Shown: piece after piece, positions 1-64,000 of the stretch
Position numbering within the stretch: position 1 is the first letter of the stretch
How the letters are laid out: every line of letters starts with the position of its first letter
From: Escherichia phage ECBP1
Reading direction: 5' to 3' (one strand)
Length of the DNA: 64,000 nt
Sequence record: NC_018854.1
The notes under the pieces: model-generated
Database searches by the model: none
What the model saw: only the letters and a program-made list of their open reading frames with translations
Told to the model about the DNA's origin: nothing
Program-made: the position numbers and the translations under genes

Positions 1-137
1 TTAGCAAAGATGCTACCGTAAGGAATAGTAGTGGTAATCCTAACCATCCGGACTATTACTCTAGTATAGCACGCATCATCACCAGAAAGCCCCATCTTAC
101 AGGATAACTTACACAATTAAGCTCTTAAGGATATTAA

Positions 138-464
138 ATGAAACTTACTAAGATAGGTTATGCTGATGGACCTATTTCCACTACCCATACAACCTTACAA
201 GACCTTGTACCTGGTAGACTCACTCCTATTATCCTAGTACCAGATGATCAGACTCTACACGAAGTTAAAGGATTAGCTTTACTACTAAATAAGGTGACTA
301 TTGTAGAAGTTCTTGAACCAGGAAAGGAATTACCGTGGTCCTCCTACATGTACTCCCCCTGGCATGTGAATACGGATAAGTACACTCTTACCTTTGGTAT
401 TACCAGTGAACTGCAAACTCCTCACTTGGTATATGCTTCCTCCTATTTAACTGCTTATAAGTAG
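138..464 (+). CDS. hypothetical protein (weak call; may be non-coding leader)
   Basis: 108-aa ORF from the track; unusual composition; no recognisable motif; repeat-rich non-coding DNA follows at 480-660. Confidence 0.25.
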   Translation: MKLTKIGYADGPISTTHTTLQDLVPGRLTPIILVPDDQTLHEVKGLALLLNKVTIVEVLEPGKELPWSSYMYSPWHVNTDKYTLTFGITSELQTPHLVYASSYLTAYK

Positions 465-665
465 GATAGCTATCATATTTTTGCATATGAAAAGTAGCAT
501 AGTTATGTATGGCTACAGTGGTGTGGCTGGGGCTACACCCTTACACTCAACCATCCCCCCCGGTATGTTGACGGTGTAGCCACTACCCTACCCCACCTTA
601 CACGTTACACATGCTCCGCATGTTATGGACATGTCGTCCTATCATCAACTATTGGAGCTATCATC

Positions 666-989
666 ATGACTACTCAAGCTACTGTACGTATGACCGCAGG
701 AACTTTACTTGGTACTGTTAACTCAGCTGCTACTACTGTTGCAGATACATTCGGTACAGCAACTAAAGCAGTAGGTATGCTTAATTCATATGTTAGTACG
801 ATGGCAGAGAAACAAGCCATTCGTACTAAATTAGAAATGCATACCTTTGTTAATAAACTGGCAGAGGAAACAGCTATGACTGAGACTCTGCGTAAGAAAA
901 GTATCGAGGAATTCTGCAAGGATTCAGAGAACGCTCGAATCTATAACGCAGAATATTCCAAAGTAATTGACATCCTGACTAAAGACTAA
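666..989 (+). CDS. hypothetical early protein
   Basis: 107-aa ORF; intrinsic terminator immediately downstream (998-1023). Confidence 0.5.
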   Translation: MTTQATVRMTAGTLLGTVNSAATTVADTFGTATKAVGMLNSYVSTMAEKQAIRTKLEMHTFVNKLAEETAMTETLRKKSIEEFCKDSENARIYNAEYSKVIDILTKD

Positions 990-997
990 GTCACATA

Positions 998-1023
998 GGA
1001 GACTCTTCGGAGTCTCCTTTTAT
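998..1023 (+). terminator. intrinsic terminator
   Basis: Stem ggagactc / gagtctcc with ttcg loop, followed by ttttat. Confidence 0.6.
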
Positions 1024-1076
1024 AAACATTAGATAGATAGTCAAAAGTAGATAACTATCTACTTTGGAGATAGATA

Positions 1077-1415
1077 ATGGCTAAGTACATTTGCATAAAA
1101 TCATTAACTAAAGATGTTCCTGTAGGAACAGAACTGGTAGGAAAATACCACTCACCAGGAAGATTCATTCTTACTGAAGATAGTAAATTAAAGTGTGTAT
1201 CAGGAACAGGACCACGTTGGTACAAAGATGACCAACTACCTCTTGCAGGTGCTTTATGGGTATGGCAATGCCAAGACCCTATTAAAGCTTTAGAACGCTA
1301 TGAGAAAGCTGTTCGTGCCCATGAAATGCTTGGTGCTCAAGACCCGGAAGATTGGCCTGGAATTGAGAAAGAGTATGAATCTGCTAAGGCAGAATTGCTT
1401 AATCATTTGTATTAA
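1077..1415 (+). CDS. hypothetical early protein
   Basis: 112-aa ORF; palindrome gtagat-aact-atctac just upstream; hairpin 1432-1450 downstream. Confidence 0.5.
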   Translation: MAKYICIKSLTKDVPVGTELVGKYHSPGRFILTEDSKLKCVSGTGPRWYKDDQLPLAGALWVWQCQDPIKALERYEKAVRAHEMLGAQDPEDWPGIEKEYESAKAELLNHLY

Positions 1416-1431
1416 AAACCAAGACCGCAGG

Positions 1432-1450
1432 CGTTGTCTGCAAGACAACG
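1432..1450 (+). promoter_or_regulatory. 8-bp stem / 3-nt loop hairpin (candidate N4-type vRNAP promoter hairpin or terminator-like element)
   Basis: cgttgtct-gca-agacaacg perfect inverted repeat; no T-tract after it. Confidence 0.3.
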
Positions 1451-1570
1451 ACGCTCCGCGTCTTATGGATGATGTAAATGCATCCACTAATCATTGAACT
1501 TTTATCCCTTTGTTTGGGTGTTCTCACCGACGAGTTCACCCGTAAATCACATAAATCTGGAGAGTACAAA

Positions 1571-1951
1571 ATGTCTATTCAAAAATTCACTTTCGGTCAA
1601 TCTAACACTGCTGCTTCTACTGCTAAAACTGATAAACCAAAAGCTCAGTTCTGGCTGAACATTGGTTATGTAGCTAACGAAGGCTCTGATGATGAGAAAT
1701 TCATCTCTCTGCCTACTGGTATTCCACTGGATACTCAGGAGCCACTGCCTACTAATAGCAGCAATGCTGACTTCCGTGCTATGCGTTGTGCACAGAACGA
1801 CTTGCTGGAACAGTTAATTGAGTATGCTCAGAACCTGGAACCAGGTGAAGAAGGTATCATAAACCTGCAAGTTCAACTTCGTCGTGTGAAAGCAGAGGCT
1901 GCTGACATCCCAGCAGACGAGAATAAATATGCTCGTAAACTGACTTTCTAA
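1571..1951 (+). CDS. hypothetical protein (alternative upstream start at 1478)
   Basis: ATG at 1571 preceded by GGAGA; terminator follows at 1961-1990. Confidence 0.5.
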
Positions 1952-1960
1952 TCAACCAAT

Positions 1961-1990
1961 AGACTCCCTTCGGGGAGTCTTTTATTTTTA
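1961..1990 (+). terminator. intrinsic terminator
   Basis: agactccc-ttcg-gggagtct followed by ttttattttt. Confidence 0.65.
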
Positions 1991-2091
1991 ACTAGACGAT
2001 AAGCTATTTCTACTTTTTGAGTATCTTTAGACGAAGGGTACTGAAACAGTAACCAGATAGATATAGATTTATATTAGAAGAGGAATTAACC

Positions 2092-2280
2092 ATGTTAGAC
2101 TTCATCGCTTTCTGTGTAATCTTCTACTTTCTGGGTTGGAAGTTACGTCATAAATGGTTGCTTATTGCTAAACTGCCATTCGTTACTATCGAGTGTCTCA
2201 TTGCTAGTATTAAACACAAGAAAGCAATGACTCAGTACTACAAGCAACAAGCAGAAGAGTTTGCAAAGAGGAACCAGTGA
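2092..2280 (+). CDS. small membrane protein
   Basis: 62-aa ORF with hydrophobic N-terminal segment (FIAFCVIFYFLGW). Confidence 0.4.
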   Translation: MLDFIAFCVIFYFLGWKLRHKWLLIAKLPFVTIECLIASIKHKKAMTQYYKQQAEEFAKRNQ

Positions 2281-2459
2281 TATTCACTAACATAGATGAT
2301 GCCATTGAAGAATGTATCTTTCGTAGGTATCACACTGGTGTACAGAAACGACACTATGGTGTTGTACAACTCAATGGCTATCAAATGGTTGTAAGAATTG
2401 TACGTAAGAATAAACCTTTTAACTTTATGTGGAGTACTAAATCATGCGTAAATCATTAA
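2277..2459 (+). CDS. hypothetical protein
   Basis: 60-aa ORF; start overlaps upstream stop. Confidence 0.35.
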   Translation: MIFTNIDDAIEECIFRRYHTGVQKRHYGVVQLNGYQMVVRIVRKNKPFNFMWSTKSCVNH

Positions 2460-2572
2460 TCATGGGAACCAGAGAAGACGTGCAAAAGATGAAAGAACGT
2501 CTGGTTGCTAAGAAACAGACGTCTGAACCAGTACGTAAGATTGTTACCTTCAACCATTCATGTATCAAGTAA
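2444..2572 (+). CDS. small ORF (42 aa), low confidence
   Basis: ATG-initiated basic ORF below the track threshold, ending just before terminator 2576-2610. Confidence 0.2.
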   Translation: MRKSLIMGTREDVQKMKERLVAKKQTSEPVRKIVTFNHSCIK

Positions 2573-2575
2573 CTA

Positions 2576-2610
2576 GGAGTCCTCCATTAGGAGGGCTTCT
2601 ATTTTTTATT
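2576..2610 (+). terminator. intrinsic terminator
   Basis: agtcctcc-atta-ggagggct followed by tctattttttatt. Confidence 0.6.
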
Positions 2611-2650
2611 CCTGAATAGTTAGATATGTATTTAAATAGGAGAAATAACC

Positions 2651-2959
2651 TTGAATGAAATTGTTTGTATACTTCCTCAATCAGCTAAGATAGCTGACAG
2701 GAATATCCGTATCCACTTACCCTTTCCATTAAGTAATCCATTCACTCGTAATGAAAGAACCACAGTAGAAGATGTAGAGGTAGCTTATGAAGCTTACCTC
2801 CGTAATCGTCTTATTAGTGGGGACAAACTAATTACAGCAGAGATGGAAAGGATTGCATCCTTTGTAACAGATAGTACAGGCAAGCCTGTTGGCTTAATTG
2901 GTACAGAGTCTGATGTTAACGTTATTCGTAAAATATTAATGGAGGCATTAAATGGCTAA
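2651..2959 (+). CDS. hypothetical protein, DUF4326-like paralog lacking the Cys/His motif (TTG start)
   Basis: SNPF...VEVAYEAYLRNRL resembles GNPF...VIAKYKVWLQEQI of ORF 4159-4539. Confidence 0.4.
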   Translation: MNEIVCILPQSAKIADRNIRIHLPFPLSNPFTRNERTTVEDVEVAYEAYLRNRLISGDKLITAEMERIASFVTDSTGKPVGLIGTESDVNVIRKILMEALNG

Positions 2960-3182
2960 ATATAAGGTAATACGCTTTGCAGATAATGAACGTGGTATTG
3001 GTGCAGAAGTAGAGAAAAAAACATTCTTTGGAACCAGTACATGGGTAAAAGTTAGTACACATGGACACAGTGAGTGCTTCGATAAATGGGTTAATAAAGA
3101 AACCGGTGTATCCGGTTATGCTGATACTACCCAATCAGAGATTAATGACTTCTATACTGCCAATCACATTACTAAGGAATAA
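2952..3182 (+). CDS. hypothetical protein
   Basis: 76-aa ORF; start overlaps upstream stop. Confidence 0.4.
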   Translation: MAKYKVIRFADNERGIGAEVEKKTFFGTSTWVKVSTHGHSECFDKWVNKETGVSGYADTTQSEINDFYTANHITKE

Positions 3183-3187
3183 ACAAA

Positions 3188-3409
3188 ATGTTGTTCAGCA
3201 CTAATTATGGTATTTGCCCAATTTGCAATAAAGGAAGAGGAGTTGCTAATCATAAGAAGTGTAGTCGTATATTACAGAAACAACGGAATCAGAAAGAATG
3301 GGATAAGGTGCTGAATAATCAGCATAAAGAAGAGAATCAACAGATGGCTGTTAAAGCATCTACTCAACGTATTCGCCGTATTAACTATATACAGGGGTAT
3401 CAGAAATGA
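3188..3409 (+). CDS. small basic zinc-ribbon-like protein
   Basis: CPIC...KKCS cysteine pairs; K/R/Q-rich. Confidence 0.4.
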   Translation: MLFSTNYGICPICNKGRGVANHKKCSRILQKQRNQKEWDKVLNNQHKEENQQMAVKASTQRIRRINYIQGYQK

Positions 3410-3663
3410 TTATTGCATATCCTACAGGCAAGACTGTGGAATATATGAAGCATACTATTCAAGTGCCTCACTGGGTTAAGTATATAGCATTACTACCTCG
3501 TCAATATAAGAGTGCTAATACCTCACTAATAGGATTCTCTAAAAAACCTAAGCTAACAGAAAACAATATCTGGGTATCCTCTGGGAGACAAGAAGAGATT
3601 GGTTTTTGTGATTTGAGTATTGTCAATAATAACGTTTACCTAACGCTGGAGAAAGTAGCATGA
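3406..3663 (+). CDS. hypothetical protein
   Basis: 85-aa ORF with ATGA-type overlap to neighbours. Confidence 0.4.
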   Translation: MIIAYPTGKTVEYMKHTIQVPHWVKYIALLPRQYKSANTSLIGFSKKPKLTENNIWVSSGRQEEIGFCDLSIVNNNVYLTLEKVA

Positions 3664-3851
3664 ATATTGAAAATTATGAAATCACTTTAGTAACAGCAGA
3701 CAGTAAAACTGTGATTAACAAACAATTAAATAATGACCCTGAGATGCTTAACTGGGTTGCAGAGCAATTTGCTGATGTTAACTCAGCACAGGTAACCCTA
3801 CGGAATATGTCAGGAAAAGTAGTAGCATTTACAGGCAAGGAGCCAGTATGA
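3660..3851 (+). CDS. hypothetical protein
   Basis: 63-aa ORF in a tightly packed operon. Confidence 0.35.
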   Translation: MNIENYEITLVTADSKTVINKQLNNDPEMLNWVAEQFADVNSAQVTLRNMSGKVVAFTGKEPV

Positions 3852-4162
3852 AAACTATTCTAGTAATCCATGATTCTACGTTTACTGATGTAGATAAGAT
3901 GATGCGTAATATTGATTATGTATCTCAGACAAGCCAAGCATTCAATGAAGAGTTTACTCTGTACTGCAATGCTGAATCTCCTCTGGTTCCTATCCTTAAG
4001 GAATCAGGTCTACCATTCTCTACAGAGAACTTCCCGGAAGAACCAGACTATGTAATCTCATTTATCTATGACTTACATGATGGTTCTGAAACTAGTGAAT
4101 TAGCTATGAACCAGTGGCGTAGTAAACGTCCTGTGTTTGCATTTCAGGTACTTAAACCATGA
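3848..4162 (+). CDS. hypothetical acidic protein
   Basis: 104-aa ORF with overlapping start and stop. Confidence 0.4.
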   Translation: MKTILVIHDSTFTDVDKMMRNIDYVSQTSQAFNEEFTLYCNAESPLVPILKESGLPFSTENFPEEPDYVISFIYDLHDGSETSELAMNQWRSKRPVFAFQVLKP

Positions 4163-4539
4163 AGATTATGTCATTAGGTGATGACACCAATGCTTTACTT
4201 GGTGTATCTGCACGTCCAATTATCATTGTTAATAAACATCACGGTAAATCCGGTGAGTATATTGGGCGTGGCTCACCATTAGGCAATCCATTCGTCATTG
4301 GTAAACATGGAACCAGAGAGCAAGTAATTGCTAAGTATAAAGTCTGGTTACAAGAACAGATTGATAAAGGTAATCCAGTTGTACTGGATGAACTTAATCG
4401 TCTGGGTAATAAAGCCATTGATGAGAAAGGATTAGCCTTACAGTGCTTCTGTTATCCAAAACCATGTCATGGTGAGGTTATTAAAGAGAAGCTAGTAAAG
4501 GCTATGTATAACTACTTTGTAGAAAATCTAAAAGGATAA
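4159..4539 (+). CDS. DUF4326-like protein
   Basis: Motif GRGSPLGNPF plus C-terminal CFCYPKPCHG, as I recall for DUF4326; not verified by HMM. Confidence 0.5.
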   Translation: MKIMSLGDDTNALLGVSARPIIIVNKHHGKSGEYIGRGSPLGNPFVIGKHGTREQVIAKYKVWLQEQIDKGNPVVLDELNRLGNKAIDEKGLALQCFCYPKPCHGEVIKEKLVKAMYNYFVENLKG

Positions 4540-4542
4540 TTT

Positions 4543-4893
4543 ATGAAAGAAATCTTAGTATTCACTACTAATGTACTTGGACAGCATAACAATGCTGCTG
4601 CCAAATTAGCTTATAAGAAACACGGTGCTCGCTGGGGCATGGCCTATGGTCATTATGGTAATAGCTTTGCCATTCCAGTAAAGGATGGTTATGGTAACCG
4701 TATTAAAGAAGGTGCTATCTATGGCTTCATTGAAGGCTTTATTGCATATGCATCTTCTAATCCACAATGGGATTTCAAAGTAATGGGAGATAACTTTCTG
4801 GACCCATACCTGTTCAATAATGTCACTGGCAATGTGCTATTGCCAGAAGCATGGCATAAATACTTAGGTAATGCTTACAACTATTGGAGTTAA
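4543..4893 (+). CDS. hypothetical protein, possible Rossmann-like fold
   Basis: ILVFTTNVLGQHNNAAAKLAYKKHGARWG...FAIPVKD strand-loop-helix pattern; 3 nt after the DUF4326-like gene. Confidence 0.45.
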   Translation: MKEILVFTTNVLGQHNNAAAKLAYKKHGARWGMAYGHYGNSFAIPVKDGYGNRIKEGAIYGFIEGFIAYASSNPQWDFKVMGDNFLDPYLFNNVTGNVLLPEAWHKYLGNAYNYWS

Positions 4894-5156
4894 TAATGAC
4901 TTATGAAGAACTATGGTCTGCTCAAGTCAGAGCCAGAGCACTCACACGACACGATATCTATTGTGCATTACAGAACGAATTAAAGAGTCGTACTAAGCTG
5001 GGTCACATATCCGGCTTAGTTAAAATACCTATGACTAGCCTAGTCTGGCCTTATCAGAAGAAAAGTAATGAGTTTAATGGTAATGGTCTGCATGTACGCA
5101 TCGACTACATCGGTAATGAAAACAGTATTCGTATTACCTTTTGGACTAAGCGTTAG
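4884..5156 (+). CDS. hypothetical protein
   Basis: 90-aa ORF. Confidence 0.4.
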   Translation: MELIMTYEELWSAQVRARALTRHDIYCALQNELKSRTKLGHISGLVKIPMTSLVWPYQKKSNEFNGNGLHVRIDYIGNENSIRITFWTKR

Positions 5157-5209
5157 TTAATGGCTGCTCCGCAGCTTTTGGTTATTAATCACATTTAGGA
5201 GAATAAGCG

Positions 5210-6028
5210 ATGTACTCATCCATTGAACATCAGAAGCAACTCGAAAAACTATTCAATAAAAATCAGCTCTTGCCTCGCATGAGGAAGGAATTCGAGGACT
5301 CCGAAGAAATTGACTTTAAGGCATTCGCTGCCTATTTAGAAATTGATTATAAGCTGCTCATTGATGCAATGGTGCAGATTGCCCTACATAAACGTGCTGA
5401 CATCCAAACTATGATTGGTTCTCTAATGAGTCACTCAGATGATGCTCAGTACATCGCTGACTGTCTGTATAAGATGGCAGAGAATGACTGCTTCAACTAT
5501 GACCCTACCATCGACAAGTTCGGTGTTATCTATGAGATTAGTGAAGATGTACAGATGGAACTGGAAGCATTCCAGTACCCATTACCTATCGTAAGTGCTC
5601 CTAAGCCTGTTAAGTGTAACCGTGATACTGGTTACTACGAAAGCAGAGGTAGCATCATACTTAAGAAGAATCATCATGAGATGGATGTCTGTCTTGATCA
5701 CATCAACCGCATGAACAATCAACGTCTCTGCATTAACTGGGACGTTGCTAACTACGTAAAAGACTCCCGTCCTAACATGGATAAACCCAAAGAGGGTGAA
5801 ACCCGTCAGGACTATGAGAAGCGTGTTAAAGCCTTTGAGAAGTACAGCCGTACAGCTAAGGAAGTAATGGAGTTAGTGACCAAAGAAGGTAATAACTTCT
5901 CACTGGCTCACAAATATGACAAACGTGGGCGTACATATGCCTGTGGCTACCACATCAACTATCAGGGAACCAGTTACAACAAAGCTGTACTGGAGTTCGC
6001 TGATAAGGAGTTAGTAAATGAAGACTAA
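5210..6028 (+). CDS. N4-type RNA polymerase II small subunit (N-terminal part of a split T7-like RNAP)
   Basis: 272 aa directly upstream of the RNAP catalytic-motif subunit; size and synteny match N4 gp15/gp16 as recalled. Confidence 0.6.
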   Translation: MYSSIEHQKQLEKLFNKNQLLPRMRKEFEDSEEIDFKAFAAYLEIDYKLLIDAMVQIALHKRADIQTMIGSLMSHSDDAQYIADCLYKMAENDCFNYDPTIDKFGVIYEISEDVQMELEAFQYPLPIVSAPKPVKCNRDTGYYESRGSIILKKNHHEMDVCLDHINRMNNQRLCINWDVANYVKDSRPNMDKPKEGETRQDYEKRVKAFEKYSRTAKEVMELVTKEGNNFSLAHKYDKRGRTYACGYHINYQGTSYNKAVLEFADKELVNED

Positions 6029-6179
6029 CATTGGCTCATATGAGCTATGGGTTAATGAAGAATGCGTTTACTCCGGTACATATGTGAAGTGCTTATACTT
6101 TGAAAAGCTTTACAAGCTTCAAAACCCTGAGAGTAAAACCATTATTTATAAACTATCTGCCGACGTAGTAACTGGCTAA
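6018..6179 (+). CDS. small ORF (53 aa) between the RNAP II subunit genes
   Basis: ATG overlaps the upstream stop (aATGAag); fills an otherwise empty 209-nt gap; below track threshold. Confidence 0.3.
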   Translation: MKTNIGSYELWVNEECVYSGTYVKCLYFEKLYKLQNPESKTIIYKLSADVVTG

Positions 6180-6236
6180 TCCATCCAATAAGCAGGCTCT
6201 CCATAGTGGGGAGCCAAGAAGCAAAAGGAACATAAA

Positions 6237-7454
6237 ATGCAACTGTTAACCGCTAAACAATACCTGAAAGTAGATATCGCCAATAACTATGGTCTGGATA
6301 AAAAGACATGGGATGAGCGTATTGCCTGGTTCGATGAGAACGAAGCTAACCTGCTTAATCTGGTAGATGAAGCTGAAGATTCTGCACTGTTCTATGCTGG
6401 TGTAAATGCATGGAAAGATATGAAAGCAGGTAAGCCTATTGGTTATGCCGTAGCTCTGGATGCTACATCATCTGGCTTGCAATTACTGGCTTGTCTGACG
6501 GGTGACCGCTCTGCTGCTGAACTGTGTAACGTAGTTAATTACATGGGTGAGAATGGTAAGCCATTACGTCGTGATGCTTATACAGTCATCTATCACAAGA
6601 TGTTGGACATCCTTGGTGAAGCATCTCGTATTAAACGTAGTGACACTAAGCAGGCAGTTATGACTGCGTTCTACGGCTCAGAAGCCAAGCCTAAAGAAGT
6701 ATTCGGTGAAGGTATTCGTCTCAAGACTTTTGAGAATGTAATGGAAACTGTTGCTAGTGGTCCTTGGGCATTGAACAAGTTCTTACTGCAATGTGGTAAT
6801 CCAGATGCCAACCGTTACATATGGATACTTCCTGACAACTTCCACGCTGTCATTAAGGTCATGGTTCCAGAAGTACAGACTGTTAACTTCTTAGGCAAAC
6901 CGTTCGACATTACTCGTATGGTTCAGGGTACTGAAGAGAAGACTCGTATGCTCTCTGCTAACATCACCCACTCTATTGATGGGATGGTGGTACGTGAGAT
7001 GCTGCGTCGTTGTAACTTCGACCGTGACTTAGTGGAAGCTGTGCGAGAACTCTGCGATGAAGGTCCATCAGAATATGGGGAGATTGCAGGTAATCTGGAG
7101 AAGGTACAAGAGCTATGGAGCCATTATGAGAAGTCTGGCTTCTTATCTTTATCCATCCTGGACTATCTTGACCCATGTACTATTGCTTATGTAGACCGTC
7201 AGGTAGTAGCAGATATGATTGACACTCTGCCTAAGAAACCATTCCCTGTAATGACTGTACATGACTGCTTCCGTTGCCATCCTAACTACGGTAATGACCT
7301 GCGTCGTCAGTACAATCAGATCCTGTCTGATATTGCTAAGAGTGACCTACTGGGCTTCATCCTGTCTCAGGTACTGGGGCAAGAGTTCTCTGCTGGTAAG
7401 CTGGATGACAGCCTCTGGCAGGACATTCTTGAAACAGACTATGCGTTGAGTTAA
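6237..7454 (+). CDS. N4-type RNA polymerase II large subunit (T7-like single-subunit RNAP catalytic domain)
   Basis: Motif B-like KQAVMTAFYGS and motif C-like VHDCF. Confidence 0.75.
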   Translation: MQLLTAKQYLKVDIANNYGLDKKTWDERIAWFDENEANLLNLVDEAEDSALFYAGVNAWKDMKAGKPIGYAVALDATSSGLQLLACLTGDRSAAELCNVVNYMGENGKPLRRDAYTVIYHKMLDILGEASRIKRSDTKQAVMTAFYGSEAKPKEVFGEGIRLKTFENVMETVASGPWALNKFLLQCGNPDANRYIWILPDNFHAVIKVMVPEVQTVNFLGKPFDITRMVQGTEEKTRMLSANITHSIDGMVVREMLRRCNFDRDLVEAVRELCDEGPSEYGEIAGNLEKVQELWSHYEKSGFLSLSILDYLDPCTIAYVDRQVVADMIDTLPKKPFPVMTVHDCFRCHPNYGNDLRRQYNQILSDIAKSDLLGFILSQVLGQEFSAGKLDDSLWQDILETDYALS

Positions 7455-7461
7455 TAAACTA

Positions 7462-7495
7462 GCCTCATTCCTTCGGGAGTGAGGCATATTTTTTG
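7462..7495 (+). terminator. intrinsic terminator
   Basis: gcctcattcc-ttcg-ggagtgaggc followed by atatttttt. Confidence 0.65.
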
Positions 7496-7694
7496 CTTGG
7501 AGGTAACAACTATGCTAATCCCTTTTGAAGTAATCTCTCAGTTAATACTGATAGTTTTATCTGTACTGGTTCTGTCTACAATAGTTCATGCCCACAAATC
7601 TAAGTTTGCTTATTACTACTATGGAGCATACTCACTAGGCTGCTTTGTAATGGCAGGATGGATAGCTTTTGCTATCTACTGTGTAAACAACTAA
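7479..7694 (+). CDS. small membrane protein
   Basis: 71 aa with two hydrophobic segments. Confidence 0.4.
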   Translation: MRHIFCLEVTTMLIPFEVISQLILIVLSVLVLSTIVHAHKSKFAYYYYGAYSLGCFVMAGWIAFAIYCVNN

Positions 7695-7721
7695 CCCTCC
7701 TAACGGAGGGTTTATTTTTTT
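7695..7721 (+). terminator. intrinsic terminator
   Basis: ccctcc-taac-ggaggg followed by tttattttttt. Confidence 0.65.
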
Positions 7722-7768
7722 ACATGTCATGTATACTAACTCTGCTATTTACTTATGAGGAAATTGAT

Positions 7769-8602
7769 ATGCCAACTTTGAAAGTAGGTTTTAACAAAAC
7801 CACTAATGTTGCAACTGTACTGGATGCCAGTGGTTCTATCCCAGGTGGTTCCGTAGAAGTAGGAACCTTTGTACACCCAGATGCCACTTACCCTGATAGC
7901 TTAGTTATCTTCCATGGTGTTCGTGACCTGCTGTATAAACGCTCTGCTAAAGATCCTTCTAAAGAAGGCTTCTGGCCTAACAACATCGTGGATATGCAGT
8001 CTATCTCTATTGATATGAAAGCTACTCCACGACTGACTATTGCTACCAAACTGCCTCGTGTAGTCTCTACTATCGAAGGTGAAGACATCAACTGGCACGT
8101 TGATGTAGCAGGTGGGAAAGCACCATTTACTTATAAATGGCAATTCAAAGCTGATACTGCTGGAGCAGCATTCGCTGATATTGATTCAGGTGAGAACGAA
8201 TCCGCTGCTACTGCAACACTGACTCTTAATGACGTAACAGCTACTTCTGCTGGTACTTACAAAGTGATTGTTACTGATGCTAATGGAACCACGGTAGAGG
8301 ATGAGTCACTATTAGCTGTAGGCTATTACGAAGCAAGTTCACTGGTAGCTACTCCTGATTCGCTGGCTCTGTCTGTTGCTGCTGATACAACTGCTGGTAA
8401 GACTGTAACAATTGTTGCTATGCCTGTTGGTTCATCTTCTGGTGCTTTATCTATCAAGACTGCTCCAGATTCTGGTCGTGCTACGGCTACCATTGCTGGT
8501 AACGTACTGACAGTTAAGCCAGTGGCTGCTGGTGATACTACTTCTGTAGTAGTTACCAATGGTACGGTAGATATAACTATCCCTGTTACTGTTGCAGAAT
8601 AA
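7769..8602 (+). CDS. Ig-like (Big_2-like) tandem-domain protein
   Basis: Start moved from track 7658 to ATG 7769 (GAGG RBS; track start runs through a terminator); beta-rich T/V/A repeats such as TVTIVAMPVGSSSGALSIKTAP and VVVTNGTVDITIPVTV. Confidence 0.5.
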   Translation: MPTLKVGFNKTTNVATVLDASGSIPGGSVEVGTFVHPDATYPDSLVIFHGVRDLLYKRSAKDPSKEGFWPNNIVDMQSISIDMKATPRLTIATKLPRVVSTIEGEDINWHVDVAGGKAPFTYKWQFKADTAGAAFADIDSGENESAATATLTLNDVTATSAGTYKVIVTDANGTTVEDESLLAVGYYEASSLVATPDSLALSVAADTTAGKTVTIVAMPVGSSSGALSIKTAPDSGRATATIAGNVLTVKPVAAGDTTSVVVTNGTVDITIPVTVAE

Positions 8603-8652
8603 GGGTATTCTTTGTTTGGGGTTATAAACCCTGAGATAAAACCCTCAAGTTT

Positions 8653-8682
8653 GACCTCCCTATTGAAGGGAGGTCTTTTTTT
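8653..8682 (+). terminator. intrinsic terminator
   Basis: gacctccc-tattgaa-gggaggtc followed by ttttttt. Confidence 0.65.
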
Positions 8683-8707
8683 GACTTAAGCATCCTGGAG
8701 CCAGGAA

Positions 8708-8896
8708 ATGTACAAAGAAATTGCATTCTTCTCATTCTTATTAGGTGGTTTAATAGGTGCAGGATTTGTAGCTATTTCTAATACCTACTTTGGTTCTACT
8801 CCAAATTCTGTAACGCAAACCCTCAAGCATGAATGTGAATTGAATATTCCTCGTAATCAAAACTGTGTAATGCAGTTCGTACCGGAGAAGAAATGA
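8708..8896 (+). CDS. small membrane protein
   Basis: 62 aa with N-terminal hydrophobic segment (FFSFLLGGLIGAGFVAI). Confidence 0.35.
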   Translation: MYKEIAFFSFLLGGLIGAGFVAISNTYFGSTPNSVTQTLKHECELNIPRNQNCVMQFVPEKK

Positions 8897-9153
8897 ATAT
8901 CCACAATCTACATTTGGTTGAGAAACTGTATGAAGAATACAACAACAACCGACAACAATTAGCTAGTTTGAAGAAGTCACCACATATGGTGAAAGTATCA
9001 TTCAATGGTACGGATTTAGGACCACAAGCCCGTACAAGAATACTTCCTGGACTACTGTCCTTTTATCAAAGGAGGGTTGCTGTTTTAGAGAAACGCTTTG
9101 AACATTTAGGTGTAGATTTATCACCACTTCCAGATGAAGGAGAAGAGGGATGA
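8893..9153 (+). CDS. hypothetical protein
   Basis: 86-aa ORF. Confidence 0.4.
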   Translation: MNIHNLHLVEKLYEEYNNNRQQLASLKKSPHMVKVSFNGTDLGPQARTRILPGLLSFYQRRVAVLEKRFEHLGVDLSPLPDEGEEG

Positions 9154-9359
9154 AAGTAACAAATCGTTCTGAGAACAATGAGGTAACTTTCGGTGATGTG
9201 GAGCCTGCTAATGGTTTTATTTATAACCAGACAGTGTGTTTAAAGATTCACTTACCTGATGGTAAACCTGCTGCTGTTGCTGTAGAAACTGGTAAATCAT
9301 TCTGTCTATCTGCAAGTACATTCGTAACACCAATAAACCTGGAAGGATATTACCTTTGA
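9150..9359 (+). CDS. hypothetical protein
   Basis: 69-aa ORF. Confidence 0.4.
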   Translation: MKVTNRSENNEVTFGDVEPANGFIYNQTVCLKIHLPDGKPAAVAVETGKSFCLSASTFVTPINLEGYYL

Positions 9360-9541
9360 AATTAACACAGTCCCAAGCAATCTTCCTTCGTATGGTTCAA
9401 GGTGGCTCTGCCACCAGCAACCGTAATAACAAAACCGCACAGTCTCTTAAGAAGCTGGGCTTAGTACAGTTCAATGCTGGTCTTGGGTGGTCATTAACCC
9501 CTATCGGTGTACTTAAACTCAATGAATTAAAAGGTAACTAA
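9356..9541 (+). CDS. hypothetical protein
   Basis: 61-aa ORF. Confidence 0.4.
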   Translation: MKLTQSQAIFLRMVQGGSATSNRNNKTAQSLKKLGLVQFNAGLGWSLTPIGVLKLNELKGN

Positions 9542-9871
9542 ATGAAAACTTTATTTAAAGGTATTGCAGTAGCTGCACTGATAGCTTTGGCTCCAAATGC
9601 ACAAGCTATTGAACCAGAACCAATTTTGGAAGGTGCTCAGGCTTATCTGGACAACACCCATGATGAGTTCGGACAAGGATTCTTCATGGGCAGTATGATC
9701 TCTTACATCGAGAACACAAATAACTGTGTTCCAGATGGTATGAAGTATTCAGACATTCTACCTAAGATTGCCAAAGTAGTTATTTATGACTCTGCAATCC
9801 TCAAACTGAAGAATACATCTCAAATTGTTGTGTACTCAGTACACAAGGCGTATCCCTGCACTAAATCTTAA
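9542..9871 (+). CDS. secreted/periplasmic protein with cleavable signal peptide
   Basis: MKTLFKGIAVAALIALAPNAQA|IEPEP: n-h-c regions with an AQA cleavage motif. Confidence 0.5.
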   Translation: MKTLFKGIAVAALIALAPNAQAIEPEPILEGAQAYLDNTHDEFGQGFFMGSMISYIENTNNCVPDGMKYSDILPKIAKVVIYDSAILKLKNTSQIVVYSVHKAYPCTKS

Positions 9872-9905
9872 TCAGTAATCCCATTAGCTTTAGGAGAGTA
9901 AGTAA

Positions 9906-10958
9906 ATGGCAAGCATTGACTCCTTGACTGTATGTAATTCACGTCAAGCTCGTAACTTTATTATTCGTGCCCTGAAAGCAGGTAACGTACCATTCCTGAC
10001 TTCATCACCTGGCATGGGTAAATCTGCAATCATTCGTTCTATTGCAGAAGAATTTGGTATGAAGTTGATAGATCATCGTCTGTCTACTTCTGCCCCAGAA
10101 GATCTTTCTGGTCTACCATTCCGTAATGGTGACCGTGCAGAGTTTATTCCATTCGCTGATTTATTCCCTATTGAAGGGGATGAAGTACCAGAAGGTTATA
10201 ATGGCTGGCTCCTGTTCCTTGATGAGTTCAACTCAGCTAAGAAAGAAGTAGTAGCTGCTGCATACAAACTAATTCTCGACCGTATGACTGGTCAGAAAAA
10301 ACTTCATCCTAATGTGATGATTGTCTGTGCTGGTAACAAAGCTACTGACCGTGCCATTGTTAATCCTCTGGGTACTGCAATGCAGTCTCGTGTGGTTCAC
10401 TTTGAAATGGAACTTAACTTCGACATCTTTGTTGAAGATGTAATGATTCCTCAACAATGGGATGAACGTCTGGTTGCATTTCTACATGCTAACCCAGGTT
10501 ATCTGCATGACTTCGACCCAGCCCATAAGAACAAAACATTCTGTTGCCCTCGTACTTGGGACTTTGTTAACAAAGACCTTAAGAATCAGCCGGAAGGTGC
10601 TCTTCCTGATGAAGATTCTATCTACTATGCAGGTCACGTTACTGCTGGTAAGGCTACAGAATTTGTTCAGTTTACCCAGGTATATAATCGTATGATTACG
10701 ATTGAGAAGGTAGTCAAAGACCCTATGGGTTGTGCACTACCAGAAGATAACAACCTGTGTTGGGCTACCGTTAACCATCTAGCTAACAAAACTACTGAAG
10801 AGAACTTCGCTGATGTTCTTCAGTACATCGAACGCTTTAAAACGTTCACCCATAAGATTCTGTACTTCCGTACAGTAGGCAGAACATTACCAGAACTTCA
10901 GGCTACTCCTGAATGGCGTAAGGCTGCTGCTAATATCTCTCGTTACATTCACGGATAA
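9906..10958 (+). CDS. AAA+ ATPase (MoxR-like; N4 gp24-like)
   Basis: Walker A SPGMGKSA and Walker B-like LLFLDEF; immediately upstream of a vWA protein. Confidence 0.65.
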   Translation: MASIDSLTVCNSRQARNFIIRALKAGNVPFLTSSPGMGKSAIIRSIAEEFGMKLIDHRLSTSAPEDLSGLPFRNGDRAEFIPFADLFPIEGDEVPEGYNGWLLFLDEFNSAKKEVVAAAYKLILDRMTGQKKLHPNVMIVCAGNKATDRAIVNPLGTAMQSRVVHFEMELNFDIFVEDVMIPQQWDERLVAFLHANPGYLHDFDPAHKNKTFCCPRTWDFVNKDLKNQPEGALPDEDSIYYAGHVTAGKATEFVQFTQVYNRMITIEKVVKDPMGCALPEDNNLCWATVNHLANKTTEENFADVLQYIERFKTFTHKILYFRTVGRTLPELQATPEWRKAAANISRYIHG

Positions 10959-10962
10959 AACA

Positions 10963-12138
10963 ATGAACCAATTTCCTCAGCACACACTTAGTGATGAACA
11001 ACTCATGCGCGAATATGACCGTATTCAGGCGCAGGCGTTTCTCGGACGCAGTGCTGCCTTCTTTGGTTCATTACTATGTAGTCTTAAATTCTCATGGAAA
11101 CGTGAGGATTGTCCCACTGCATGTACTGATGGGATAGAACTCCATTTCAACCCAGACTTCTTTATCTGGATGTGTCCAGATGCAAGGGAAACAGTATTAA
11201 TGCATGAACTATGGCATGTGGCATATCTACATGACATCCGTCGTGGAAGCCGTGACCCGGAAGTCTGGAACCAGGCATGTGACCACTTCATTAACCTTCA
11301 GTTAGAGGAGGATGGTTACAAGTTCACTGGTATTAATGAAGGCATTTGCAAAGACCCTCAATATAAAGGATGGGTCGAAGAAGACATCTACGATGACCTG
11401 ATGAAGAACCCTCAGAAAAGGCAGAAGCCGTCAGGGGGTGCTGGAGCAGGTCTTGCTGGCGACATGAAATCCCCCACTTCGGGACAGTCCCAGGGTGCTG
11501 TCGTCAACAACGTAGTACGTGCAATGCAGAGCCAGAAGATGGCTGGTGGAACAATGCCCGGTAAGGGTGCTGGTCGTATGGAAGAGGTTATTACCCAATT
11601 CCTTAAACCAGTGGTTCCATGGCAAGAAGTACTCATGAACTTCTTTACCGACATTGATGACACTCACTATACGTGGGCCAGACCTAACCGTCGTTACACT
11701 GACATTTATCTACCTTCCCTGGAAGATGATGAAGGACGTCTACGACACCTAGCCTACTTTGAGGATGTATCTGGTTCTATTAGTAGTGCTGACTCTCTGC
11801 GTTTTAACTCAGAGGTTGCCTACGTTAAGAGTCAATTCAATCCTAAGAAGATGACCCTAATCACCTTCGACGATGTTATCCAGGAAGAAATAGACATCAC
11901 TGAAGAAGATACTTTCGAAGAGATTAAGATTACTGGACGTGGTGGTACAAACCTGGAACCAGTACGCGAATGGATTATTAAGAATAAGCCAACCGCTGCA
12001 ATCATATTCTCTGATATGTATGTTCGTCCAATGGAAGAATTGCCATTTGATATTCCTATCATCTGGTGTGTTCTGAATAATCCTAATGCTACCGTACCTT
12101 TTGGGGAGGTAGTTCATATCCCTAAAGGAATGAAATAA
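10963..12138 (+). CDS. von Willebrand factor A domain protein (N4 gp25-like)
   Basis: MIDAS-like DVSGSIS; zinc-metalloprotease-like HELWH in the N-terminal part. Confidence 0.6.
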   Translation: MNQFPQHTLSDEQLMREYDRIQAQAFLGRSAAFFGSLLCSLKFSWKREDCPTACTDGIELHFNPDFFIWMCPDARETVLMHELWHVAYLHDIRRGSRDPEVWNQACDHFINLQLEEDGYKFTGINEGICKDPQYKGWVEEDIYDDLMKNPQKRQKPSGGAGAGLAGDMKSPTSGQSQGAVVNNVVRAMQSQKMAGGTMPGKGAGRMEEVITQFLKPVVPWQEVLMNFFTDIDDTHYTWARPNRRYTDIYLPSLEDDEGRLRHLAYFEDVSGSISSADSLRFNSEVAYVKSQFNPKKMTLITFDDVIQEEIDITEEDTFEEIKITGRGGTNLEPVREWIIKNKPTAAIIFSDMYVRPMEELPFDIPIIWCVLNNPNATVPFGEVVHIPKGMK

Positions 12139-12644
12139 TGGTTGTTAATGGTAATTCTCTATATCGTTCATCTCAGTTGCTGGATGTCCCAGACCGTAAG
12201 ATATCCGAGCATGGTGTAAGCTATGGATTAGGTGAAGCTGGTTATGATATTCGTATCAAACAGGATATTACCTTCTATCGCTTATTTGGGTTGATTCCAA
12301 TGGTGAAAGTCGTTGATGGAGGTCAAGTATCACGCCATCTAGGTAAGTTCGCGTTGGCATCTGCAATTGAGAAGTTCAACATGTCCCCATCCTGTGTAGC
12401 TATCGTTCACGATAAGTCTACATGGGCAAGACGTGCATTATCTGTGTTCAATACCGTAATAGAACCAGGATGGAAAGGGTATTTGACTCTTGAACTGGTC
12501 TATCATGGTCGTAAGAAACTACATATCCCGGCTGGTGCTGGGATAGCTCAAGTATTATTTCATCTGGTTCAGGAACCTGCTAATTACAATGGCAAGTATA
12601 TGAACCAGGAAAACAAACCAGTGGCTGCTAGACCTTCAAAATAA
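12138..12644 (+). CDS. dCTP deaminase/dUTPase-fold protein
   Basis: EPGWKGYLTLEL resembles the dCTP deaminase IDPGFRG..TLE motif; GYDIR earlier. Confidence 0.5.
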   Translation: MVVNGNSLYRSSQLLDVPDRKISEHGVSYGLGEAGYDIRIKQDITFYRLFGLIPMVKVVDGGQVSRHLGKFALASAIEKFNMSPSCVAIVHDKSTWARRALSVFNTVIEPGWKGYLTLELVYHGRKKLHIPAGAGIAQVLFHLVQEPANYNGKYMNQENKPVAARPSK

Positions 12645-12674
12645 AAGGCTATCCGGCTTAATCAAGGAAACAAC

Positions 12675-12884
12675 ATGTCAGTATTTCAAGTAACTCATGC
12701 AACCTCAAATCTACGTTTAACCATTAATGCTGCAAATGTAGTTGCAGTGGAACAGATTCCACTGTCTGATTGTGCACGTATTACGCTTGTAAATGAAGGT
12801 ACTTTGGATACCAAAGAAAGCTATCGTTCAGTACGCAATTACCTGAAAAAAGCTCTTGCTCCTGCAAGCAAAGACGCTGAGTAA
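12675..12884 (+). CDS. hypothetical protein
   Basis: 69-aa ORF; hairpin after its stop. Confidence 0.4.
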   Translation: MSVFQVTHATSNLRLTINAANVVAVEQIPLSDCARITLVNEGTLDTKESYRSVRNYLKKALAPASKDAE

Positions 12885-12894
12885 GTAGCTGCCT

Positions 12895-12921
12895 AAATAG
12901 CCCAGCATAGTTGGGCTATTT
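12895..12921 (+). terminator. hairpin, possible terminator
   Basis: 10-bp stem aaatagccca / tgggctattt with a 7-nt loop; no strong T-tract. Confidence 0.35.
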
Positions 12922-12957
12922 GAGAAGAAACTAACTCAACCTCACATAGGAACCATC

Positions 12958-13200
12958 ATGGAATCTTTAGCAGCAATCCTTGTTTTCTTATTCATATTAG
13001 CTGTATACCTTATCCCTACTATCATTGCTTTTGCACGAGGCCATGCCTCTAAGTGGGGTATTGGTGTACTCAATATCGTATTAGGCTGGTCATTAGTATT
13101 CTGGGTAGTAGCACTGATTTGGGCACTGTCTAATAAAGGTCAGAATCAAGTTACAAACGTAACTGTTGTTCAAACCAATAGTGGCAGTAAAACAGAGTAA
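12958..13200 (+). CDS. superinfection-immunity-like small membrane protein
   Basis: IPTIIAFARGH...LNIVLGWSLVFWVVALIWAL matches the recalled Imm-superinfection family signature; two TM helices. Confidence 0.55.
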   Translation: MESLAAILVFLFILAVYLIPTIIAFARGHASKWGIGVLNIVLGWSLVFWVVALIWALSNKGQNQVTNVTVVQTNSGSKTE

Positions 13201-13276
13201 CTAACCTAAGCATCATTGCATAGTGGTGCTTGTGGAAGTTACTTCCAGCTCATTGCTTATCCATCTCCTAACCCAA

Positions 13277-13305
13277 GCCCACCTAACCCGTGGGCTTTTT
13301 TATTT
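13277..13305 (+). terminator. intrinsic terminator
   Basis: gcccac-ctaaccc-gtgggc followed by ttttttattt. Confidence 0.6.
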
Positions 13306-13320
13306 ACAGGTACTCTTATG

Positions 13321-13704
13321 TCAAGCAGACAAAATGGTAAGTCTATCCTGCAAGGACTGGACTTAAGTAAGCTGGAACAAACTGCAATGCTTACTTTAGG
13401 TAAAACCATACATGACCAAGTGGAAATGGATGGGATTAGTTCTGATGTCTATGCAAAAATGCAGGCTCTTATTCAGAAAGGATGGCCCAGCAGAGTATTT
13501 AATATACCTACATACATTCCCCCAGAACCCCATCTGAAATCTAAGGTAGACCGAATCATAGATAAGTTCTGGCTTAACCCATGTGGAGATGACATGCATC
13601 TTTACCTGGCTCAAATACAAAAGAATCCTCGTACTAAGGATGTGTTTAAAAGTAAGAGCACTACCCATCACTACCCATGGTATAGAAGGGGTAGTAAATA
13701 CTAA
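13321..13704 (+). CDS. hypothetical protein
   Basis: Start moved to the ATG after the terminator (track start 13216 would read through it). Confidence 0.45.
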   Translation, partial: SSRQNGKSILQGLDLSKLEQTAMLTLGKTIHDQVEMDGISSDVYAKMQALIQKGWPSRVFNIPTYIPPEPHLKSKVDRIIDKFWLNPCGDDMHLYLAQIQKNPRTKDVFKSKSTTHHYPWYRRGSKY

Positions 13705-14147
13705 TGCGTATCCCATTCCTAAGAAAAAGGGAACGAAATCCTGTTCTTTATAATAAAGGCATAGAGGATGAGTATGAACTCAACCGTAAAGCTCGTTCCT
13801 ACACAACAAAACTATTCATGGGGACTAACAACCCTGATAGATTATTGGACTTTGTTTTTGAACAAGTCTTTATCATATACAGCTTAGCTATGTCTGCTGG
13901 TTCACGAGAAGTAAGTGATAAGGCAAGACATGCTCTCTGTATGCTCCGTAAAGAGTATGAAGCCCTCATGTATGAAGACTTGTACTCCTTTAAAGAAGAA
14001 ACCGCTGTAGCATGTTCTGTGGCTCTTACTGAAGGTGTAGCAGTATTACAAGAACTACCCCGTAGTGAGTTTAAGCTGGTATACGTTCAGGTTAAGAGAA
14101 TCACAGAGACAAGAAGTGGTATCACTAACTATCTAAGGTCATTCTAA
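13704..14147 (+). CDS. hypothetical protein
   Basis: 147-aa ORF; stop/start overlaps. Confidence 0.45.
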   Translation: MRIPFLRKRERNPVLYNKGIEDEYELNRKARSYTTKLFMGTNNPDRLLDFVFEQVFIIYSLAMSAGSREVSDKARHALCMLRKEYEALMYEDLYSFKEETAVACSVALTEGVAVLQELPRSEFKLVYVQVKRITETRSGITNYLRSF

Positions 14148-15091
14148 TGATTAAGGCATCAGTAATTGCAGATTCCGTTCATCCAGAAACAGGAACCCGT
14201 ATCACAACCTTTGAATTGGTTTATCCCCGATTCATTCACAGTGAGTTTATGACTCACCGTGTATTCAACCGCAATGCTTCAAGTAGCCGTGCTATTCCTA
14301 CCTCTAAGTTAATCGAACAGGTTCGCAATGAACCAGTGATGCCAAGTCACTGGGGCAAGAACCAGAAAGGTATGCAAGCAGATGGAGAACTCACTCCTAT
14401 GGAGATTGAGGATGCTAAGTTTATCTGGGATAACGCTGCATCTGCTGCTGCTGTGTATGCTGAACAGCTACGCCGTGGGCAAGTACATAAACAGATTGTT
14501 AACCGTATTCTGGAACCCTTCACACATATCCGTGTAGTGGTAACCTCAACTAGCTGGGCTAATTTCTATGGACTGCGTGACCACAAAGATGCACAACCGG
14601 AGATTCGTGAACTGGCTCAAGCAATGCGTAAGGCACATGAAGAAAGCACACCAAGAGCATTACCGTATGGGCAATGGCATTTGCCATATATTGCTCATAT
14701 TGACCGTGTTGGGGCTTACAATTTCTGCAAACGTAATCGAATTACACGCGATGAACCAAGTGATGCAGAAGTGCATGGACTACTTCTCAAGGTAAGTGCT
14801 GCACGCTGTGCTCGTGCTTCCTATAACAACTTTGAGGGACGTCCCTCTACTATCGAAGAAGATCTTGGCTTATTCGCTAAGTTAGTGGAAAACCAACCTA
14901 TTCATGCTTCACCAACGGAACATCAAGCTACGCCTATGAACCTTGGTGAGAAGTATGTGAATAACATGAACCCAGTTACCTGGGAACAAGGTGTTACATC
15001 CATGGATAAAGAAGGGAATCTGTACTCAGGTAACCTGCTCCACTTTATCCAATTCCGTAAATTAATTCCTGGTGAGACTATTACTGAATGA
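14147..15091 (+). CDS. thyX: flavin-dependent thymidylate synthase
   Basis: ThyX-type motif THRVFNRNASSS (RHRxxxxxxxS-like). Confidence 0.7.
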   Translation: MIKASVIADSVHPETGTRITTFELVYPRFIHSEFMTHRVFNRNASSSRAIPTSKLIEQVRNEPVMPSHWGKNQKGMQADGELTPMEIEDAKFIWDNAASAAAVYAEQLRRGQVHKQIVNRILEPFTHIRVVVTSTSWANFYGLRDHKDAQPEIRELAQAMRKAHEESTPRALPYGQWHLPYIAHIDRVGAYNFCKRNRITRDEPSDAEVHGLLLKVSAARCARASYNNFEGRPSTIEEDLGLFAKLVENQPIHASPTEHQATPMNLGEKYVNNMNPVTWEQGVTSMDKEGNLYSGNLLHFIQFRKLIPGETITE

Positions 15092-15327
15092 AAAAACTAG
15101 CTCTATACGCAATGCTAATTAGTACCCTACTAACACTGACCTACGCATACAAAGTTGCCTTTGTCGTAGAAACAGATATGCAGTTCATTCGAGCTAGTAT
15201 TCTGTTCTTTGTAAGCGAGATTGGTTTATGGTGTGTTTACTACTTTGCTCGTGACTACGAAGCAATTCGTGAGCAAGAAGAAGTGAAAAAACAAATGATA
15301 CGATTTGTAGAACAAAATCGTAAGTAA
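15088..15327 (+). CDS. small membrane protein
   Basis: 79 aa with two hydrophobic helices. Confidence 0.45.
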   Translation: MKKLALYAMLISTLLTLTYAYKVAFVVETDMQFIRASILFFVSEIGLWCVYYFARDYEAIREQEEVKKQMIRFVEQNRK

Positions 15328-15333
15328 ACCTAA

Positions 15334-15358
15334 GACCTCCTCCGGGAGGTCTTTTTTT
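15334..15358 (+). terminator. intrinsic terminator
   Basis: gacctcc-tccg-ggaggtc followed by ttttttt. Confidence 0.65.
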
Positions 15359-15387
15359 GGTTTCAATTAACTCTTTCAGGAGGGCAT

Positions 15388-15600
15388 ATGCCTGCTAAAT
15401 ACCGTATCAAAGACACACCCGTAATGTGTGAGGGTGAGAAGGGCGACATTGTATATGCCTGTATCCAGGATGATTTCAATGCTGCTCAGATGCTAACCCA
15501 AATGACAAATACACTGCATGTGTCAGTAACACTGGACCCTACCGGTGACTATCCATGCTTCCCTATTCCTGCCCATAACCTGGAGCAAATCCATGATTAA
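15388..15600 (+). CDS. hypothetical protein
   Basis: 70-aa ORF. Confidence 0.4.
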   Translation: MPAKYRIKDTPVMCEGEKGDIVYACIQDDFNAAQMLTQMTNTLHVSVTLDPTGDYPCFPIPAHNLEQIHD

Positions 15601-15919
15601 CCCTGAAGTAATTCATAGTAAAACCGGTAAGGCTGTCCCACTCAGTGAGATTGCAGTAACTGGTGATATTGCTGCTTGTCCAGCTAACATTGCCTCTCTA
15701 TGCATATGCATCGCTGCACTAGCAGAGGAACGTAAGTTATGGCTGGAACCAAGCAAGGAAATGATTCAGGCTGGTTTAGCTGAAGTACAAAACACGTTAG
15801 ATAACTGGGAAGAGAACGGCCCACTACCATATGGAACGGTCAACGATATAACAGATGACATGGCATCAGATATGGCTGTGTTTGTATTACAAGCAATGGC
15901 AGGTAAACGCAATGGCTAA
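15593..15919 (+). CDS. hypothetical protein
   Basis: Start chosen at the ATG overlapping the upstream stop (track start 15545). Confidence 0.4.
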   Translation: MINPEVIHSKTGKAVPLSEIAVTGDIAACPANIASLCICIAALAEERKLWLEPSKEMIQAGLAEVQNTLDNWEENGPLPYGTVNDITDDMASDMAVFVLQAMAGKRNG

Positions 15920-16103
15920 TGTAAATATCGCCTCAGAGAAAACGTATAGCATTCAGATTAATGGTTTAACCGAGTATCAGGTCTTATTCCTAATGAATGC
16001 TTTTCAAAATAGTCCTGTAGGTCACCATCCTAATGATGAACCACGGGAAGAAGCTGAACTTCGTAAAGCTATTTTTGATAAGTGTAAACAAGTTCTAATG
16101 TAA
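15912..16103 (+). CDS. hypothetical protein
   Basis: Start chosen at the ATG overlapping the upstream stop (track start 15855). Confidence 0.35.
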   Translation: MANVNIASEKTYSIQINGLTEYQVLFLMNAFQNSPVGHHPNDEPREEAELRKAIFDKCKQVLM

Positions 16104-16130
16104 GCAACATTTAATCTGGAGAGTAAATAA

Positions 16131-18698
16131 ATGTTAGTTGCAGATACCAACGAAATAGCTACCTCAGCGACACTGGGTGGCAAAGAAACAATTGCCTTTG
16201 GCATCTCAGATGACTCGGCATTCTTCCATGTATTAAGTACTTCCCTGTATAACAATCCTACTCTGGCAGTAGTTCGTGAGACTATATGTAACAGCTGGGA
16301 TGCTCATATTGAGGCAGGTAAAACTGATACCCCTATTCGTATCACCATTGATACAGACAACTTTATTACCTTCCGTGATTACGGTAGTGGTATTCCAGAT
16401 GAACTCATTGGTTCCATTTATGGTGTCTATGGTGCATCTACTAAGAAAGCCAACATTAGTGTTACTGGTGGCTTTGGTCTGGGATGTAAATCTCCATTCG
16501 CTTATACAGATAGCTTCCAGGTTACTTCATGGAACCAAGGAAAGATGTCTGTATATAACGTAGCTAAGGCTGCGATTGAGAATGATGGTAAGCCGGGTAT
16601 TGTCCCTATTGTTACCAATATACCTACTGAGGAATCCGGTCTGGAAGTTAAATTCCAGTTAGGCAAACATGATTTAAATACCTTTATTCATTACATCAAG
16701 TCAATCGTATTTAACGGTGAGATTAAAGCTGAGCTTAGTATCCCTAAACTCGTTAAAACAGAAGAAGGTAATAGTATTCAACAAGGTGACTACACTTTAC
16801 TGAATACGCTGGGCATGTCATTTGAACCTGGTTCATATGATATGTCTGATAGATGGTATCAGGGCTATATGGGTAGCAGTAACATATACGTTCGCTACGG
16901 TAATGTAATGTACCCAATTGTATCCAGCCCAGCTAGTGAAGAAGCTGTAGGTCTTATCCTCAACTTCATGAATATTATTGGTGCTGGCAATTTAGTAGTT
17001 CAGGCTGCACCAGACACCTTAGCTATTGCTCCTAGTCGAGAAACACTGTCTAACCAGAAGTTAACCGACGATGGTATTACTACTCTATGCGTAGATTTAG
17101 TAGACCGTATGGAGAAAGAGATTAAGGCTAAGATTCCTGAAGCCATTAAGCAGGTTGAAGAATATGCCTCTAAATCCTCTACTCGCTTTTGGGAATATCC
17201 ATCTTTCTTGGGTGCTGTTACAGATAGAACTGTTCAACGCTATATGTCTTCTAGTTTATGGACTAAACAACGTAAGCATCACATAAAGCACTGGCGTAAC
17301 TTATCCAATAAGGCGTTATTAGCTCGTCCTGAATATGCAGGTCTTAAGAAGCTGTATGGTAAGGCTATGCATGCTCTTAAGGATACTCGTGAGGAAAGTA
17401 CATACTCCCCATTCTCAGAATTAGTATATCGCCATCTGCATTTACCTCGGCTTGCTGCTTTAAAAACCTCTGGTATTAAGTGGTCTGGTTACATAATGAA
17501 TCAAGGCAACCGTGTTGACTTGGTAAAAGGTAAACTTACTGACTACTTTAGGATATACAATAACTCTCACCAAAGTATTGGCATATTTACTACCAAGAAC
17601 GTTGTAGTTACCCGACGTTTATCTGACTGTGCAGACTCTTTCTCATACTTCCCTGAATACAATCGAGGTGACCTGGAGCGTACAGCTTTTGTTCATGTCG
17701 TTGGTCCTAAGAAAGGTGCAGCAGAGGAAGCTGTAGCTAAGTTCACTGCTATGGGTTATCGGGTGATTGACCTTACTCAATATAATGAGTGGGACAAACC
17801 AACTAACTTCCGCAGGGAACAAGCTAAGATAGCTGCTGAGAAACGAGCCAAGACAATAGCTGCCAATAAAACCAAAGCAGGTGGTAAAACCAATGCTCTG
17901 ATTTCATTGAATGCAGTTCTTGGTGCTACCCAGGTACGTAATAAAAATGGGGATTGGGAACCCAGGCCGTATATTCAGAAAGAATTTGCTGACCCAAGTC
18001 GTCATGAGAAATATGGTTTCGTTGAGATAGAACAGCCTAAGTACTACGTACTAGCCAATCAGGTTGGTTCTGGTAGTCCTGTAACTGCTCGAATTGGAAC
18101 CATGTGGAAATGGTATGAGTTGCCTGATGAGATGAAAGCAGAGACTGTTGTCTGTCGTAATCAAATCGAAGCTAACAAGGCCAAACGACGAGGTGCTATC
18201 CACATTGATGATGTTCGCTTTAGTGAATTGATGTCTGTTATTACCAGCAAAGGCTTCAAGAAATATGTTACTGAACATCGCATCGGTATTCTTGAATACG
18301 TAGGACTGGATGACAGGGAATACTGGGAAATTCTAGACATACTGGGTCTAACCTTCAAACCCTTACAGAATCTGATTTTCAAACCAGAGTATGAATGGGC
18401 ATATGACTTTTTACGAAATCGACCACACGACAACAAAGAAAAACTTGTTGAAATGGGTTGTATTAAGTCAGTTGATGACTTAGAGCCATATGTAAAACTG
18501 GTTAATCCCCGTAACCATAAGTACTTTAAAGTACTTAATGATTACAAAGAATTATTCAGTTATAGCTGGAATAAAAATGACATCCTACAGACGCTGGACT
18601 TAGGTAGTTTGGTCAAACACCTTAAGAAGAATCCAGAGGATATTCCTGGGTTTAAGTCCCTCTACCGTAATCGTCTAAATAAACTGAAAGGTAACTAA
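16131..18698 (+). CDS. rIIA: rIIA-like protein with N-terminal GHKL-type ATPase fold
   Basis: N-box-like ICNSWDA and G1-box-like DYGSGIP; large protein before an rIIB-sized partner. Confidence 0.5.
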   Translation: MLVADTNEIATSATLGGKETIAFGISDDSAFFHVLSTSLYNNPTLAVVRETICNSWDAHIEAGKTDTPIRITIDTDNFITFRDYGSGIPDELIGSIYGVYGASTKKANISVTGGFGLGCKSPFAYTDSFQVTSWNQGKMSVYNVAKAAIENDGKPGIVPIVTNIPTEESGLEVKFQLGKHDLNTFIHYIKSIVFNGEIKAELSIPKLVKTEEGNSIQQGDYTLLNTLGMSFEPGSYDMSDRWYQGYMGSSNIYVRYGNVMYPIVSSPASEEAVGLILNFMNIIGAGNLVVQAAPDTLAIAPSRETLSNQKLTDDGITTLCVDLVDRMEKEIKAKIPEAIKQVEEYASKSSTRFWEYPSFLGAVTDRTVQRYMSSSLWTKQRKHHIKHWRNLSNKALLARPEYAGLKKLYGKAMHALKDTREESTYSPFSELVYRHLHLPRLAALKTSGIKWSGYIMNQGNRVDLVKGKLTDYFRIYNNSHQSIGIFTTKNVVVTRRLSDCADSFSYFPEYNRGDLERTAFVHVVGPKKGAAEEAVAKFTAMGYRVIDLTQYNEWDKPTNFRREQAKIAAEKRAKTIAANKTKAGGKTNALISLNAVLGATQVRNKNGDWEPRPYIQKEFADPSRHEKYGFVEIEQPKYYVLANQVGSGSPVTARIGTMWKWYELPDEMKAETVVCRNQIEANKAKRRGAIHIDDVRFSELMSVITSKGFKKYVTEHRIGILEYVGLDDREYWEILDILGLTFKPLQNLIFKPEYEWAYDFLRNRPHDNKEKLVEMGCIKSVDDLEPYVKLVNPRNHKYFKVLNDYKELFSYSWNKNDILQTLDLGSLVKHLKKNPEDIPGFKSLYRNRLNKLKGN

Positions 18699-18702
18699 TC
18701 TG

Positions 18703-20751
18703 ATGAAAATCGAACTGATTTCTATCATCGCACTGGCAGTTGACAGTCGTAACCTTACATTGTGGAAGCCCGATGGCTCCACGATTGTATATCCTCAGAG
18801 CGACCCACGGGTTGCTCGCATTGTATCTGAAGCTCAAACTAAAGGTCTGGGAACTACCAAAGACCAAATAGAAGTAAACATCGCACCAGAAGTAAACCTG
18901 CGTACTGAATATCTGGAAGCAGAGAAGAACACTAACGGATTCGTCCGTTTCTTCAAGGTAGCTAAAGCTAAACTCAAAGAGTTCTTTCAGGATGGTACAG
19001 GTGTTCCACCTGACCGTATTATTTCTGATATTAAGCTGGGTAATCCTACTAAGACACTGGTGTCTAAAGCTATGGATACCTTTCTGGCTGTACAGGCCAA
19101 TGAACCAGAAGTAACTGTAACAGATGGTTGTTATGACAAACGTGACAATCTGATGTGGGTTACTGGCTGGGACAAAGACCATAACCATCCTGCACTGGTT
19201 CGTTTTATTAACGACGTAATGGGTTGTGGGTATGAATATACTAACACCATGCTCAAACAGGAATGGCCTGTTGCAGTTCGTGCAGTATCTGATGATGAAA
19301 TGGGTGAGTTTGCTAAACAAGCCGAACACATCAAAGGGGTTCATGTTGTATTCACCAGTCGTAAACATACCCCACCACCTTACATTGAAGTAACTAAAGT
19401 TACGAACCAGGATAAGCTGGCTGCTGCCTCGGAGAAACTAGCTGCATTGGGTGCTATTAGTACTGATGACGCTAACTTCCACACCGATGTGAAGGAAGAT
19501 GAAGTGGTTGTTGCTGTTACCAACAATGGGGTTATCCCCGGAGTTGAGAACCTGCAACGTCACTTACGTCAGTCTGCCAAGCTGAAAGACTACAAGGGCT
19601 TTACTAAGTTCCTTGAACGTCTGGCTCCGGTTATTAAAGACCGTCTGCACTCAGTAGAAGACCTGATGAAGTTCATGGAAACTGCTGAACTGCCTATTGC
19701 CGATGATGGTTCAATCCTGTTCCTCAAACGCCTTAAGTCTAGTGGTATAGAAAACGGTAAACGTGTATTCGTTGACTGTCACTCGGGTAACATTCGTCAA
19801 TGGGTAGGCTGTAAAGTGCAGGTACGCGAAGACCTGGTAGACCCTGACCGTCGTCAGGATTGCTCTAACGGTCTGCACGTAGCATCCATGAGCTATCTAC
19901 GTGGCTTCGGTGGTAATGTGACCATCCTTGGTAAAGTAGCACCGGAAGATGTATTTGCTGTTCCTCAGTACAGCACCAATAAAATGCGTGTATCTGCATA
20001 TCATATTATTGCTGAACTACCGGAAGAGGAACGTAATAATGTTAATAATGGTATCTACCTGTCTAAGACAGAAGTAGGTAAGAAATTGCTTAATGATGCC
20101 ATCGTTGGGAACCATAGCTCACCTACCACACTTATTATGGTTGGGGGTCATTATGGTACTAACCTCAAATACACTAATCTCACATCTGGTTCTGTAGAAC
20201 AATTCCGTACAGTTGCTAGCAAAGAAGCACTGAACATGGAAGAGTCACTGAATGAAGCTGTAGCTGCTGAACCAGTGAAGGCTACTGACCTTAAACCTGT
20301 TATTAAGAAGGCTCCTACTGTGAAAGAACAAATCCAGGAACTGGTCAAAGAGTTCCTTACTGCAACAACCCCAGAAGATAAGTTAGCTGCTGCTGACCTT
20401 CTGGTAGAACTGCGTGGTAAAGCTCGTAAGCCTTGGGCTGCATTCGATGTGGGTAATGATGTAGTAGCTAAGATTGCTGATGTACGTGCTACCTATACAG
20501 CTAAGCCTATTGGTAAACCTAAAGCTGTTAAGCAGGATAAGACAGTTAAACCTACTAAATCTAAGCCTGCTATTAATAGTACTAATGCCAACATCATCAG
20601 AGGTTATCTAGCAGATAGTGGTATGTCTGATTATCAGAAAGCCCACTCCATTCATGACCTGAAACGTGCAGCTAAGAAGTCTTATGCTGCTATGGGTCTT
20701 ACTGAAGAAGAGTGCAAAGCCATTGATAAGCTGAAGCACCACCTTAAGTAA
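18703..20751 (+). CDS. rIIB-like protein (assignment by position only)
   Basis: 682 aa directly downstream of the rIIA-like gene; K/A-rich C-terminal tail. Confidence 0.4.
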   Translation: MKIELISIIALAVDSRNLTLWKPDGSTIVYPQSDPRVARIVSEAQTKGLGTTKDQIEVNIAPEVNLRTEYLEAEKNTNGFVRFFKVAKAKLKEFFQDGTGVPPDRIISDIKLGNPTKTLVSKAMDTFLAVQANEPEVTVTDGCYDKRDNLMWVTGWDKDHNHPALVRFINDVMGCGYEYTNTMLKQEWPVAVRAVSDDEMGEFAKQAEHIKGVHVVFTSRKHTPPPYIEVTKVTNQDKLAAASEKLAALGAISTDDANFHTDVKEDEVVVAVTNNGVIPGVENLQRHLRQSAKLKDYKGFTKFLERLAPVIKDRLHSVEDLMKFMETAELPIADDGSILFLKRLKSSGIENGKRVFVDCHSGNIRQWVGCKVQVREDLVDPDRRQDCSNGLHVASMSYLRGFGGNVTILGKVAPEDVFAVPQYSTNKMRVSAYHIIAELPEEERNNVNNGIYLSKTEVGKKLLNDAIVGNHSSPTTLIMVGGHYGTNLKYTNLTSGSVEQFRTVASKEALNMEESLNEAVAAEPVKATDLKPVIKKAPTVKEQIQELVKEFLTATTPEDKLAAADLLVELRGKARKPWAAFDVGNDVVAKIADVRATYTAKPIGKPKAVKQDKTVKPTKSKPAINSTNANIIRGYLADSGMSDYQKAHSIHDLKRAAKKSYAAMGLTEEECKAIDKLKHHLK

Positions 20752-20763
20752 TAGCCTGTTCAA

Positions 20764-20794
20764 ATAGCCTCACTTATAATAAAGTGAGGCTATC
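20764..20794. promoter_or_regulatory. perfect 31-bp palindrome centred on TATAAT
   Basis: atagcctcactttat-a-ataaagtgaggctat read directly; sits between the rIIB-like stop and the HTH gene. Confidence 0.4.
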
Positions 20795-20813
20795 TTTGAA
20801 GAGGAAATAAGCT

Positions 20814-21209
20814 ATGTCTAAAGTATTCAGAAGTAATCGCAAAGCAACTGATGAAGACATCATTCGTATGAATGCTGTTGGTCTGTCCCTCGCAACTATC
20901 GCTAAGACGTTGGGGGTTCACCCAACCACAGTCACTTTGCGATTGCGTTCTCTAAACATTGAACCAGCCGACACACGTCGGACGTTCATGGAAAACGTAT
21001 TACGACCTTTACCAACCCATGTGGCTGATTGGCTGTCAGAACAAGTTGGTCCTGCTTATGAGATTCGCTCATATGTAAGAGACTTGATTCTGGAGGCATA
21101 TAATAATCGCCACCTTAACCAAGAGAGTGAGCATGACAAGTTCATCCGTTTGTACGCTGGCAAATACGGAAGCCTGGTTCCGGAAAGCAGTAGCAAATCC
21201 AACAAGTAA
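20814..21209 (+). CDS. helix-turn-helix DNA-binding protein
   Basis: LSLATIAKTLGVHPTTVTLRLRSL resembles an HTH. Confidence 0.45.
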   Translation: MSKVFRSNRKATDEDIIRMNAVGLSLATIAKTLGVHPTTVTLRLRSLNIEPADTRRTFMENVLRPLPTHVADWLSEQVGPAYEIRSYVRDLILEAYNNRHLNQESEHDKFIRLYAGKYGSLVPESSSKSNK

Positions 21210-21594
21210 GAATATTAGTACCCAGATTGGTTGTCATCTGGAAGAAGTATGTGAAATGTTAGATGAGTTGACCCCATCCTGTGAGGATAGTATGCAAGTA
21301 TTAGCCGATGCACAGGCTGCTTTGAGTAAATTATCTCTGCTGATGAAAACAAATCACATGGCTATTTTCCCAGCGAATAGCAATCGCTTAGCTTTGCTGG
21401 ATTCACTGGCAGACCAGATTGTTACAGCAACTGGAGTCGGTACTTTTCTTGGGATGAATGTCCCTGGAGCATTGGCTGAAGTCAATCGCTCAAACTATTC
21501 TAAGTTTGAAGATGGAGAACCTGTCTTCAATGGGAACATGAAAGTTATGAAAGGGAAAGACTACACTCCCCCGGATTTAACCCCTTACATCTAA
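21127..21594 (+). CDS. hypothetical protein, possibly MazG-like; start uncertain
   Basis: LEEVCEMLDEL resembles the MazG EExGE motif; track start overlaps the upstream gene by 83 nt. Confidence 0.3.
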   Translation: MSMTSSSVCTLANTEAWFRKAVANPTSKNISTQIGCHLEEVCEMLDELTPSCEDSMQVLADAQAALSKLSLLMKTNHMAIFPANSNRLALLDSLADQIVTATGVGTFLGMNVPGALAEVNRSNYSKFEDGEPVFNGNMKVMKGKDYTPPDLTPYI

Positions 21595-21615
21595 CCCTCT
21601 ACGGAGGGTTTTTTA
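21595..21615 (+). terminator. intrinsic terminator
   Basis: ccctc-tacg-gaggg followed by ttttttac. Confidence 0.6.
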
Positions 21616-21627
21616 CTGGAGATTTTA

Positions 21628-22938
21628 ATGTTTTCCAAACCTACCAAAGCCCCACTGAACAAGGGGCAAGAAGCGGTTGCGAAGGAGTTCTTCGACTTCC
21701 TGCTCGACCCTAATGCTACCGAATTCAATATTAGTGGCCCAGGGGGAACTGGCAAGACATTCCTGATGTCGCACCTCATTGATGACACTATGCCTGCATA
21801 TATGGAAACTTGCTCCCTTATGGGAACCAAGCCCCTATATAACGAAGTTGTTATGACTGCGACCACGAACAAGGCTGCTGAAGTTCTGGCTCAAGCTACT
21901 GGGCGTCCAACATCTACCTATCATTCCTTCCAGGGATTGATTGTTAAGAATGACTTTAAGACTGGTGAGGCTAATGTCGTACCGTCCAAATCATTCAATA
22001 TTAAGAAGAACAAAATCATCTTCGTAGACGAAGCATCCATGATTGACCGTCAGTTACTTAAGTATGCTCGTGAAGGTACTCACCAGTGCAAACTGGTATT
22101 TGTAGGCGATGCTTCTCAGCTTCTGCCTGTTAAAGAGAATAAGTCTCCAGTGTATGCAGGTAATATCCCAACACACTATCTGACTGAACAGATGCGTACC
22201 GATGCACCGGAACTTAAAGCATTGCACCAGCAATTGCGTGATACGGTAGAAGGTAAGACAGGCTTCCTGCCTATTAAATGTATTCCAGGCATCATTGATT
22301 GGGTACAGGGGGAAGAGATGGAGAAACTGGTTCTCAGTCACTTCACTCAACCTACTAATAGCCGTATTGTTGCTTACACAAATGACCAGGTTATTAATTA
22401 CAATAACTACATTCGTGAAGCTAATGGCTACGTGGGTGAGTACTCCATTGGTGAACAGCTAGTCTCTAACTCTGCTATTCGCTTAGGTGTGGATAATCGT
22501 CTGTCTATCGAGCAAGACGTAAAACTCATTGACCAGGATAGCAGTACTCGCATGATTCCAGTTACAGATGACCTGGAACTGGAAGTTCGTGATAGTACTC
22601 TGGACCTTGGTTATGGTGGTATTGTAAGTGAAGTCCCAGTACCTACCGACCCAGAATACTTCAACCGTTTGGTTAAGTGGCTAGGTAAAGAGAAGAACTG
22701 GGAACCCTACTTCCGTCTTAAAGAAACCATTCCAGACCTACGTGCTACTCATGCATGTACTGTCCATAAATCACAAGGCTCTACTTACGACACAATCTTC
22801 ATTGATGCAGATGACCTCTCAAGCTGTCGCCAACCTGATATGGTTGCCCGTCTGCTTTACGTCGCTGTGTCTCGTGCCCGTAAGCGAGTAGTGTTTTATG
22901 GCAATCTTGCCAGTAAGTATGGTGGTCTAACTTTCTAA
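21628..22938 (+). CDS. SF1 DNA helicase (Dda/RecD-like)
   Basis: Walker A GPGGTGKT; Walker B-like IIFVDEASM. Confidence 0.7.
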   Translation: MFSKPTKAPLNKGQEAVAKEFFDFLLDPNATEFNISGPGGTGKTFLMSHLIDDTMPAYMETCSLMGTKPLYNEVVMTATTNKAAEVLAQATGRPTSTYHSFQGLIVKNDFKTGEANVVPSKSFNIKKNKIIFVDEASMIDRQLLKYAREGTHQCKLVFVGDASQLLPVKENKSPVYAGNIPTHYLTEQMRTDAPELKALHQQLRDTVEGKTGFLPIKCIPGIIDWVQGEEMEKLVLSHFTQPTNSRIVAYTNDQVINYNNYIREANGYVGEYSIGEQLVSNSAIRLGVDNRLSIEQDVKLIDQDSSTRMIPVTDDLELEVRDSTLDLGYGGIVSEVPVPTDPEYFNRLVKWLGKEKNWEPYFRLKETIPDLRATHACTVHKSQGSTYDTIFIDADDLSSCRQPDMVARLLYVAVSRARKRVVFYGNLASKYGGLTF

Positions 22939-22948
22939 GGGAGGATAT

Positions 22949-23479
22949 ATGCCTCAGATTGGTTCAGCGACTATTGGTCAGGTTGCCAATAGCAGTGAGA
23001 TAGTCAAACACCTGTTCTTAGCAGAACTGGTTCGTCTTGATAGTGTGTTAAACGGTATCATTGATAAGAACGACCGTATCAATGGTATTGATATATCGGC
23101 TGGATTTCTTTATCAAGGGGAGTTCTATCAGCGTTCTAATGCTGCCAGACCTCCAACCTACGGTGAACGATTAACACTTAATCCAGAACTTTGGCCTGCA
23201 ATGGACAAGTATCTGAAAGCCTCCAGTCGCCTGATTATGGAAGTACACCTTGTGAACCAGACTGTATATCGCCTGGTTCGTGGTTGTATGTCCTATCAGG
23301 ATGTACGTGATGCTTTACCTGAATGCCTGGTAGCCCAGGACCAGACTGGTAAGTACAAGGAACTGCCACGTACTCGTGAAGCAGCCTGGACACTTGCTGG
23401 TGATCCTATGGCAATAAAACAGTATGAGAAGATTCTTCCCTCTATTGAGTACTATGCAGCTTCCCATCTGATTTTCTAA
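22949..23479 (+). CDS. hypothetical protein
   Basis: 176-aa ORF between helicase and polymerase. Confidence 0.45.
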   Translation: MPQIGSATIGQVANSSEIVKHLFLAELVRLDSVLNGIIDKNDRINGIDISAGFLYQGEFYQRSNAARPPTYGERLTLNPELWPAMDKYLKASSRLIMEVHLVNQTVYRLVRGCMSYQDVRDALPECLVAQDQTGKYKELPRTREAAWTLAGDPMAIKQYEKILPSIEYYAASHLIF

Positions 23480-23488
23480 GGTAAGGCT

Positions 23489-26068
23489 ATGCGTTACATC
23501 ACCTCTCAGGATACGGGTAAGTATCCTATTGCTATCCTCGGTCATCAAATCCGAAGGGAGGAGATGATTAAAACCTACCTGCTGCCTAATGACCTAAGCA
23601 TGGAAGATTTCATCTTCATCGAACTTCATTCTGCCCCCGGCAAGAAGAAGACTCCTGCAAGGGAGATTAAGGAGTTCATACAGCAGGAGTTGCAACAAGT
23701 ACTGGACGATGCAGAGACTCAATACATTATCTGTACCGATTCTGACTACTTCAAAATACTGACTAAAGAAGCAAAAGCAGAGGCTAACCTCGGCTACGTT
23801 TGTGATTCAGTATGGGGTAAGCAGAAGGTTATCTATGCACCTAGCTACAGACAGGTCTTTTATGACCCTCCTGTAGTGAAATCTAAGATTGCTCAGGGTA
23901 TGGATGCATTACTTAACCACATACGTGGGCAGTATGCAGAACCAGGTCAGGGAATCATTGAGTTTGAGGCTTATCCAGATACCCCAGAGAAGATTAAAGC
24001 CTGGCTAGACCAGTTGCTTGAGATGAATAAGCCATTGGCTATAGACATCGAGGCATTCGGTTTAAAGCACTATAACGCAGGTATAGGAACAATTACGTTC
24101 TGTTGGAGTAAGACACAAGGCATAGCCTTTAATGTGGACTACGAGCCGATTCCTGGAGCTACTGAAGCACCATACGGGCGTATCAACAGAAATGATGTTG
24201 TTCGAAATCTTCTTCGTGAGTTCTTCATTAAGTACACTCAACGGCAGATGTATCACAACATTAGCTACGACGTGTATGTGCTTATCTATCAATTATTCAT
24301 GGATAACCTGATTGATACAGAAGGCTTACTGCATGGTATGGAAATCATGCTACGCAACTGGGACTGTACTAAGTTAATCACCTACCTGGCTACTAACAGT
24401 TGTGCTGGTAATCACCTTAGTCTAAAAGACCAGGCTCAGGAGTATGCTGGTAACTATGCTCAGGATGACATTAAAGACATTCGTCTTATTCCTAATGAGC
24501 AACTCTTACGTTACAACCTCATTGATGGTTTATGTACCTGGTACACCTATGAGAAACACTGGGATACTCTCATTGCTGATGACCAACTAGATGTTTACAA
24601 CAACATCTTTAAGCCAGCCTGTGAAGATATTATCCAGATGCAGTTAACTGGTATGCCCATGAATATGGATACCGTTAACCAAGTAGCTAAGGAGATGGAA
24701 ACTGACAGGAACCAGGCTCTGAAAACTATTCGTGAGTCTAAGCTCATGAAGAACTTTACCCTGATGCTTCGTCAGGAATGGGTAGATGATAAGAATGCTA
24801 AGCTCAAGAAGAAGCAGGTAACACTTGCTGACTGTGATATCGAGTTTAATCCTAACTCCGGTCCACAACTACAGAAGCTATTATTTGACTATATTGGCTT
24901 ACCGGTTCTTGGTCTTACTAAGAGCAAGCAACCTGCTACTGACGGTGACACTATTAAAGCACTGCGTACACACACGCAGAGCGAAGATGTTAAGGAACTG
25001 CTCAATGCACTTATCGACTATAAGCTCGTGGATAAGATTATCACTTCATTCATCCCGGCTTTCCGTAATGCACAACCGGGACCAGATGGATGGCACTACC
25101 TATTCGGCAACCTCAATCTGGGGGGAACGGTTTCTGGTAGATTATCTGCCTCTGAGCCAAACCTGCAAACTATTCCGTCTGGCTCCAAATACGCCAAGAA
25201 GATTAAGAAATGCTTCGAAGCACCCCCAGGTTGGATCTTTTGTGGACTGGACTTTGCAAGCCTTGAGGACCGTATCTCAGCTTTAACTACTAAAGACCCT
25301 AATAAATTGCGTGTGTATACTGACGGGTTCGATGGGCACTCCCTCAGAGCTAAATTTTATTTCGGCGAGCAAATGCCGGATATAGATGATTCTGTGGAAA
25401 GCATCAACTCTATTCAGAAAAAATATAAAGCCTTACGTAGTGAATCGAAAGCTCCCACTTTCTTATTGACTTACGGTGGGACTTATATGGGCTTGATGAA
25501 AAACTGCGGTTTCCCGGAAGGGAAGGCTAAGTTAATCGAATCCAGATACCATGAAATGTATACGGTTAGTGATGCCTGGGTTCAAGCTAAGCTAGACGAT
25601 GCTGCCAAAACTGGTTATGTTACTGCCGCATTCGGTTTGAGAGTGCGTACTCCTTTACTGGCTCAAGTATTACGTGGGACATGTAAGACTCCGTATGAAG
25701 CAGAAGCAGAAGGCAGAACTGCTGGTAATGCTTTAGGGCAAAGCTGGTGTCTACTAAATAACCGTGCTGGTTCAGAGTTTATGCGTAAAGTCAGAGCCAG
25801 TGAGTTCAGGTTAGATATTCGTCCTAGTATTCATATTCATGATGCTCAGTACTTCATGATTCGTGACAACATGGATACTTTGCAATTCACGAACAAGCAC
25901 TTGGTTGAAGCCGTTAACTGGCAAGACCATCCTGATATTGCTCACCCAGAAGTTGGTTTGGGTGGGGAACTATCCTTGTTTTACCCAACGTGGGCTAACG
26001 AGATTGAAATTCCAAATCACGCTACCCCAGAAGAAGTTCATCAAATAATTCAAAAGGCATTCGCATGA
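23489..26068 (+). CDS. family A DNA polymerase with 3'-5' exonuclease domain
   Basis: Exo I-like LAIDIEAFG; motif A-like GLDFASLEDRI; motif B-like RSESKAPTFLLTYGGTYMG; motif C-like IHIHDAQ. Confidence 0.85.
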   Translation: MRYITSQDTGKYPIAILGHQIRREEMIKTYLLPNDLSMEDFIFIELHSAPGKKKTPAREIKEFIQQELQQVLDDAETQYIICTDSDYFKILTKEAKAEANLGYVCDSVWGKQKVIYAPSYRQVFYDPPVVKSKIAQGMDALLNHIRGQYAEPGQGIIEFEAYPDTPEKIKAWLDQLLEMNKPLAIDIEAFGLKHYNAGIGTITFCWSKTQGIAFNVDYEPIPGATEAPYGRINRNDVVRNLLREFFIKYTQRQMYHNISYDVYVLIYQLFMDNLIDTEGLLHGMEIMLRNWDCTKLITYLATNSCAGNHLSLKDQAQEYAGNYAQDDIKDIRLIPNEQLLRYNLIDGLCTWYTYEKHWDTLIADDQLDVYNNIFKPACEDIIQMQLTGMPMNMDTVNQVAKEMETDRNQALKTIRESKLMKNFTLMLRQEWVDDKNAKLKKKQVTLADCDIEFNPNSGPQLQKLLFDYIGLPVLGLTKSKQPATDGDTIKALRTHTQSEDVKELLNALIDYKLVDKIITSFIPAFRNAQPGPDGWHYLFGNLNLGGTVSGRLSASEPNLQTIPSGSKYAKKIKKCFEAPPGWIFCGLDFASLEDRISALTTKDPNKLRVYTDGFDGHSLRAKFYFGEQMPDIDDSVESINSIQKKYKALRSESKAPTFLLTYGGTYMGLMKNCGFPEGKAKLIESRYHEMYTVSDAWVQAKLDDAAKTGYVTAAFGLRVRTPLLAQVLRGTCKTPYEAEAEGRTAGNALGQSWCLLNNRAGSEFMRKVRASEFRLDIRPSIHIHDAQYFMIRDNMDTLQFTNKHLVEAVNWQDHPDIAHPEVGLGGELSLFYPTWANEIEIPNHATPEEVHQIIQKAFA

Positions 26069-26370
26069 CCAAAAGTACTAAAGAAACTGTTGTCAGAAAA
26101 TATCATTGGATGGTAGCAGCACAGGTAGTATTCCAACTTCCTAAAGTGGATGATGGTTCCCTGCTTACCATGAACACAATGTTGCTCACAGATGAACCTT
26201 ACGTGACCTATAAAGATTTGGCTCGTGCCAATCACTCTCTGAAAATCAGTCTGGACCAGCGTTTCGACACTTCAGTTGACTTGAAAGACATCGTTTATCT
26301 GTCTCTTAGCAACCTGGGTCTGATGTCTGAACCAGAGTTCCAGGCAAACATGATTCCCAAGGAGAAATAA
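26065..26370 (+). CDS. hypothetical protein
   Basis: 101-aa ORF. Confidence 0.45.
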   Translation: MTKSTKETVVRKYHWMVAAQVVFQLPKVDDGSLLTMNTMLLTDEPYVTYKDLARANHSLKISLDQRFDTSVDLKDIVYLSLSNLGLMSEPEFQANMIPKEK

Positions 26371-26846
26371 TGGCTAAGCTCTCCGGTGGATTGAATAACT
26401 GGTATGTAGTACCAGTTAAGCACCCTCAACGGAAAGAGCAAGAGCCATACCAAGCAGAGTGTGAGGATATTATCCAAGCACTGGGCATGACCTTCGATGA
26501 AGGTTGTGCCTTTAAAGCTCTATGGCGAAATGCTGCTGCCCGTATGGGTAATGGTAAACCTGGAAACACTGCTGTTTACGATGCAGAGAAGCTGGTTCAT
26601 TATGCTAATCGTATTCTTGCTAAGGAGAAGTTAGCTAGTGAGTTATTTCCGGATCCTGCTACGAATGTAAATACCGTTGGTAGTTATTGGCACCATACAA
26701 ACAATGGTAAACCTCACTTCACTAAAGAATTTTCATTCATTGAGATTGTTTATAAAGATGAACGAGATGAAATTTACTCGTATAACTTCAATCAGCTAAG
26801 TGAAATTAAGTGGAACTGGGTTCACAGATACAGGATTACTTACTAA
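26370..26846 (+). CDS. hypothetical protein
   Basis: 158-aa ORF. Confidence 0.45.
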   Translation: MAKLSGGLNNWYVVPVKHPQRKEQEPYQAECEDIIQALGMTFDEGCAFKALWRNAAARMGNGKPGNTAVYDAEKLVHYANRILAKEKLASELFPDPATNVNTVGSYWHHTNNGKPHFTKEFSFIEIVYKDERDEIYSYNFNQLSEIKWNWVHRYRITY

Positions 26847-26911
26847 TGAAGATAACCAACAACCATGATGTATCACTGGCCCTGGCTGTATGGCTATTGC
26901 ATGACGAGTAA
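26846..26911 (+). pseudogene. 21-codon diverged duplicate of the 5' end of the nuclease gene at 27412
   Basis: Translates MKITNNHDVSLALAVWLLHDE versus MKLTNKHDVSLALAVWLVTDD of the intact gene. Confidence 0.45.
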
Positions 26912-26917
26912 CTAATT

Positions 26918-27415
26918 ATGAAACAGAGGATTGCCCATGACAGGCTTTTACAGCTTGTTAGTTATGACCCTATTTCCGGGATTTTTACTCGTAGGAATAC
27001 CGGAAAGGTATCTGGTTACCTAATGAAGAGTGGTTACGTTCAACTCCGTGTGGATAGTGTGTTGTACTATGGGCATATCCTTGCATGGTTCTATGTGCAC
27101 GGTGTATGGCCTACGGATAGAATTGACCATAAGGACAATATTCGCCATCACAACTGGATAGATAACCTCAGAGAAGCGACCCACAAGCAGAATAACCAGA
27201 GTGCTGTTTTATCTAAAACAAACACATCTGGATTTAAGGGGGTATCCTTTTCAAAGAATTTAGGTAAATACAGAGCAACTATTTGGGTTAACAGTAAACC
27301 AATTACATTAGGTTTTACAGATGACCCAAGAGAAGCTGCTGTTCTCTATGATGAAGCTGCTATAACTCATTATGGTGAGTTTGCTAAAACTAATAAGCAA
27401 TTGGGACTGTTATGA
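26918..27415 (+). mobile_element. HNH-AP2 homing endonuclease gene
   Basis: HNH-like HKDNIRHHNWIDNLREATHKQN followed by AP2-like GFKGVSFSKNLGKYRATI...FTDDPREAAVLYDEAAITHYGEFA. Confidence 0.65.
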
Positions 27416-28392
27416 AACTTACCAACAAACACGACGTTAGTCTTGCACTAGCTGTATGGCTTGTAACGGATGATTATGATTATGTAGACAATCCTAAGTA
27501 TCTGTCTGTTACTACCTTGCTTAAGCCCATTAAGCAAATAGTCATGAAGCATCGTGTAGATCTTAGTGACCAGTCAATTGATGTTATGGATTTCGTCTCC
27601 ACATCAATGGGTACTGGTTTACATGATTCTATCGAGAAGGCCTGGAAGCTGGGTCATAAGACTGCATTGAAAAAGTTGGGTTATCCTCAACGAGTAATTG
27701 ATGCAGTAGTCATTAACCCAACCAAAGCAGACTTTGATGCTAACCCTGACCTTATCCCAATCTACATTGAACAGCGTGGAACCAGGATAGTTAAGGGTTG
27801 GACTATCGGTGGTAAGTTCGACATCGTAACAGAAGGTCTGCTGCAGGACTTTAAGTCTACCTCAACCTATTCCTGGGTTGCTGGTTCCCGTGATGATGAA
27901 CATAAGATGCAAGGCAGCTTGTATCGTTGGATTCACAACGACATCATTACCGAAGATGTAATCCGTATTAACTACATCTTCACTGACTTCATGAAACACA
28001 TGGCTAATAGCAATCCGAACTATCCTGCTAATCGTATTATGCATAAGGATATTCCGTTGCTATCTGTCGAGAAAACTGAACGTTGGGTAGAAGAGAAGAT
28101 TCACCTCATTGAAAAGTACTGGAATGCACCTGAAGAGGAAATTCCTGAATGTACTGATGAGGAGTTGTGGCGAACAGAGCCACAGTTCAAATACTTCTCT
28201 GATGCTTCTAAGGTAGATGTACCTGGAGCCAGAAGTACCAAAAAATTTGACGATATGGCATCTGCTCGTATCTTCATGGCTGAAAAAGGTGGCAAGGGTG
28301 CTATCAAGGTCGTGGAGGGGCAGGTTAAGCGTTGTCTATACTGCCCTGTCGCGTCCATTTGCAAACAAAGAGAGAGATATTTTCCATCATGA
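27412..28392 (+). CDS. PD-(D/E)XK nuclease with C-terminal Cys cluster (Cas4/RecB-like)
   Basis: GGKFDIVTEGLLQDFK (D...E.K pattern) and C-terminal RCLYCPVASIC. Confidence 0.5.
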   Translation: MKLTNKHDVSLALAVWLVTDDYDYVDNPKYLSVTTLLKPIKQIVMKHRVDLSDQSIDVMDFVSTSMGTGLHDSIEKAWKLGHKTALKKLGYPQRVIDAVVINPTKADFDANPDLIPIYIEQRGTRIVKGWTIGGKFDIVTEGLLQDFKSTSTYSWVAGSRDDEHKMQGSLYRWIHNDIITEDVIRINYIFTDFMKHMANSNPNYPANRIMHKDIPLLSVEKTERWVEEKIHLIEKYWNAPEEEIPECTDEELWRTEPQFKYFSDASKVDVPGARSTKKFDDMASARIFMAEKGGKGAIKVVEGQVKRCLYCPVASICKQRERYFPS

Positions 28393-30542
28393 GTATTGAC
28401 CTGACCGGAGTCACTCACCACCCTGCAATTGAAGAAATTGTAGACGTGCTGTGTAACAAGACACAAAACAACGACAGAGGATTCTTCCGTGTCGAAGTAG
28501 CCTACTTCCTGGCTAAAATGGCATCCTGCATGGGTGCAACCATTGTCACTAAAGACCGTGGTGACTTACCAGTCAACATTTACGCTATGGCATTAGCAAC
28601 GTCTGGCTTCGGTAAAGGTCACTCGGTAAATATTATTGAAGACGGCTTCATGACTGGCTTCCGTAAACGTTTTATGGAAGACACCATGCCCGTCATTGCA
28701 AATGACCGTTTATGGAAGATTGCTAACGAACGTGCTGCTCGACAAGGTACAGACCAGAATGATGAGTTTGATAAAGTCGAAGCAGAGTATAAACGTGCTG
28801 GAGCATATCCGTTTACGTTTGACTCTGGTACTCCACCAGCAGTTAAACAGCTACGACATAAGCTGTTAATGGCTGGGTGTGGTTCAATCAACCTACAGAT
28901 TGATGAAATTGGTTCAAACCTGTTGGCTAACACGGATGTATTAACTCTGTTCCTGGAATTATATGACCAGGGTAAGGTTAAACAGAAGTTAACCAAGAAC
29001 ACTGCTGAAAGTGTTCGTGGTGAAGAACTGGATGGTAAGACTCCAGCTAACCTGTTGCTGTTTGGCACGCCAAGTAAGCTACTAGATGGTGGTCAGACCG
29101 AAGACCAGTTCTATGACTTTCTGGATACAGGGTATGCACGTCGTTGCTTATTTGCCATTGGGCATTTAGATAAACGAGCACATGCAACAATGTCCCCAGA
29201 AGAAATCTACCGTAACCTGATTAAGCAGGATAACGTACAGTCTCTGGGTAAGTGGGCTAATCACTTCCACAGTCTGGCTGATCCAAACTTGTTCGGCTTT
29301 AAGATGGTTGTAGAAGATGCTGTGGGTATTGCTCTGATTACTTACAAGATCGATTGTGAGAAACAAGCAGAAGCTATGGCTGACCACGAAGAAATTCGTA
29401 AGGCTGAAATCTCCCACCGTTACTTTAAAGCTCTTAAGCTGGCTGGAGCACTGGCATTTGTTGACCAAAGTTCATTCATTGAAATGTCTCATCTTAAACA
29501 AGCAATCTTGCTTGTAGAAGAATCCGGGGCAGCATTCCAGGGTATTCTCAATCGTGAGAAAGCCTATGTGAAGCTGGCTAAGTATATCGCTTCTGTAGGT
29601 AAAGAAGTGACTCATGCTGACTTACTGGAGTCGTTGCCGTTCTATAAGAGTGGCAATGCAGCTCGTAATGAGATGATGACTCTTGCTACAGCATGGGGAT
29701 ACAAACAGCACATCATCATTAAGAAAACTTTTAATGAAGGTATTGAGTTCTTCCGTGGAGAGACTCTGAAAGAGACTGACATCAATGAGATGATAGTGGC
29801 CTATAGTGATAGCTTTGCTTATGACTACATTGGTGAACGTGTACCGTTCGACCAGTTGCATGTATTAACCCAAGCTCCCGGTATGCACTGGGTAAACCAT
29901 CACATGAAGAACGGGCATCGTTCCGAAGAGAACGTTATTCCAGGATTTAACATGATTGTTATTGACTGTGATGGTGGAGTACCACTGCATACGTGCCATG
30001 AACTGATGAAGGAATATAAGTTCATGACCTATACCACTAAACGTCATTCTGATGAAGAGAACCGCTTCCGACTGATTATTCCAATGAACTATGAGTTACA
30101 CCTCGACACTGAGGAATACAAAGAGTTTATGAATAACGTTATGTCTTGGCTACCGTTCGAAACGGATGAATCTGCTAACCAGCGAGCCAAGAAATGGATG
30201 TCCTGTGAGACTGGTTCCTATCATTACAATCTTGAAGCAAATCTGTTGGACGTGCGTGACTTTATTCCTCGTACTAGTAAGAACGAGCAGTTCCAGAACC
30301 AGATGAAGGAAGTACAGTCGTTGGATAATCTGGAGCGTTGGTTCGCTAGTCGTATTGCTACCGGTAATCGTAATAATCAAATGATTAAGTACGCACTGGC
30401 ATTGGTTGACAGTGGTTGGGATTTTGCCCAAGTACAGCAAGCCGTCCACTCATTCAATAAGAAACTGGCTAATCCATTACCAGATGATGAATTGAATGCA
30501 ACCGTAATGGTCACCGTGGCTAAACGCTTCGCTGGCAAATAA
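28389..30542 (+). CDS. DNA primase-like replication protein (N4 gp43-like by position)
   Basis: Start set at the ATG overlapping the upstream stop (track 28332); VIDCDGG acidic motif; size and synteny. Confidence 0.45.
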   Translation: MSIDLTGVTHHPAIEEIVDVLCNKTQNNDRGFFRVEVAYFLAKMASCMGATIVTKDRGDLPVNIYAMALATSGFGKGHSVNIIEDGFMTGFRKRFMEDTMPVIANDRLWKIANERAARQGTDQNDEFDKVEAEYKRAGAYPFTFDSGTPPAVKQLRHKLLMAGCGSINLQIDEIGSNLLANTDVLTLFLELYDQGKVKQKLTKNTAESVRGEELDGKTPANLLLFGTPSKLLDGGQTEDQFYDFLDTGYARRCLFAIGHLDKRAHATMSPEEIYRNLIKQDNVQSLGKWANHFHSLADPNLFGFKMVVEDAVGIALITYKIDCEKQAEAMADHEEIRKAEISHRYFKALKLAGALAFVDQSSFIEMSHLKQAILLVEESGAAFQGILNREKAYVKLAKYIASVGKEVTHADLLESLPFYKSGNAARNEMMTLATAWGYKQHIIIKKTFNEGIEFFRGETLKETDINEMIVAYSDSFAYDYIGERVPFDQLHVLTQAPGMHWVNHHMKNGHRSEENVIPGFNMIVIDCDGGVPLHTCHELMKEYKFMTYTTKRHSDEENRFRLIIPMNYELHLDTEEYKEFMNNVMSWLPFETDESANQRAKKWMSCETGSYHYNLEANLLDVRDFIPRTSKNEQFQNQMKEVQSLDNLERWFASRIATGNRNNQMIKYALALVDSGWDFAQVQQAVHSFNKKLANPLPDDELNATVMVTVAKRFAGK

Positions 30543-30598
30543 GCAAACAGGAGTCTTTCTTTGGTTTGAAGGACTCCTAAATTAAATGAGGAAAAATA

Positions 30599-31351
30599 AT
30601 GTCCGAAGTAATTCCCAATGATATGAACACTCAGCTAATCCTGATTGCAGGATTCTCAGCGAGTGGTAAATCAGCATCACTGCGTAACATCAGGAACCAG
30701 GAACGCTGGCTCTATCTGAACACTGAGGCAGGTAAACGTCTACCTTTCCGTAACAAGTTCAATACCTACAACATCGAAGACCCATACCAAATCTGGGAAG
30801 CATTTGATGTTGCATCTCCTGGTGGAGAAATGGCAGATGATGTTGATGGTATCATCATTGACTCAGCAACTTTTATGATGGATATGCTGGAATCCCAGTA
30901 TGTTCTGCCTTCTGCAAACACGCAAAAGGCATGGGGGGATTTTGCACAGTTCTTTAAGATACTGCTGCAACAAAAAGTCGTTAAGTTTGGTAAGCCAGTA
31001 ATCATTACTGCTCATGCTAAAGACGAACTGGATGAAGCTGCTGGTGTGATGAAAACGTTCATCCCAGTGAAAGGCTCTCTGAAGAATAACGGGCTTGAAG
31101 CCTACTTCTCTACAGTGGTTTACGCAGAACGTGTAGACATTAAAGAACTGGAGAAGTATGGAAACAAGATGCTTGAAATTACGGAGGAAGAACGTGATTT
31201 AGGCTATAAACATGTATTCCAGACCCGTCCAACCAAGAAGTCTGTTGGTAAACGACTTCGTTCTCCTATGGGTATGTTCGATAAGTCCGAGACTTACATT
31301 GATAACGATGCCCAGAAACTCTTAGACCACCTGGCTGAATACTACGCTTAA
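30599..31351 (+). CDS. P-loop ATPase (RecA/Sak4-like)
   Basis: Walker A GFSASGKS; Walker B-like IIIDSAT. Confidence 0.5.
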   Translation: MSEVIPNDMNTQLILIAGFSASGKSASLRNIRNQERWLYLNTEAGKRLPFRNKFNTYNIEDPYQIWEAFDVASPGGEMADDVDGIIIDSATFMMDMLESQYVLPSANTQKAWGDFAQFFKILLQQKVVKFGKPVIITAHAKDELDEAAGVMKTFIPVKGSLKNNGLEAYFSTVVYAERVDIKELEKYGNKMLEITEEERDLGYKHVFQTRPTKKSVGKRLRSPMGMFDKSETYIDNDAQKLLDHLAEYYA

Positions 31352-31390
31352 GCGTTTGTCTGGTTGTTAATCACTTATTAGGAAAATCAT

Positions 31391-32194
31391 ATGTCATTGT
31401 TCAGTAATCTGAAAGAAAAAACCAAAAACGTTGAAGCTGCTAAAGACTCTCTAGGTGGTGGTGGCTTCGGTGCAAAAGAAACCGATATCTACACTGGTAC
31501 TGTAAAAGTAGCTTACGTAGGCAAAGCTGATTCTGGTGCAGACTGGATGCAGTTAATTATTGAAGACCTGAAAAACTCTGATGGCGTGCCTGCTGGCGAG
31601 TTCCGTGCTCAGGTGTACTTCACTTCTGGTAATGCTAAAGGCAACAAGCCGACTTACGAGAAAAATGGTAAAGAGTACTTCCTGCCTGGCTACACTGTCA
31701 TTAACGACATGATGCTGATGGCTACTGGTACTGAACTGCCTGAAGCAGACTTCGAAGAGAAGATTGTTAAAGTCTACGACTACGACGCTAAAGCAGAAGT
31801 TAATAAATCTGTCATGGTTCCAGTTGACCTGGTAGGCCAGACTGTTACCTTCGCTCTGGAAAAAGTTCTGGAAAACAAGCAGGTTAAAGGCGACAACGGT
31901 TATGTAGACTCTGACGAAACTCGTGAAGTAAACGAGATTCAGAAAGTGTTTCACCCGGAACTGCTGGTCACAGTCGTCGAGGCTCAGGAAGCAGAGAAGG
32001 CTGAAAAAGAACTAACCCCAGAACTGGCTGTATTCTATGCAGCATGGCTGGAAAAGAACAAAGGCAAAACTCGTGACAAGACTAAGAGTTCTGCTGGTGG
32101 TAATGGTAAAGGTGGCTTGCCTCCTAAACCAGGTGCAGGTGCTGGCACGGGTACTGCTCCTGCTGGTGGTAAATCACTGTTTGGTAAACGTTAA
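31391..32194 (+). CDS. single-stranded DNA-binding protein (by synteny and size)
   Basis: 267 aa with Gly-rich flexible C-terminal tail; position matches N4 SSB as recalled. Confidence 0.4.
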   Translation: MSLFSNLKEKTKNVEAAKDSLGGGGFGAKETDIYTGTVKVAYVGKADSGADWMQLIIEDLKNSDGVPAGEFRAQVYFTSGNAKGNKPTYEKNGKEYFLPGYTVINDMMLMATGTELPEADFEEKIVKVYDYDAKAEVNKSVMVPVDLVGQTVTFALEKVLENKQVKGDNGYVDSDETREVNEIQKVFHPELLVTVVEAQEAEKAEKELTPELAVFYAAWLEKNKGKTRDKTKSSAGGNGKGGLPPKPGAGAGTGTAPAGGKSLFGKR

Positions 32195-32748
32195 TGAAAA
32201 TCCCAATTGTCGGTGCAGACATTAGTCTCCGCAATTGGGGTTTAGCTCGTGGGATGCTGGACATTGAGTCCGGCGTCTTCGAGCAGGTCGAACTTAAACT
32301 GGTTCAAACTGAAGTTGACCACAACAAACAAGTTCGAACCAACTCCAAAGATATACAAGCCGCTCACGATTTGTTTCTTGGTTGTGAGGAATGGTTACGG
32401 TCTGCTAAAGCAGTATTCGTAGAAGTACCAGTAGGCTCTCAGTCTGCTAACGGTATGAAATCCTATGGCGTATGCGTAGGATTAATAGGTGCATTTCGTG
32501 CATTGGGTTGTCCAATCTTTGAAGTATCCCCAATTGAAAACAAACTTGCACTGGTCGGTGATAAAACTGCATCTAAGGACACGATGATTCGTGCTGCTCA
32601 TGCCATCTATCCTGAAGCCAACTGGCTCACAGATAAGAAGGGCAAACTTCTGAATAAGAATGAGCACTTAGCTGATGCAATCGGTGCAATCCATGCTGGT
32701 GTAAATCTCCCAGCTTTCCAAAACCTCCTTAATTTAATAAAGGCATAA
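32194..32748 (+). CDS. RuvC-like Holliday junction resolvase
   Basis: N-terminal MKIPIVGADISLRNWGLA resembles the RuvC-family start. Confidence 0.4.
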   Translation: MKIPIVGADISLRNWGLARGMLDIESGVFEQVELKLVQTEVDHNKQVRTNSKDIQAAHDLFLGCEEWLRSAKAVFVEVPVGSQSANGMKSYGVCVGLIGAFRALGCPIFEVSPIENKLALVGDKTASKDTMIRAAHAIYPEANWLTDKKGKLLNKNEHLADAIGAIHAGVNLPAFQNLLNLIKA

Positions 32749-32749
32749 C

Positions 32750-33190
32750 ATGCAAATCATTTTGAACCAGTCCGAAGTAGAAGCTGCTGTACAGGCTTAT
32801 GTCGATGATCAAATCAATCTTGCTGGTGACATCAATATTGTCATCAATGCAGACGGTACAGCTTCCGTTGGTATCAACGAAGAGGTTCATGAAGATACTC
32901 CACCCGTGGGAGTAGAGAAGAAAACTCGTCGTTCTCGTAAGAACCCACAGGAAGCTAAACATCGTCCGGTAGAACCAGAGCCGGAAGAAGTAGTTGAAGA
33001 GGTAAAGGTAGAAGAAACCCAGACCTCTACTGGTGGTCAGAACGAGAGTTCTACGCCGGAACCTGAAGAAGAAGCAGTATCTGAACCAGAAGCACAAGAA
33101 GAAGTTGTGCAGGAAGAGGCTAAGGCTGAAGAACCAGCAGAGAAACCTGCTACTAAGCCTTCACTGTTCGCTGGCCTTAAACGTAGTTAA
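32750..33190 (+). CDS. acidic low-complexity protein
   Basis: Ordered N-terminal 45 aa followed by an E/P-rich tail (PEPEEVVEEVKVEE...). Confidence 0.5.
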   Translation: MQIILNQSEVEAAVQAYVDDQINLAGDINIVINADGTASVGINEEVHEDTPPVGVEKKTRRSRKNPQEAKHRPVEPEPEEVVEEVKVEETQTSTGGQNESSTPEPEEEAVSEPEAQEEVVQEEAKAEEPAEKPATKPSLFAGLKRS

Positions 33191-33421
33191 TCTGGTAGGT
33201 GGCTCAGAAGCTGCTGCTAGGTGTGGTAGTGTTTATAGTCCTGATGCTACTACTGGTCAGGATTATAGACGTGTCGGCTCCATACATAGCTTTTATCATC
33301 ACTGTCATTATCCTGTGGAAATGCAGTGGTAAACACGGTGGTGACAAGCCGCCAGAGTAACAACAACCGAACCAGTGTGCAGGAATACTCTCCCCTGTGC
33401 ATTGGTTCAACTGAGGCTAAT

Positions 33422-33592
33422 ATGAACAAATTTACTATTCACTGGCTCAATGGAAAGGTTAGTTCTTTCATGGGTGGAGAACCCGTTGAAGGAAAGAAAG
33501 CATTTCACATTGAATCGGAAGGATGCAAAATCTTAGTACCGTATGCTTGGTATAAAGAAGGTGAAGTAGAAGCATTAAAAAAGAGTAGTTAA
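33422..33592 (+). CDS. small hypothetical protein
   Basis: ATG preceded by GAGG; track start 33326 is probably over-extended. Confidence 0.3.
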   Translation: MNKFTIHWLNGKVSSFMGGEPVEGKKAFHIESEGCKILVPYAWYKEGEVEALKKSS

Positions 33593-34010
33593 TATCGTGA
33601 AGGGTTCTGTTAGAATCCTTTGAGATAGGAACTCCTATCATAACCTTTCTTATCTTAATCTTTGCCGTATGGCACTGACGCTAGGGTTTATGCCCATCCG
33701 TCAGGTAGACTATTTTAAGAATGGGTTATCACAGAAAATGTAAAGCAACATTCGGGTTAATCAATGGCCTCTCCCTATAGGGGCCATTTCTGAATGATAG
33801 GCTATATCCCAAAGGTTAGTATCTTTGGGATAAGGCTTCAGATCCCTTATCAAACTAACCTCTCAATGTTGAGCATTTTAATCACATAAGCCCCTATATG
33901 GGCTGGGTTAAATGTCGGATAGCATAGCTACCTACAGCATCGAATTGTTAGGTCTTACATGCAACATAGGGTATAAAGGGAGGACTCGTCCCCTCCCTCC
34001 TATTATAATG

Positions 34011-34080
34011 GTCGAGGTAGCACGTAGGCATGTGCAGATGGTCGCTACTTCTCTCGCTGGTTCGAATCCAGCCCCCGACC
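34011..34080 (+). other. tRNA-like element (T-arm and acceptor present; no canonical anticodon arm)
   Basis: T-arm gctgg-ttcgaat-ccagc; 6 of 7 acceptor pairs; D-arm-like gcac-gtaggcat-gtgc; preceded by TATAAT. Confidence 0.3.
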
Positions 34081-34371
34081 TATTGACATCCTATCAATGA
34101 GTACATTAAGCTAACGTGCGGAGGTTTACACTATAGCTGGTGTAGGTGGAGAAGACGGCAGGGTAGCTACCTGTGCTTAGTGTACTCTTTGATAGTTTTC
34201 GTAAGCGATTATGCGGTTTTTTAGAAACGAACCAATAACATAAATGCAAACGATGATGTTGTTCTGATGGCAGCCTAATAAGCCAAGCGTCAGTCGGGAG
34301 TGAGTCGTCCTGATTATCAAACGACCATGGAGTGTCCTCGTCCGTGTATTAGAAACGGGGAGTTAATCAAT

Positions 34372-34450
34372 GGTGTGTGATAGCTCAAATAGGTAGAGCG
34401 TGAGGCTACAGTGCTGAATGGTTTGTGGGTTCGATTCCCACCCATGCCTA
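34372..34450 (+). other. tRNA-like element (D-arm and T-arm present; anticodon arm not foldable)
   Basis: D-arm tagctcaaataggtagagc; T-arm gtggg-ttcgatt-cccac; acceptor 6 of 7 with wrong spacing. Confidence 0.3.
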
Positions 34451-34516
34451 CAGTCCAGACGATATCTGAGTGACTATAAAAACAGATGGAGCCAGGTGGA
34501 ATCCCTGGCAATTAAT

Positions 34517-34582
34517 TCCGGTGTAGGTACTAGTGTCGTGCACGGCATAAGTGTTCTGGTTCGAGTCCAGACGCCGGAACCA
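34517..34582 (+). other. tRNA-like minihelix (acceptor + T-arm + encoded CCA; body too short)
   Basis: Acceptor tccggtg / cgccgga; T-arm tctgg-ttcgagt-ccaga; CCA encoded; only 31 nt between acceptor and T-arm. Confidence 0.3.
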
Positions 34583-34584
34583 AT

Positions 34585-34708
34585 TATCAGTTGCACGAGA
34601 TGGCTTGATATGTTCAAGTTTGGACTAAGTGTGACACCGCTAGATTGGAGAGCTGCTGCGGTAAGCTATAGACTCCAACCGGGGGTTCGAATCCCTCACT
34701 GATAACCA
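34585..34708 (+). other. tRNA-like element, about 121 nt with encoded CCA (too long for a canonical tRNA)
   Basis: Perfect 7-bp acceptor tatcagt / actgata; T-arm ggggg-ttcgaat-ccctc; CCA encoded. Confidence 0.3.
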
Positions 34709-35153
34709 ATTCAAAGTAGCATTGCACTAATCCATCCCGGAGTTCAAAGGCCAAACATGGAGCAGTGCTACTTTGAATTAGAAAGATTATGGGGGTAAGT
34801 CGTAACCATACGACGGCGTAAGTACCAGATGAGACTTCTGGACGCCCCTACCAGATTTGGGGTGTAACAGTTAAATCCAGTTGCCGGAAGTGCTATTCTA
34901 GATACGCTGCCAATGTGTGAACGGTAAGGCTGTACAGGACTCGGACTCCCGCCTCAAACCAAAGTCGCCAGGTACTTATGGCAAACGGGTAGTAACGAAC
35001 TAGTCATTCGTCAAACGCCCACCCTATTATGAGTCAGCAAGAACGCCTTCACTTAAACTTAAACAATATAAGCTTAACGCAATAATTATGTAGGGGTATG
35101 TAAGGATTGCGAAGAAGGAGCCAGTTAAAGTCTGGCATGACTCACTCATTTAT

Positions 35154-35227
35154 GCCCACTTAGCTTAGACGGGGAAAGCAACCGACTAATAATCGGAAGG
35201 TCACTGGTTCAAATCCAGTAGTGGGTA
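35154..35227 (+). tRNA. tRNA, canonical 74-nt cloverleaf; anticodon reads AAU (Ile) by standard numbering, unusual A34
   Basis: Acceptor gcccact / agtgggt; D-arm gctt-agacgggga-aagc; anticodon arm accga-ctaataa-tcgga; T-arm actgg-ttcaaat-ccagt. Confidence 0.6.
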
Positions 35228-35454
35228 CTTATTAATAGAGAACATAGTCCTGATTGCATTGCACTCTAAAGACAATGCCGGTGAGACAGTCCGGCACTCT
35301 AATTATTGAAAACATACCTAACGGTGTGAGTATGAGCAGACTATAATGCTCAATTACAGTTAACTATTATCGGACTATCAATCCTGTTTGCTGGTACAAG
35401 CACCGGTGGTAATAGTTAACTGGCCTAGCCTCGTTAGCTGCGTTAAAGCTACTA

Positions 35455-35484
35455 AGTCCCTCTTCGGAGGGACTTTTTTATTTG
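35455..35484 (+). terminator. intrinsic terminator ending the tRNA island
   Basis: agtccctc-ttcg-gagggact followed by ttttttattt. Confidence 0.65.
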
Positions 35485-35531
35485 AGTATTGATGAACGCA
35501 ATCATGCTTAAGTACAAATTCAAACCACTCT

Positions 35532-35924
35532 ATGAGGCTAATAATGGCAACAGTAAGTAAAGAAGCAATCGAAGCTAAGATTAAGAGCGTTTACTATTTT
35601 AATGGTGCTGATGCAGTGAAATCTGCATTCGTTGATCCTTCTGCACTCCCGGCAGATGATTTGGCTAACCTGGGTCTGGTAACCTATTGTGTTATCATTC
35701 TGGAAAACAATTTTAAAGTTGAAGGTGTATCTGCTTGCGTAGACCCAACTATCTATGATGAGCAGTTAGGTCGCCAGTATGCATATGAAAATGCATTCAA
35801 TAAGATTTGGGAATTAGAGGGCTACCTACTACGTCAGGCACTGCATGAGAAGGAAGAGACTGCTAAAGCTTTGGCTTCCTTTGCAGAAAACAATACCTGT
35901 GATGGTGGTGGTTGTACAATTTGA
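35532..35924 (+). CDS. hypothetical 130-aa protein (possibly the N4 gp49 family, by position and size)
   Basis: Last-but-one plus-strand gene before the vRNAP; family assignment from memory only. Confidence 0.45.
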   Translation: MRLIMATVSKEAIEAKIKSVYYFNGADAVKSAFVDPSALPADDLANLGLVTYCVIILENNFKVEGVSACVDPTIYDEQLGRQYAYENAFNKIWELEGYLLRQALHEKEETAKALASFAENNTCDGGGCTI

Positions 35925-36043
35925 TTCAAAGGTGTATGGTAGTTTTTACCGAAAGGTACTGAACTACCCGACAAAGTAGTAAGGCTCATGAAGCCAAAAC
36001 AAAACAAGCCCTCCTAGTGAGGGCTTTCTCATTTGAGGTAGTT

Positions 36044-36535
36044 ATGTCAGAAGAAATTAAAGTCCATTTCACCAACTACATTGGAACCAAGTGTGTAAAT
36101 GGTTTTCCGATGAGCAAAGAAACATACTGCAAACTTCGTGGTTGGGATGTACCAGCAGATGAAGACCCGCTAGAAGAAGGCTACTTAGTCGAGTATCCAG
36201 ACTCTAAGTCCAACCATCCCCAATTCCGTGGCTATATTAGCTGGTCACCTAAAGCTGCATTCGAAGCTGCATACCGTGACGTAGAAAAAGGTTGTACCTT
36301 TGGTCATGCAGTAGAGCTTCTCAAATCAGGCTTTAGAATGACCCGTAAAGGTTGGAACGGAAAAGGAATGTATATCACCTTAGTATCTGGTGAAAATTGG
36401 GCCATGGATAAACATGAAAATACCGTTTGTGAGAAACGGGATTGGCTGGGTATTAAAACCGTTGATAACCAGTTTATGCCATGGGTTCCATCTCAATCAG
36501 ATGTATTAGCAGAAGATTGGGTGTTAGCTCAGTAA
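36044..36535 (+). CDS. DUF2829 (Tad2-like) protein with about 90-aa N-terminal extension
   Basis: C-terminal half GHAVELLKSGFRMTRKGWNGKGMYITLV...FMPWVPSQSDVLAEDWVLAQ matches the recalled DUF2829 pattern; ATG start chosen (track GTG start lies inside a hairpin). Confidence 0.5.
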   Translation: MSEEIKVHFTNYIGTKCVNGFPMSKETYCKLRGWDVPADEDPLEEGYLVEYPDSKSNHPQFRGYISWSPKAAFEAAYRDVEKGCTFGHAVELLKSGFRMTRKGWNGKGMYITLVSGENWAMDKHENTVCEKRDWLGIKTVDNQFMPWVPSQSDVLAEDWVLAQ

Positions 36536-36542
36536 AAATAAA

Positions 36543-36571
36543 AGCCCCTCATTAGAGGGGCTTTTTCATTT
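36543..36571. terminator. bidirectional intrinsic terminator between the converging plus and minus blocks
   Basis: agcccctc-atta-gaggggct with an A-tract upstream and T-tract downstream. Confidence 0.65.
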
Positions 36572-39500
36572 AGTTAGTAAGGTTGAGCCAAGGGTTCAGG
36601 TTGTGGGCACGTAAGCCTTGACCGAAACCGAAGGAGTAACCGAGATTTCCCTGTGCAGCAATACTAAAGATGTTGTCCTGAATAGGCAGACCAACGTTAC
36701 CAAACATGGTAGGGGTTGGAGCCAACATAGCCATAGCAGCATGGACTGGGTTATTACGAATCATGGACACTGCAACTTTTGCAGAACGAATCTTAAAGTT
36801 ATAGAACCACATCAGACCAACACTTTCCATATACCCACGGAATCGACCAGGCAGACGGTCATAGTTAATGAACTCTTCCGTTACACGCCCCAGTGCTTCT
36901 TCACGAGTCTTACCTTTACGCTGAGTCAGTTCATCATAGATGATTGCTTTAGCAATAAAGTCAGAGTACTCAACCGTCTTCTGAATACCCTGGAAGAGAG
37001 CAGTATCCTTAGTGATAAGTGCATAGCGACCTGCGTTACGAACAGACTTAGGCAGCTTATCAGCCAGCTTTTCCATGTATTCGTGGAGTTTACCTTCAGT
37101 AATCAGGATGTCATCACGACCAATACCAGCATCTGCAATTGAAGAGAACTCACCAGCTTCCAACAGAGGCCAGATACTCAAACGTTTATGGCTATCAGAG
37201 ATGGACTGAATCTCAGCCTTGAGTTTACGAATCTGGTTCGGGTTAGTAGCTGCACGTAATTCTGCTTCTGCATCTACCTGACGCAGACGAGATTTCAGGT
37301 ACTGGTTAATCTCAGCAGTCTTCTGTGAAATGCTCTTAGCAATGTTCTTAACCGGTACACCACGAGCAACCATCTGATAAAGGTTAGCCAGGAAGTTAAC
37401 AGCAGGTACGACTACTGACTTAACCACAATCAGAGTCTTAGCTTCTTTAACTAAGTTCTGAACCAGGTTCTCACCACCCATTACATACTTATAGGCACGG
37501 TTGCCAAAGACACCCAGCATAGCTTTCTTGAAGGTATCCAGTGTTTCTGGTGACCAACGGGAATTACCAGACCAGGCATCACCTACAGAAGCTGCACGAT
37601 AACCCAGAGCATCGTTGAGCATGTCACGACGTACCCATAATTCACCCGGACCAAACAAACTTTCTGCTTTCTGACGGGTTTCACTGTTCATCAGCTTAAG
37701 TGCATCGGCAGTTACTGGGTCCAGTTTAGAACCAAGAAGGTTAACGTACTGGGACTTATTAGAAGCAGACATCTTAATGTCGTTCTCATACATGCTATGC
37801 AGGTTTTCAATCAGCATATCGTTGAATCGCTGAGCCTTAGCTTCTTCCACCTGACGACCACGCCATACACCGATTGCACGAGCAAGATGGTTCTCACCTT
37901 CAATGTGCTTCAGCATGTTAGGGTCAATGGATTGCTCATAAGCAACCACATTACCATTGGCATCATATACAGGCAGCAGTGGTTCATTACCACGTTCACC
38001 ACGAGCCAGTGCTTTAGTGATACGGTCTACGGAAGGCTTGTCAGTGATACGACCAGCTACCATGGTTCCCATAGTAAAGCCCGTACCGAGATCTACACCA
38101 CCAGCAGTATTACGAACGTTCTGTAAGATACCTTGCGAGAAAGGAGCCTGTGCCTGTACTGGTGCAAAGTAGTAGCTACGTGCTGGTCCACGATTAGCAG
38201 AGCTACCCTGATAAGTACCAAGACGTACATAGGATTTCTCAATCAAATCAGCAAACTGACTATCTTCAGCAACAATCAGGTTAACACCCTGCTTGTTCTC
38301 GCTAGGGATATACCCTTTGTACTGGTTCAAGGTTGCACGACTATCAGACTTAGCTTTAGCCATTTCATCTTTACGCTGACCAACCAGATAAGAAGTAGCA
38401 AAGTCCATGCCTTCAATTTCTGTCTGAGCCAGTGAAGATAACATCTCACGGTCAGTCTTATTCATTGCTTCCAGTGCATACAAAGTAATCAGTTTATCCA
38501 ACTGAGCTACATCTACAACAGAACGTGTAGTCTTACGTTCACCCAGTAAACGAGAAATTGCAGTAGCATTACGTAGCAGGTTGTTACCAACCGTACCTTT
38601 AATCATGTACTGAGCCAGTTGCTTAGATTTACGATTAATCAGAGGCCAGTTTCGTCCAGCTTGTTTCTGCAAATCTGCTTCCAGTTTATTAACCTCACGG
38701 TCAACAATCTTTTGGTCAGTCAGCAAGTCACGGATTTCATCCAGAGACATAGTGTCACGCAGAACAGCTAAGTCAGTTTTACCCATACCAGTATGCATTG
38801 CTTTCCACTCTTCATTAGTCAGCTTACGGCTGAACTTAGATGCGATAGTGGTAGGCAAGTGTTCACGGAACTGTTGACGGTCAGCCTGTACCTGTGCACG
38901 TACTGCCTTAATCAAATCATATACAGAAGCATTGCTCTTAGTACGTCCGATTATGTCATTAACCAGGTCATGGAAAGGTTGCCATACTTTACCCTGGTTC
39001 ATTGCAGCCATAACACCTTCGGCTACGATTGCACCATTCTTCTCTGTAGCAATAGCAGCTACCAGTTGTGCAGCATGAACAGCACCTTTGACCAATGGAT
39101 TCTTGGTATTAGCTGCAATTTCACGAGCACCTTCTAAAGCACGGGTAGACAATGCATCAATAGAGTCCACCAAATACTGGTTAGCACGGTCGATAGCATT
39201 ACCGGTAGGAGTAGCAACGGAATCATAGAAGGATTCTGCGTTAAGACTGGTCTGCATGATTGTCTGAGCTAATGCATCCATACCTTCCTGTACGTTAGTG
39301 GCTTTAGTATCACCTGCTACACGAGCGTTCAGACTAGCCATTGCAGCAGTACCGATGTTAGTCAGCATTGCATCAACAGTATTGCCGGATTTCTTATCTG
39401 CTTTCATGACAGGAATATCAGCCAGTACCTTACGTACCTCTTCACTTACCATTGCCAGACCAACAAAGGTAGGTAATAAGGAAGAGCGACCTTGAGCATC

Positions 39501-42500
39501 AAACTCAATGTTATTAGCACCCATGATGGTATCGAACTTCTGCTGTGCATAATAACGGTCAGCAGGGTTAGTACTATCCGGGTCAGCCATAAAAGCTTCA
39601 ACAGTCAGGTTCTTAGTAACATGTGTGTAGTATTCCTGTGCACGAGCCATAGCAGCTGGGTTAATAGCAGCCTCAGTAGCCAGTGCAGCAACAATGTTAG
39701 TAAAGAGGCGTTGTTCCTGCATATTCATGGTGAAGCCATGAGCCTGAACATCACGAGTTACTTTAGTTGCATTCACTACTGCATCAGAAAACTTACCTTT
39801 TCGAATTACTTGCTGTACTGGTTCTGAACCGATGTAGTCAGTAATCAGCTTATCAAAAGTCTTACCTAACTCTTCCAGACGAGTATTGTCACCATATGCT
39901 TTGTTATGGAACAGGGTAGTGTCTTTGGCCACAGCAGCAGTAGGAGCTTGTCCACGCATTACTACAGCAGAGTTAAACAGTAGGCCAGAGAACATATCAT
40001 CTGCATTAGCCGGAGCTTTCTTACGTCCAAATACCAGACGCTTGATTGCTTCATATACAGCCTGAACCATAGCTTTAAGTGCAGTGGTTTTCTTCTGCTT
40101 ACCAATCAATTCACGGTTGGTTAAGCCCCATGCCATGTACTCATTCAATGCAGCAGCTTTAGCCATTGCTGGTTCAATGAAGCCATTAGACAAATGACCA
40201 TTAATGGTATTGAGAGCATCAGCATATGCTTCACGTACTGCCGGGGGTTCATTCTTAACATCCAGAGTACGGAACTGGTTCATCAGGTCTTCAATGTTCT
40301 GGACTGCTTCATTAGGAGTGCCTTCATAGTGAGCCAGTACAGATTCAAAAGTAGAAGCATGAACCAATTCATGAACCAGAGTCTCTAAAGAAGGAGTAAC
40401 TAAATAGATGGTCTTATCATCAAAGTTAGTCCAGCCGTATGCATTACCTGCTTCAGCAGCTTCAATATCTTCCGGTGCTGGGCGAGTAATATTCTTCTCA
40501 ATAGCGTAGGCATCCAGTTGAGAAGGCGTACCATAAACAACCTTGTAGTCTTTAGCAGCAAGGGATTTCTGTACTTCTTTCAATACTGCTTGCTGTTCTG
40601 GAGACATCTCTTTAGCCAGCTTAGTGATAGCAGTATTGGACAACAGACGTACACCAGACTTCAGTACACGACCAACCTGTTCCATTGCCGGTACTTCTTT
40701 AGCTGGTTCTGCTTTAGCAGCACGTACTGCATCACGACGCTTATTTAATTCAGCATCAAACAGTTCGTTCAGCTTTGCTACTTGCTGGTCTACAGTCAGA
40801 CCTTCAAGAGAAATTTTACCGTCGTTCACATATGGAGCACCAACAGCAGCCATCTGGTCAACAGTGACTTGTACCTGGTTCATTACCTTGTGGCGAATAT
40901 CTACACCCAGAGCAATGTTACGCAGGTTACGTTCAATCTGTTCAGCACCAACACGTAACAGGTCATCAGTAGCACCTTCACGCTGGTCATATTCCAGAGC
41001 AGACTTAGCGATAGCCTGTTTGGTTTTATCAGACAGTTTGCTGAAGTCTACATTCTTCATGAACTTAGCGTAGGAGTCATAAACATTCTTGATAGGGTTA
41101 CCCTGCCAGGAAGTATATACAGCCTCATTAGCTTTACGACTTGCATCAGTAATGTCATTGATACCAATGTTCATACCATCAAAGATTTTCAGGGTATTCT
41201 TCGGAGCACCTTTCATAGTAGAAAGGGTCTGCATCATCATGCCATCACCAGTACCGATGGTCATAAATGGAATACCTGCTACACCTGCCTGTGAAGGAGC
41301 ATAGATGCTCATTGGCACACGCATACGGTCATCTAAGTTGGTAGCCAATACTTGGTTAGCAACATCAGTATTCTCACTACCAGCAATGTAGAAAGTCTGG
41401 GAACCAGTCTCAATCATTGGAGCCAATGGAGATAATGATTCCTGGATTTCATTCAATTCTTTCTGTGTTAAAAAATCACCCTTCTTCCATGTTGGGTCTT
41501 TTTCTTTTTCTGCCAGTTTCTCCTGAACACGTTGCTGGAACATGTCTTGCAGAACCAGAGATTGAATCTGGGTAGCTTTCTGCAAGTTCTCAGTAGAGTA
41601 CATCAGACCTTCACCCACGGTATTTCGGATACCAGTACGCATTGGTTCAACGAACAGATGGAGCATATTCTCCTGCAAGTTCTTCAGAGCATTACCTGAT
41701 ACAGTAAACTTCTGAGGGTCTAACTTACCAGTCAGAGCACCATCTACCTGCTGAATAGACAACTCACCTTTACGCATAACCGGAACATTACCAGTTAGTG
41801 CTTCCATAGAAGTAAGGAAAGTATCCAGCATAGCCTGAGCATCAGCCTCAGACGCAGCCTCCTTACCAAACATAGCCATAGCTGGGGAAATGCTAGGGTC
41901 AGCAGCACGGGCTTGTAGAACGTCACTGAATCGTTCATAGATGACATCAGTAATTGCACTAACCATTTTGCCTGCAATACCACGAGCACCAGAACCATAG
42001 ATGGTAATAGTCAGTGGGTTTTTAGCGATACCACGTTTCAGGTCCAGAGTACCATCTTCATTCAAATTAAAGTCTTTAATGAACAGGTCCATTAACTTCT
42101 GGAGATGGTTCATCTGGTTCATAACAGGAACGTTGTTACGGTAAGTACTACGTAATTCATTCAGTGCTTGTTGCAGACCATTAGTGGATGCTTCATACAG
42201 GTCAACGCTGTCCTCATGCGAATGATGCTCGTTCATGGTCTTACCAGCTTTACCGAAGAACAAACCACCTTTGGCAGTATTCTTAATCCAGTCTGGGGTG
42301 AACTTACCACCAGTCATTAATACCATTGCGTTGATTGGTCCGTTGGTTACACCATCAGCTTCAACGTACAGTGGGGTATTAAAGTTGGTACGGTCATCAC
42401 TGTTAAGGTAACGGGCATATTCCATCAGAGCCATAAGAGCTACGAATGATTTATCACTACCCAAAGAAGTCTTCAGAATATCCACTGCATCGGCAGGTAA

Positions 42501-45500
42501 GTGTCCAGACTTATCAAATTCAACCATCATATCAACGGCAGGTTTAAGTTTGCCTTCCAGAGCTTTAGTCAGCTCATCTGACATAACTTCACGGGACATT
42601 TTATGAACTTTGATACCCAATGCCTGAGCCAGTCCAAGCTGGAAGTCAGAGAACGTTTGACTGTTTTCATTACTTAAGTCGATGGTAGAGAAGGTTGGAA
42701 GGATTGCTTCACGAACCAGCTTACTGGATTGTGGGTTGTTCTTACCAAGCATCTGCATACGACCTACACGGGTCATGTTGTAGCCGTAGTGAATAGGTGT
42801 ATCCAGTCCATTCTCCTGTTCCTTAATTTGATTGATTACACCAAACAAGGAATCATACGCCATGGACACGGACAGGTTTTTACCTTCCAGAGACTTAGCA
42901 GTATTCACATTCAGCAATTCTGGATTAAGAGCACCAGCACCCATTAACTCCAGAATGTTGTCACAACCCAATGCTTCATAGAAATTAACCATCGGCATAT
43001 GTACACGAAACTCAGTAGCTTGTTCTGCTTTGAGAGCAGCTTTCTGTTCCGGGGTATTCTTAACAGCCGGGTTACGTAACTGAGTTTGAGCCACGGAAGG
43101 AATGTCATCACCCAGATACAATTTCTCTACTGGTTCTAAAAGGACAGTTTCCTCAATAGCAGTAGGGAATTTATTAATGGCATCGTTATCATCCAGCTTC
43201 TCAATGGTATACAGACCAACAGTCTTATTAGATTCTGGGTCAATCTCAGACACATCTAACATGGACTCTTTAACTTCACCCATCTCAATAAGGGAAGACA
43301 GAATCTCTGTAGCCATTGCCATTGGGATACCCTTGGTATACCCCAGAGGTGCATTAGGATTACGATTCAAACCCCAATAGGATTCAATCTTTTGAGCCAG
43401 TGAGTTAGTAGCTTCAACCAGGGTCTGAGCATTCTCGAAGTCAGCCAGAATACCTTCTGGTAGCAGAGATGCTTCCACACCAGTAATAGCAGCTACGTCT
43501 TTCATGTCTTTAACAGCAGCATTCTGTGTAGCAGTCAATCGCCATTGCAGACCAGCAAGTACAGCAGTTTCTAATAGCTGGTCATTGAACTTAAAGGTGT
43601 CACCATCTTTCTCTACGATGTTAAGTAACTTACCACCTACCCAACGGTTAGCCTCAGTACCTTCCGCAAAACGTTTACCAACGTTCTTGTTAGCAAGGAA
43701 CTTAGCCAGACGGTCAGACAGAGTAGTCTTCAGAGTTTCACCAAACTCAAATAAGTCCTGATAACGCTTAATCACATCACTTGTGAGAGCGTTATTTTCT
43801 TTTTGAGTGAATGCTTCAAAGCGAGCAGCAGAAGACAGTGCTTTCTTAACATCAGTCAAAGGAGATTCAGAACCAATGGTACGAGACTTAGGCTCTTCTG
43901 GTAGGGAAAATGCTTTAAGGAACTGGTTTGGTGTCTTATCATTATTATAGACAGGGAACACTGTTTCCATTTCCGATAAAGGTTTACCACCAACGGTATA
44001 GTCTGCTTTCAGTTGAGCCAGTGATACTTCTTCCTTCTCAACGTTATTGGTATTACGTTCAGACGTATCTACACCAATCTGAATAAGTGCATTGTTTGCT
44101 TCAACGAAAGATTGAACAGTATTGAATTGTTCAGCAGTCAGTTTCTGATTATCAAACAGTTGCAGAGATACAAATGGTTGCTCACTACCTTTATAGAAGG
44201 TAGAGCGAATAGCACCAGTATCCAGAGACATATCACGATAACCATCATGCCCAAATACGTCGGACAAGCTGATATGGTCGCCATTAGAACCAACCACAGT
44301 ACCATCAGCAAACAACCAAGGGCTTTCTCTACGGTCACCATTCTTATTAAGAGTTTCCTGTGAAATAGTATTTTCTTTCACATAAGCATCTCTTTCAGAT
44401 TCAGTAGTAGAGACTTCTTCTGCTTTTGGACTAGTCTCTTTAGTAGGAGCAGTCTTATTTTCTACCACTGGTTTATCTTTAGGCTGTACAGTAGTGGTGT
44501 CCTCTTGCACTAGTGCAGGAGTTTCATCAACCTGATTCACTGGTTCATTAGTCTGTTGAGACTGAGTGGCATCAAGACCACCTTGACGGAACTCTTTAAC
44601 TACCTGGGCAGCTGGCTTGTTCAGACGTGAATCCAACGAGGTAACTTTCACATGAGAAACATTAAGCTCCGGGTAAGCCGTAGCAAGTGCGTTAGCAATG
44701 TCAGCTACGGTCTTAGCTTCCAGTGCTACTTGCTGGGCAAACTTAACAGACTTGGTATCGTAAGGATTGACACCGAGGCCAGTACGACTACGTACCCATT
44801 CACGGGAAGGCGAGAGAGCCTGATAATGAACAGACTTATTCTTATCCGCATTCCCCGAAATCAGATGCTCATTCAACGCTCCGACCTTATTCTGCATGTG
44901 CTGGGCGAACTTCATAAAATCGCTCAGATAAGCGGAGGCCAAATCGAAGTTACCAGAGTTATACGCAGAACGAATGCGTTTCGCATGTTGCAACGCAGAG
45001 TACTGTCCTTCATTAGAACGAGACTCATCGGTTTTAATTTGTTTACTAACAATGTCTTGAGGACGTAAGCCTAGTTCTTCTGCTTTAGCGTCGAACTCTC
45101 GTGCACCCTGTAATAAGGCAGCAGCAGATTGCAGGGCAGCACGTTGACGATTCCCCAGTGTAATCTTACCTTCACTTGCATGTTTCAGAACCATGTTCAC
45201 TGAATCTGCATCCAGCACTTCTGGAGATACATCAGCAGCCATAGCAATGTTGTTTGCTTGGGCTTGATTAGCTTCTTCAGTAGCTTTCAGCTTACCCGCT
45301 TCAGCCTGTTCCTGAATCATGGAATGGATGGCACGAAATGCACGGAGTACTTTAGGGGTATTCTGTACGTTAGCCATCAGGCCGGAGAATTGGTCTACGA
45401 TTGCAGCAGCAGGGGAATCTTGTTCCAGATTAGCCAAAGCACCCGGGTCACGGTTAATGAAGCTATCCATAGACATGATATTGTCATACATCTGGATTGC

Positions 45501-47300
45501 AGCTTCCATTTGAACGTTAGGGTCTTCGGCAGTATTAACCAAGTCAGCCATCTTCTGAATAGCTTCTACACGGTTAGTGGAACCAGAAACAGCTTCACGG
45601 ATTGCTGGGTTAGTTTGTTCCAATTCTACCGGGTCAAACTTCATTGCTTGAGTTAAGTCAGCAGCATACTGGGTAGCAGCAGCTTTCTCTTCTGGAGAAA
45701 TATCCATTGCATCCACTGCTTCCTGAACAGTTGCTTGAGCTTGTTCTGCCTGAGCAGTAGCTTCTTGTGCAGCAGCGTTAACCGTAGCATCAGATACGGG
45801 GGATGCTTGTTCATTACGCTTAGCAACTTCTTCCCCACGTTGAACCAGGATGTTAGTAATAGGAGAAGCTACTTTTGCTAGTGCCTTACCAGCCAAAGAA
45901 GCACCAGCCAGGGTAGTACGTACAGCAGGACCAACGGCAGCACCAGCAGCCTTAACAGTTGCACCAGGAGCTTGAGCAACTCCAGCAGAACCGAAGCCAT
46001 ACAATGCACCAAGACCGGTTTGTTCACCCACACCTTTAAGCAAATCACGCTTAGCATCTACATTACCTTGAATTGCCTTGTTCTGTGCAAACTGACTTGT
46101 ACCAGACTGGATACCTTCTTCTACAGTCTCACGCAGCATGTTAGAACCAGCACCAGCCAGTGAACCTACCTTAAGTGGATTAAGTTCAAACTTGGATACC
46201 AGTGGACCAGTAAGAGCAGCAACCGGAGCAGTTAAGCCAGCAGCAGTAATACCCGTTTCAGATGCAGTCTGGCGACGTGCTTCTTCAGGAGATAAACCGT
46301 CTTTAATATGCTGTTGGTATACAGGAGATTTAGCAGCCAATTCACTGAATGGCATTTCCATAATTTCATTAGCAGTCTGTTGGTATGCACCACCAGCTTC
46401 CATACCACCAATTGCTATAGCAGGTGCAGCAACACGACCAGTAGCTAATGCAGTACGTGCAGGACGTGAACCTAACTCAGCAGCTAAGGTAATGCCTTTA
46501 ACAGCTTTATCACCACCTACCATTACTTTACCGAGTGCAGATACACCACGAATCAATGGACCGCCGGTAAAGAGAGAACCAACACCCTCAGCCAGACCAT
46601 CAGTAGCAGCCATGCCATTGGACAAGGTGTTAGCAACAGAATCGTAAGCATCTCGACCAATGCGAGACAGGGAAGCAACGAGATCACTTTCTCCTTTAGC
46701 AATATCCTGCTTATAGAGTTTCTCGTTTTCCTGTGCAGATATTACGTTCTGGTTCTGTACTACATTACGACGAGCATTTAATGCATCAGACTGTAGGTTG
46801 TGTACACCTTTATTCAACCAGTCAAGACCGGAAGCAATGGTTGCCCCGGCATTATCATTGACCAAGCCTGTACCAAGAGCAGCAATGCCCCCAAGAGTAT
46901 TAGCAACACCAAGACCAACACCAGAAAGGGTATCACCAAGTGCTTCACCATATGTACGACTCTTAGTTAAATCACGACGAACAGCATTAGCTGCATTGAC
47001 ACGAGCATTGAGAATGTCCATTCCTTGCTCATTGCCATACTTGTTTATGATTTCAAGAGGAGAGGCATTAGTAAAATCTGCCTGAAAAGAACCTGGGTCA
47101 AATGCACCAGCACCTAAGTTACCAGCACGGCCTGCCTGTAATTGGTAAGCGTTCTGTGGGGTTAGTTGGAAGGGGCTTTGCCCTTGTTCAGCTTGTTTCC
47201 GAGAGGTTGCAGTAGAGACATCGACTTGCTTAGCAGTAGTGATGCTGTCTGCGAAACCTGCCAGACGGTCAAATGTTGACATAGCATGATTCCTGTTCAA
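36570..47300 (-). CDS. virion-encapsidated RNA polymerase (N4 gp50-like giant vRNAP)
   Basis: 3576 aa; T7-like RNAP motifs LYVEADGVTNGPINAM, TITIYGSGARG and KIFDGMNIG in the central region. Confidence 0.85.
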   Translation of the reverse strand: MNRNHAMSTFDRLAGFADSITTAKQVDVSTATSRKQAEQGQSPFQLTPQNAYQLQAGRAGNLGAGAFDPGSFQADFTNASPLEIINKYGNEQGMDILNARVNAANAVRRDLTKSRTYGEALGDTLSGVGLGVANTLGGIAALGTGLVNDNAGATIASGLDWLNKGVHNLQSDALNARRNVVQNQNVISAQENEKLYKQDIAKGESDLVASLSRIGRDAYDSVANTLSNGMAATDGLAEGVGSLFTGGPLIRGVSALGKVMVGGDKAVKGITLAAELGSRPARTALATGRVAAPAIAIGGMEAGGAYQQTANEIMEMPFSELAAKSPVYQQHIKDGLSPEEARRQTASETGITAAGLTAPVAALTGPLVSKFELNPLKVGSLAGAGSNMLRETVEEGIQSGTSQFAQNKAIQGNVDAKRDLLKGVGEQTGLGALYGFGSAGVAQAPGATVKAAGAAVGPAVRTTLAGASLAGKALAKVASPITNILVQRGEEVAKRNEQASPVSDATVNAAAQEATAQAEQAQATVQEAVDAMDISPEEKAAATQYAADLTQAMKFDPVELEQTNPAIREAVSGSTNRVEAIQKMADLVNTAEDPNVQMEAAIQMYDNIMSMDSFINRDPGALANLEQDSPAAAIVDQFSGLMANVQNTPKVLRAFRAIHSMIQEQAEAGKLKATEEANQAQANNIAMAADVSPEVLDADSVNMVLKHASEGKITLGNRQRAALQSAAALLQGAREFDAKAEELGLRPQDIVSKQIKTDESRSNEGQYSALQHAKRIRSAYNSGNFDLASAYLSDFMKFAQHMQNKVGALNEHLISGNADKNKSVHYQALSPSREWVRSRTGLGVNPYDTKSVKFAQQVALEAKTVADIANALATAYPELNVSHVKVTSLDSRLNKPAAQVVKEFRQGGLDATQSQQTNEPVNQVDETPALVQEDTTTVQPKDKPVVENKTAPTKETSPKAEEVSTTESERDAYVKENTISQETLNKNGDRRESPWLFADGTVVGSNGDHISLSDVFGHDGYRDMSLDTGAIRSTFYKGSEQPFVSLQLFDNQKLTAEQFNTVQSFVEANNALIQIGVDTSERNTNNVEKEEVSLAQLKADYTVGGKPLSEMETVFPVYNNDKTPNQFLKAFSLPEEPKSRTIGSESPLTDVKKALSSAARFEAFTQKENNALTSDVIKRYQDLFEFGETLKTTLSDRLAKFLANKNVGKRFAEGTEANRWVGGKLLNIVEKDGDTFKFNDQLLETAVLAGLQWRLTATQNAAVKDMKDVAAITGVEASLLPEGILADFENAQTLVEATNSLAQKIESYWGLNRNPNAPLGYTKGIPMAMATEILSSLIEMGEVKESMLDVSEIDPESNKTVGLYTIEKLDDNDAINKFPTAIEETVLLEPVEKLYLGDDIPSVAQTQLRNPAVKNTPEQKAALKAEQATEFRVHMPMVNFYEALGCDNILELMGAGALNPELLNVNTAKSLEGKNLSVSMAYDSLFGVINQIKEQENGLDTPIHYGYNMTRVGRMQMLGKNNPQSSKLVREAILPTFSTIDLSNENSQTFSDFQLGLAQALGIKVHKMSREVMSDELTKALEGKLKPAVDMMVEFDKSGHLPADAVDILKTSLGSDKSFVALMALMEYARYLNSDDRTNFNTPLYVEADGVTNGPINAMVLMTGGKFTPDWIKNTAKGGLFFGKAGKTMNEHHSHEDSVDLYEASTNGLQQALNELRSTYRNNVPVMNQMNHLQKLMDLFIKDFNLNEDGTLDLKRGIAKNPLTITIYGSGARGIAGKMVSAITDVIYERFSDVLQARAADPSISPAMAMFGKEAASEADAQAMLDTFLTSMEALTGNVPVMRKGELSIQQVDGALTGKLDPQKFTVSGNALKNLQENMLHLFVEPMRTGIRNTVGEGLMYSTENLQKATQIQSLVLQDMFQQRVQEKLAEKEKDPTWKKGDFLTQKELNEIQESLSPLAPMIETGSQTFYIAGSENTDVANQVLATNLDDRMRVPMSIYAPSQAGVAGIPFMTIGTGDGMMMQTLSTMKGAPKNTLKIFDGMNIGINDITDASRKANEAVYTSWQGNPIKNVYDSYAKFMKNVDFSKLSDKTKQAIAKSALEYDQREGATDDLLRVGAEQIERNLRNIALGVDIRHKVMNQVQVTVDQMAAVGAPYVNDGKISLEGLTVDQQVAKLNELFDAELNKRRDAVRAAKAEPAKEVPAMEQVGRVLKSGVRLLSNTAITKLAKEMSPEQQAVLKEVQKSLAAKDYKVVYGTPSQLDAYAIEKNITRPAPEDIEAAEAGNAYGWTNFDDKTIYLVTPSLETLVHELVHASTFESVLAHYEGTPNEAVQNIEDLMNQFRTLDVKNEPPAVREAYADALNTINGHLSNGFIEPAMAKAAALNEYMAWGLTNRELIGKQKKTTALKAMVQAVYEAIKRLVFGRKKAPANADDMFSGLLFNSAVVMRGQAPTAAVAKDTTLFHNKAYGDNTRLEELGKTFDKLITDYIGSEPVQQVIRKGKFSDAVVNATKVTRDVQAHGFTMNMQEQRLFTNIVAALATEAAINPAAMARAQEYYTHVTKNLTVEAFMADPDSTNPADRYYAQQKFDTIMGANNIEFDAQGRSSLLPTFVGLAMVSEEVRKVLADIPVMKADKKSGNTVDAMLTNIGTAAMASLNARVAGDTKATNVQEGMDALAQTIMQTSLNAESFYDSVATPTGNAIDRANQYLVDSIDALSTRALEGAREIAANTKNPLVKGAVHAAQLVAAIATEKNGAIVAEGVMAAMNQGKVWQPFHDLVNDIIGRTKSNASVYDLIKAVRAQVQADRQQFREHLPTTIASKFSRKLTNEEWKAMHTGMGKTDLAVLRDTMSLDEIRDLLTDQKIVDREVNKLEADLQKQAGRNWPLINRKSKQLAQYMIKGTVGNNLLRNATAISRLLGERKTTRSVVDVAQLDKLITLYALEAMNKTDREMLSSLAQTEIEGMDFATSYLVGQRKDEMAKAKSDSRATLNQYKGYIPSENKQGVNLIVAEDSQFADLIEKSYVRLGTYQGSSANRGPARSYYFAPVQAQAPFSQGILQNVRNTAGGVDLGTGFTMGTMVAGRITDKPSVDRITKALARGERGNEPLLPVYDANGNVVAYEQSIDPNMLKHIEGENHLARAIGVWRGRQVEEAKAQRFNDMLIENLHSMYENDIKMSASNKSQYVNLLGSKLDPVTADALKLMNSETRQKAESLFGPGELWVRRDMLNDALGYRAASVGDAWSGNSRWSPETLDTFKKAMLGVFGNRAYKYVMGGENLVQNLVKEAKTLIVVKSVVVPAVNFLANLYQMVARGVPVKNIAKSISQKTAEINQYLKSRLRQVDAEAELRAATNPNQIRKLKAEIQSISDSHKRLSIWPLLEAGEFSSIADAGIGRDDILITEGKLHEYMEKLADKLPKSVRNAGRYALITKDTALFQGIQKTVEYSDFIAKAIIYDELTQRKGKTREEALGRVTEEFINYDRLPGRFRGYMESVGLMWFYNFKIRSAKVAVSMIRNNPVHAAMAMLAPTPTMFGNVGLPIQDNIFSIAAQGNLGYSFGFGQGLRAHNLNPWLNLTN

Positions 47301-47341
47301 ACTTATATCGTATAAGAAGATTCACTGTACAGTAAGTGAAT

Positions 47342-47368
47342 GTAAGAGAAAAGCCCCGGATGGGGCTT
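47342..47368 (-). terminator. hairpin terminator/attenuator upstream of the vRNAP gene
   Basis: aagcccc-ggat-ggggctt; on the minus strand followed by ttttctctt. Confidence 0.45.
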
Positions 47369-47385
47369 TATTAGTATGTAAGATT

Positions 47386-49332
47386 TTATCGAGGTTGCAT
47401 ATAGGGAGGTAAACCCTCTGCTAATTTTCGATAACGTTTAGCTCGTTCTTCATCTTCACGACTACGTTCACGTTCTACTGAAGCATTAGAACGGAAGTTC
47501 TGTGGAACCAGATTTCCCTGGTCAGCTACCACAGTATTAACAGCAGCATCTAATGCAGCTCGTGCCCTTGCTAACTCAGCCTCACGAGCAGGGATAGTAG
47601 CAGCAAGCCCGCTTTGCCCAGCAGCTACACGACGACGAGTATCAGCAAGTAAGGCTTCTGCTTGTGTTACCTGGTTCTGAGCATTAGCAATATTACCCTG
47701 TACCTGGGTAAGAACATTATCACGAGCAGTAGCTTCAATGCCTTCCCCACGACGTACTGAACGTGCTAGTTCTCTGGCAACGGTATCATCAATACGAATA
47801 CCTCCACCACCTTCATTGGAGATGAACGGATTAAGTGCATCAAGTGCTCGACTAATCATACCTTCCGGTACGTTGGTAGTAGACTGCTTAAGAATCTCAG
47901 CAGCTACAGCAGGAGACTGCCCGGATTCTTGCATAACATCATTGAGTCGAGCAATCATCCATCCTTTTTCAGAACCTTTAAAAGCATCCTTAAGAAGACG
48001 GTCTGCTACTTCACCAATAGTAGAGTTGTCACGTAATGCACGAGCATAATTAGCAGTAATGGTTCCAGTGTTATCTTCAGACTGACGTGCAGCAACTGTA
48101 TTGCCTGCCATGTTTGAGACTACTTGCTGAGTCTGTAACTGATCAAGGGGTGCTCCTACTTCTGCCTGTGCAATTAACTGGCGTGCTTCACTCCACGGCA
48201 TATCCTTATAACCACCTACACCTAAGTCAGGCAATGCAGCCCAGGTCTTAGAAAGGTTACCATTCTTACGGTCATTGAAGATTGCTTCTGCTATTTTGTC
48301 CTGTACTTCAGGAGTCATTTGCTGATTACGCCAATCTGAACCAAGCACTTTAGGGGCATAGTCTTCCAGAGTAGCTTTATTAATCTGAAATGCACCTACA
48401 GGAGAATGACCTTGTGACGGGTTATTAATCATACTCTGTTGATGATTAGTAACCTCACCTAGTGTCATCTCAGTAATAGGCTTATCAGTAGCAGCAAAGG
48501 TATAGGTTGCATCATAAGGAGAACCAGAACGAGTACCAGCAGTTCCCGGAGCAGAGCCAGAAGGAGACGTAGCGTAAGTACCTGGGAATCTCTGGTTTAC
48601 ACCTCGCATGATTGCAGCACGTACACCTGGAGAAGCATTCTGCATAGCAGACTCTGCCAATGTAAGAGCATCCATAGGAGTGGAAGCACTACGGAAAATA
48701 TCCGTCAGTATACCGGATGCAGCTTGTGAATCAGCATCATTACGTTGAGCCACACCCAAATCAAAGCGGTTCTGTGCTTGGTTAATAGCCTGACCACCTT
48801 GCCCTTGAAGACGGCTCAGCATATCCAGTTGTTGGTCGGCAGGGAGTGCAGATAATGCATCACGGGTTTGGTCCAATGCAGTATTAATACGGTTCTGGTC
48901 ACCAGACTGATAAGCCTCAGACAATAAACGAATAGCTGGAGAAGCATTATCTAATGCAGAGTCAGTATTCTGTAAACGACCAAAACGATAAGCATTGTAG
49001 TCATTAATTCCCTGCTGACCTTGTTGAGTCAGAAGAGTACTTGCTCGCTCATCCAGATTCTGCAGGGTATGTTGGTTTACGAGTGAAGGGTCAACCCCCT
49101 GGAACAATGCACCGGATGCCAGAGCATTACGATACTCAGTAGGGTCTTGATACTGCATAGCATTCATCATGACGGCATTGCCAGCCTCCTGCTTGGCAGC
49201 GTTCTGGAAGTTACCCAGTGCATCACTTAAGCCGGAGGTGGCGTTACCAATCATGTTGCCAAATGTGCGAATGCTGTCACCAACTCCAGAGAAGTTAGGT
49301 GCATCAACATTACGCCATGTAATTTGAGCCAT
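47386..49332 (-). CDS. virion protein (N4 gp51-like by position)
   Basis: 648 aa directly upstream of the vRNAP in the late operon. Confidence 0.5.
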   Translation of the reverse strand: MAQITWRNVDAPNFSGVGDSIRTFGNMIGNATSGLSDALGNFQNAAKQEAGNAVMMNAMQYQDPTEYRNALASGALFQGVDPSLVNQHTLQNLDERASTLLTQQGQQGINDYNAYRFGRLQNTDSALDNASPAIRLLSEAYQSGDQNRINTALDQTRDALSALPADQQLDMLSRLQGQGGQAINQAQNRFDLGVAQRNDADSQAASGILTDIFRSASTPMDALTLAESAMQNASPGVRAAIMRGVNQRFPGTYATSPSGSAPGTAGTRSGSPYDATYTFAATDKPITEMTLGEVTNHQQSMINNPSQGHSPVGAFQINKATLEDYAPKVLGSDWRNQQMTPEVQDKIAEAIFNDRKNGNLSKTWAALPDLGVGGYKDMPWSEARQLIAQAEVGAPLDQLQTQQVVSNMAGNTVAARQSEDNTGTITANYARALRDNSTIGEVADRLLKDAFKGSEKGWMIARLNDVMQESGQSPAVAAEILKQSTTNVPEGMISRALDALNPFISNEGGGGIRIDDTVARELARSVRRGEGIEATARDNVLTQVQGNIANAQNQVTQAEALLADTRRRVAAGQSGLAATIPAREAELARARAALDAAVNTVVADQGNLVPQNFRSNASVERERSREDEERAKRYRKLAEGLPPYMQPR

Positions 49333-49344
49333 GATGGTTTCCTA

Positions 49345-49809
49345 TTAACGAGTTAGCTTATTAGCTGCAATGTAAGCATCAGCTGAAGACTGGTCACGGT
49401 TCTCTGCAACAGCACGACTACGAGCACGGTCTTCCAGTGCAGTGTTATAAGACTTAATCTGGTTGTTCAGGTTAGTGTTAGTAACACTCTTAGCAAAGTT
49501 CAACTGGTCTTTGGCTAACTTATTGGCCTGGAAACCACTATAGATACCAGCTAAGGAACCAAGTGCACCGAGTCCTAGTTGGAAGGTGGGTACATTCATA
49601 CCCAACTGATTAGCTGAACCAGACAAGAAGGAAGTAGGGGAGGCTACTCCTGTACCTGCATTCATACCAATAGCTGCACCCGGATTGTAGTTCATAGCTG
49701 GGGTATTAAAATTCTGATTGTTATTAGACATCCAAGACATAGCAGCTGGCTGTGGGGTTTGGTTGCCTGTTAAGAATGACAAATCCATAGGGATTCTCCT
49801 GTTAAACAA
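49345..49809 (-). CDS. small virion protein (N4 gp52-like by position and size)
   Basis: 154 aa; N/Q/G-rich. Confidence 0.45.
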   Translation of the reverse strand: MFNRRIPMDLSFLTGNQTPQPAAMSWMSNNNQNFNTPAMNYNPGAAIGMNAGTGVASPTSFLSGSANQLGMNVPTFQLGLGALGSLAGIYSGFQANKLAKDQLNFAKSVTNTNLNNQIKSYNTALEDRARSRAVAENRDQSSADAYIAANKLTR

Positions 49810-52456
49810 GGTCAGTATTAAGAGTCATATCAGAGTAGCTTCCAATCATGTTTAAAGACATGTCAGCTATATCCGAACCAGTCATGAGAGTACGTGAGAG
49901 GAAAGAATCCATCGACTCCATTGACACAAATTGCATAGGGTCAATTACACCCTGCCCAGCAGTACCAAACATCTCTTCATACTGCTTATTGATTGCCATC
50001 ATATCAGTATTGTACTGCTGCATTACTTTCTCTGCTTTCTGAATAGTAGCAGCCGTAGATGCATTAATATACTGGCTAATACCATTACCTACTGAACTGG
50101 TAAGCTGCATGATGTTCTGAGCATTCATCATTTCACTGGCTAAGGTAGATAAGGATGAACCAGTAGATAGAGCAGTACCAACATTCATAGCTACCATTGA
50201 AGCAACAGCAGTAATGATAAAACCTAGCTTATCACCAAAGAGTGAAGTGGATACTTTAGTGATAATAGATACCAGAATCATTGCAGCAATGGCGTTTGCT
50301 ACAGCACCTACTATTACAGCAGCTAATCCAACAAAACCGAGTGACGCCCCAACTGCTCCATATGCCCCAAGTATACCTGCACCACCAGTACCCATAGTGA
50401 ATACGGATACAACGACAGCAACCACAACAACCACAATCTTAAAGGCAGATGTTTGATACCACTTCTGCTTAACCTTCTTATATGAGTTCATCACTAAGTA
50501 GGAGCAGGCAGTGGATAGCTGAGTACTTCGAATCAGTGACATTGAACGATAGATGTTAGTATGTAGTGGAATAATGAACCCACTCTCCTCTGCATCACCC
50601 ATTGCTTCGGCAACATCAATATGCACTGACTTATTCTTATATACCCTGTTATTGTGATTTAGACCCAGTACTCTAAGTTTACGGTAAGTGTTATTACCAT
50701 CCTGCCAAAGCAGTTCATACTCCTGCATAGAATAGAATGTAGTGGTAACCTCTAACTTCTTAGCTGAACCGGAGTTACTAGCAGTTCGTATGTTCTTGCG
50801 AGTAAGAGTTATATCCCCTGCATACCTGGCTCGAAGTTGTCCTTGCTTAGCACCAGACCATGCTTGCCCTGAGTGGGTAGTTTCAGATACGTAATTCCAA
50901 CCAATGGTCATGTCATACTTGTAATGCTTATTACTATGTACCCTAAATTCTCTCTTAGGTATGACTGGGTATTCTGGCAGTGGTGGAGGAGTTCCAATAG
51001 TGTGCCCTTCAGTCCTATTCCACCATTCTACATATGCATCAACTGCATCATTAGCTGCCTGATAACCTGCAATCACTGCCTCCAAGGTTGGATAGGTTGG
51101 GTCAGGTGGGAATGCTTCAGTAGCCATCTGAAAGAAACGGTAGATGTATTCCTTAGCAGTATCTTCAGGAGTATTAAGAGATACGCCAAATGTGCCATAA
51201 ATGTACTGAATATCACCTATATCATCATTCTTCTTAAGCTCTGTTACTACCTTATCAATTTTTCCACCGGTAGCTTTATAAAGAGCTTTCTTACAGTATG
51301 GATAGATTGGGTCATTCTCTACCCATTGTTTATCGTTCCTGATTGGAATAAATGGATAGAATCGATTATCGGTAGCCTCAGTATCGAACAGTGAGTCTAG
51401 TGCAACGTTACCAGAGTTCTGCTTATAGATAAGCATCTTAGGTGTACCAACAGCAGTCATCTCTGTATCTGTACGAGTAGTCTGGGAGGAATACTTACGA
51501 ACCAGTGTCTCTGTGGTTGTAGTAATTGTATCAGTACGAGTAACACCACCACCTATATCAACTACGTTGGTAGTTACAGTAGTGCTGGATTGAATCTCAC
51601 CAAACTTTTTATGAGTCATTACCCTGTCAGATACAACTACAGTTACATCATCGGGTTTCTCAGTGAATCCTTTACGGTAAACCTTAACGTAAGAGTTCCA
51701 GTTATCCACACTTGGTTCAGTGACAGTATTGTCTTCATCTGGTCTACCATCAGAGTAAACAGAGTGAGTATGTATGGTCTTAGTAAGGTTAGTTGTATTA
51801 GCTGTTGTATCACTTGATATGGTAGTCCATAGCAAAGTGGAAGGTAAGTCACCCTCACTATCATAGACAGTAGTCGGTCCTACTACCGGTGGATTGGTAG
51901 AGGGAGATTTATAGAAAGAGTAATCAGCATAGAGATACAAAGCACCTGGTTCAAAGTTAGTAGGTGTGAATTTAATAGTAGAACCACCATCCAGGGAGGT
52001 CATAGTAATTTCATTAGTATCTTCATTGATGTCTATGTCGAATCGTTCCATGATTCGACTAGGAGCATTTTCATAAAGATATTGGGCACACCATTGCTCA
52101 AAGTCAGCAAAGCCAATTTCTGCTGCCTGAACATAGACAGACTCTCCAGCAGGTGGTGTAATTTGACCCTCTATAACAGTAGGGTCAATCTTAGCCAATA
52201 CACCCAACGAAGAACCAGCCATACCAACTTCTGAATCATAGTGGTTCTTACTCCAGCTGGAGAACAATCGCATACGAATACCAGGTCCATTCAGATAACT
52301 ATCAGAGATAGTGTCTGCCATAGTGAATCCTGTATTGGAAACAATGTTACCGATGACTACAGTCTTCATATAGTTAGGACGTTTGTGTATATCCCCTGCC
52401 ATGTTATAGACAGAGGATGCTACGTATACTTTAGTCTTCCCACTGAATAAGCCCAT
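49802..52456 (-). CDS. large virion protein with C-terminal Gly/Ala/Val-rich hydrophobic region
   Basis: 884 aa; VVVVVAVVVSVFTMGTGGAGILGAYGAVGASLGFVGLAAVIVGAVANAIAAMILVSIITK. Confidence 0.5.
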   Translation of the reverse strand: MGLFSGKTKVYVASSVYNMAGDIHKRPNYMKTVVIGNIVSNTGFTMADTISDSYLNGPGIRMRLFSSWSKNHYDSEVGMAGSSLGVLAKIDPTVIEGQITPPAGESVYVQAAEIGFADFEQWCAQYLYENAPSRIMERFDIDINEDTNEITMTSLDGGSTIKFTPTNFEPGALYLYADYSFYKSPSTNPPVVGPTTVYDSEGDLPSTLLWTTISSDTTANTTNLTKTIHTHSVYSDGRPDEDNTVTEPSVDNWNSYVKVYRKGFTEKPDDVTVVVSDRVMTHKKFGEIQSSTTVTTNVVDIGGGVTRTDTITTTTETLVRKYSSQTTRTDTEMTAVGTPKMLIYKQNSGNVALDSLFDTEATDNRFYPFIPIRNDKQWVENDPIYPYCKKALYKATGGKIDKVVTELKKNDDIGDIQYIYGTFGVSLNTPEDTAKEYIYRFFQMATEAFPPDPTYPTLEAVIAGYQAANDAVDAYVEWWNRTEGHTIGTPPPLPEYPVIPKREFRVHSNKHYKYDMTIGWNYVSETTHSGQAWSGAKQGQLRARYAGDITLTRKNIRTASNSGSAKKLEVTTTFYSMQEYELLWQDGNNTYRKLRVLGLNHNNRVYKNKSVHIDVAEAMGDAEESGFIIPLHTNIYRSMSLIRSTQLSTACSYLVMNSYKKVKQKWYQTSAFKIVVVVVAVVVSVFTMGTGGAGILGAYGAVGASLGFVGLAAVIVGAVANAIAAMILVSIITKVSTSLFGDKLGFIITAVASMVAMNVGTALSTGSSLSTLASEMMNAQNIMQLTSSVGNGISQYINASTAATIQKAEKVMQQYNTDMMAINKQYEEMFGTAGQGVIDPMQFVSMESMDSFLSRTLMTGSDIADMSLNMIGSYSDMTLNTDLV

Positions 52457-52457
52457 A

Positions 52458-53300
52458 TTAGTTCAGCCCGTTGTTAGTCTTCAGCTTGGTCAAAATGGTA
52501 TCAATACTTGCGTTAGTGAAACCATTAGGAGGATTCAAGCCTTCATCAATAGTCTTCTGTGTAATCCATGCATCAGTAAACAACTTAGATGCTTTGACTT
52601 CTGCATCACGTTGGTAAGAAGTAATCTGTTGAGAGTACAACTCTTTCTGTTTACCTACAGAACCAGTAACAGTAGCACCATCACTACGAGTATCCAGTGT
52701 CTGTGCACGTTGTGCTTCTGTCTGCTCAGTAAGCAATTTAAGCTGTTGAGGTAACATCTGATTAGCATTAAACAATGCAGCACAATACGTCTCAGACTCA
52801 GTAGCAATCTTCATCTTAGTAAGAGCGTATTCACTCTTAGCAGACAATGCCTGAATCTTAGCCAGTACAAACTGAGCCTTAGAAGTAGCCAGTTGAACAC
52901 GAGCAGTAACTGCCTGAATCTGTGCCATAGCAGCAGCCCAGTATGCCTGGTCACGTCCAAGTAAGAACTGAACAGCATTACTCATGCATGATTCCATCAT
53001 AGCAATGTATGCTTTGGTATATTCACCACCAGTAATACGGTTAGCTTTAAACTCAGCTTTAAGGTGATTGTGAGCAGATTCCATTAATGCATCAAACGTA
53101 CCACTGCCTCCTACTTCACGGGTAGTAAGAGATTCATTGGTTATTTTAGTAATAGCCCCAAAGATTGGAGAATCATCTCCACCAGGGATATCCCATTCAG
53201 GACCAGACATATCAATATCAGGAAGGGTAAAGTCATCACCCTTAGTTAACTCTTCTAGGAGTCGGTTAGCTTCTACCTCAGCAGAACAAGACATAATCAT
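52458..53300 (-). CDS. virion structural protein
   Basis: 280 aa in the late operon. Confidence 0.45.
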
Positions 53301-53370
53301 TCCTCTTGGTTCAAAAAGAAACGGCCCACGGAGTTACCCCAGTGAGCCGTGTTGAACTGTAGCTTATACG

Positions 53371-54012
53371 TTAATCGTTAAGGCTACCAGCAGCAATCTG
53401 TGCTTGAGCCAGCTGAGCCAATTCAGCTTCAGTCAACGGAGGCAGTACTTCAATGGAGAACTCACGTGCTTCTGTTGCACGAATGTCCGGTAAGCCATTC
53501 TTACCTTTACGAGTAGTAATGTTAATGAACTTACGTTCTTTAAGGAACTCGTAGATACAGTACGGAATATGATAACCATTGTCGGTTACTTCACCGAACG
53601 GAACAAACTTACGTACAGTACCCATATATTCGTTAGCTACGGTGATAATTTCACCCGGCAGGTCTTTCTTCTTAGGGTCAAGGTTCTGGATACGTACACG
53701 AATCAGTCGAGTCTGTTCTGCACGAATCTTCTGACCCAGGGTCATCTTCTTAACACCAGCTTCCTGCTTAGCACCCAATGGGTTAACAGCAGCTTCTTCT
53801 ACTACTGGTTCATCTTTTACTTGTGCAGCTTCAATCTTCTCACGAAGCTTTTCAACGGAAATGTTGTTAGAGAACTTAATATTCATCAACGTTGCACGTT
53901 GCTTAAGAACTTCAAGTTCGCTAGGCATTGCAATATCGTTAACGGTATCTTCGTTGCCCTGTACGTTCACTTCTACGTCAGTGGTCGGTTTATCGTTAAT
54001 GCTCATGTTCAT
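53371..54012 (-). CDS. virion structural protein
   Basis: 213 aa immediately downstream of the capsid gene on the minus strand. Confidence 0.45.
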   Translation of the reverse strand: MNMSINDKPTTDVEVNVQGNEDTVNDIAMPSELEVLKQRATLMNIKFSNNISVEKLREKIEAAQVKDEPVVEEAAVNPLGAKQEAGVKKMTLGQKIRAEQTRLIRVRIQNLDPKKKDLPGEIITVANEYMGTVRKFVPFGEVTDNGYHIPYCIYEFLKERKFINITTRKGKNGLPDIRATEAREFSIEVLPPLTEAELAQLAQAQIAAGSLND

Positions 54013-54079
54013 ATTTCCTGTGGTTCATTTAGTTTTATTAAGAGGGGGACTTATGTCCCCCTTGTTTTATTTCGGACTA

Positions 54080-55282
54080 TTACAGAGGAGCAACAGTCTT
54101 AATCAGAGCCAGACGTTCTGGACGTTTAACCAGGATACCATAGTACCACTTGATAGAACTGAAGCCAGTTTCGCCATACGGGTCATTACGGTCAGCAGTT
54201 TCTTTACCCGGCATCTTAGTCATGATGGTGAACTTAACAGACTTACCATCAGTCTGGAAGCCAATGGTAGAGAAGGAGTCATCACCAACTACCAGCATCG
54301 GGAATACGTCGTAGTGTTCCTGACCAGATACCATAGAGGTACGGTAACCCGGGTTAGTAGTAACCTGAGCACCAGCACCTGCCCAATGCAGCATCTCTGG
54401 AACCTGGATGATACGGAACTTATCAATACAACCAATTTCACCATTCATCAGAGTACCAGCATCAGCATAGTGCTGAACTTCGATGAATGCTTTATTACCA
54501 AACAGGTCTTTCATCGCTTTCAGTTCTGGAACCAGTTCAGAACCAACGTACATTACACGAGTACCACCGAGTACTTTGGTATCTGTCAGTTTAGAACCAG
54601 TGATGATAGTAGTCTGGGTCGGGGTACGGTTCTCAGTAAGAATCTGGTCAAGACGCATCAGGTTCTTATAAGAAACTACAGACGGGGTAGAACCTTCACC
54701 AGTAATGGTAGCATCAGAGACGGCAGCACCTGCATACAGTACAGTACCAGCAGCAGCCAGCAGGTCTTTCTGGAGAACAGCTTCAGTCAACTGTACAGCA
54801 CCGTTCATCAGTTCACGAGACAGGTGTTCTTTCAGTTGGTCATCAGAATCAAAGTCCAGGGACTCTTGAGTAAATTCGTAGAAGAAGCCGAATTTATGAA
54901 TAGAGCCTTCACGAGCCAGACGAGTAAAGCCTACACGGTTAACACGACCACCATTCTCTGACAGCAGAGGCAGTTTAGAAGTGATGTTACCAACGTCTTT
55001 GGAAGAGCCATAAAGGTTACCGTTAACGATGGTAGCACCATTAGCATCAATACCCTGGTCGTTAATGTTCTTATCGTCGAGCAAAGGAACATACTCGTAC
55101 ACCTTAACAGTCTTACCGTAGTTCTTCGGCATGTTAACGGTGTTAGCCAGAGGCATAAAATACTGGTCTTTACGAGACTGAATAATAGCCTTCTTCAGCC
55201 AGTAATAGGTATTCATCTGGTCGGAACCAGCACCATCAATGCTAGATTTCTGACCGTCAATTGGAGCGTTATAGTTTAACAT
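54080..55282 (-). CDS. major capsid protein (by size and synteny)
   Basis: 400 aa, matching N4 major capsid size as recalled; follows an acidic scaffold-like gene. Confidence 0.6.
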
Positions 55283-55298
55283 ATCATCTCATTCCTGT

Positions 55299-56519
55299 TT
55301 AAAGACTACCCGGTACTGGGAGTTTAGCGAAATCTTCATCACTCATAGCGAGTGGGTTTACAATAGGCGTTGCTTTACGTGTAGCAGCCCGATTAAGGGA
55401 AGCTGCTTTAGCTTGCTCACTGTTAGCCAGAGTCTGCTTAGGTTGTGCTACACGCACTACCGGCTGAACTGCTGGTTTAACTGCTTGTACTGGTTCAGGC
55501 TTAGACACTTGGTTAAATGCTCCCTGCTGTGCAAGAAGGTTACCAACGTAGTTATAAGCCTGAATAAACGGAGTACCTACCGGAATCTGACCTAACACCT
55601 GAAGACGATTCACTTCATTAGCAATGGTGTCATAAATACCATTCTCACGCTGTTCGTGAATGGTGTGGAGTAAGCCACGATTCTGATAAAGAGCATCTTT
55701 ACTGGCAGCATCCCATGTCGAGCTAATAACACCTAATGTAGCTTGTCCTTCTTGAGTAGACTTTAAGTCGTCAATTTCGGTTGCAAAATCTGCTTCGGTG
55801 TCTGTAACACGGTGTTTGCCACCCTGGTAGTTAATTTCCTCTTCCGGATTAAAGTCCAGAGGATCTGTACCAGAGTCTTTCAACAACTTTTTAATGGCTT
55901 CAGGATTCTTCTTATCCAGGTCAATCAGGAAAGAAAGTTTTTCCTCATCCATTAAACCGTTGTTCTGTAACATCAGCATTACCTTACGGTACGGCTGAAG
56001 TTCTTGCATCTTACGAGTATAGTTAGCACCCATCTGCATCAGGCTAATGGCCTCCTCCGGTGAACGGGGAGTAATCATTTTGCCGTTAGCTTTAAAAGGA
56101 GCCATCAACTTCTCATAACCTTCCTTATAGTTGAAGTCAGCAGGCAGACCTTCAGACTGTTTGCCTTCTTCTTTCTGTTCCTGGCCTGGTTCAGCAGTAG
56201 AAGGTTCAGCTTCAGTAATCGGCTTACCGTTACTATCAACTTCTGTGTCAACAACTTTATCATCAACTTTATCAGAAGTTAAAGAATTTGCTGAATCATC
56301 TTCATCTGCGTCAGTTTCGGGGGAGGTTTCTTCGGTTGGTAGGTCTTCAACAGCAGGGGTGTCAATTTCTTCATCAGGAGTCTGTACGCCATTGGTTTCT
56401 GGGTTGTTCTGAGTGGAAGTATCTTCCTCAGCAATAATAGCTGGGGCTTCCATATTCAGAATCTCATCATCCGACATTGCGAGAATGTCGGAAGCTGTGG
56501 TTGCAGCTTCCGTAGTCAT
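55299..56519 (-). CDS. acidic scaffold-like/assembly protein
   Basis: 406 aa with highly acidic N-terminal third; between portal and capsid. Confidence 0.45.
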   Translation of the reverse strand: MTTEAATTASDILAMSDDEILNMEAPAIIAEEDTSTQNNPETNGVQTPDEEIDTPAVEDLPTEETSPETDADEDDSANSLTSDKVDDKVVDTEVDSNGKPITEAEPSTAEPGQEQKEEGKQSEGLPADFNYKEGYEKLMAPFKANGKMITPRSPEEAISLMQMGANYTRKMQELQPYRKVMLMLQNNGLMDEEKLSFLIDLDKKNPEAIKKLLKDSGTDPLDFNPEEEINYQGGKHRVTDTEADFATEIDDLKSTQEGQATLGVISSTWDAASKDALYQNRGLLHTIHEQRENGIYDTIANEVNRLQVLGQIPVGTPFIQAYNYVGNLLAQQGAFNQVSKPEPVQAVKPAVQPVVRVAQPKQTLANSEQAKAASLNRAATRKATPIVNPLAMSDEDFAKLPVPGSL

Positions 56520-56538
56520 AGGAAATATCTCCGGTTAA

Positions 56539-56883
56539 TTATTCGTCTTCGGGTTCAGCACGAACTGCATCGAGTTCTTCTTCTACCTGAAGAATAACGT
56601 CAGCTTCATTTTCACCCATACGAATGGCGAGGTCGAGCCAACGACGTAAGTGACCAGCAGCTTGAGCCATGTTAAGTGCATCTGCACGGTTATTCGGTTC
56701 AAGCAGTGGGTCACCAGACTCCTGCACGTAACGTGCACAATCTTCTACACAGAACTGTCGAAGGATTACTTTACGGAACAGTGGATTCTCCAGAAGTTTA
56801 CGTACATCCTCTGCGTGTGCAACTGCACCTTTAGCAGCTTCCAGTCGATGTTCCAGTCCTGCGATTGTTGATTCTTTACTCAT
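56539..56883 (-). CDS. hypothetical virion assembly protein
   Basis: 114 aa between portal and scaffold-like genes. Confidence 0.4.
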   Translation of the reverse strand: MSKESTIAGLEHRLEAAKGAVAHAEDVRKLLENPLFRKVILRQFCVEDCARYVQESGDPLLEPNNRADALNMAQAAGHLRRWLDLAIRMGENEADVILQVEEELDAVRAEPEDE

Positions 56884-56896
56884 GTGAAGGTCTGCC

Positions 56897-59167
56897 TTAT
56901 AAGTTCATACCAAGAGCCGATGCTGGGTCTTGGCTAGGGTCATAAAATTGGGAACTAAGAGAATAAGTCGGGTCTTGCTGTGCAGCTAAGTCACGTTCCT
57001 GTAAAGAGTTCCCGTTAGTCAAAGCGTTATATCCGACAGCAGCAGATATGTTGGGGGTAGTTTCACCTTCTTTAGTAGGTGTTGTCAACGCCTTAGTTAT
57101 TTGAAGGTTCTGGTTTCCTTGAGATTGTGCTTTTTGTTTTTCCATATCACGAGCATGTTTAGTACCAGATTCCTGTTCCAGATAATCCAGGTCTTTAAGG
57201 TCACCACTAGAAATAGCTTCTTTAGCCTTAGCATTATTGAGTGCAATCTTACTTTTCAACTCTTCATTCTCAAGCTGTGCTTTTTGAATTGCCAATTGCT
57301 TAAGCTGTTCTTCCATAGGGTCTGGTTGTGGTCGCCAGGTACGTAATTCATGAGCAAGGTCTGGCATACGCTTAAGTTCTGCAATTTTAGCTACGAGAGA
57401 TAATGTAATAGTCTGGTCAACTGTATTACCTAACGTTTGAACCATGAAGCTCAAGTCCTGAGATTTCTGGTTATCAATTTCAGCAGTATTAATATCAACC
57501 TCAATATCGAAATTACCTTTAAGGTCTTCACGGTTAATTTCTACGTACTGTTCATTGGTAATACGTACTACTTCCTTCTCAGATAAGAATACGGCATTCA
57601 TTGCACAAATCTTAGTACCAATGTCTGCCATACCCTTAGCTAATCGACGAAGGATTGCCATCTCACGTTTGGATGCTGCATCGAGTGCACCACGAATACC
57701 AGCAGCCACATCTCCATAAGCTGCACCAGTTACACCTCCAGAGAATGCTTTAACACCAGTTAGTGCTTCTGCTTCCTGGTTCTGCATCTGAGTCATAACT
57801 ATTGCCGACTGAGGTAACTCAGGGAACTTATGTTCCATAATGGCCTGACTAGGGTTGCCCTGCATTGGGTTATACTCATAGTCTTGTCCGTCATCATATC
57901 GACGTCGGTTCAGAGTATCTAACATCCCTTTAGGATAACCACGCTGCCCGTTTGCACTTCGACCTAACAGGTCAATCATCCCACGCATAGTTGCACCAAG
58001 AATTGCTTGGTTATCTCCTAACAATTCTGCATCTGCTTCACCGTAGAGTTCACGTTTACGTGGCATGTATGGAACAACTACCAAAGGTAACTTACCATCA
58101 GGGAATGGGTTCTTCTCCATACGAATAAGAGTAGAACCAATCCAGGTAGCAACAATCGGTTCCAGTGAACCATCATCATTAATGTCGTAAAATCCCCAGT
58201 ATTCATAAGCGACTACTTTCTTACGTAGTGCATCTTTAAACTGGAAGTCACCAGGAGTTTTACTTTCATGGTCTGGGTCAGTCATAGGACTGGAACTTTC
58301 CCAGTCAATCTTATCCAAATTGTGATAACGGTCTTTGTTCTTCATGAGGTCTGCTTTGCACGTCTCAAACGAGATAACTGCATACAGAGCCTTGTCCAAA
58401 TCACCATTACAACTCGGGTCAATAACTACGTTATTAGGATTAAGCATTTCAACAGTAGGTCTGTTAACCAGTGCCTTCTCTACCTCTACCTCAGTAACTC
58501 CAGTCTGGATTGCATAAGTAGCTTCTCCAGTTTCATTGAAGTAGTTAACAGCTTCCTTAATATCTTCCGGCATTGTTTCGTCATACTCACGGGGATTTTC
58601 TGCCTGAAGCTGTAAAGCCTGCTGAAGAATATCTGCTTGTTCCTGGTTCTCAATTGGATACAACTGGAAGACTGGTGTTTCTGTTTTAATCTTAACGGTC
58701 TTACGTTCCCAACCAATACGGGCAATACCAGTACCATCATCTACGACACTATGTACGTAATCATCCACCAGTTTTACTTTATTAAGCTGGGTACGGAATT
58801 GGTAGTTAAGAACTAATTCATTCTGTCGTGCAGCTAACTCATCCTCAAAAGTAACAGGGGTTACCTTAAAGAGTTTATTAGATGAGAGAAATGGTTCAGA
58901 TAATGGTGCATAACGCCACTCTGCCTGACGGCGAACCAGTCTAGGTTGGACTTGTGAGCGTCCTTTAACCTTTGGGGGTTTAGCCTTGCCTTTGACTTCC
59001 ATCAAGTCATTCCACTCACGAATCTGAGCCATGATTGCATCGTGAGCAGGTTTAGCTGATTCCAAATCACCCTTCAGTAATTGGATACTTGGTTCCTTCT
59101 TCCAGTCCGTTAACTTCTCTGATTGAGCCGGGTCTGGTAAAGGCTTAAAAGTGTCTTGGTGTTCCAT
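56897..59167 (-). CDS. portal protein (by size and synteny)
   Basis: 756 aa; sits between the lysis cassette and the capsid module. Confidence 0.6.
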
Positions 59168-59169
59168 AG

Positions 59170-59697
59170 TTATTCCTGTTCAAAAAGTTTACGGTCAGCC
59201 TGAATCTGTTTACCCAACTCAATTAGTTGGCTGTCACGGAGTCTAACAGTTGCCCGGAGTTCTTCAACCAAACGTCTGCCTTCTTCAAGACTGTTGTCGA
59301 GTCTGGCTGCATGGCTTGCAAGACTTCTGCACTCAAAGGTTCCGGCTTCGGCTTGACGTTTATATACCGATGCTCGTCTTTCAGACTGTTGCATCCGGCT
59401 GTCATAATCACTGCTAACGCGAGCAAGCTCGCTTGCGTAATTACTCTCAGCCGTCTGCAACCGGGAAGTGAGTAACCCGACTTCGTAACTATGGTTTCTT
59501 TGGAGAGCATTGTATTTGTCCTGTAATTTTTGTAGTGCCTTCTGATCTTCAACCTTTTGGGCATCCCACTTCTTTTGAACAGTAGACTGTCCATTGGAAT
59601 TACCCCAAAAGTAAATGGTGGCCCCGAGGACCACCACCAGAAGATAAGGCCAACCTTTAGAGATTAGCATCTTCATTACATGCCTCCAGTGGCACAT
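59170..59697 (-). CDS. i-spanin (Rz-like)
   Basis: N-terminal TM helix then coiled-coil-like sequence; start may be at an internal Met. Confidence 0.5.
59223..59510 (-). CDS. o-spanin (Rz1-like lipoprotein) embedded in the +1 frame of the i-spanin gene
   Basis: [12 protein letters not shown] lipobox-like segment, then Pro-rich KPKPEP; start uncertain (track ORF 59223-59594). Confidence 0.4.
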   Translation of the reverse strand: MLSKETIVTKSGYSLPGCRRLRVITQASLLALAVIMTAGCNSLKDEHRYINVKPKPEPLSAEVLQAMQPDSTTVLKKADVWLKNSGQLLDSVTAN

Positions 59698-60292
59698 TGC
59701 CTATTCGGTTAGCTACCCAACCATACGTAAAGTCTGGCATGTTTAATGAGGTGTAGTGGTTAAGTTGTTTAGCATCAAGTAACTTAATCATTACCTGACA
59801 TGCTGCAACTTTGCCTCGTTTTTTCTGTAATGCTTTATATGCATTAACAGTACTTGTACCGACTTTACCATCAACCTGTATTTTAGGGTAGTCTTTGCCA
59901 TCACGGGACATTTCATTAAGAGATTGCTGCAACCACTTAGCCGGACGGGTTACACCCGTATTAACACCAGCATCTACCAGCTTATGTGTTACAGCAGGAG
60001 ATATATCAGCGAAGGCTACGAAGTTAGGCTTAAGTACGTAATCATCAATGTATATCTCAGCAGCCATCTCTTTAGATAAACCCTTCATAGAACCATCCCA
60101 GCCATACTCAGTAGCCAGAACTTCTTTGTGAGATTTAGCTACAGCTTGGGTAATACCATGATTGGTTTCACCACCTGGGTCACGAGGATTATTTACATAT
60201 CCCCCTTCCATATAAAACACTGCCCCCAGGATAGCAGCGACAACTCCTCCCACTGCACCACCTTTCGTAGCAAGTTTCTGTTTAGCTTTCAT
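59657..60292 (-). CDS. signal-anchored (SAR-type) endolysin, GH108-like N-acetylmuramidase
   Basis: N-terminal GGAVGGVVAAILGAVFY then EGGYVNNPRDPGGETNHGIT. Confidence 0.6.
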   Translation of the reverse strand: MKAKQKLATKGGAVGGVVAAILGAVFYMEGGYVNNPRDPGGETNHGITQAVAKSHKEVLATEYGWDGSMKGLSKEMAAEIYIDDYVLKPNFVAFADISPAVTHKLVDAGVNTGVTRPAKWLQQSLNEMSRDGKDYPKIQVDGKVGTSTVNAYKALQKKRGKVAACQVMIKLLDAKQLNHYTSLNMPDFTYGWVANRIGNVPLEACNEDANL

Positions 60293-60542
60293 GTGAATCT
60301 TCCTTTGATCGGAATCGTATTAATCTGCCTACAATATTTAAGGCAAACAGCGCGATTGCAATATTGGAACCATGGGGAATATCTTCCAGGATGTGACGAG
60401 GTAATCCTGTCAGCATTGGTTGAATGATATCTATGGTAGAAAACATAATTAACCCGAGCGTACTAATCTGGATGGATGCCCACTTCCAGCATCTTTTCCA
60501 GTTAGGTACTAACTCTACTTTTCTTTTTAGCCTGCGAACCAT
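60282..60542 (-). CDS. holin-like membrane protein (two TM segments)
   Basis: ISTLGLIMFSTIDII and IAIALFALNIVGRLI with charged C-terminus; start at internal Met (track 60282-60608). Confidence 0.35.
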   Translation of the reverse strand: MVRRLKRKVELVPNWKRCWKWASIQISTLGLIMFSTIDIIQPMLTGLPRHILEDIPHGSNIAIALFALNIVGRLIRFRSKEDSHES

Positions 60543-60856
60543 GCGAATATCTCCCGTCTTGCAGCAGCCAATACACCAATAATTGCACCTGCCCCAGCCC
60601 ACACCCACTTACCAAAAATTCCAGCACCAACAACTTTATGCTTAATGGTGATGAACTCTTCAATAGTAGGTTCATTCTTAGCTAAGCTATCCTCCACATT
60701 TTTTAGTCTATTGCCTATGTCATTGATTGAATCCCGTAGTTCTACCAGAGTTTCCTCCAGCTTCTCACGATCCTGCCTGTCCCTTGTCTGGTTCTCAAAC
60801 AGAGTCTTCAATCGTTCCTCCAGTCTGACTAGAAGCAGTTCACCTGATTCATTCAT
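60527..60856 (-). CDS. coiled-coil protein with C-terminal TM anchor (possible lysis regulator)
   Basis: Charged helical N-terminus then GAGIFGKWVWAGAGAIIGVLAAA. Confidence 0.4.
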   Translation of the reverse strand: MNESGELLLVRLEERLKTLFENQTRDRQDREKLEETLVELRDSINDIGNRLKNVEDSLAKNEPTIEEFITIKHKVVGAGIFGKWVWAGAGAIIGVLAAARREIFAWFAG

Positions 60857-61068
60857 AAAATTACCGTAGTGATGTAGTTAGATTCCCCAACAGGGCCATA
60901 TCATAAGATGACTCTTAGATAATACTTAGTATGATGGGATACATCCAGACATAGTGTCTGGTAGCAACCCATGGTGGATGGTATTCAGTTAGGTATGTTT
61001 AACATATCCGGGCAAGTAATTACCCTAACAGCAGTATCGGTTAGGGTAATGCAAACAGTAACTCTATA

Positions 61069-61092
61069 TAAGAAAAGGCCCAAACTGGGCCT
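61069..61092 (-). terminator. intrinsic terminator after the tail gene
   Basis: Minus strand reads ggccc-agttt-gggcc followed by ttttctt. Confidence 0.5.
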
Positions 61093-61101
61093 TAGTTTTA
61101 A

Positions 61102-63216
61102 TTAAATCAATCCGTAAACTGCATTGTGTATTACGACGCCCCCAACAACTGAAGAAACATTAAAATTAATTTCAGCTTTGTAGGCTCCTTGTGGAACGCA
61201 ATCCACCAAAGCATAAAAGTTGAACGTGTTTACCACTGGGATGATATATCCTATGGAATCCGCAACAGCATTTCCTTGCTGGTCCAGGAATCTAATTGAC
61301 GCCAGGGTGGTTGTTGTATTTTTAGCCCAAAAACCAAGCTGAAAATAACGACCCGGTTCACAATCAATGATTGTTTGAGTGAAGTTAGCTGCTGCATCTG
61401 CTGATGGTACAGATAAAACAAAAGAAGTTGTAAACATTAAATCGTTAGGAACATCGTTTGCTGTAGTAGCAGTGACAGCACCTGTTCCAGTTTGAGAGAG
61501 TGTCCAGTTAGATGTATTTCCAAACTGTCCTGAGCCATTGCTAATACTATTAATATAAGGGCTTACAATGCTTCCTAGATTCCAGTTAGTTGTAATAAAG
61601 CCTGCACGAGGGAAGCACCCTCTAGACATTACTTTCTTGCTAGAGCCACCTATCAACTGTCTTGTGGCAAATCCAGTAGCAATCGTTGTGTTACCGTAGA
61701 GGGGCAATGAGCAGTTATTTAAACTAACTACCCCGTCACCATTACTAGCAATAGGCACTGTACTGTAGCCTTCCGGAAGCAGAATAGTAGAATCTTTAAT
61801 ACTGAGGCGTGAGCTTCCACTCACAGTAAAGCCTACAAAGCTCTGCCCAGGTTGATACTCAATATTACCGTTAGCAAATACTAGGGTAGCATTATCACTT
61901 AATGCCACTGCTGGATCGAAGTAGCCTGCCTTTTTACCTGCTGGTAATGAGCATGAATCAAAGATGAACTGCCCATTCTCAAAAGTAAATGGACCCCCAT
62001 TATCAACCATCCAGCAGTGGTTGAATTTTATAACCTCACCAGTATTAGCCGGGGAATTAAAGATTACAGAGTTAGTAAAACTGCGAGAAATAGTGCACTT
62101 ATCAAATAGAATACGGTATGCATTATCTTTAAACTCAATACCTGCGGTAGATATAAACCCACAGTTAGATATACGTAATTCTGCTATCTCCCCTCCAGTA
62201 CTACTACCCAAACACATCTTTCGAGTACCTTTACCTACAAAGGAAATACCTGTTAATAGGGCAGTAGCATTAATGGCATCACGAGCTGTGTAATCCGTAT
62301 TAGAGTTGATTATGGTTAAGTAATACTCTCCTGTTACACCTTCCAGTTCCGTAAGGGTACACTTATTAGCTCCTACTAAAGCCCCCTTAGCTACATCCAG
62401 TAAGATAGGTGTACTGATAGTCCCTGATGTAGGTACAAGACAATCGTAACCGGCAGAGTTTACCTTGTTAATGAATGGGGCAATATCCCCCGTACCAGTA
62501 TAACCTGCATCATATACCGTAGCAGTACCTTCAAAGAACTTACGCTTCCAGACCACACCTGCACCGGTGAAAGTTACAACTTCATCTACAGGAGTAGTAT
62601 TAGGAACCGCAATCATAATACCCCCACCAACGGAAGAGCCTGAGTATGAATCTAGCATTACACTAGACCCTACTGTTGCTCCGACAGAAGCCAGGGCAGT
62701 TACGTCAGGTACACTACCAATTAAGGTCATACCATCCTGAGATGCCAACTGAGCACGCAAATTAGGATCCGTTTGAGACTTCCAGTCCGTGTTGCCAACA
62801 GGGTTGGTCCCTTCAACAATAGTTACGGGTAGAGAACCTAAGTAGGTATAACCAATACCATTATGCATCAAAAGCTCATTTCGAGTATTTACTACTAAGC
62901 CCGTAGTAAATGAATCAGATAAGCATACAAACTCTCTACGTGCAGCAGCCAGTTCACCCAAATCAACTGTACCTGCTGAATGAACCAAGACTGCATGTTC
63001 ACTGAGACTTACAGCAATGGTTCCTGCTGGAAGTACAGGCAATGAGTAAGCACGTTGAGTAGTCTTGTCATAAATGACTTTGTATCCACCCAAGTCTACT
63101 CCTACAGAAAAGTAGACCACTTCATTCTGCTTAATACCAAACTTACGGGCAATGGCTTGCTTGTTGGTAAGAATACCAGTGGAACCTTTACCGCCTTGAC
63201 TGAACATCTCGTTCAT
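61102..63216 (-). CDS. tail fiber/tailspike-like protein with probable beta-helix
   Basis: 704 aa; repetitive G/S/T/N-rich beta strands (ISNCGFISTAGIEFKDNAYRILFDKCTISRSF). Confidence 0.5.
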   Translation of the reverse strand: MNEMFSQGGKGSTGILTNKQAIARKFGIKQNEVVYFSVGVDLGGYKVIYDKTTQRAYSLPVLPAGTIAVSLSEHAVLVHSAGTVDLGELAAARREFVCLSDSFTTGLVVNTRNELLMHNGIGYTYLGSLPVTIVEGTNPVGNTDWKSQTDPNLRAQLASQDGMTLIGSVPDVTALASVGATVGSSVMLDSYSGSSVGGGIMIAVPNTTPVDEVVTFTGAGVVWKRKFFEGTATVYDAGYTGTGDIAPFINKVNSAGYDCLVPTSGTISTPILLDVAKGALVGANKCTLTELEGVTGEYYLTIINSNTDYTARDAINATALLTGISFVGKGTRKMCLGSSTGGEIAELRISNCGFISTAGIEFKDNAYRILFDKCTISRSFTNSVIFNSPANTGEVIKFNHCWMVDNGGPFTFENGQFIFDSCSLPAGKKAGYFDPAVALSDNATLVFANGNIEYQPGQSFVGFTVSGSSRLSIKDSTILLPEGYSTVPIASNGDGVVSLNNCSLPLYGNTTIATGFATRQLIGGSSKKVMSRGCFPRAGFITTNWNLGSIVSPYINSISNGSGQFGNTSNWTLSQTGTGAVTATTANDVPNDLMFTTSFVLSVPSADAAANFTQTIIDCEPGRYFQLGFWAKNTTTTLASIRFLDQQGNAVADSIGYIIPVVNTFNFYALVDCVPQGAYKAEINFNVSSVVGGVVIHNAVYGLI

Positions 63217-63263
63217 ACGAACCTCTTTGTTTTTCTATTAAAGGTCACTTAGTGACCCTTTGC

Positions 63264-64000
63264 TTAAATAATGTTAATTGGAATAAGGGAAACTGTAATG
63301 TTACCCGGAACGTAAGTGAGTAAATCCCCTACTACAGATTTAATTCTGACATTAGTTGGTAGTGTAGGGAGCTTGTATGACTTCTGCTGAGAAGCTACAT
63401 ACACAACCACTTTACCATTCAAGTAGGTAACAGTATCCGTATCTAAAATTATCTCAGAATCCCGTAAGTTGAATCCGCGAGCTACTTCCTGGATTGTTCT
63501 ATCAGAAACATAAATTATTTCTTGATTGCCCCCAATAGTAATAATTACCCTATCATCGGTTACAAGTGGTTCTGTCAGGAAGATTCTCTTATTCTCTGCA
63601 TCGACAGTGTATGACTTATTGGGCAAACCTTTATACAATCTTGCCCCATTCTTATACACAGCAGGTACATCAATGAAAGCGAATGGGATATCTATAACCT
63701 GCTCACCTCCTACAGCATTACCAAAATTGTATAACCAGTTAACAACCTTCCAGTTATCAATAGCAACAGTATCTGGGGAAGCAGGCACACCTGTAAGGAA
63801 CATAATAACTTCGTCACCTTCTTCCAGTTCCTGAGCTAATTTAATCTCAGTATCACCAGTAGAATATGTGAAACCCTTCCCATTGAGCTGTGTGAATCCC
63901 CCTACTGTAATAAAAGGTATGCCAACGGTATCAAACTCAACTGGTATAGAAGTTTCCCCTCCAGCAGAGGTATACCCAACAACTATATAGGTATTTGTAT
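63264..64000 (-). CDS. tail-associated structural protein, 5'-truncated by the window end
   Basis: Minus-strand frame stays open from 63264 to the window edge; track Met at 63803 is internal. Confidence 0.45.
   Translation of the reverse strand, partial: TNTYIVVGYTSAGGETSIPVEFDTVGIPFITVGGFTQLNGKGFTYSTGDTEIKLAQELEEGDEVIMFLTGVPASPDTVAIDNWKVVNWLYNFGNAVGGEQVIDIPFAFIDVPAVYKNGARLYKGLPNKSYTVDAENKRIFLTEPLVTDDRVIITIGGNQEIIYVSDRTIQEVARGFNLRDSEIILDTDTVTYLNGKVVVYVASQQKSYKLPTLPTNVRIKSVVGDLLTYVPGNITVSLIPINII

Follow-up and report, generated by a model that had tools for sequence, protein, structure and literature searches.

Introduction

Left ends of N4-like phage genomes have been characterized in several phages. 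The termini and the short direct repeat of N4 have reportedly been determined, as have the left terminus and the direct terminal repeat of G7C, and the N4 early promoter P1 is said to be a hairpin promoter of the virion RNA polymerase (vRNAP). As cited in the work on IME11, the N4 ends carry 3′ single-stranded extensions, the left end being unique and the right ends heterogeneous (PMC3896407). In IME11 itself, read-start counts show peaks starting with GTGGCTGGGGCTACACCC (240 reads), TGTGGCT (180 reads), and TGGCTGG (102 reads), with a single peak at the other boundary of the repeat (PMC3896407). For Mimir124, PhageTerm yielded a repeat of 401 bp and a left end similar in position to that of G7C, the latter being verified by Sanger run-off (PMC11640937).

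Early transcription has been described as well. N4 has three early promoters conserved from −17 to +1, with a GC-rich heptamer centred at −11 between inverted repeats; its vRNAP contacts template bases −12A, −11G, −10G, −9C, and −8G, and the start lies eight nucleotides downstream of −8 (PMC4496689). Early promoters P1–P4 have been annotated in KP8 (PMC6950046, Table 1).

Here we consider the left part of a 64,000-nt stretch of the genome of Escherichia phage ECBP1 (NC_018854.1), referred to in its entirety as the window. Positions 480–660 had been described in an earlier note as a repeat-rich non-coding region ahead of the first confident early gene, possibly an origin, a packaging-proximal sequence, or a promoter cluster near a genome end.

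Identity and Layout of the Genome

The first 3 kb of the window match 82 phage records, nearly all from Gamaleyavirus (G7C-like, N4-like, Schitoviridae); identity is 100% to phage Bp4 over window positions 440–700, and 87–99% to other Gamaleyaviruses. The window represents a genome of this genus in circularly permuted form. Positions 1–522 contain the last gene of the right end of the genome, with the ORF 138–464 matching G7C gp71.2. On the other side of the region, the ORF 666–989 (+ strand, 107 aa), preceded by the ribosome-binding site GGAG at 654–657, is the homologue of N4 gp1 (phrog_5020). It is followed by a terminator-like hairpin, GGAGACTC-TTCG-GAGTCTCC and then TTTT, at 998–1021 of the same strand, which can be read straight from the sequence. 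A search with the Rfam 15 covariance models produced no matches in 480–660 up to E = 1, and two weak matches elsewhere in 1–3000.

Terminus and Terminal Repeat

The left ends of the relatives converge on one site. In the records as deposited, position 1 of G7C corresponds to window position 524, and position 1 of N4, to position 525. Ungapped mapping of the terminal peaks of IME11, which is 98% identical here, places them at 523 (240 reads), 522 (180 reads), and 524 (102 reads), with the right boundary at 924, and the annotated repeat start of Mimir124 aligns with 522, its repeat being 401–403 bp long. Many GenBank records begin at positions corresponding to 523–531. Since the termini of N4, G7C, IME11, and Mimir124 align within 4 nt, at TGGCTGGGGCTACACCC, the packaged DNA of ECBP1 almost certainly begins at 522–525, which by homology would be both the physical left terminus and the left boundary of the direct terminal repeat. 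The genome end suspected in the earlier note is thus borne out: the region is strongly conserved in the alignment of N4-like left ends that the note had called for, and the termini data available for the close relatives IME11, Mimir124, and G7C place their ends at this very site. The phages differ in the precision of the end, as IME11 has three adjacent left-end positions and heterogeneity at both ends, whereas the left end of N4 has been reported to be unique.

The direct terminal repeat is predicted at 523–924. As the window, being permuted, carries one collapsed copy of the repeat, we infer its length, ~402 bp, by homology. The Bp4 record, labelled by its depositor as circularly permuted, repeats window positions 523–933 at both ends. 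A repeat of ~400 bp ending inside gp1 is shared with N4 (390–440 bp), IME11 (401 bp), and Mimir124 (401 bp); G7C differs in that its record annotates the terminal repeat as 1–1160 and 71758–72917, that is, 1160 bp. Hence, the repeat length is variable within the genus, ~401–411 bp in IME11, Mimir124, and Bp4 versus 1160 bp in G7C. Because the repeat ends inside gp1 (at 924), the right end of the virion DNA should carry P1 and a truncated second gp1.

The terminal reads of IME11 as printed (PMC3896407, Table 3) continue as GGGGCTACACCCGGA, while the IME11 genome and window positions 523–545 continue as GGGGCTACACCCTTA, and one of the printed reads has an extra T. This mismatch may have arisen in typing or sequencing, or it may reflect a real difference at the DNA end.

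Early Promoters and the Virion RNA Polymerase

The most important repeat of the region is one that the earlier note had missed, a perfect stem-loop at 609–623 (+ strand). This hairpin, ACATGC-TCC-GCATGT, has a 6-bp stem and a 3-nt loop and contains the heptamer GCTCCGC at 613–619 (5′-GCGGAGC-3′ in the template strand). In the alignment, each of its columns falls on the corresponding one of N4 P1, GTTGC-TTC-GCAAC, and the conserved TTATGGACATGT downstream is aligned as well. The non-template nucleotides T615, C616, C617, G618, and C619 yield A, G, G, C, and G in the template, in agreement with the N4 promoter rule. Given the N4 spacing rule (PMC4496689), the transcription start of P1 is predicted to be G627 (+ strand), 8 nt past C619 (position −8) and 11 nt past the loop centre C616.

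Comparison with N4 P1 shows the same distance from the left end (~85–100 nt), the same location upstream of gp1, the same orientation and downstream motif, a stem of 5–7 bp closing a loop of 3 nt, and, centred at −11, a GC-N3-GC heptamer. The differences are confined to the distal stem, CATGC/GCATG here versus GTTGC/GCAAC in N4, these changes being compensatory, and to the loop, which is TCC here (GGA in the template, as in N4 P2) and TTC in N4 P1 (GAA in the template). The homologous site of KP8 carries an early-promoter annotation (MG922974, regulatory features); KP8 shares the consensus NNNGCTCCGCNNN followed by YTATGGA, and its P1 is located at 89–110 from the left end, but four sites are predicted there versus three here, and, of an inverted repeat described below, the GTGTAGCC arm is missing from the KP8 leader.

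Two more hairpins of this type are found on the same strand: GACGC-TCC-GCGTC followed by TTATGGA at 1450–1462, upstream of the gp2 homologue, and GCTGC-TCC-GCAGC followed by TTTTGG at 5163–5175. The heptamer GCTCCGC occurs only three times on both strands of the 64-kb window (at 613, 1453, and 5166), always on the + strand and always within the leftmost 5.2 kb, and each copy is part of a perfect stem, 5 bp or longer, that is followed by TT(A/T)TGG. The chance of three further complementary pairs around three random heptamers is about four in a million. By homology, we identify 609–623, 1450–1462, and 5163–5175 as the N4-type vRNAP hairpin promoters P1, P2, and P3, respectively.

The pairing is also visible across the family. 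A set of 22 distinct promoters, drawn from eight lineages, shows covariation at the three variable positions of the stem, AU, CG, UA, and GC pairs all being seen; 87% of cells are paired, a fraction inflated by the selection of promoters with stems of at least 5 bp, 27 cells are changed on both sides, and none of 500 shuffles reaches the observed score. When the 3′ partner is slid by 1–3 columns, pairing falls to 21–44%. In nearest-neighbour folding, the P1 hairpin is not unusually stable (z = −1.4 to −1.6).

Some features of the transcribed regions deserve mention. The predicted P1 transcript opens with a stem-loop, GGAC-ATGTC-GTCC (627–639, + strand), at which relatives pair with other bases. 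Such a structure, with +1 as its first paired nucleotide, is frequent in predicted early transcripts and is seen at about half of the 27 distinct promoters, with two-sided changes preserving the pairing: GGAC..GTCC at P1, GGATG..CATCC at P2 (1467–1485), GGA..TCC in Xanthomonas phage RiverRider, and GGGTA..TGCCC in the metagenomic contig L056; the relatives concerned include L001, L035, L047, L056, and L164. The stem-loop may shield the 5′ end of the RNA or belong to the initiation region. In G7C (L005, 503–515), an extra hairpin AACGC-TCC-GCGTT lies ~35 nt past gp1 and is not followed by the TTATGG initiation motif; it may be a decayed promoter or a part of a terminator.

The enzyme that would read P1–P3 is assigned by homology to the gene at 36570–47300 of the − strand, which encodes a vRNAP of 3576 aa. 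Its central domain matches the structures of N4 mini-vRNAP, including the promoter complex 3C3L, with E = 0, and it retains K114, R119, W129, K268, K849, K850, D901, and R904, residues reported to read the hairpin in N4 mini-vRNAP. Thus, as far as homology can tell, the phage encodes a polymerase matching its hairpin promoters. The only promoter-contact residue that differs among those checked is K267, replaced by N here, which is one of the two intercalating-hairpin lysines melting the base of long stems.

Leader and Flank of the Terminus

Between the terminus and P1 lies a leader (524–608) that is C/A-rich on the top strand and has a GC content of 0.50, compared to ~0.39 in its surroundings. 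Relatives differ here by 1- and 2-nt indels, and hence the leader is non-coding. The ORFs 481–579 and 611–721 were rejected as coding, as the indels of relatives there are not multiples of three. A small hypothetical protein has been annotated over ~560–660, that is, over the leader and P1, in Mimir124 (72455–72565), VLCpiP4b (P4b_00036), nithesis, and UE-M6; judging by the indel pattern of relatives, the small ORFs annotated over the leader are probably spurious.

Three kinds of motifs recur in the leader. The first is an array of YTACAC hexamers (533–611, + strand), CTACAC at 533 and TTACAC at 541, 598, and 605, with an inverted GTGTA at 574–578. The four TACAC copies in 89 nt, compared to 0.089 expected, form the densest cluster in the 64 kb, and the same four YTACAC positions are retained in N4 and KP8. 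The second is a C7 run (555–561), the sole one in the window, followed by GGTATG (together 555–567, + strand). The third is the CCCTACCCCACC block (586–597, + strand), whose core CCTACCCCAC is invariant in all lineages found. The leader motifs are unique in the genome, and P2 and P3 lack them. Among relatives, including L014, L055, L164, and N4, the C run varies from C6 to C12, and its flanks are constant.

The order of the blocks, namely, the terminus, the C-run with GGTA, CCCTACCCCAC, and the hairpin, is common to Enquatro-, Gamaleya-, Moo-, and Kaypoctavirus, RiverRider, and L056. Clear TACAC pairs are limited to the genera of Enquatrovirinae, RiverRider and L056 having CACAC-rich tracts instead. 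A pattern consisting of C7, CCTACCCCAC, and GCTYCGC retrieved 18 loci from IMG/VR, 17 of them in contigs of 70–76 kb, a length typical of schitovirus genomes, and one in a 7.9-kb fragment. The IMG/VR scan with TTATGGACATGTNGTCC gave mostly chance matches and eight true relatives; a relaxed pattern also gave mostly chance matches, and among the matches listed the hairpin filter kept a single additional relative (L164). Two contigs, L052 (7.9 kb) and L050 (73.6 kb), have the C-run and CCTACCCCACC blocks and lack a convincing GCTCCGC hairpin or TTATGG; these may represent leaders that have diverged, or chance similarity.

In RiverRider (Riverridervirus), the leader is matched by blastn at 76% identity over window positions 544–629 (RiverRider positions 19–100), and it is the sole nucleotide-level match to this phage in the first 4 kb; blastn with a 3.3-kb early-gene query did not find RiverRider, whose gp1 shares 39% of residues. 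Nucleotide identity is higher in the leader than in gp1 both for N4 (76.9 versus 71.3%) and for RiverRider (67.8 versus 57.9%).

Conservation extends to the other side of the cut. The flank at 455–522 (+ strand), which is the end of the unique right-hand region, contains a −10-like TATCAT and then ATTTTTGCAT..AAAA..CATAGTTATGTATGG; the hexamer is TATAAT in G7C and N4. The flank is kept at the Gamaleya-, Enquatro-, Kaypocta-, and Moovirus junctions and occurs once in the 64-kb window, the RiverRider flank being weakly similar. It contains a local direct repeat, AAGTAGGATAGCTAT at 459–473 and AAGTAGCATAGTTAT at 492–506, the copies being 33 nt apart, and a look-alike, AAAAGTAGATAACTAT, is seen at ~1044–1060, upstream of the ORF starting at 1077. 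Two candidates for promoter motifs were considered and rejected: WATATTTTTGCATR as a recurring middle-promoter motif showed no enrichment, and AAAAGTAGNATAGNTAT (457–473, 490–506) as a recurring promoter motif had seven matches versus 3.7 expected, with no good match outside 457–506. A G-quadruplex or i-motif was considered for the bottom strand, which is G-rich, and set aside, as the G-tracts are non-canonical in arrangement (with a 24-nt loop) and are not kept in N4.

In the openly searchable literature, we found no description of the leader motifs.

Short Repeats of the Region

The repeats that had drawn attention to this region are present, with positions correct to within a base: GGCTACA at 511–517 and 531–537, its inverted counterpart GTGTAGCC at 574–581, the C7 tract at 555–561, TTGACG at 568–573, and the hairpin GTGTGGC-TGGG-GCTACAC at 521–538, with seven pairs including one G–T. 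As repeats, they stay within chance expectation. Of 2000 shuffles of 480–660 that preserved dinucleotide composition, 26% contained a direct repeat of 8 nt or longer, and 9%, an inverted repeat of 9 nt or longer. When both strands of the leader, the 521–538 hairpin, and P1 were folded as single-stranded DNA, the z-scores were weak, from −0.8 to −2.2.

The full inverted repeat, GGCTACACC (531–539) and GGTGTAGCC (573–581), encloses the C7 run (531–581, + strand). It is retained as 8 bp in N4 (GGCTACAC/GTGTAGCC), as a shifted 7 bp in G7C, and as a shifted 6 bp in RiverRider, and is lost in Kaypoctavirus and L056; as its first arm is invariant, there is no covariation. The hairpin at 521–538 (+ strand, −6.4 kcal/mol, z = −1.3) straddles the cut, and hence its 5′ arm would be largely outside the packaged left end. 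N4 lacks this hairpin, and in Mimir124 it is disrupted; both it and the first GGCTACA copy (511–517) are poorly conserved and lineage-specific.

These repeats may have no function of their own, being by-products of the YTACAC array and of chance; this is the simplest interpretation, and we consider the odds for and against it to be even. The same repeat lengths arise in 9–26% of shuffles, neither the first GGCTACA copy nor the 521–538 hairpin is conserved, and all listed repeat arms contain the recurring TACAC/GTGTA core; on the other hand, the 531–539/573–581 repeat persists in N4 despite ~23% divergence of the leader. We take the meaning of the region from conservation rather than from repeat statistics.

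Discussion

The region 480–660 very probably spans the packaging-cut junction of a G7C-like genome and the start of its early transcription unit. It is an N4-type left end, with a terminus, a short direct repeat, and the early promoter P1, an arrangement already known due to the experiments on N4 and to termini mapping or annotation for G7C, IME11, Mimir124, and KP8, and ordinary for this phage family. All features defining such an end that can be recognized in a sequence appear to be present. The position of the terminus, the identity of P1–P3, and the matching polymerase are supported here by homology and sequence comparison.

Taken together with the data on N4, this suggests the following order of events. 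In replicating DNA, the unique right end (to 522) would abut a single copy of the terminal repeat, and the packaging nuclease would cut at 522–524, generating the left end of the virion DNA. If ECBP1 behaves as N4, this end would enter the cell first (PMC4496689). The first 85 bp of the packaged DNA would be the conserved C/A-rich non-coding leader, followed by P1. Under negative supercoiling and with the host SSB, the template strand would extrude 5′-ACATGC-GGA-GCATGT-3′, gyrase driving the extrusion and SSB stabilizing the hairpin, as in N4 (PMC4496689). The injected virion RNA polymerase would then bind the hairpin and, again by analogy with N4, start RNA at about G627, ~11 nt past the loop centre. 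P1 would drive gp1, with transcription presumably stopping at the 998–1021 hairpin, and P2 (1450) and P3 (5163) would work in the same way.

What the leader contributes to this scheme is less certain. Its components, the four YTACAC copies, the run of 6–12 C followed by GGTA, and CCCTACCCCACC, may be the parts of a cis-element shared from coliphages to a Xanthomonas schitovirus. The leader plus the flank 455–522 occurs once in the genome, directly abuts the terminus, shows conservation to the left and to the right of the cut, and has no counterpart at P2 and P3. On these grounds, our leading, though still somewhat less than evenly weighted, suggestion is that the two together are a cis signal for the sequence-specific terminal cut. 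The packaging-proximal sequence proposed in the earlier note is plausible. Slightly more tentatively, the 85-bp leader, perhaps with the same flank, may be a dedicated cis-element distinct from the promoter, serving either as a cut signal or as a docking site for the DNA end injected first. Phage T7 offers a parallel, short repeat arrays reportedly flanking the terminal repeat at its concatemer junction. The two would share a direct-terminal-repeat genome with specific ends, short repeated motifs beside the boundary, and a left end that enters first, but the repeats are different and there is no sequence relationship, so this is an analogy only.

A less likely function of the leader (524–608) is in ejection and early transcription rather than in packaging. 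The YTACAC, C7, and CCCTACCCCACC motifs would be bound by a protein injected with the DNA, for example, by a vRNAP domain without catalytic function or by some other ejection protein, and the free DNA end bound in this way would let gyrase build up the supercoiling needed for extrusion of P1. We know of no protein that binds the leader. The leader does lie directly upstream of P1 on the end that enters first, its motifs are kept as far as RiverRider together with the vRNAP system, and N4 promoters need supercoiling, although the DNA is linear (PMC4496689). However, the same motifs are absent from P2 and P3, and N4 promoters function without the leader on plasmids and single-stranded oligonucleotides (PMC4496689).

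Still less probable is a role in replication, in which the inverted repeats near the end (531–539/573–581 or 521–538) would act after resection of the 5′ strand, the 3′ end of the bottom strand folding back and priming synthesis, or else the YTACAC copies would be origin iterons. In vitro, replication of N4 begins with loop-back priming at its ends. For the 3′ terminus of N4, priming by a hairpin is attributed to Ohmori 1988, as cited in PMC3896407, and the 531–539/573–581 repeat is kept in N4 as GGCTACAC/GTGTAGCC; still, this repeat is lost in Kaypoctavirus and L056 and shows no covariation, the fold-back leaves a 7-nt unpaired 3′ tail, and the repeats are within chance, with weak fold z-scores. 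As for the origin proposed in the earlier note, four YTACAC copies could be iterons, but the leader, with its ~50% GC, contains no AT-rich unwinding element, and this reading finds no specific support.

The promoter cluster suggested in the same note stands only as the N4-type hairpin promoter at 609–623, absent from its list, as there are no sigma-70 sites in 524–665. That TTGACG is the −35 element in a host sigma-70 promoter cluster is scarcely credible, and this reading was rejected, since, although TTGACG (568–573) resembles TTGACA and one sigma-70-like site (9/12) exists at 447–476, upstream of the cut, the scan found no −35/−10 pair with a 16–18-nt spacing in 524–665 and two sites in 3 kb versus 8.4 expected, TTGACG has no −10 partner, the 17-nt spacing leading to CCCCAC, which is not a −10 hexamer, and the early genes of N4-like phages are transcribed by the virion RNA polymerase rather than by the host enzyme (PMC4496689).

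These results fix the true genome start at about window position 523, which matters for annotating the permuted assembly, and identify the three early promoters of the phage. The question of the leader is a modest one, of specialist concern rather than a surprise. Nevertheless, if the leader is such an element, schitoviruses would have a cis-signal for end formation or DNA entry, which would bear on their packaging and on ejection alongside a polymerase of 3500 residues.

Follow-up and report, generated by a model that had tools for sequence, protein, structure and literature searches.

The virion polymerases of N4-type phages are the textbook case of enzymes whose promoter is a DNA hairpin, which supercoiling extrudes. 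In an N4-type infection, only four polymerase molecules are injected. The early promoters P1, P2 and P3 of N4 are DNA-hairpin promoters of this virion RNA polymerase, vRNAP (Glucksmann 1992; Davydova 2007; Gleghorn 2008; reviewed in PMC4496689), and extrusion of the hairpin is a step controlled by gyrase and SSB (PMC4496689). Mapped vRNAP promoters have stems of 5–7 bp and a 3-nt loop. The hairpin on the template strand has a GC-rich heptamer centred at −11 and a G:C loop-closing pair, and its loop follows 5'-G-(A/G)-A-3', the 5' G and the 3' A forming a sheared pair (PMC4496689). On the template strand the enzyme needs A or G at −11, G at −10, G at −8 and C at +1 (Lenneman and Rothman-Denes 2015; PMC4496689), and where a promoter stem has 7 bp it opens the two outermost pairs (PMC4496689). 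According to reviews, N4 P2 combines a GCGGAGC mini-hairpin with a 7-bp stem. Loops of the G-N-A form are also known from studies of small DNA hairpins. Among the 64 triloops, G-N-A alone gives a very stable DNA mini-hairpin, while the RNA counterparts are much weaker, and the mini-hairpins d(GCGNAGC) described by Hirao and Yoshizawa have a sheared G·A pair and a closing C:G pair (PMC13037366). Such mini-hairpins occur in single-strand initiation signals and in the origin of phage G4 (PMC13037366). In Pseudomonas phage LUZ7, the middle promoters take the form of GC-rich hairpins whose stem has 6 bp or more and whose loop has 3–4 nt; transcription starts at a G about 15 bp further downstream (PMC9163698), whereas RNAPII promoters of N4-type coliphages are AT-rich sequences from −7 to +2, not hairpins.

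The DNA analysed here (the window) is a stretch of 64,000 nt from Escherichia phage ECBP1 (NC_018854.1). Its first 3 kb are 90–99% identical to G7C/Bp4-like N4-type coliphages (genus Gamaleyavirus), and by this homology the window is the early end of such a phage. The homologs of gp1, gp2 (in N4 an ssDNA-binding cofactor of RNAPII) and the RNAPII subunits are all encoded on the + strand (Table 1). The ORF upstream of gp2 is absent from N4 and Bp4. A preliminary description of this DNA had pointed to a hairpin in the gap downstream of this ORF as a candidate vRNAP promoter. The hairpin is present as described, with a perfect 8-bp stem and a 3-nt loop, and it is indeed intergenic, lying between the TAA of ORF 1077–1415 and the start codon of the gp2 homolog (1478 or 1571). 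The remark that it does not resemble a sense-strand terminator was also borne out: ACGCTCCGCG comes next, with no T-tract, and a terminator scan of the + strand reports nothing here. A coding role for the region was considered and rejected. The overlapping ORFs 1300–1497 (+), 1290–1487 (−) and 1399–1569 (−) are out of frame or antisense, the annotations of relatives do not contain them, and substitutions track pairing.

Table 1. Features at the early end of the window; promoter assignments and transcription starts are predicted.
Feature	Position	Strand	Description
P1-type vRNAP promoter hairpin	610–622	+	CATGC-TCC-GCATG; predicted start 627; before gp1 homolog; N4 (L001) 90–102
gp1 homolog	666–989	+	N4 homology
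Second palindrome	1044–1065		9-bp stem AAAGTAGAT-aact-ATCTACTTT, 4-nt loop, AT-rich stem
ORF 1077–1415	1077–1415	+	112 aa, PHROG 24403; accessory ORF upstream of the element; TAA at 1413–1415
Conserved junction motif	1415–1422	+	AAAACCAA; in element-free relatives its two terminal A's lengthen the promoter stem to 7 bp
Long imperfect hairpin, alternative fold	1419–1468	+	5' part of the element, GACCGCAGG, pairs with promoter CGCTCCGCGTC; 8-bp hairpin at the tip
27-nt presence/absence element	1423–1449	+	GACCGCAGGCGTTGTCTGCAAGACAAC; between AAAACCAA and the promoter hairpin
8-bp hairpin	1432–1450	+	stem CGTTGTCT/AGACAACG, loop GCA; tip of the 27-nt element
P2-type vRNAP promoter hairpin	1450–1462	+ (rightward)	GACGC-TCC-GCGTC; template (− strand) GACGC-GGA-GCGTC
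Predicted transcription start	1467	+	leading G of GGATG; distance to loop centre (1456) 11 nt; N4 spacing and +1 rule
gp2 homolog	1571–1951	+	alternative upstream ATG at 1478, matching the N4 annotation; gene served by P2
P3-type vRNAP promoter hairpin	5163–5175	+	GCTGC-TCC-GCAGC; predicted start 5180; before RNAPII small-subunit homolog; N4 (L001) 4548–4560
RNAPII small-subunit homolog	5210–6028	+	
RNAPII subunit homolog, second	6237–7454	+	

The published features of a vRNAP promoter are found in the hairpin that adjoins the 8-bp hairpin on its right and overlaps it at G1450 only. This hairpin is followed by TTAT and then by GGATG. The + strand bases C1456, C1457, C1459 and G1467 give G, G, G and C on the template, that is −11G, −10G, −8G and +1C, and the 5-bp stem, the 3-nt loop, the template GGA loop, the G:C closing pair and the GC-rich heptamer all agree with the rules given above. 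The template core, GCGGAGC, is that of N4 P2. On the + strand, the motif GCTCCGCNNNTTNTGGA is matched at 613, at 1453 and, with one mismatch, at 5166, upstream of the gp1, gp2 and RNAPII homologs, against an average of 0.85 matches in shuffled sequences. N4 carries it at 93, 562 and 4551, sites orthologous to the three of the window, and a 4-nt spacer followed by GG is common to the three sites of the window and those of N4. The N4 hairpin at 559–571 (L001; GAAGC-TCC-GCTTC, then TTTT and GGATG) aligns with window 1450–1462, the homology between N4 and the window beginning at about 1442 and extending into gp2. In the record of phage KP8, promoters of the same motif are annotated as 'early promoter', including a site just upstream of the gp2 homolog. 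In the comparison with the N4 promoter hairpins that the preliminary description had proposed, counterparts of P1–P3 were found at 610–622, 1450–1462 and 5163–5175, and not at the 8-bp hairpin. With the N4 promoters the hairpin at 1450–1462 shares the template core, the spacer, the GG start and the position before gp2, and on these features it is assigned as a P2-type vRNAP promoter, orthologous to N4 P2 and in no way unusual, from which transcription is predicted to start at 1467.

That the 8-bp hairpin could itself serve vRNAP as a promoter, rightward or leftward, is scarcely credible beside this site. In its favour, it is a 3-nt-loop hairpin in the early region with no T-tract, the central base of its loop is a purine on the − strand, and the + strand loop has the G..A form. 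When it is read rightward (template, − strand), however, the loop is TGC, the closing pair is T:A, and T, C and G stand at −10, −8 and +1, so that only one of six determinants (the purine at −11) is present and −10G, −8G, +1C, a G:C closing pair and a loop of the required form are all lacking. When it is read leftward (template, + strand), two of the six (−10 G and −12 A) are present, but there is C at −11, C at −8, G at +1 and a T:A closing pair in place of the bases needed, and the loop GCA has a central pyrimidine. The heptamer TCTGCAA is 3/7 GC, and the 8-bp stem exceeds the 5–7 bp of mapped promoters. The − strand hairpin is mismatched in two of the three sequence types described below (B and C). 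The hairpin is also not conserved, being absent from most relatives, including N4, Bp4 and KP8, and these relatives still keep the adjoining promoter. Its likeness to N4 P1–P3 is one of general shape only, a short stem with a 3-nt loop; unlike them, it has an 8-bp stem, T:A closing, no −8G, no +1C and a G-N-A loop on the non-template strand, and where they are conserved sites, it is an insert that may be present or absent. The preliminary description was right about the type of element and the gap in which it lies and mistaken about the hairpin, and its expectation of a transcript start about 10 nt from the loop fits no better, the predicted start lying 26 nt from the loop of the 8-bp hairpin.

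The same description mentioned another palindrome upstream of ORF 1077–1415. The sequence gtagat-aact-atctac is real, at 1047–1062 and not at 1043–1058, the coordinates having been about 4 nt off, and it forms the inner part of a longer stem (Table 1). Its sequence does not vary among Gamaleyaviruses. In N4 the right arm AACTATC is present too, but the left arm that it pairs with is another one and the hairpin is shifted, and hence this palindrome offers no covariation. Given its AT-rich stem and 4-nt loop, it lacks promoter features.

Taken by itself, the 8-bp hairpin is not beyond chance. Perfect hairpins with a stem of at least 8 bp and a 3-nt loop number 3 in the 64-kb window against 1.16 ± 1.1 in 200 dinucleotide shuffles, 13.5% of which reach 3. 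Its predicted stability is −8.5 kcal/mol as DNA on the + strand, −7.4 on the − strand and −9.7 as RNA. No further copies were found elsewhere in the window with up to 3 mismatches allowed, and an Rfam scan of 1–7000 at permissive E-values gave three chance-level matches only, none of them at the hairpin site. Its significance comes solely from comparison with relatives. The junction between ORF and promoter was aligned in 15 relatives. In most of them TAAAAACCAA directly abuts GACGC-TCC-GCGTC, with the conserved AAAACCAA immediately before GACGC, making a promoter stem of 6–7 bp (AAGACGC/GCGTCTT). Phages nithesis, VTCCBPA_322, PhAPEC7, Bp4, pSb-1, PE007 and SP5M and Klebsiella phages KP8 and VLCpiP4b are of this kind, and the window sequence minus 1423–1449 reads AAAACCAAGACGC. 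In the window and in phage 24-32N, 27 extra bases leave a promoter stem of 5 bp, which still makes a valid promoter, since vRNAP itself reduces a 7-bp stem to 5 bp in the way described above. A repeated GAC leaves a 3-nt ambiguity in the boundary of the extra bases. On this alignment the 8-bp hairpin is recognised as the tip of an optional 27-nt element inserted in the upstream arm of the P2 promoter, and the reading of the locus as promoter plus inserted element is held with high confidence. In the literature searched on vRNAP promoters no description of the insert was found, and it has no Rfam match.

Phage records, viral contigs and metagenomes were searched for the element by BLAST and with patterns. 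It was found in 3/82 related phage records, in three viral contigs, one of which (IMG/VR) has the hairpin at the coordinates of the window and is apparently the window's source, and in one metagenome contig. Only three sequence types occur in the collections searched: type A in the window and 24-32N, type B in KKP 3715 and L017/L021, and type C in Klebsiella phage VLCpiP4a, L016/L026 and L067. Exact and degenerate pattern scans of the viral contigs gave nothing beyond these three, and the single metagenome scan gave one genuine copy, identical to type C, together with 18 GC-rich chance matches and no further variants. The element spans phage genera of Escherichia and Klebsiella. Invariably it is joined to this one promoter hairpin, but the genes around it make up four different contexts. 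Two of these have gp2 downstream and two a small ORF unrelated to it; upstream, three have a member of the ORF1077 family, and KKP 3715 has an unrelated gene. Identical copies of type B stand between different flanks, which implies that the element travels with the promoter by recombination. Phage G7C has the right arm AAGACAAC only, its homology to the window starting exactly in the hairpin loop. In a survey of 66 distinct promoter-like hairpins at about 50 loci, an abutting upstream hairpin was seen only here and in one unrelated case (L020).

The stem of the element is CGTTGTCT/AGACAACG in type A, CGTTGCCT/AGGTAACG in type B and CGATGCCC/GGGTATCG in type C. Among its eight pairs, four are invariant, three are changed on both sides and one alternates between G:C and G:T, so that each pair is kept in each type; types A and C differ at 7/19 hairpin positions with all pairs retained. 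In a covariation test 8/500 shuffles do as well, and a shifted register cuts pairing to 20–54%. The 8-bp stem shows covariation by this test, in a sample of three sequence types only. As a negative control, 0/15 distinct chance matches to the flank pattern form the stem. The G·T wobble pairs are formed on the + strand only; the − strand of types B and C has an A·C mismatch and folds poorly. The loops are GCA in type A, GTA in type B and GAA in type C: the G and the A never change, and each type has its own middle base. In this the loop resembles G-N-A DNA mini-hairpins, and the site is one known to become single-stranded. Unlike those mini-hairpins, types A and B close the loop by T:A, and only type C has C:G, with an exact C-GAA-G core. 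The G-N-A feature, which stabilises the promoter's own GGA loop, is common to that loop and the loop of the element, on opposite strands. Within the three types available, the stem of the + strand is evolutionarily maintained by these paired substitutions, with the loop G-N-A throughout. Three independent types represent very few events, and the wobble position common to types B and C may reflect a single one. Palindromes can also acquire 'compensatory' changes by template-switch mutation, without selection.

The 5' part of the element is also complementary to the promoter itself. In the long imperfect hairpin of Table 1 AAGAC pairs with GTCTT as well, and the 5' part of the element, GACCG(C/A)AGG, is nearly invariant, its sole variable base being the predicted bulge. 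The long hairpin is predicted as RNA in all three types, at −17.8 to −23.4 kcal/mol, and with DNA parameters it is the minimum-energy fold of the window copy on both strands. The probability of the promoter hairpin, calculated with DNA parameters, is 0.92–1.00 in element-free relatives and N4, but 0.00–0.02 on both strands of the window copy and 0.4–0.8 in types B and C. The nearest-neighbour model treats free single strands, with no supercoiling, SSB or polymerase, and has no term for G-N-A mini-hairpins; because of these limits the predicted masking of the promoter may be over- or understated. The folding calculations show that a competing structure exists, not which of the conformations prevails inside the cell. 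Two folds that exclude each other, with a functional hairpin hidden in one, are also the property of attenuator-type switches of alternative structure, and the arms of the element are related by imperfect inverted duplication as in quasi-palindromes. What differs from those switches is that a promoter hairpin in DNA, and not a terminator in RNA, would be hidden here. The literature searched contained no account of such a switch at vRNAP promoters. The possibility that the 5' part of the element is a decayed promoter copy was considered and not established, as complementarity to the promoter explains the similarity equally well.

The best explanation of these observations, held tentatively and at a little under an even chance, is that the 27-nt optional element is a cis-acting DNA structural modifier of a P2-type vRNAP promoter. 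The DNA-level mechanism that would go with it is possible, at a somewhat lower level of confidence. The element would act in cis on the DNA, where supercoiling extrudes the promoter hairpin, and would convert a simple 7-bp inverted repeat into an imperfect one of about 50 nt with two competing conformations. In one of them, the long hairpin would hide the promoter sequence; in the other, the 8-bp hairpin and the 5-bp promoter hairpin would stand side by side. The G-N-A cap may favour the long or the 8-bp hairpin on the non-template strand, and the promoter's GGA cap may favour the promoter hairpin on the template strand. The promoter arm could be hidden in the longer cruciform, or the non-template strand could be held in a stable capped hairpin. 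By either route P2 would be tuned or gated, with attenuation or a need for more supercoiling or SSB as the likelier direction. Since no more than four polymerases are injected and extra promoter copies are present in these phages, the relative strength of a promoter plausibly matters. A stronger form, in which the insert is a natural DNA-level switch, an 'anti-promoter' arm capped by G-N-A on the non-template strand, with two cruciforms setting the availability of the promoter, is rather unlikely. By analogy with the G-N-A hairpins of single-strand initiation sites, an SSB-resistant hairpin of the + strand might serve as a priming or assembly signal, which is less likely. The element is rare and dispensable, which speaks against a role at the DNA level, and its strand polarity and its site just past a stop codon fit a role in RNA equally well.

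Such a role in RNA would make the element the end of the message of the ORF1077 family, produced by read-through from P1 and closed by a stem-loop or long hairpin acting as a 3' stabiliser, a pause or insulator site, or a weak terminator for phage polymerases. The element lies 8 nt past the stop codon of ORF 1077–1415, and in being a stem-loop a few bases behind a stop it is like the intrinsic terminators and 3' stem-loops of phage early messages; G·U wobble is tolerated in the sense strand only, the RNA folds mentioned above are strong, and a gene of the ORF1077 family lies upstream in three of the four contexts. Unlike intrinsic terminators, however, it has no sense-strand U-tract, which the canonical terminators of the region (998–1025, 1961–1990 and 2574–2611) all have; its only T-run is antisense and not found in every type. 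The element is also fused to the promoter at a fixed position everywhere, including KKP 3715 with its unrelated upstream gene, its loop obeys the G-N-A rule, known from DNA mini-hairpins whose RNA forms are weak, and the same upstream genes manage without it in most relatives. A function in the sense RNA is accordingly judged unlikely. To about the same degree, it is unlikely that the element is a functionless by-product of template switching or recombination at the promoter inverted repeat, a neutral quasi-palindromic insertion spread by recombination between promoter copies, with pairing kept by mutational palindrome correction. Its rare and patchy occurrence would suit such an origin, as would the left arm, which copies the right arm plus promoter imperfectly and in inverted form, the break of the G7C homology exactly in the loop, and the spread of type B between different flanks. 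What a neutral insertion explains poorly is that types A and C keep every pair over so many changed positions while the 5' part is nearly invariant, that the loop keeps its G and A with a different middle base in each of the three types, and that the element persists across the Escherichia and Klebsiella phage genera.

Two further explanations have a very small probability each. The hairpin might be the site of another factor, either a hairpin-type middle promoter of RNAPII as in LUZ7, with which it shares the stem of at least 6 bp, the 3–4-nt loop and the occurrence in an N4-like phage (PMC9163698), or a palindromic operator of a dimeric protein, for which a perfect 8-3-8 palindrome is also suitably shaped. 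LUZ7 belongs to a different genus, however, and RNAPII promoters in N4-type coliphages are AT-rich motifs; no gene was noted as co-occurring with the element, and an operator leaves the + strand wobble and the complementarity to the promoter unexplained. The other is a leftward terminator, the long hairpin on the − strand standing directly before TTTTT. For RNA of the − strand the window gives a fold of −21.9 kcal/mol with UUUUUAAU next to it, KKP 3715 has U6, and element-free promoters also show a hairpin and then GGUUUUU. Type C has no U-run, though, the − strand folds of types B and C, with their A·C mismatches, are barely above shuffles (z = −1.3), and there are no leftward genes nearby.

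The promoter at 1450–1462 is itself a routine ortholog of a well-studied element, and what appears to be new, in the literature searched, is a vRNAP hairpin promoter with a maintained accessory hairpin of putative function. Placing the promoter correctly fixes the annotation of this region. With the insert, the locus is a natural variant of a vRNAP promoter, in which a maintained second hairpin would compete with the promoter inverted repeat or extend it. Relatives with and without the 27 nt, in near-identical contexts, constitute a ready-made experiment on how neighbouring DNA structure affects extrusion, SSB and the recruitment of vRNAP. If the insert is neutral, promoter hairpins would still be marked as hot spots of recombination and insertion that shuffle small cassettes of early genes. 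If it is a DNA switch, the phage would set by it the supercoiling or SSB threshold of one early promoter and the share of the four injected polymerases that this promoter receives.

The early region of the window (1-6500) contains five sigma-70-like promoter matches, as against 19.8 ± 5.6 in shuffled sequences. This depletion agrees with early genes that are unread by the host polymerase.

The early transcripts predicted from P1 and P2, two of the vRNAP-type hairpin promoters, each carry a 5'-terminal stem-loop, and both stem-loops are kept in N4. They may serve for 5'-end protection or form part of the initiation region. A C-rich tract, ccctaccccaccttacac, lies immediately 5' of P1, and such a tract adjoins the upstream side of all P1-type promoters (also those in L001, L007, L012, L021, L024-L031, L035, L036, L039 and L041), those of distant N4-like phages included; P2 and the third promoter, P3, are without it. 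Compared with the true left end, the contig start appears to be permuted, because the first ~520 bases, which include ORF 138-464 (PHROG 16338), precede the point at which Bp4-type genome starts align (523) and match elsewhere in the record in several relatives.

On leftward reading of the P2 region (minus strand), GGTTTTT comes directly after the promoter hairpin (or after the long hairpin of which the 27-nt insert abutting P2 is a part), an intrinsic-terminator-like layout. The same layout is present in relatives free of the insert, and the Klebsiella type is without the T-run on this reading. The second palindrome, upstream of ORF 1077, is surrounded by direct and inverted TAGATAG/CTATCTA repeats, a zone located between the gp1 terminator and this ORF. 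N4 has the same right arm of the palindrome, but there it is paired with a different left arm.

Coordinates of features in the window and in relatives
Feature	Locus	Position
C-rich tract 5' of P1	window	~583-604
P1 stem-loop, GGAC-atgtc-GTCC	window	627-639
	N4 (L001)	103-115
P2 stem-loop, GGATG-atgtaaatg-CATCC	window	1467-1485
	N4 (L001)	576-593
TAGATAG/CTATCTA repeats	window	1031-1076
Terminator-like layout (minus strand)	window	1410-1468
Segment compared with G7C	window	1442-1462
	G7C (L012)	~1201-1221
Extra promoter-hairpin copies around small ORFs	L005	544-816
	L006	544-816
	L008	433-717
	L010	739-1084
	L011	736-1012
Hairpin GACGAAC-TTC-GTTCGTC	L020	~1955-1990

From 1442 onward the window matches G7C perfectly, and this match begins within the loop of the 8-bp flagged hairpin at the tip of the insert, only the right arm, AAGACAAC, being retained in G7C. 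The palindrome centre is a breakpoint of recombination or deletion. In one relative (L020), a 7-bp hairpin with a 3-nt loop, unrelated to the insert, adjoins a P1-like promoter hairpin; its loop polarity is of the promoter type, and it could represent a promoter copy, either tandem or decayed. In other relatives, extra promoter-hairpin copies flank small ORFs on both sides, with TAAAA(A)CCAA as the junction motif. It looks as if recombination at the promoter hairpins shuffles promoter-plus-ORF cassettes.

Follow-up and report, generated by a model that had tools for sequence, protein, structure and literature searches.

Two DUF4326 paralogues and a degenerate Macro-fold protein in the early region of an N4-like coliphage: a candidate ADP-ribose-directed gene block

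The early region of Escherichia phage ECBP1 raises the question of what is encoded by three small genes that were originally predicted to be two DUF4326-like paralogues and a Rossmann-like partner, and whether they could serve the phage against its host. The question extends beyond this phage: at 50% identity DUF4326 falls into no fewer than 5,559 clusters, and the eight papers found to mention DUF4326 contain no experimental work on these proteins. We analyzed the genes in a 64,000-nucleotide stretch of DNA (NC_018854.1, referred to as the window) from this N4-like coliphage of the genus Gamaleyavirus, and computationally established family and fold assignments, residue losses, selection, domain fusions and the position in the early region. 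The resulting DUF4326-Macro block is a useful lead with precedent, since the pairing of the two domains, with processing of ADP-ribose (ADPr) derivatives as its role, was predicted in silico earlier by the Aravind group.

A densely packed block between two promoter homologues

All three predicted ORFs were found in place on the plus strand (ORF1, ORF2 and ORF3 in Table 1), and they are genuine genes under purifying selection, because the dN/dS values against orthologues were 0.01-0.22 across the three (0.01-0.15 for ORF1). They belong to a string of nine ORFs, spanning positions 2651-5156, in which each ORF overlaps its neighbour or is separated from it by at most 5 nt. ORF1 has a TTG start codon with AGGAG 7 nt upstream, while the ATG of ORF3, preceded by AAGGA, is located 3 nt past the stop codon of ORF2 (TAA, 4537-4539). 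Given a TTG start, the final ORF overlaps the 3' end of ORF3 by 10 nt. Each of the five intervening ORFs matches a PHROG of unknown function, and none of them matches Pfam or PADLOC. No extra copies of the three families were found in the 64-kb window, a PADLOC search with ten proteins from the block and from sister phages gave zero matches, and there were no toxin matches for the block.

Table 1 Features of the block and its boundaries.
Feature	Position	Strand	Length	Assignment
Hairpin GACGC-TCC-GCGTC around heptamer GCTCCGC	1449..1463	+		Homologue of N4 early promoter P2
Terminator-like hairpin	2574..2611	+	12-bp stem	With T-run; upstream boundary of block
ORF1	2651..2959	+	102 aa	Cys-less DUF4326 paralogue, N4 gp9 orthologue (PHROG 464, hhalign)
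Five small intervening ORFs	2952..4162	+		Same packed block: 2952-3182, 3188-3409, 3406-3663, 3660-3851, 3848-4162
ORF2	4159..4539	+	126 aa	Canonical DUF4326 enzyme candidate, N4 gp12 orthologue
ORF3	4543..4893	+	116 aa	Degenerate minimal Macro-fold protein, N4 gp14 / A1S_2505_Nterm family
Final ORF of block	4884..5156	+	90 aa	phrog_14487, unknown function
Hairpin GCTGC-TCC-GCAGC around GCTCCGC	5162..5176	+		Homologue of N4 P3

The P2-like hairpin is the closest vRNAP promoter upstream of the block, and its N4 counterpart is found at position 562 with matching flanks (for a description of the N4 early promoters see PMC4496689). The P3-like hairpin, corresponding to the N4 element at position 4551, forms the downstream boundary before the RNAPII genes. 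The block thus lies between P2 and P3 homologues and immediately upstream of the RNAPII genes, which agrees with the early-region placement proposed originally. The direct orthologues in N4, gp9, gp12 and gp14, keep this order; they too are flanked by P2/P3-type promoters and precede the RNAPII genes gp15/gp16. Early timing of expression is something we only infer, because two terminator-like hairpins, at 1961-1980 and 2574-2601, separate the P2-like promoter from ORF1.

A canonical DUF4326 protein and its Cys-less paralogue

ORF2 bears out the DUF4326 assignment with a Pfam E-value of 2.4e-22 and a score of 79.8 bits, where the gathering cut-off for DUF4326 (PF14216) is 25 bits. The two characteristic segments are found at residues 34-45 (YIGRGSPLGNPF) and 96-105 (CFCYPKPCHG), and ORF2 has kept all six of the residues R37, C96, C98, P100, C103 and H104 that are invariant or near-invariant among 112 diverse DUF4326 homologues. 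Its predicted fold is similar to the Rhodanese / Cys-phosphatase superfamily (RapZ-C/DUF488/DUF4326 clade), with RapZ-C as the nearest structure and Cys-phosphatases next, and the Cys loop (96-104) sits between a strand (92-96) and a helix (105-124). In contrast to the C-x5-R motif of classical Cys-phosphatases, the loop of ORF2 reads C98-x5-H104, and the CxCx4CH arrangement could form a structural zinc site instead of a catalytic loop. ORF2 differs from the published DUF4326 systems in being a stand-alone protein of 126 residues.

The original prediction also described ORF1 as a diverged paralogue devoid of the Cys/His motif, and profile comparisons bear this out. With hhalign, ORF1 matched diverse DUF4326 sequences with a probability of 98.4% and an E-value of 6.6e-15 over 99 columns, corresponding to the entire protein, and the original prediction thus withstood the refuting condition named for it, absence of a DUF4326 match and of paralogy. 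PHROG 464 is matched by both ORF1 (E 1.2e-16) and ORF2 (E 1.2e-39), BLASTP of one against the other gave an E-value of 5e-9, and an HMM built from the 112 diverse sequences scored ORF1 at 28.5 bits (E 2e-7); on the Pfam DUF4326 model by itself ORF1 reached 16.8 bits, under the cut-off of 25. We take these profile matches to mean that ORF1 is a true full-length DUF4326 paralogue. Weak matches to KH_KRR1 (E 0.046) and ElaD/SseL (E 0.017) were dismissed as noise.

Aligned with ORF2, R37 is replaced by L23, C96 by G84, C103 by S87 and H104 by D88 in ORF1, and the residues from C98 to K101 are deleted, leaving ORF1 without R37, all three cysteines and the histidine of DUF4326. The ORF1 family is nevertheless strongly conserved, with 33 invariant columns. 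Such a Cys-less derivative form is not mentioned in the published DUF4326 accounts that we reviewed.

A Macro fold with degenerate loops

ORF3 scored 82.9 bits on NCBIfam NF049995 (A1S_2505_Nterm; cut-off 45), the one match it gave across Pfam, NCBIfam and PDB sequence searches, N4 gp14 was recovered as its orthologue, and a three-layer alpha/beta/alpha Macro fold was found for it. The Rossmann-like reading of the original prediction did not hold, as the combination of a GxGxxG loop with Rossmann folds as nearest structures was not observed. Neither ORF3 nor any of 57 family members matched Pfam Macro (PF01661) or PDB by sequence. When the gp14 family was aligned to TARG1, the sequence of which was checked against PDB entries, IPTK47 fell on LITK84 with the catalytic lysine, and RIGCGLAG on RIGCGLD125R, the position of Asp125 being an alanine in the gp14 family. 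In ORF3 itself K47 (IPVK) aligns with the same catalytic lysine (K80 in DarG). ORF3 is approximately 25-35 residues shorter than TARG1/OARD1, in addition to the missing Pfam Macro match.

The gp14 family carries two Gly-rich loops, HGAGAA and RIGCGLAG. In ORF3, and in this phage subclade, the first reads HNNAAA with its glycines replaced, and the second, the IGCGLAG diphosphate-binding loop, is wholly deleted compared with TARG1 and DarG. The nucleotide-binding-like pattern originally noticed in ORF3 is therefore a property of the family that the copy in this phage has lost. ORF3 gave no match to the NCBIfam model of the DarG antitoxin (NF048014), is only 116 residues long and has no DarT-binding domain as found in DarG (DarG2). 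Poa1p, an ADPr-1''-phosphate phosphatase, was among the Macro matches.

Two other identities were rejected. A 5-FTHF cyclo-ligase match was seen in 17 of 57 members of the gp14 family (best E 0.0035), under the cut-off, and was judged to be noise from the Gly-rich loops. A SLOG identity was discarded since the labels 'DprA' and 'GTP-binding' in sister phages refer to a separate gene of 118 residues, which these phages carry additionally in the same block (Pfam YAcAr E 2.5e-10) and for which tblastn gave no match in the window.

Linkage of the two domains and a proposed function

We infer a substrate, a reaction order, an expression timing and a counter-defence role for the block as follows. 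The block (2651-5156), the Gamaleyavirus version of the N4 early genes gp9-gp14, would be an early toolkit against molecules or adducts derived from ADPr or NAD, with two of its members degenerate, a proposal to which we give an even chance. ORF2 would be the catalytic member, a DUF4326 enzyme of Cys-phosphatase/rhodanese-type fold nearest to RapZ-C, with its C96-x-C98-x4-C103-H104 loop placed where Cys-phosphatases bear the P-loop, and its most likely reaction is the removal or transfer of a phosphate carried by a ribose in an ADPr derivative or in ADPr-modified nucleic acid. The usual partner would be a gp14-family protein, a putative minimal TARG1/DarG-like Macro that cleaves or binds the ADPr moiety, and early in infection the pair may neutralise NAD+-dependent immunity of the host, such as DNA ADP-ribosylation of the DarT type, ADPr-derived signals or toxins. 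Judging from its sequence, the pair could not act canonically in this phage, because ORF3 lacks the canonical ADPr-binding loops. In this subclade, with a degenerate Macro partner and an ORF1 apparently stripped of every DUF4326 catalytic residue, ORF1 and ORF3 are held by purifying selection and are probably non-catalytic binders, subunits or decoys. An anti-defence role for the block is plausible, and the idea is strengthened by the domain fusions described below and by published predictions (PMC9503650, PMC7824862).

The assumed link between the DUF4326 and Macro proteins has to be weighed against the possibility that ORF1, ORF2 and ORF3 are functionally unrelated, and are neighbours merely by block inheritance of a dense string of early accessory genes of the N4 type. 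The "tight coupling" of ORF2 and ORF3 in the original prediction had to be abandoned, as the 3-nt gap between them is uninformative about a link, and was rejected as evidence of translational coupling, because the entire nine-ORF block is packed in the same way. Moreover, gp13 separates gp12 and gp14 in N4, and two ORFs separate the DUF4326 and gp14-like genes in phage nithesis. Some relatives (L008, L011 and L014) have kept ORF1-like and gp14-like genes with no canonical DUF4326 gene nearby, and more than half of the viral gp14-like loci (34/62) are without a DUF4326-like gene within 4 kb. The 128 ORFs flanking gp14-like genes with no canonical DUF4326 nearby contained no NAD/ADPr domains; these neighbours were genes of replication and nucleotide metabolism. 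On the other side, a canonical DUF4326 gene was found upstream on the same strand and less than 4 kb away in 21/62 loci, and in two separate lineages, only about 40% identical, they lie directly next to each other. This co-location is largely found within Schitoviridae and could be caused by inherited synteny. The independent fusions also argue against unrelated functions: among 29 multidomain DUF4326 proteins, seven carried YAcAr-SLOG, four NADAR, three DprA-SLOG, one YpsA and one Macro, with SLOG, NADAR and Macro also being the partners of the published DUF4326 pattern. One fusion joins a gp14-like domain to DUF4326 (P0237), another a DarG-type Macro (NF048014, E 2.5e-65; P0224) and a third NADAR (P0240), and both of the contigs that we inspected, those of P0237 and P0224, had phage-like contexts. 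These natural fusions support a link between DUF4326 and Macro, and unrelated functions appear unlikely to us.

Two further explanations accept a common role of another kind. ORF2 could process nucleic-acid ends (2'-, 3'-, 5'- or cyclic phosphates) in repair or modification of RNA or DNA, for instance after the action of host anticodon nucleases, rather than act on ADPr signals, with the Macro-like partner dealing with ADPr-phosphate formed as a by-product in a reaction of the Tpt1/KptA type. This would suit the phosphatase-like fold, the fact that RapZ-C belongs to an adaptor protein that binds RNA, one fusion of DUF4326 to a 3'-5' exonuclease, the DUF4326 domain within phrog_30585 ('DNA repair protein'), the match to Poa1p, and the frequent presence of gp14-like genes in replication modules. 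Burroughs and Aravind reportedly predicted DNA-end processing for part of the DUF4326 clade in 2023. A connection to DNA modification and restriction-modification systems is predicted in PMC7824862. However, searches of the block revealed no gene for an RNA ligase, Tpt1/KptA or a 2H protein, and the most frequent fusion partners of DUF4326 are SLOG, NADAR and Macro, so that end processing seems rather improbable. N4 gp8 blocks host replication, and the early position of the block adjoins N4 genes with takeover roles. A host-takeover module that binds or modifies host factors (by RapZ-type mimicry or metabolite depletion) and shuts off the host, rather than countering its defence, would fit this position and also the conservation of two seemingly non-catalytic proteins out of three. 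We consider it very unlikely, as neither sequence nor fold ties the block to any takeover factor known so far, DUF4326 is joined to domains indicative of ADPr and NAD chemistry, and PADLOC and toxin matches are absent.

The reading of the block as an ADPr-directed counter-defence has parallels in known systems. The phage macrodomain AdfM strips the ADP-ribose added by DarT2 from DNA (PMC13309987), and orphan antitoxin-like counter-defence by phages has been described for NADAR against DarTG1 (PMC11825919) and for AdfB (PMC11481870). The likeness to NADAR and AdfB is one of concept, namely an early phage gene whose product looks like the enzymatic part of a DarG antitoxin, whereas the folds differ from those of the block's proteins. 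We would further speculate, as a quite doubtful possibility, that ORF1 and ORF3 of the subclade, which are under strong purifying selection, are pseudoenzymes serving as stoichiometric decoys or inhibitors of ADP-ribosyltransferase defences (DarT-like toxins, ADPr sensors) in the style of antitoxin mimics, and that intact members of the gp14 family might make up a second class of anti-DarT phage macrodomains, so far overlooked but widespread across Schitoviridae.

N4 is a classical model phage, and its gp9, gp12 and gp14 are now given concrete, testable identities: gp12 as a predicted DUF4326 enzyme of phosphatase fold, gp9 as its presumably inactive paralogue, and gp14, annotated as hypothetical and conserved out to roseophages, as a predicted TARG1/DarG-like mini-Macro. 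If the proposal is true, Schitoviridae bear an early counter-measure to immunity based on NAD+ and ADP-ribose, and DUF4326 gains a tractable model. N4 has an intact gp14 with gp13 in between, whereas in this phage a loop-less gp14 homologue directly follows the gp12 homologue, and the intact Macro partner of nithesis and the degenerate one described here provide a natural contrast.

The gene block and its candidate early signals

The window phage is an N4-like coliphage (genus Gamaleyavirus, Schitoviridae). Positions 2600-7500 have 96.7% identity to phages PD38 and Bp4 and matched 73 phage records in a sequence search, and one IMG/VR contig (L003) is identical over ORF3. The three ORFs of the original prediction were all present in the window as described. 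With HMMs built here, their counterparts in N4 were identified as gp9, gp12 and gp14, and the annotated N4 order (gp9, gp10, gp11, gp12 [DUF4326], gp13, gp14, gp15/gp16) is that of the window. The genes are already in RefSeq, some of them labelled DUF4326. All three are functional genes: comparison with orthologues gave dN/dS values of 0.01-0.15 (ORF1), 0.05-0.17 (ORF2) and 0.09-0.22 (ORF3). No further copy of these families was found in the 64-kb window.

Features of the window and of related contigs
Feature	Source	Position	Strand	Remark
ORF1	window	2651-2959	+	102 aa
ORF2	window	4159-4539	+	126 aa
ORF3	window	4543-4893	+	116 aa
GCTCCGC hairpins	window	609-623, 1449-1463, 5162-5176	+	third: downstream bound of block 2651-5156
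Strong terminator-like hairpins with T-runs	window	1961-1980, 2574-2601, 7462-7485, 7693-7712	+	second: upstream bound of block
Two RNAPII genes	window	5210-6028, 6237-7454		shortly downstream of ORF1-ORF3 region
P0237	L066	5001-5723		gp14-like + DUF4326, single chain; metagenomic phage-like contig
P0224	L067	1673-2467		DarG-type Macro + DUF4326, single chain; metagenomic phage-like contig
SLOG gene of sister phages	L001; L002	2738-3094; 3307-3663		annotated 'DprA' or 'GTP-binding'
Two small ORFs between DUF4326 and intact Macro gene	L002 (nithesis)	4791-5230, 5227-5610

Three copies of the heptamer GCTCCGC are present in the window, all on the plus strand and each at the centre of an intergenic hairpin with a stem of 5-6 bp and a 3-nt loop (TCC). 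Their N4 equivalents, with corresponding flanks, are at positions 93, 562 and 4551, and the window hairpins are probably homologous to the N4 vRNAP early promoters P1-P3; judged from the second and third of them, the block lies between the P2 and P3 homologues, in agreement with the predicted early-region placement. Two terminator-like hairpins (1961-1980 and 2574-2601) separate the P2 homologue from ORF1, implying that the block needs read-through or a promoter of its own, and we therefore infer early timing from position only. On the plus strand of 1-8000 there are 15 terminator-like sites versus 4.7 expected. Sigma-70-type promoter matches in 1-8000 are strongly depleted (6 versus 24.2 +/- 4.7 in shuffles), consistent with transcription independent of the host RNA polymerase.

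The DUF4326 paralogues

ORF2 contains YIGRGSPLGNPF and CFCYPKPCHG, matches Pfam DUF4326 with 79.8 bits (cut-off 25) and keeps all residues invariant among 112 diverse homologues, which bears out its assignment to this family. DUF4326 is very large: at least 5,559 clusters (50% identity) reach E 0.001 or lower with ORF2. Its Cys/His loop (residues 96-104), between strand 92-96 and helix 105-124, occupies the fold position of the C-x5-R loop of Cys-phosphatases, although the spacing in ORF2 is C98-x5-H104, and the three Cys and the His may form a structural zinc site rather than a catalytic loop. DUF4326 has reportedly been placed by Burroughs and Aravind in 2023 in a 'RapZ-C-DUF488-DUF4326 clade', with which our reading of ORF2 agrees.

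ORF1 alone scores 16.8 bits against Pfam DUF4326, under the cut-off of 25. Both proteins nonetheless hit PHROG 464 (ORF1 E 1.2e-16, ORF2 E 1.2e-39), BLASTP pairs them at E 5e-9, and aligning a profile of 33 ORF1 orthologues with that of the 112 DUF4326 proteins gave a probability of 98.4% (E 6.6e-15) across 99 columns, so the paralogy covers the whole domain. In this alignment ORF1 retains the PL-NPF core and Y60, while R37 is replaced by L, R53 by V, C96 by G, C103 by S and H104 by D, and C98 to K101 are deleted; ORF1 is thus, as proposed, a diverged paralogue devoid of the Cys/His motif.

The gp14 family and its decay in the window subclade

Sequence searches with ORF3 matched only NCBIfam A1S_2505_Nterm (the N4 gp14 family; 82.9 bits) and PHROG 2072, and Pfam and PDB sequence searches with ORF3 and family members found nothing. 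The family consensus is FVFGSNxAGxHGAGAA ... SFAIPTK ... TRIGCGLAG. In hhalign comparison with human TARG1 (sequence confirmed identical to PDB 2LGR and 4J5Q) the family gave E 2.9e-5, and E 8e-6 with intact members only. IPTK47 aligns with LITK84, the catalytic lysine of TARG1, RIGCGLAG with RIGCGLD125R, and, in an extended part of lower confidence, SN10-x5-GAG with IS35-x5-GAG. The gp14 family is thus a minimal Macro (ADP-ribose-binding) domain of the TARG1/DarG class, which makes the earlier label 'Rossmann-like' only loosely right.

Seven cluster representatives (the window protein and its homologues P0001-P0005 and P0008) lack eight residues including IGCGLAG, and in most of them G8, S9, G16, G18, T46 and D101, all invariant in the other 50 family sequences, are substituted as well. 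P0008 has the deletion yet retains FGSN..HGAG, suggesting that loss of the loop came before the decay of the remaining ligand-binding residues. In Macro domains two Gly-rich loops clamp the ADP-ribose diphosphate; as these are lost in the window ORF3, canonical ADP-ribose binding is unlikely, and the predicted nucleotide-binding-like pattern fits the family but not this copy. N10 and K47 are still present, and the gene is under purifying selection despite the loop loss. In phage nithesis the homologue is intact (127 aa) and lies two small ORFs away from DUF4326; the window lineage has lost these two ORFs, and the loop-less Macro now directly follows DUF4326.

The proposed DUF4326-Macro link and neighbouring genes

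ORF3 starts 3 nt past the ORF2 stop, with AAGGA upstream. The gap behind the proposed tight coupling is real but uninformative, since every ORF in 2651-5156 overlaps its neighbour or sits within 5 nt, and we rejected it as evidence for a link. Domain fusions provide stronger support. In 29 multidomain proteins close to ORF2, the domains found with DUF4326 were YAcAr-SLOG (7), NADAR (4), DUF488-N3a (4, where the DUF4326 domain itself may be cross-matching), DprA (3), Macro (1) and YpsA (1). In P0237 a gp14-like domain that is intact (A1S_2505_Nterm, 132 bits) is fused directly to DUF4326, in P0224 the partner of DUF4326 is a Macro of DarG type (NF048014, E 2.5e-65 across its Macro portion), and P0240 is a NADAR + DUF4326 fusion; the contigs of P0237 and P0224, the two looked up, are phage-like. 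The P0224 gene adjoins thioredoxin and family A DNA polymerase genes.

An association of DUF4326 with Macro, SLOG and NADAR had already been predicted in the literature. The present analysis adds that the N4 gp14 family (A1S_2505_Nterm) is a Macro domain, that the gp9 family is paralogous to DUF4326 over its full length and has lost the catalytic residues, that the Macro partner degenerated stepwise in the window subclade, and that a gp14-like domain occurs fused to DUF4326.

According to a prediction by the Aravind group, DUF4326 acts on phosphates attached to the ribose of ADP-ribose or its breakdown products. DarG macrodomains and NADAR domains remove ADP-ribose from DNA bases, and phage-encoded versions of such domains neutralise DarTG (PMC11825919; PMC13309987); the chimallivirus protein AdfM has been called the first macrodomain anti-DarT factor (PMC13309987). 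On these grounds we give about an even chance to an early toolkit for ADP-ribose/NAD-derivative processing and counter-defence, in which ORF2 would be an active phosphatase-type enzyme and a gp14-family Macro its normal partner, ORF3 and ORF1 being in this phage conserved non-catalytic derivatives that might act as binders, subunits or decoys. Families, fold, residue losses, selection, fusions and genome position rest on computed results, whereas the substrate, the sequence of reactions, the biological role and the timing are inferred.

Gene neighbourhood supports the link more weakly than the fusions do. Of 62 viral loci that include a gp14-like gene, 21 have a canonical DUF4326 gene no more than 4 kb upstream in the same orientation, and the two genes are immediate neighbours in the window-type clade and, separately, in two other loci (L024 and L029). 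Synteny within Schitoviridae could account for much of this co-location, and 34 of the 62 loci are without any DUF4326-like gene within 4 kb; that the genes are functionally independent and adjacent by inherited synteny only is nevertheless, given the fusions, an unlikely reading. Neighbours in those 34 loci include DNA polymerase B, ThyX, RNR, clamp and clamp loader genes of replication and nucleotide metabolism. Somewhat less probable still is that ORF2 processes nucleic-acid ends in repair or modification, the Macro partner taking ADP-ribose-phosphate by-products, and we regard a host-takeover role based on binding host factors, for which non-catalytic binders might serve, as improbable.

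Within the same block, sister Gamaleyaviruses carry a YAcAr-SLOG gene (118 aa, Pfam E 2.5e-10) that left no tblastn trace in the window, where the corresponding junction is 3406-3409. The 63-aa ORF 3660-3851 has a weak PHROG match (E 2.6e-4) to T4 Dmd, the antitoxin against RnlA/LsoA, and could, on this thin evidence, be another counter-defence gene. The 73-aa ORF 3188-3409, with a CPIC...C pattern near its N-terminus and a match to phrog_6887, may encode a small zinc-ribbon protein. A 53-aa ORF (6018-6179) lies between the RNAPII subunit genes, and an HNH homing endonuclease is annotated somewhere in the early region of some related phages. Cumulative GC skew in the window reaches its maximum near 36 kb and then declines, which suggests a coding-strand switch there, like that of the N4 late region.

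What the first reader, a model, noticed from the sequence alone, without database searches (positions are those of the whole stretch)
9542..9871. Early-encoded secreted small protein
A clear Sec signal peptide with an AQA cleavage site precedes an 87-residue mature domain containing two Cys. Phage-encoded periplasmic proteins from early operons often modify receptors or the envelope.
Basis: seen in the sequence. Interest (0 to 1): 0.4.

Follow-up and report, generated by a model that had tools for sequence, protein, structure and literature searches.

The report
Phage-encoded T6SS immunity-like periplasmic protein
A small secreted protein of an N4-like E. coli phage has the fold of the bacterial "antidote" proteins (Rap1a/Tai4a) that block cell-wall-cutting toxins injected by rival bacteria, so the phage probably uses it to shield the wall of the cell it has infected.

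Summary
Window 9542..9871 (+) is a real, conserved 109-codon gene with a 22-residue Sec-type signal peptide (AQA|IEP), an 87-residue mature domain and two invariant cysteines.

The window is a Gamaleyavirus (G7C/N4-like) coliphage. The gene lies downstream of the phage RNAPII genes, so it is probably middle class rather than early.

The mature domain is a distant member of the Rap1a/"Tai4a" fold, the periplasmic immunity proteins against Ssp1/Tae4 type VI secretion peptidoglycan endopeptidases.
- All 35 family members give sub-threshold Pfam Rap1a matches.
- The cysteine spacing (44 residues) equals that of the disulfides in both crystal structures.

No effector gene accompanies it, so it would be an orphan. 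The gene is a sharply bounded hypervariable cassette: 35% amino-acid identity between phages whose neighbouring ATPase is 97% identical.

My best reading (about 0.45) is that it neutralises incoming amidase effectors in the periplasm of the infected cell. The main rival is a Spackle-like block of another wall hydrolase.

UniProt and a few GenBank records already carry the Rap1a/Tai4 label. I found no paper or experiment on it.

The parts
9531..9535 (+). Shine-Dalgarno-like AAGGT, 6 nt before the ATG. The stop codon of the upstream 61-aa ORF (TAA, 9539-9541) abuts the start, which suggests translational coupling.
9542..9607 (+). Sec-type signal peptide, 22 codons: MKTLFKGIAVAALIALAPNAQA, with predicted cleavage AQA|IEP.
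   Evidence: signal-like N-termini in 123 of 126 family members
9608..9868 (+). Mature 87-residue domain, a five-helix bundle of the Rap1a/Tai4a fold.
9674..9691 (+). Most conserved motif, Q45-G46-F-F-M-G50, in helix 2. Helix 2 is the dimerisation helix in Rap1a and AtTai4.
9725..9727 (+). Cys62 codon, the first half of the predicted disulfide. Invariant in the family.
9857..9859 (+). Cys106 codon, the second half of the predicted disulfide, 44 residues after Cys62, as in Rap1a C78-C122 and AtTai4 C80-C124. The Pfam match ends here, at the last profile position.
9560..9860 (+). Hypervariable cassette. It is 42-55% nt identical to phage UE-S5b, while the flanks are 85-100% identical.
8708..9541 (+). 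Four upstream small genes of unknown function (62, 86, 69 and 61 aa), chained to the gene by overlapping stop/start codons and lying behind the hairpin at 8653-8675. Probably the same transcription unit.
9906..12138 (+). Conserved downstream neighbours: an AAA/MoxR-like ATPase (9906..10958) and a DUF2201 metallopeptidase/VWA-like protein (10963..12138). They are syntenic partners in several N4-like lineages; no functional link is shown.

Best explanation
The gene encodes a Sec-exported periplasmic protein that is a distant, phage-borne member of the Rap1a/'Tai4a' fold of type VI secretion amidase-immunity proteins.

Proposed mechanism:
- The precursor is expressed in the pre-replicative (probably middle) phase and exported. 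This step is shown by sequence only.
- The signal peptide is cut after AQA22.
- The 87-residue domain folds into a five-helix bundle, stapled by a Cys62-Cys106 disulfide made by the host DsbA. The fold is shown by modelling; the disulfide is inferred by analogy.
- It dimerises through the conserved helix 2 (inferred).
- It binds and sterically plugs the active site of an NlpC/P60-type peptidoglycan DL-endopeptidase that reaches the periplasm of the infected cell. The most likely target is a Tae4/Ssp1-like effector injected by T6SS-armed competitors. This would keep the infected cell intact until phage release.

It would be an orphan immunity gene, because no effector is encoded with it. Its deeply divergent alleles would correspond to different effector specificities. 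The target and the specificity model are both inferences.
For: Fold:
- The AF2 model built from a 35-sequence alignment has pLDDT 94.2, pTM 0.85 and five helices.
- In Foldseek against the PDB, the only hits with TM above 0.5 are AtTai4 (6ije/6ijf, TMq 0.62-0.67, probability up to 0.82) and Rap1a (3zfi/4bi8, TMq 0.60-0.66). All other hits have TM below 0.4.

Sequence:
- Pfam Rap1a (PF18602) is the only family matched consistently. It is hit by 35 of 35 members, with a best E of 1.4e-5.

Family hallmarks from the literature:
- The described features are a cleaved signal peptide, five helices, a dimer through alpha2, and a disulfide C78-C122 in Rap1a or C80-C124 in AtTai4, both spaced 44 residues apart (PMC3852654; PMC6277958).
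- In this protein the cysteines are C62 and C106, also 44 residues apart. Both are invariant, and the second lies 3 residues from the C-terminus.
- Helix 2 is the least variable segment.

Orphan immunity and arms-race signature:
- Orphan Rap1a genes exist in bacteria.
- This gene is 35% aa identical between phages whose adjacent ATPase is 97% identical, and the nucleotide identity break coincides with the ORF.
- At least 7 classes exist at under 60% identity.

Other annotators reached the same label: UniProt names for the Bp4 and SP5M orthologues, and 'Tai4' or 'Rap1a' in several GenBank phage records.
Against: - No member reaches the Pfam gathering score (16-24 bits against 27.7).
- Sequence-only PDB searches found nothing.
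- No Tae4-like gene is nearby or anywhere in the phage.
- An exhaustive HMMER search of 1.84 billion representatives found only 7 clusters. Wherever a contig length or gene context could be read, these lie on roughly 70-kb contigs or in loci with N4-like gene order. No bacterial relative was reached. There was also no match in 5,426 complete E. coli genomes or in plasmids. The family therefore looks old and phage-resident, which fits a phage-intrinsic target as well as it fits T6SS defence.
- Positions projected from Rap1a's Ssp1 contacts are not significantly more variable than the others (p = 0.25).
- Export, disulfide formation, dimerisation and binding are all untested.
Confidence: 0.5

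Rival explanations
1. This is a Spackle-like superinfection exclusion or lysis-timing factor. The Tai4a scaffold has been retargeted in N4-like phages to inhibit a different periplasmic wall hydrolase. Candidates are a virion-associated or endolysin hydrolase of a competing phage, a host NlpC/P60 endopeptidase (for example MepS) that incoming phages need in trans, or the phage's own endolysin.
For: - T4 Spackle is a precedent: an early, periplasmic, small helical phage protein that stoichiometrically inhibits the gp5 tail lysozyme (PMC7677548, PMC7650644).
- The family is confined to N4-like phages and sits in the same pre-replicative neighbourhood, close to the AAA ATPase and DUF2201 genes, across lineages whose ATPase is only 75-80% identical. 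Gene order differs in one lineage, where it follows a second AAA gene. This suggests a long-standing phage-intrinsic role.
- Related phages annotate other superinfection-type membrane proteins in the same region.
Against: - No NlpC/P60 or other endopeptidase domain was found in the virion or lysis proteins scanned. The phage endolysin is GH108 plus PG_binding_3, a different enzyme class from the Tai4a targets.
- A conserved host enzyme as target would not explain 35% identity between alleles in near-identical backbones.
- Spackle did not appear among the fold matches.
Confidence: 0.25
2. This is a periplasmic helical protein with an unrelated role that merely keeps an old Tai4a-like scaffold. 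Possible roles are binding an envelope component, receptor masking, or acting as partner or substrate of the adjacent ATPase/VWA pair.
For: - Homology is very distant (6-10% identity, sub-threshold HMM scores).
- The gene is repeatedly adjacent to AAA ATPase genes in different arrangements.
Against: - The ATPase and the DUF2201 protein have no signal peptides and are cytoplasmic, so direct partnership across the membrane is unlikely (sequence).
- Every characterised member of this fold is an endopeptidase inhibitor.
- Nothing found here points to a receptor.
Confidence: 0.15
3. The ORF is not a functional gene, or the signal peptide is really an uncleaved membrane anchor.
For: No experimental data exist. 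SignalP could not be run.
Against: - dN/dS is 0.08-0.27.
- The gene is conserved in 55 isolated phage records and more than 120 metagenomic clusters.
- There is a canonical AXA site with a helix-breaking Pro at -5.
- The soluble domain gives a high-confidence globular model.
Confidence: 0.03

Closest known systems
Rap1a (SMA2260) of Serratia marcescens, founding member of the 'Tai4a' immunity fold (PDB 3ZFI; complex with Ssp1, 4BI8; Pfam PF18602)
   Same: - It has a cleaved N-terminal signal peptide and is periplasmic.
- Its mature domain is about 90-100 residues and forms a compact five-helix bundle.
- Its intramolecular disulfide has the same 44-residue spacing, and the second Cys lies close to the C-terminus.
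   Different: - Only about 6% of structurally aligned residues are identical, and the Pfam score is below threshold.
- The phage protein is shorter (87 against about 97 mature residues).
- It is encoded by an obligately lytic phage with no Ssp1/Tae4 partner gene.
- Rap1a's active-site-plugging Gln84 has no evident counterpart, although that residue is not conserved even in AtTai4.
Agrobacterium tumefaciens Tai4 (Atu4346; PDB 6IJE, and complex 6IJF)
   Different: AtTai4 has a longer alpha2 helix and a longer alpha1-alpha2 loop, and its gene sits next to its cognate Tae4. It is 32% identical to Rap1a, whereas the phage protein is far from both.
Orphan T6SS immunity genes in bacteria (for example the Cronobacter sakazakii orphan Rap1a ESA_03939)
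   Same: These are immunity-type genes without a cognate effector, thought to protect against non-self effectors. They show arms-race-style diversity.
   Different: They are chromosomal, in bacteria that live on. Here the carrier is a virulent phage, so any benefit lasts only for the latent period. I found no publication describing this.
Bacteriophage T4 Spackle (gp61.3)
   Same: It works alike in outline: a small, helical, signal-peptide-bearing phage protein made before replication, which acts in the periplasm as a stoichiometric inhibitor of a wall hydrolase (PMC7677548, PMC7650644).
   Different: It is not a fold match (absent). Its target is a lysozyme of superinfecting T-even phages, not an NlpC/P60 endopeptidase. 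The resemblance is functional analogy only.
Canonical Tai4 (E. cloacae and S. Typhimurium Tai4, Rap2a, Rap1b, Rap2b)
   Same: These are also periplasmic, disulfide-bonded, dimeric helical immunity proteins against Tae4.
   Different: They have a different six-helix fold. None appeared among the structural matches. The GenBank label 'Tai4' on some phage orthologues is therefore loose; 'Tai4a/Rap1a-like' is the accurate name.

Membership tests
Tai4a / Rap1a immunity proteins (Pfam PF18602) | N-terminal Sec signal peptide, giving a periplasmic location | tested here: met
   The signal peptide is 22 residues with an AQA|I site. My heuristic passes in 123 of 126 family members. Rap1a has a 26-residue signal and AtTai4 a 25-residue signal. 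This is a sequence prediction only.
Tai4a / Rap1a immunity proteins (Pfam PF18602) | Compact five-alpha-helix fold superposable on 3ZFI and 6IJE | tested here: met
Tai4a / Rap1a immunity proteins (Pfam PF18602) | Conserved cysteine pair forming an intramolecular disulfide (Rap1a C78-C122, AtTai4 C80-C124) | tested here: met
   C62 and C106 are invariant in all classes, have the same 44-residue spacing, and the second is near the C-terminus.
Tai4a / Rap1a immunity proteins (Pfam PF18602) | Sequence score at or above the Pfam gathering threshold (27.7 bits) | tested here: not met
   The query scores 16.1-16.8 bits and the best relative 24 bits. All 35 members match, but all below the cut-off. 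NCBIfam gave no hit.
Tai4a / Rap1a immunity proteins (Pfam PF18602) | Stable homodimer through helix alpha2 | not tested
   No multimer prediction was available. The only indirect evidence is that alpha2, which carries the QGFFxG motif, is the least variable segment (1.56 bits against 1.75-2.31 elsewhere).
Tai4a / Rap1a immunity proteins (Pfam PF18602) | Encoded next to a cognate Ssp1-like Tae4 effector | tested here: not met
   The neighbours are small unknown genes, an AAA ATPase and a DUF2201 protein. No NlpC/P60 is annotated in a related full genome or found in the virion and lysis proteins scanned. This is compatible only with orphan status, which is known for Rap1a homologues.
Tai4a / Rap1a immunity proteins (Pfam PF18602) | Binds and sterically blocks a Tae4-family DL-endopeptidase | not testable with these tools
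   This needs biochemistry or complex modelling. The projection of Rap1a contact residues onto the phage family was inconclusive (p = 0.25).
Canonical Tai4 (EcTai4, StTai4, Rap2a) | Six-helix Tai4 fold with a C48-C108-type disulfide | tested here: not met
T4 Spackle-type superinfection exclusion proteins | Spackle fold or sequence similarity | tested here: not met
   Spackle is absent from the PDB fold matches and there is no sequence hit. The functional analogy stays open.

The most novel reading that the evidence does not exclude
A whole genus of obligately lytic coliphages (Gamaleyavirus), together with related N4-like lineages, carries a cassette-like, rapidly diversifying orphan T6SS immunity gene. 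An infected cell would thereby be temporarily vaccinated against peptidoglycan-amidase attack by neighbouring bacteria, so interbacterial warfare would act as a selective force on virulent phage genomes. The different alleles would protect against different effector variants.
Probability: 0.4. Interest if true: 0.7.

Novelty: new member of a known kind. Interest (0 to 1): 0.5.

Why it matters
If the protein neutralises T6SS amidase effectors, virulent phages would not merely be bystanders in contact-dependent bacterial warfare. They would actively protect their infected cell from it.

That would add T6SS immunity to the list of phage auxiliary functions. It would also bear on phage therapy in dense polymicrobial sites, where the yield of infected cells may depend on T6SS-armed neighbours.

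The allele cassette offers a natural set of specificity variants for studying effector-immunity recognition on a minimal 87-residue scaffold.

If the target is instead another wall hydrolase, it would be a second, structurally independent example of the Spackle strategy. It might also point to the unidentified peptidoglycan-breaching activity that N4-like phages use during entry.

Tried and rejected
Searches that returned nothing useful:
- Sequence searches of the PDB with the single protein, three family profiles and a distant relative gave only noise.
- NCBIfam and PADLOC gave no hits. PHROGs returned only an unannotated family, phrog_11132.
- Three indexed protein searches and one exhaustive HMMER search were aimed at bridging to bacterial Tai4a proteins. 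They reached only phage-borne relatives, so no profile-profile comparison with a true Rap1a alignment could be built.
- blastn against 5,426 complete E. coli genomes and tblastn against plasmids gave no match.
- A viral-contig scan added no new contexts. It returned only a 100% identical contig that is probably the source genome.
- Literature searches for phage-encoded Tai4, Rap1a or T6SS immunity found no relevant paper.

Analyses that failed or were unavailable:
- The single-sequence AlphaFold run was useless (pLDDT 43.5).
- The afdb50 fold library was unavailable.
- I tested whether positions projected from Rap1a's Ssp1 contacts are hypervariable. The result was not significant (Mann-Whitney p = 0.25), and the projection itself rests only on the cysteine anchors.

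Hypotheses considered and set aside:
- The phage's own endolysin is the target. It is GH108, a muramidase, not NlpC/P60.
- A virion-borne NlpC/P60 is the target. No such domain was found, and N4 ejection proteins are reported to lack hydrolase activity.
- The protein is a lipoprotein or a Tat substrate. There is no lipobox cysteine and no RR motif (sequence).
- The two extra genes next to the P0012 allele are paralogues. They are unrelated cytoplasmic proteins.

Full report
**What the window is.** The region is about 93% identical at the nucleotide level to Gamaleyavirus coliphages (G7C-like, Schitoviridae, N4-like), such as PE007, EC1-UPM, Bp4 and St11Ph5. The large ORFs follow the N4 plan. 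Rightward genes include the two RNAPII subunits, an Ig-like 'Hoc-like' protein, an AAA ATPase, a DUF2201/VWA protein, nucleotide-metabolism and replication genes and rIIA/rIIB. Leftward genes include the roughly 3,576-aa virion RNA polymerase, the structural genes and the lysis genes. An IMG/VR contig of 69,855 bp carries a 100% identical copy at the same coordinate and is probably the source genome.

**Checking the observation.**
- The ORF at 9542..9871 (+) encodes 109 aa: MKTLFKGIAVAALIALAPNAQA|IEPEP...AYPCTKS.
- The N-terminus has two lysines, a 10-residue uncharged core with mean hydropathy 2.98 and a single -3/-1 site, AQA|I. Among 173 window ORFs of at least 60 aa, it has the strongest such core.
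- There is no lipobox cysteine and no twin arginine.
- The mature part is 87 residues, with Cys62 and Cys106.
- An AAGGT lies 6 nt upstream, and the start abuts the stop of the preceding 61-aa ORF.
- dN/dS against three orthologues is 0.08-0.27.
- A signal-like N-terminus is retained in 123 of 126 relatives, although the classes share only 18-40% identity. The three exceptions look like truncated start calls, because P0127 shows the longer N-terminus.

**Timing.**
- The gene lies downstream of the RNAPII genes (5210..6028, 6237..7454) and of terminator-like hairpins at 7462-7485 and 8653-8675.
- It is the last of five small genes, 8708..9871, chained by overlapping or abutting stop and start codons.
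- In N4, gp1, gp2, gp15 and gp16 are early products, and the rightward genes beyond them are middle genes transcribed by RNAPII (PMC4496689).
- By synteny the gene is pre-replicative, but probably middle rather than early. This is an inference.

**What the protein is: sequence evidence.**
- Pfam gives one weak hit, Rap1a (PF18602), with E 0.017 and 16 bits against a cut-off of 27.7. It covers residues 36-106 and profile positions 17-90 of 90, so it ends exactly on Cys106.
- PHROGs places the protein in an unannotated family. NCBIfam, PADLOC and sequence searches of the PDB give nothing.
- Close homologues (84-93% identity) and, after profile searches, more than 120 clusters of distant homologues were found. 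Most of those whose contig length is known come from contigs of about 70 kb, that is, from N4-like phages.
- Each of 35 representative members, scanned on its own, hits Rap1a. The best E is 1.4e-5. No other family recurs in more than two members.

**What the protein is: structural evidence.**
- With the 35-sequence alignment, AlphaFold gives a confident model: pLDDT 94.2, pTM 0.85 and five helices. The single-sequence run had failed.
- In Foldseek against the PDB, the only matches with TM above 0.5 are A. tumefaciens Tai4 (6IJE, 6IJF) and S. marcescens Rap1a (3ZFI, 4BI8). Everything else is below 0.4.
- The literature defines this 'Tai4a' fold as follows: a cleaved signal peptide, five helices, a dimer through alpha2, and a folding-critical disulfide, C78-C122 in Rap1a and C80-C124 in AtTai4 (PMC3852654; PMC6277958).
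- The phage protein's invariant cysteines have the same 44-residue spacing. Its most conserved segment is helix 2, which carries Q45-G46-F-F-x-G50.
- I therefore regard 'distant member of the Rap1a/Tai4a fold' as well supported, at about 0.9. Strict Pfam membership is not met.
- The canonical six-helix Tai4 fold is not matched, so the GenBank label 'Tai4' is loose.

**Genomic behaviour.**
- Among isolated phages, 55 records carry a relative. Nearly all are Escherichia or Shigella Gamaleyaviruses (one record is a Klebsiella phage). Of these, 21 carry this 109-aa allele and 34 carry alleles below 40% identity, including G7C itself.
- In an alignment of the window with UE-S5b, nucleotide identity is 85-100% in the aligned flanks on both sides, apart from the 69-aa ORF (9150..9359) that UE-S5b lacks. 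It drops to 42-55% precisely over 9560-9860, the body of the gene.
- The adjacent ATPase is 97% identical in protein between these two phages, while this protein is 35% identical. For two further lineages the figures are 80% against 40%, and 75% against 26%.
- At least seven classes exist at under 60% identity.
- Within a class, selection is purifying.
- The gene is therefore a sharply bounded, exchangeable, hypervariable cassette in a conserved backbone. That pattern is expected for a specificity determinant in an arms race.
- In more distant N4-like phages the homologue stays in the same pre-replicative region, near AAA ATPase genes, though the order varies.

**How it most likely works.**
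- Every characterised member of the fold is a periplasmic, dimeric, stoichiometric inhibitor that plugs the active-site cleft of an Ssp1-like Tae4 NlpC/P60 DL-endopeptidase delivered by a type VI secretion system.
- Orphan copies without an effector exist in bacteria and are thought to protect against non-self effectors.
- The phage encodes no such enzyme. Its endolysin is GH108 plus PG_binding_3, and no NlpC/P60 domain was found in the virion or lysis proteins scanned.
- The simplest reading is an orphan immunity protein that protects the wall of the infected cell from amidase effectors of competitors until the phage is ready to lyse. Allelic classes would reflect effector diversity.
- I give this functional reading about 0.45. 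Combined with the near-certain fold assignment, I report 0.5 for the overall statement.

**Rival explanations.**
- The family looks ancient and phage-resident. No bacterial relative was reachable by an exhaustive HMMER scan of 1.84 billion representatives, and nothing was found in complete E. coli genomes or plasmids. This fits a phage-intrinsic target equally well.
- The main rival (0.25) is a Spackle-like role. T4 Spackle is a periplasmic phage protein that inhibits the tail lysozyme of superinfecting phages (PMC7677548, PMC7650644). N4 entry is thought to need a peptidoglycan hydrolase supplied in trans (PMC12633501).
- A conserved host enzyme as target would fit poorly with the allelic hypervariability.
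- A scaffold retained for an unrelated envelope function (0.15) cannot be excluded, given the remote similarity.
- A projection of Rap1a's Ssp1-contact residues onto the family showed no significant excess variability (p = 0.25), so it does not discriminate between these readings.

**Novelty.**
- The label is not new at database level. UniProt names the Bp4 and SP5M orthologues 'Rap1a immunity protein domain-containing protein'. Several recent GenBank records say 'Tai4' or 'Rap1a', and a TPA record cites the Rap1a complex.
- Most records still say 'hypothetical protein'.
- Eight full-text searches found no paper that discusses or tests a T6SS-immunity-like gene in a virulent phage.
- I classify it as a new, divergent, phage-borne orphan member of a known kind. 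Interest is moderate, because the idea of a virulent phage arming its infected cell against interbacterial weapons is testable with simple assays and is not established.

Noticed in passing
window 9150..9359 (+): This 69-aa ORF (PHROG 18793, unknown function) is a presence/absence polymorphism. It is present here and in EC1-UPM and cleanly deleted in UE-S5b (alignment gap about 9140-9379).
   Followed up: partly
window 8708..9871 (+), hairpin 8653-8675: Five small genes are chained by overlapping or abutting stop and start codons, directly behind a strong terminator-like hairpin followed by a T-run. This implies a promoter in the roughly 30-nt gap, or read-through. All four upstream genes belong to PHROG families of unknown function.
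   Followed up: partly
window 12958..13200 (+) and 15088..15327 (+): There are two more small envelope-directed proteins in the same pre-replicative arm. One is an 80-aa protein with two hydrophobic segments, called 'superinfection immunity protein' in phage 24-32N. The other is a 79-aa protein with a signal- or anchor-like N-terminus.
   Followed up: no
window 7658..8602 (+): An Ig-like 'Hoc-like head decoration' or 'fibritin' gene sits among the pre-replicative rightward genes, between two terminator-like hairpins and far from the leftward structural module. The listed 314-aa ORF probably starts too far upstream, since related phages annotate 277-314 aa.
   Followed up: no
L012 (IMGVR_UViG_2595698805_000001, 69,855 bp), match 4001-4261: This contig carries a 100% identical copy of the mature domain at the same coordinate as in the window, so it is probably the source genome. 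That genome is absent from the 'phages' BLAST collection, where the best hit is only 93.6% identical.
   Followed up: partly
L003 1120-2204 and L011 2252-3333: In a more distant N4-like lineage the Rap1a-like gene directly follows, with a 0-2 nt gap, a second AAA/AAA_2 ATPase gene of about 249 aa. Repeated adjacency to AAA ATPases in different arrangements is unexplained.
   Followed up: no
window 59657..60292 (-): The endolysin is GH108 plus PG_binding_3, an N-acetylmuramidase. It sits in a holin/endolysin/spanin cassette next to the portal gene.
   Followed up: yes
BFVD hits A0A6J5LJN0, A0A6J7W580, A0A6J5KWX0 (uncultured Caudovirales): Other, unrelated uncultured phages also carry proteins that UniProt names as Rap1a-domain proteins (TMq 0.49-0.65 to this model). 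T6SS-immunity-like genes may therefore be more widespread in phages than in this genus alone.
   Followed up: no
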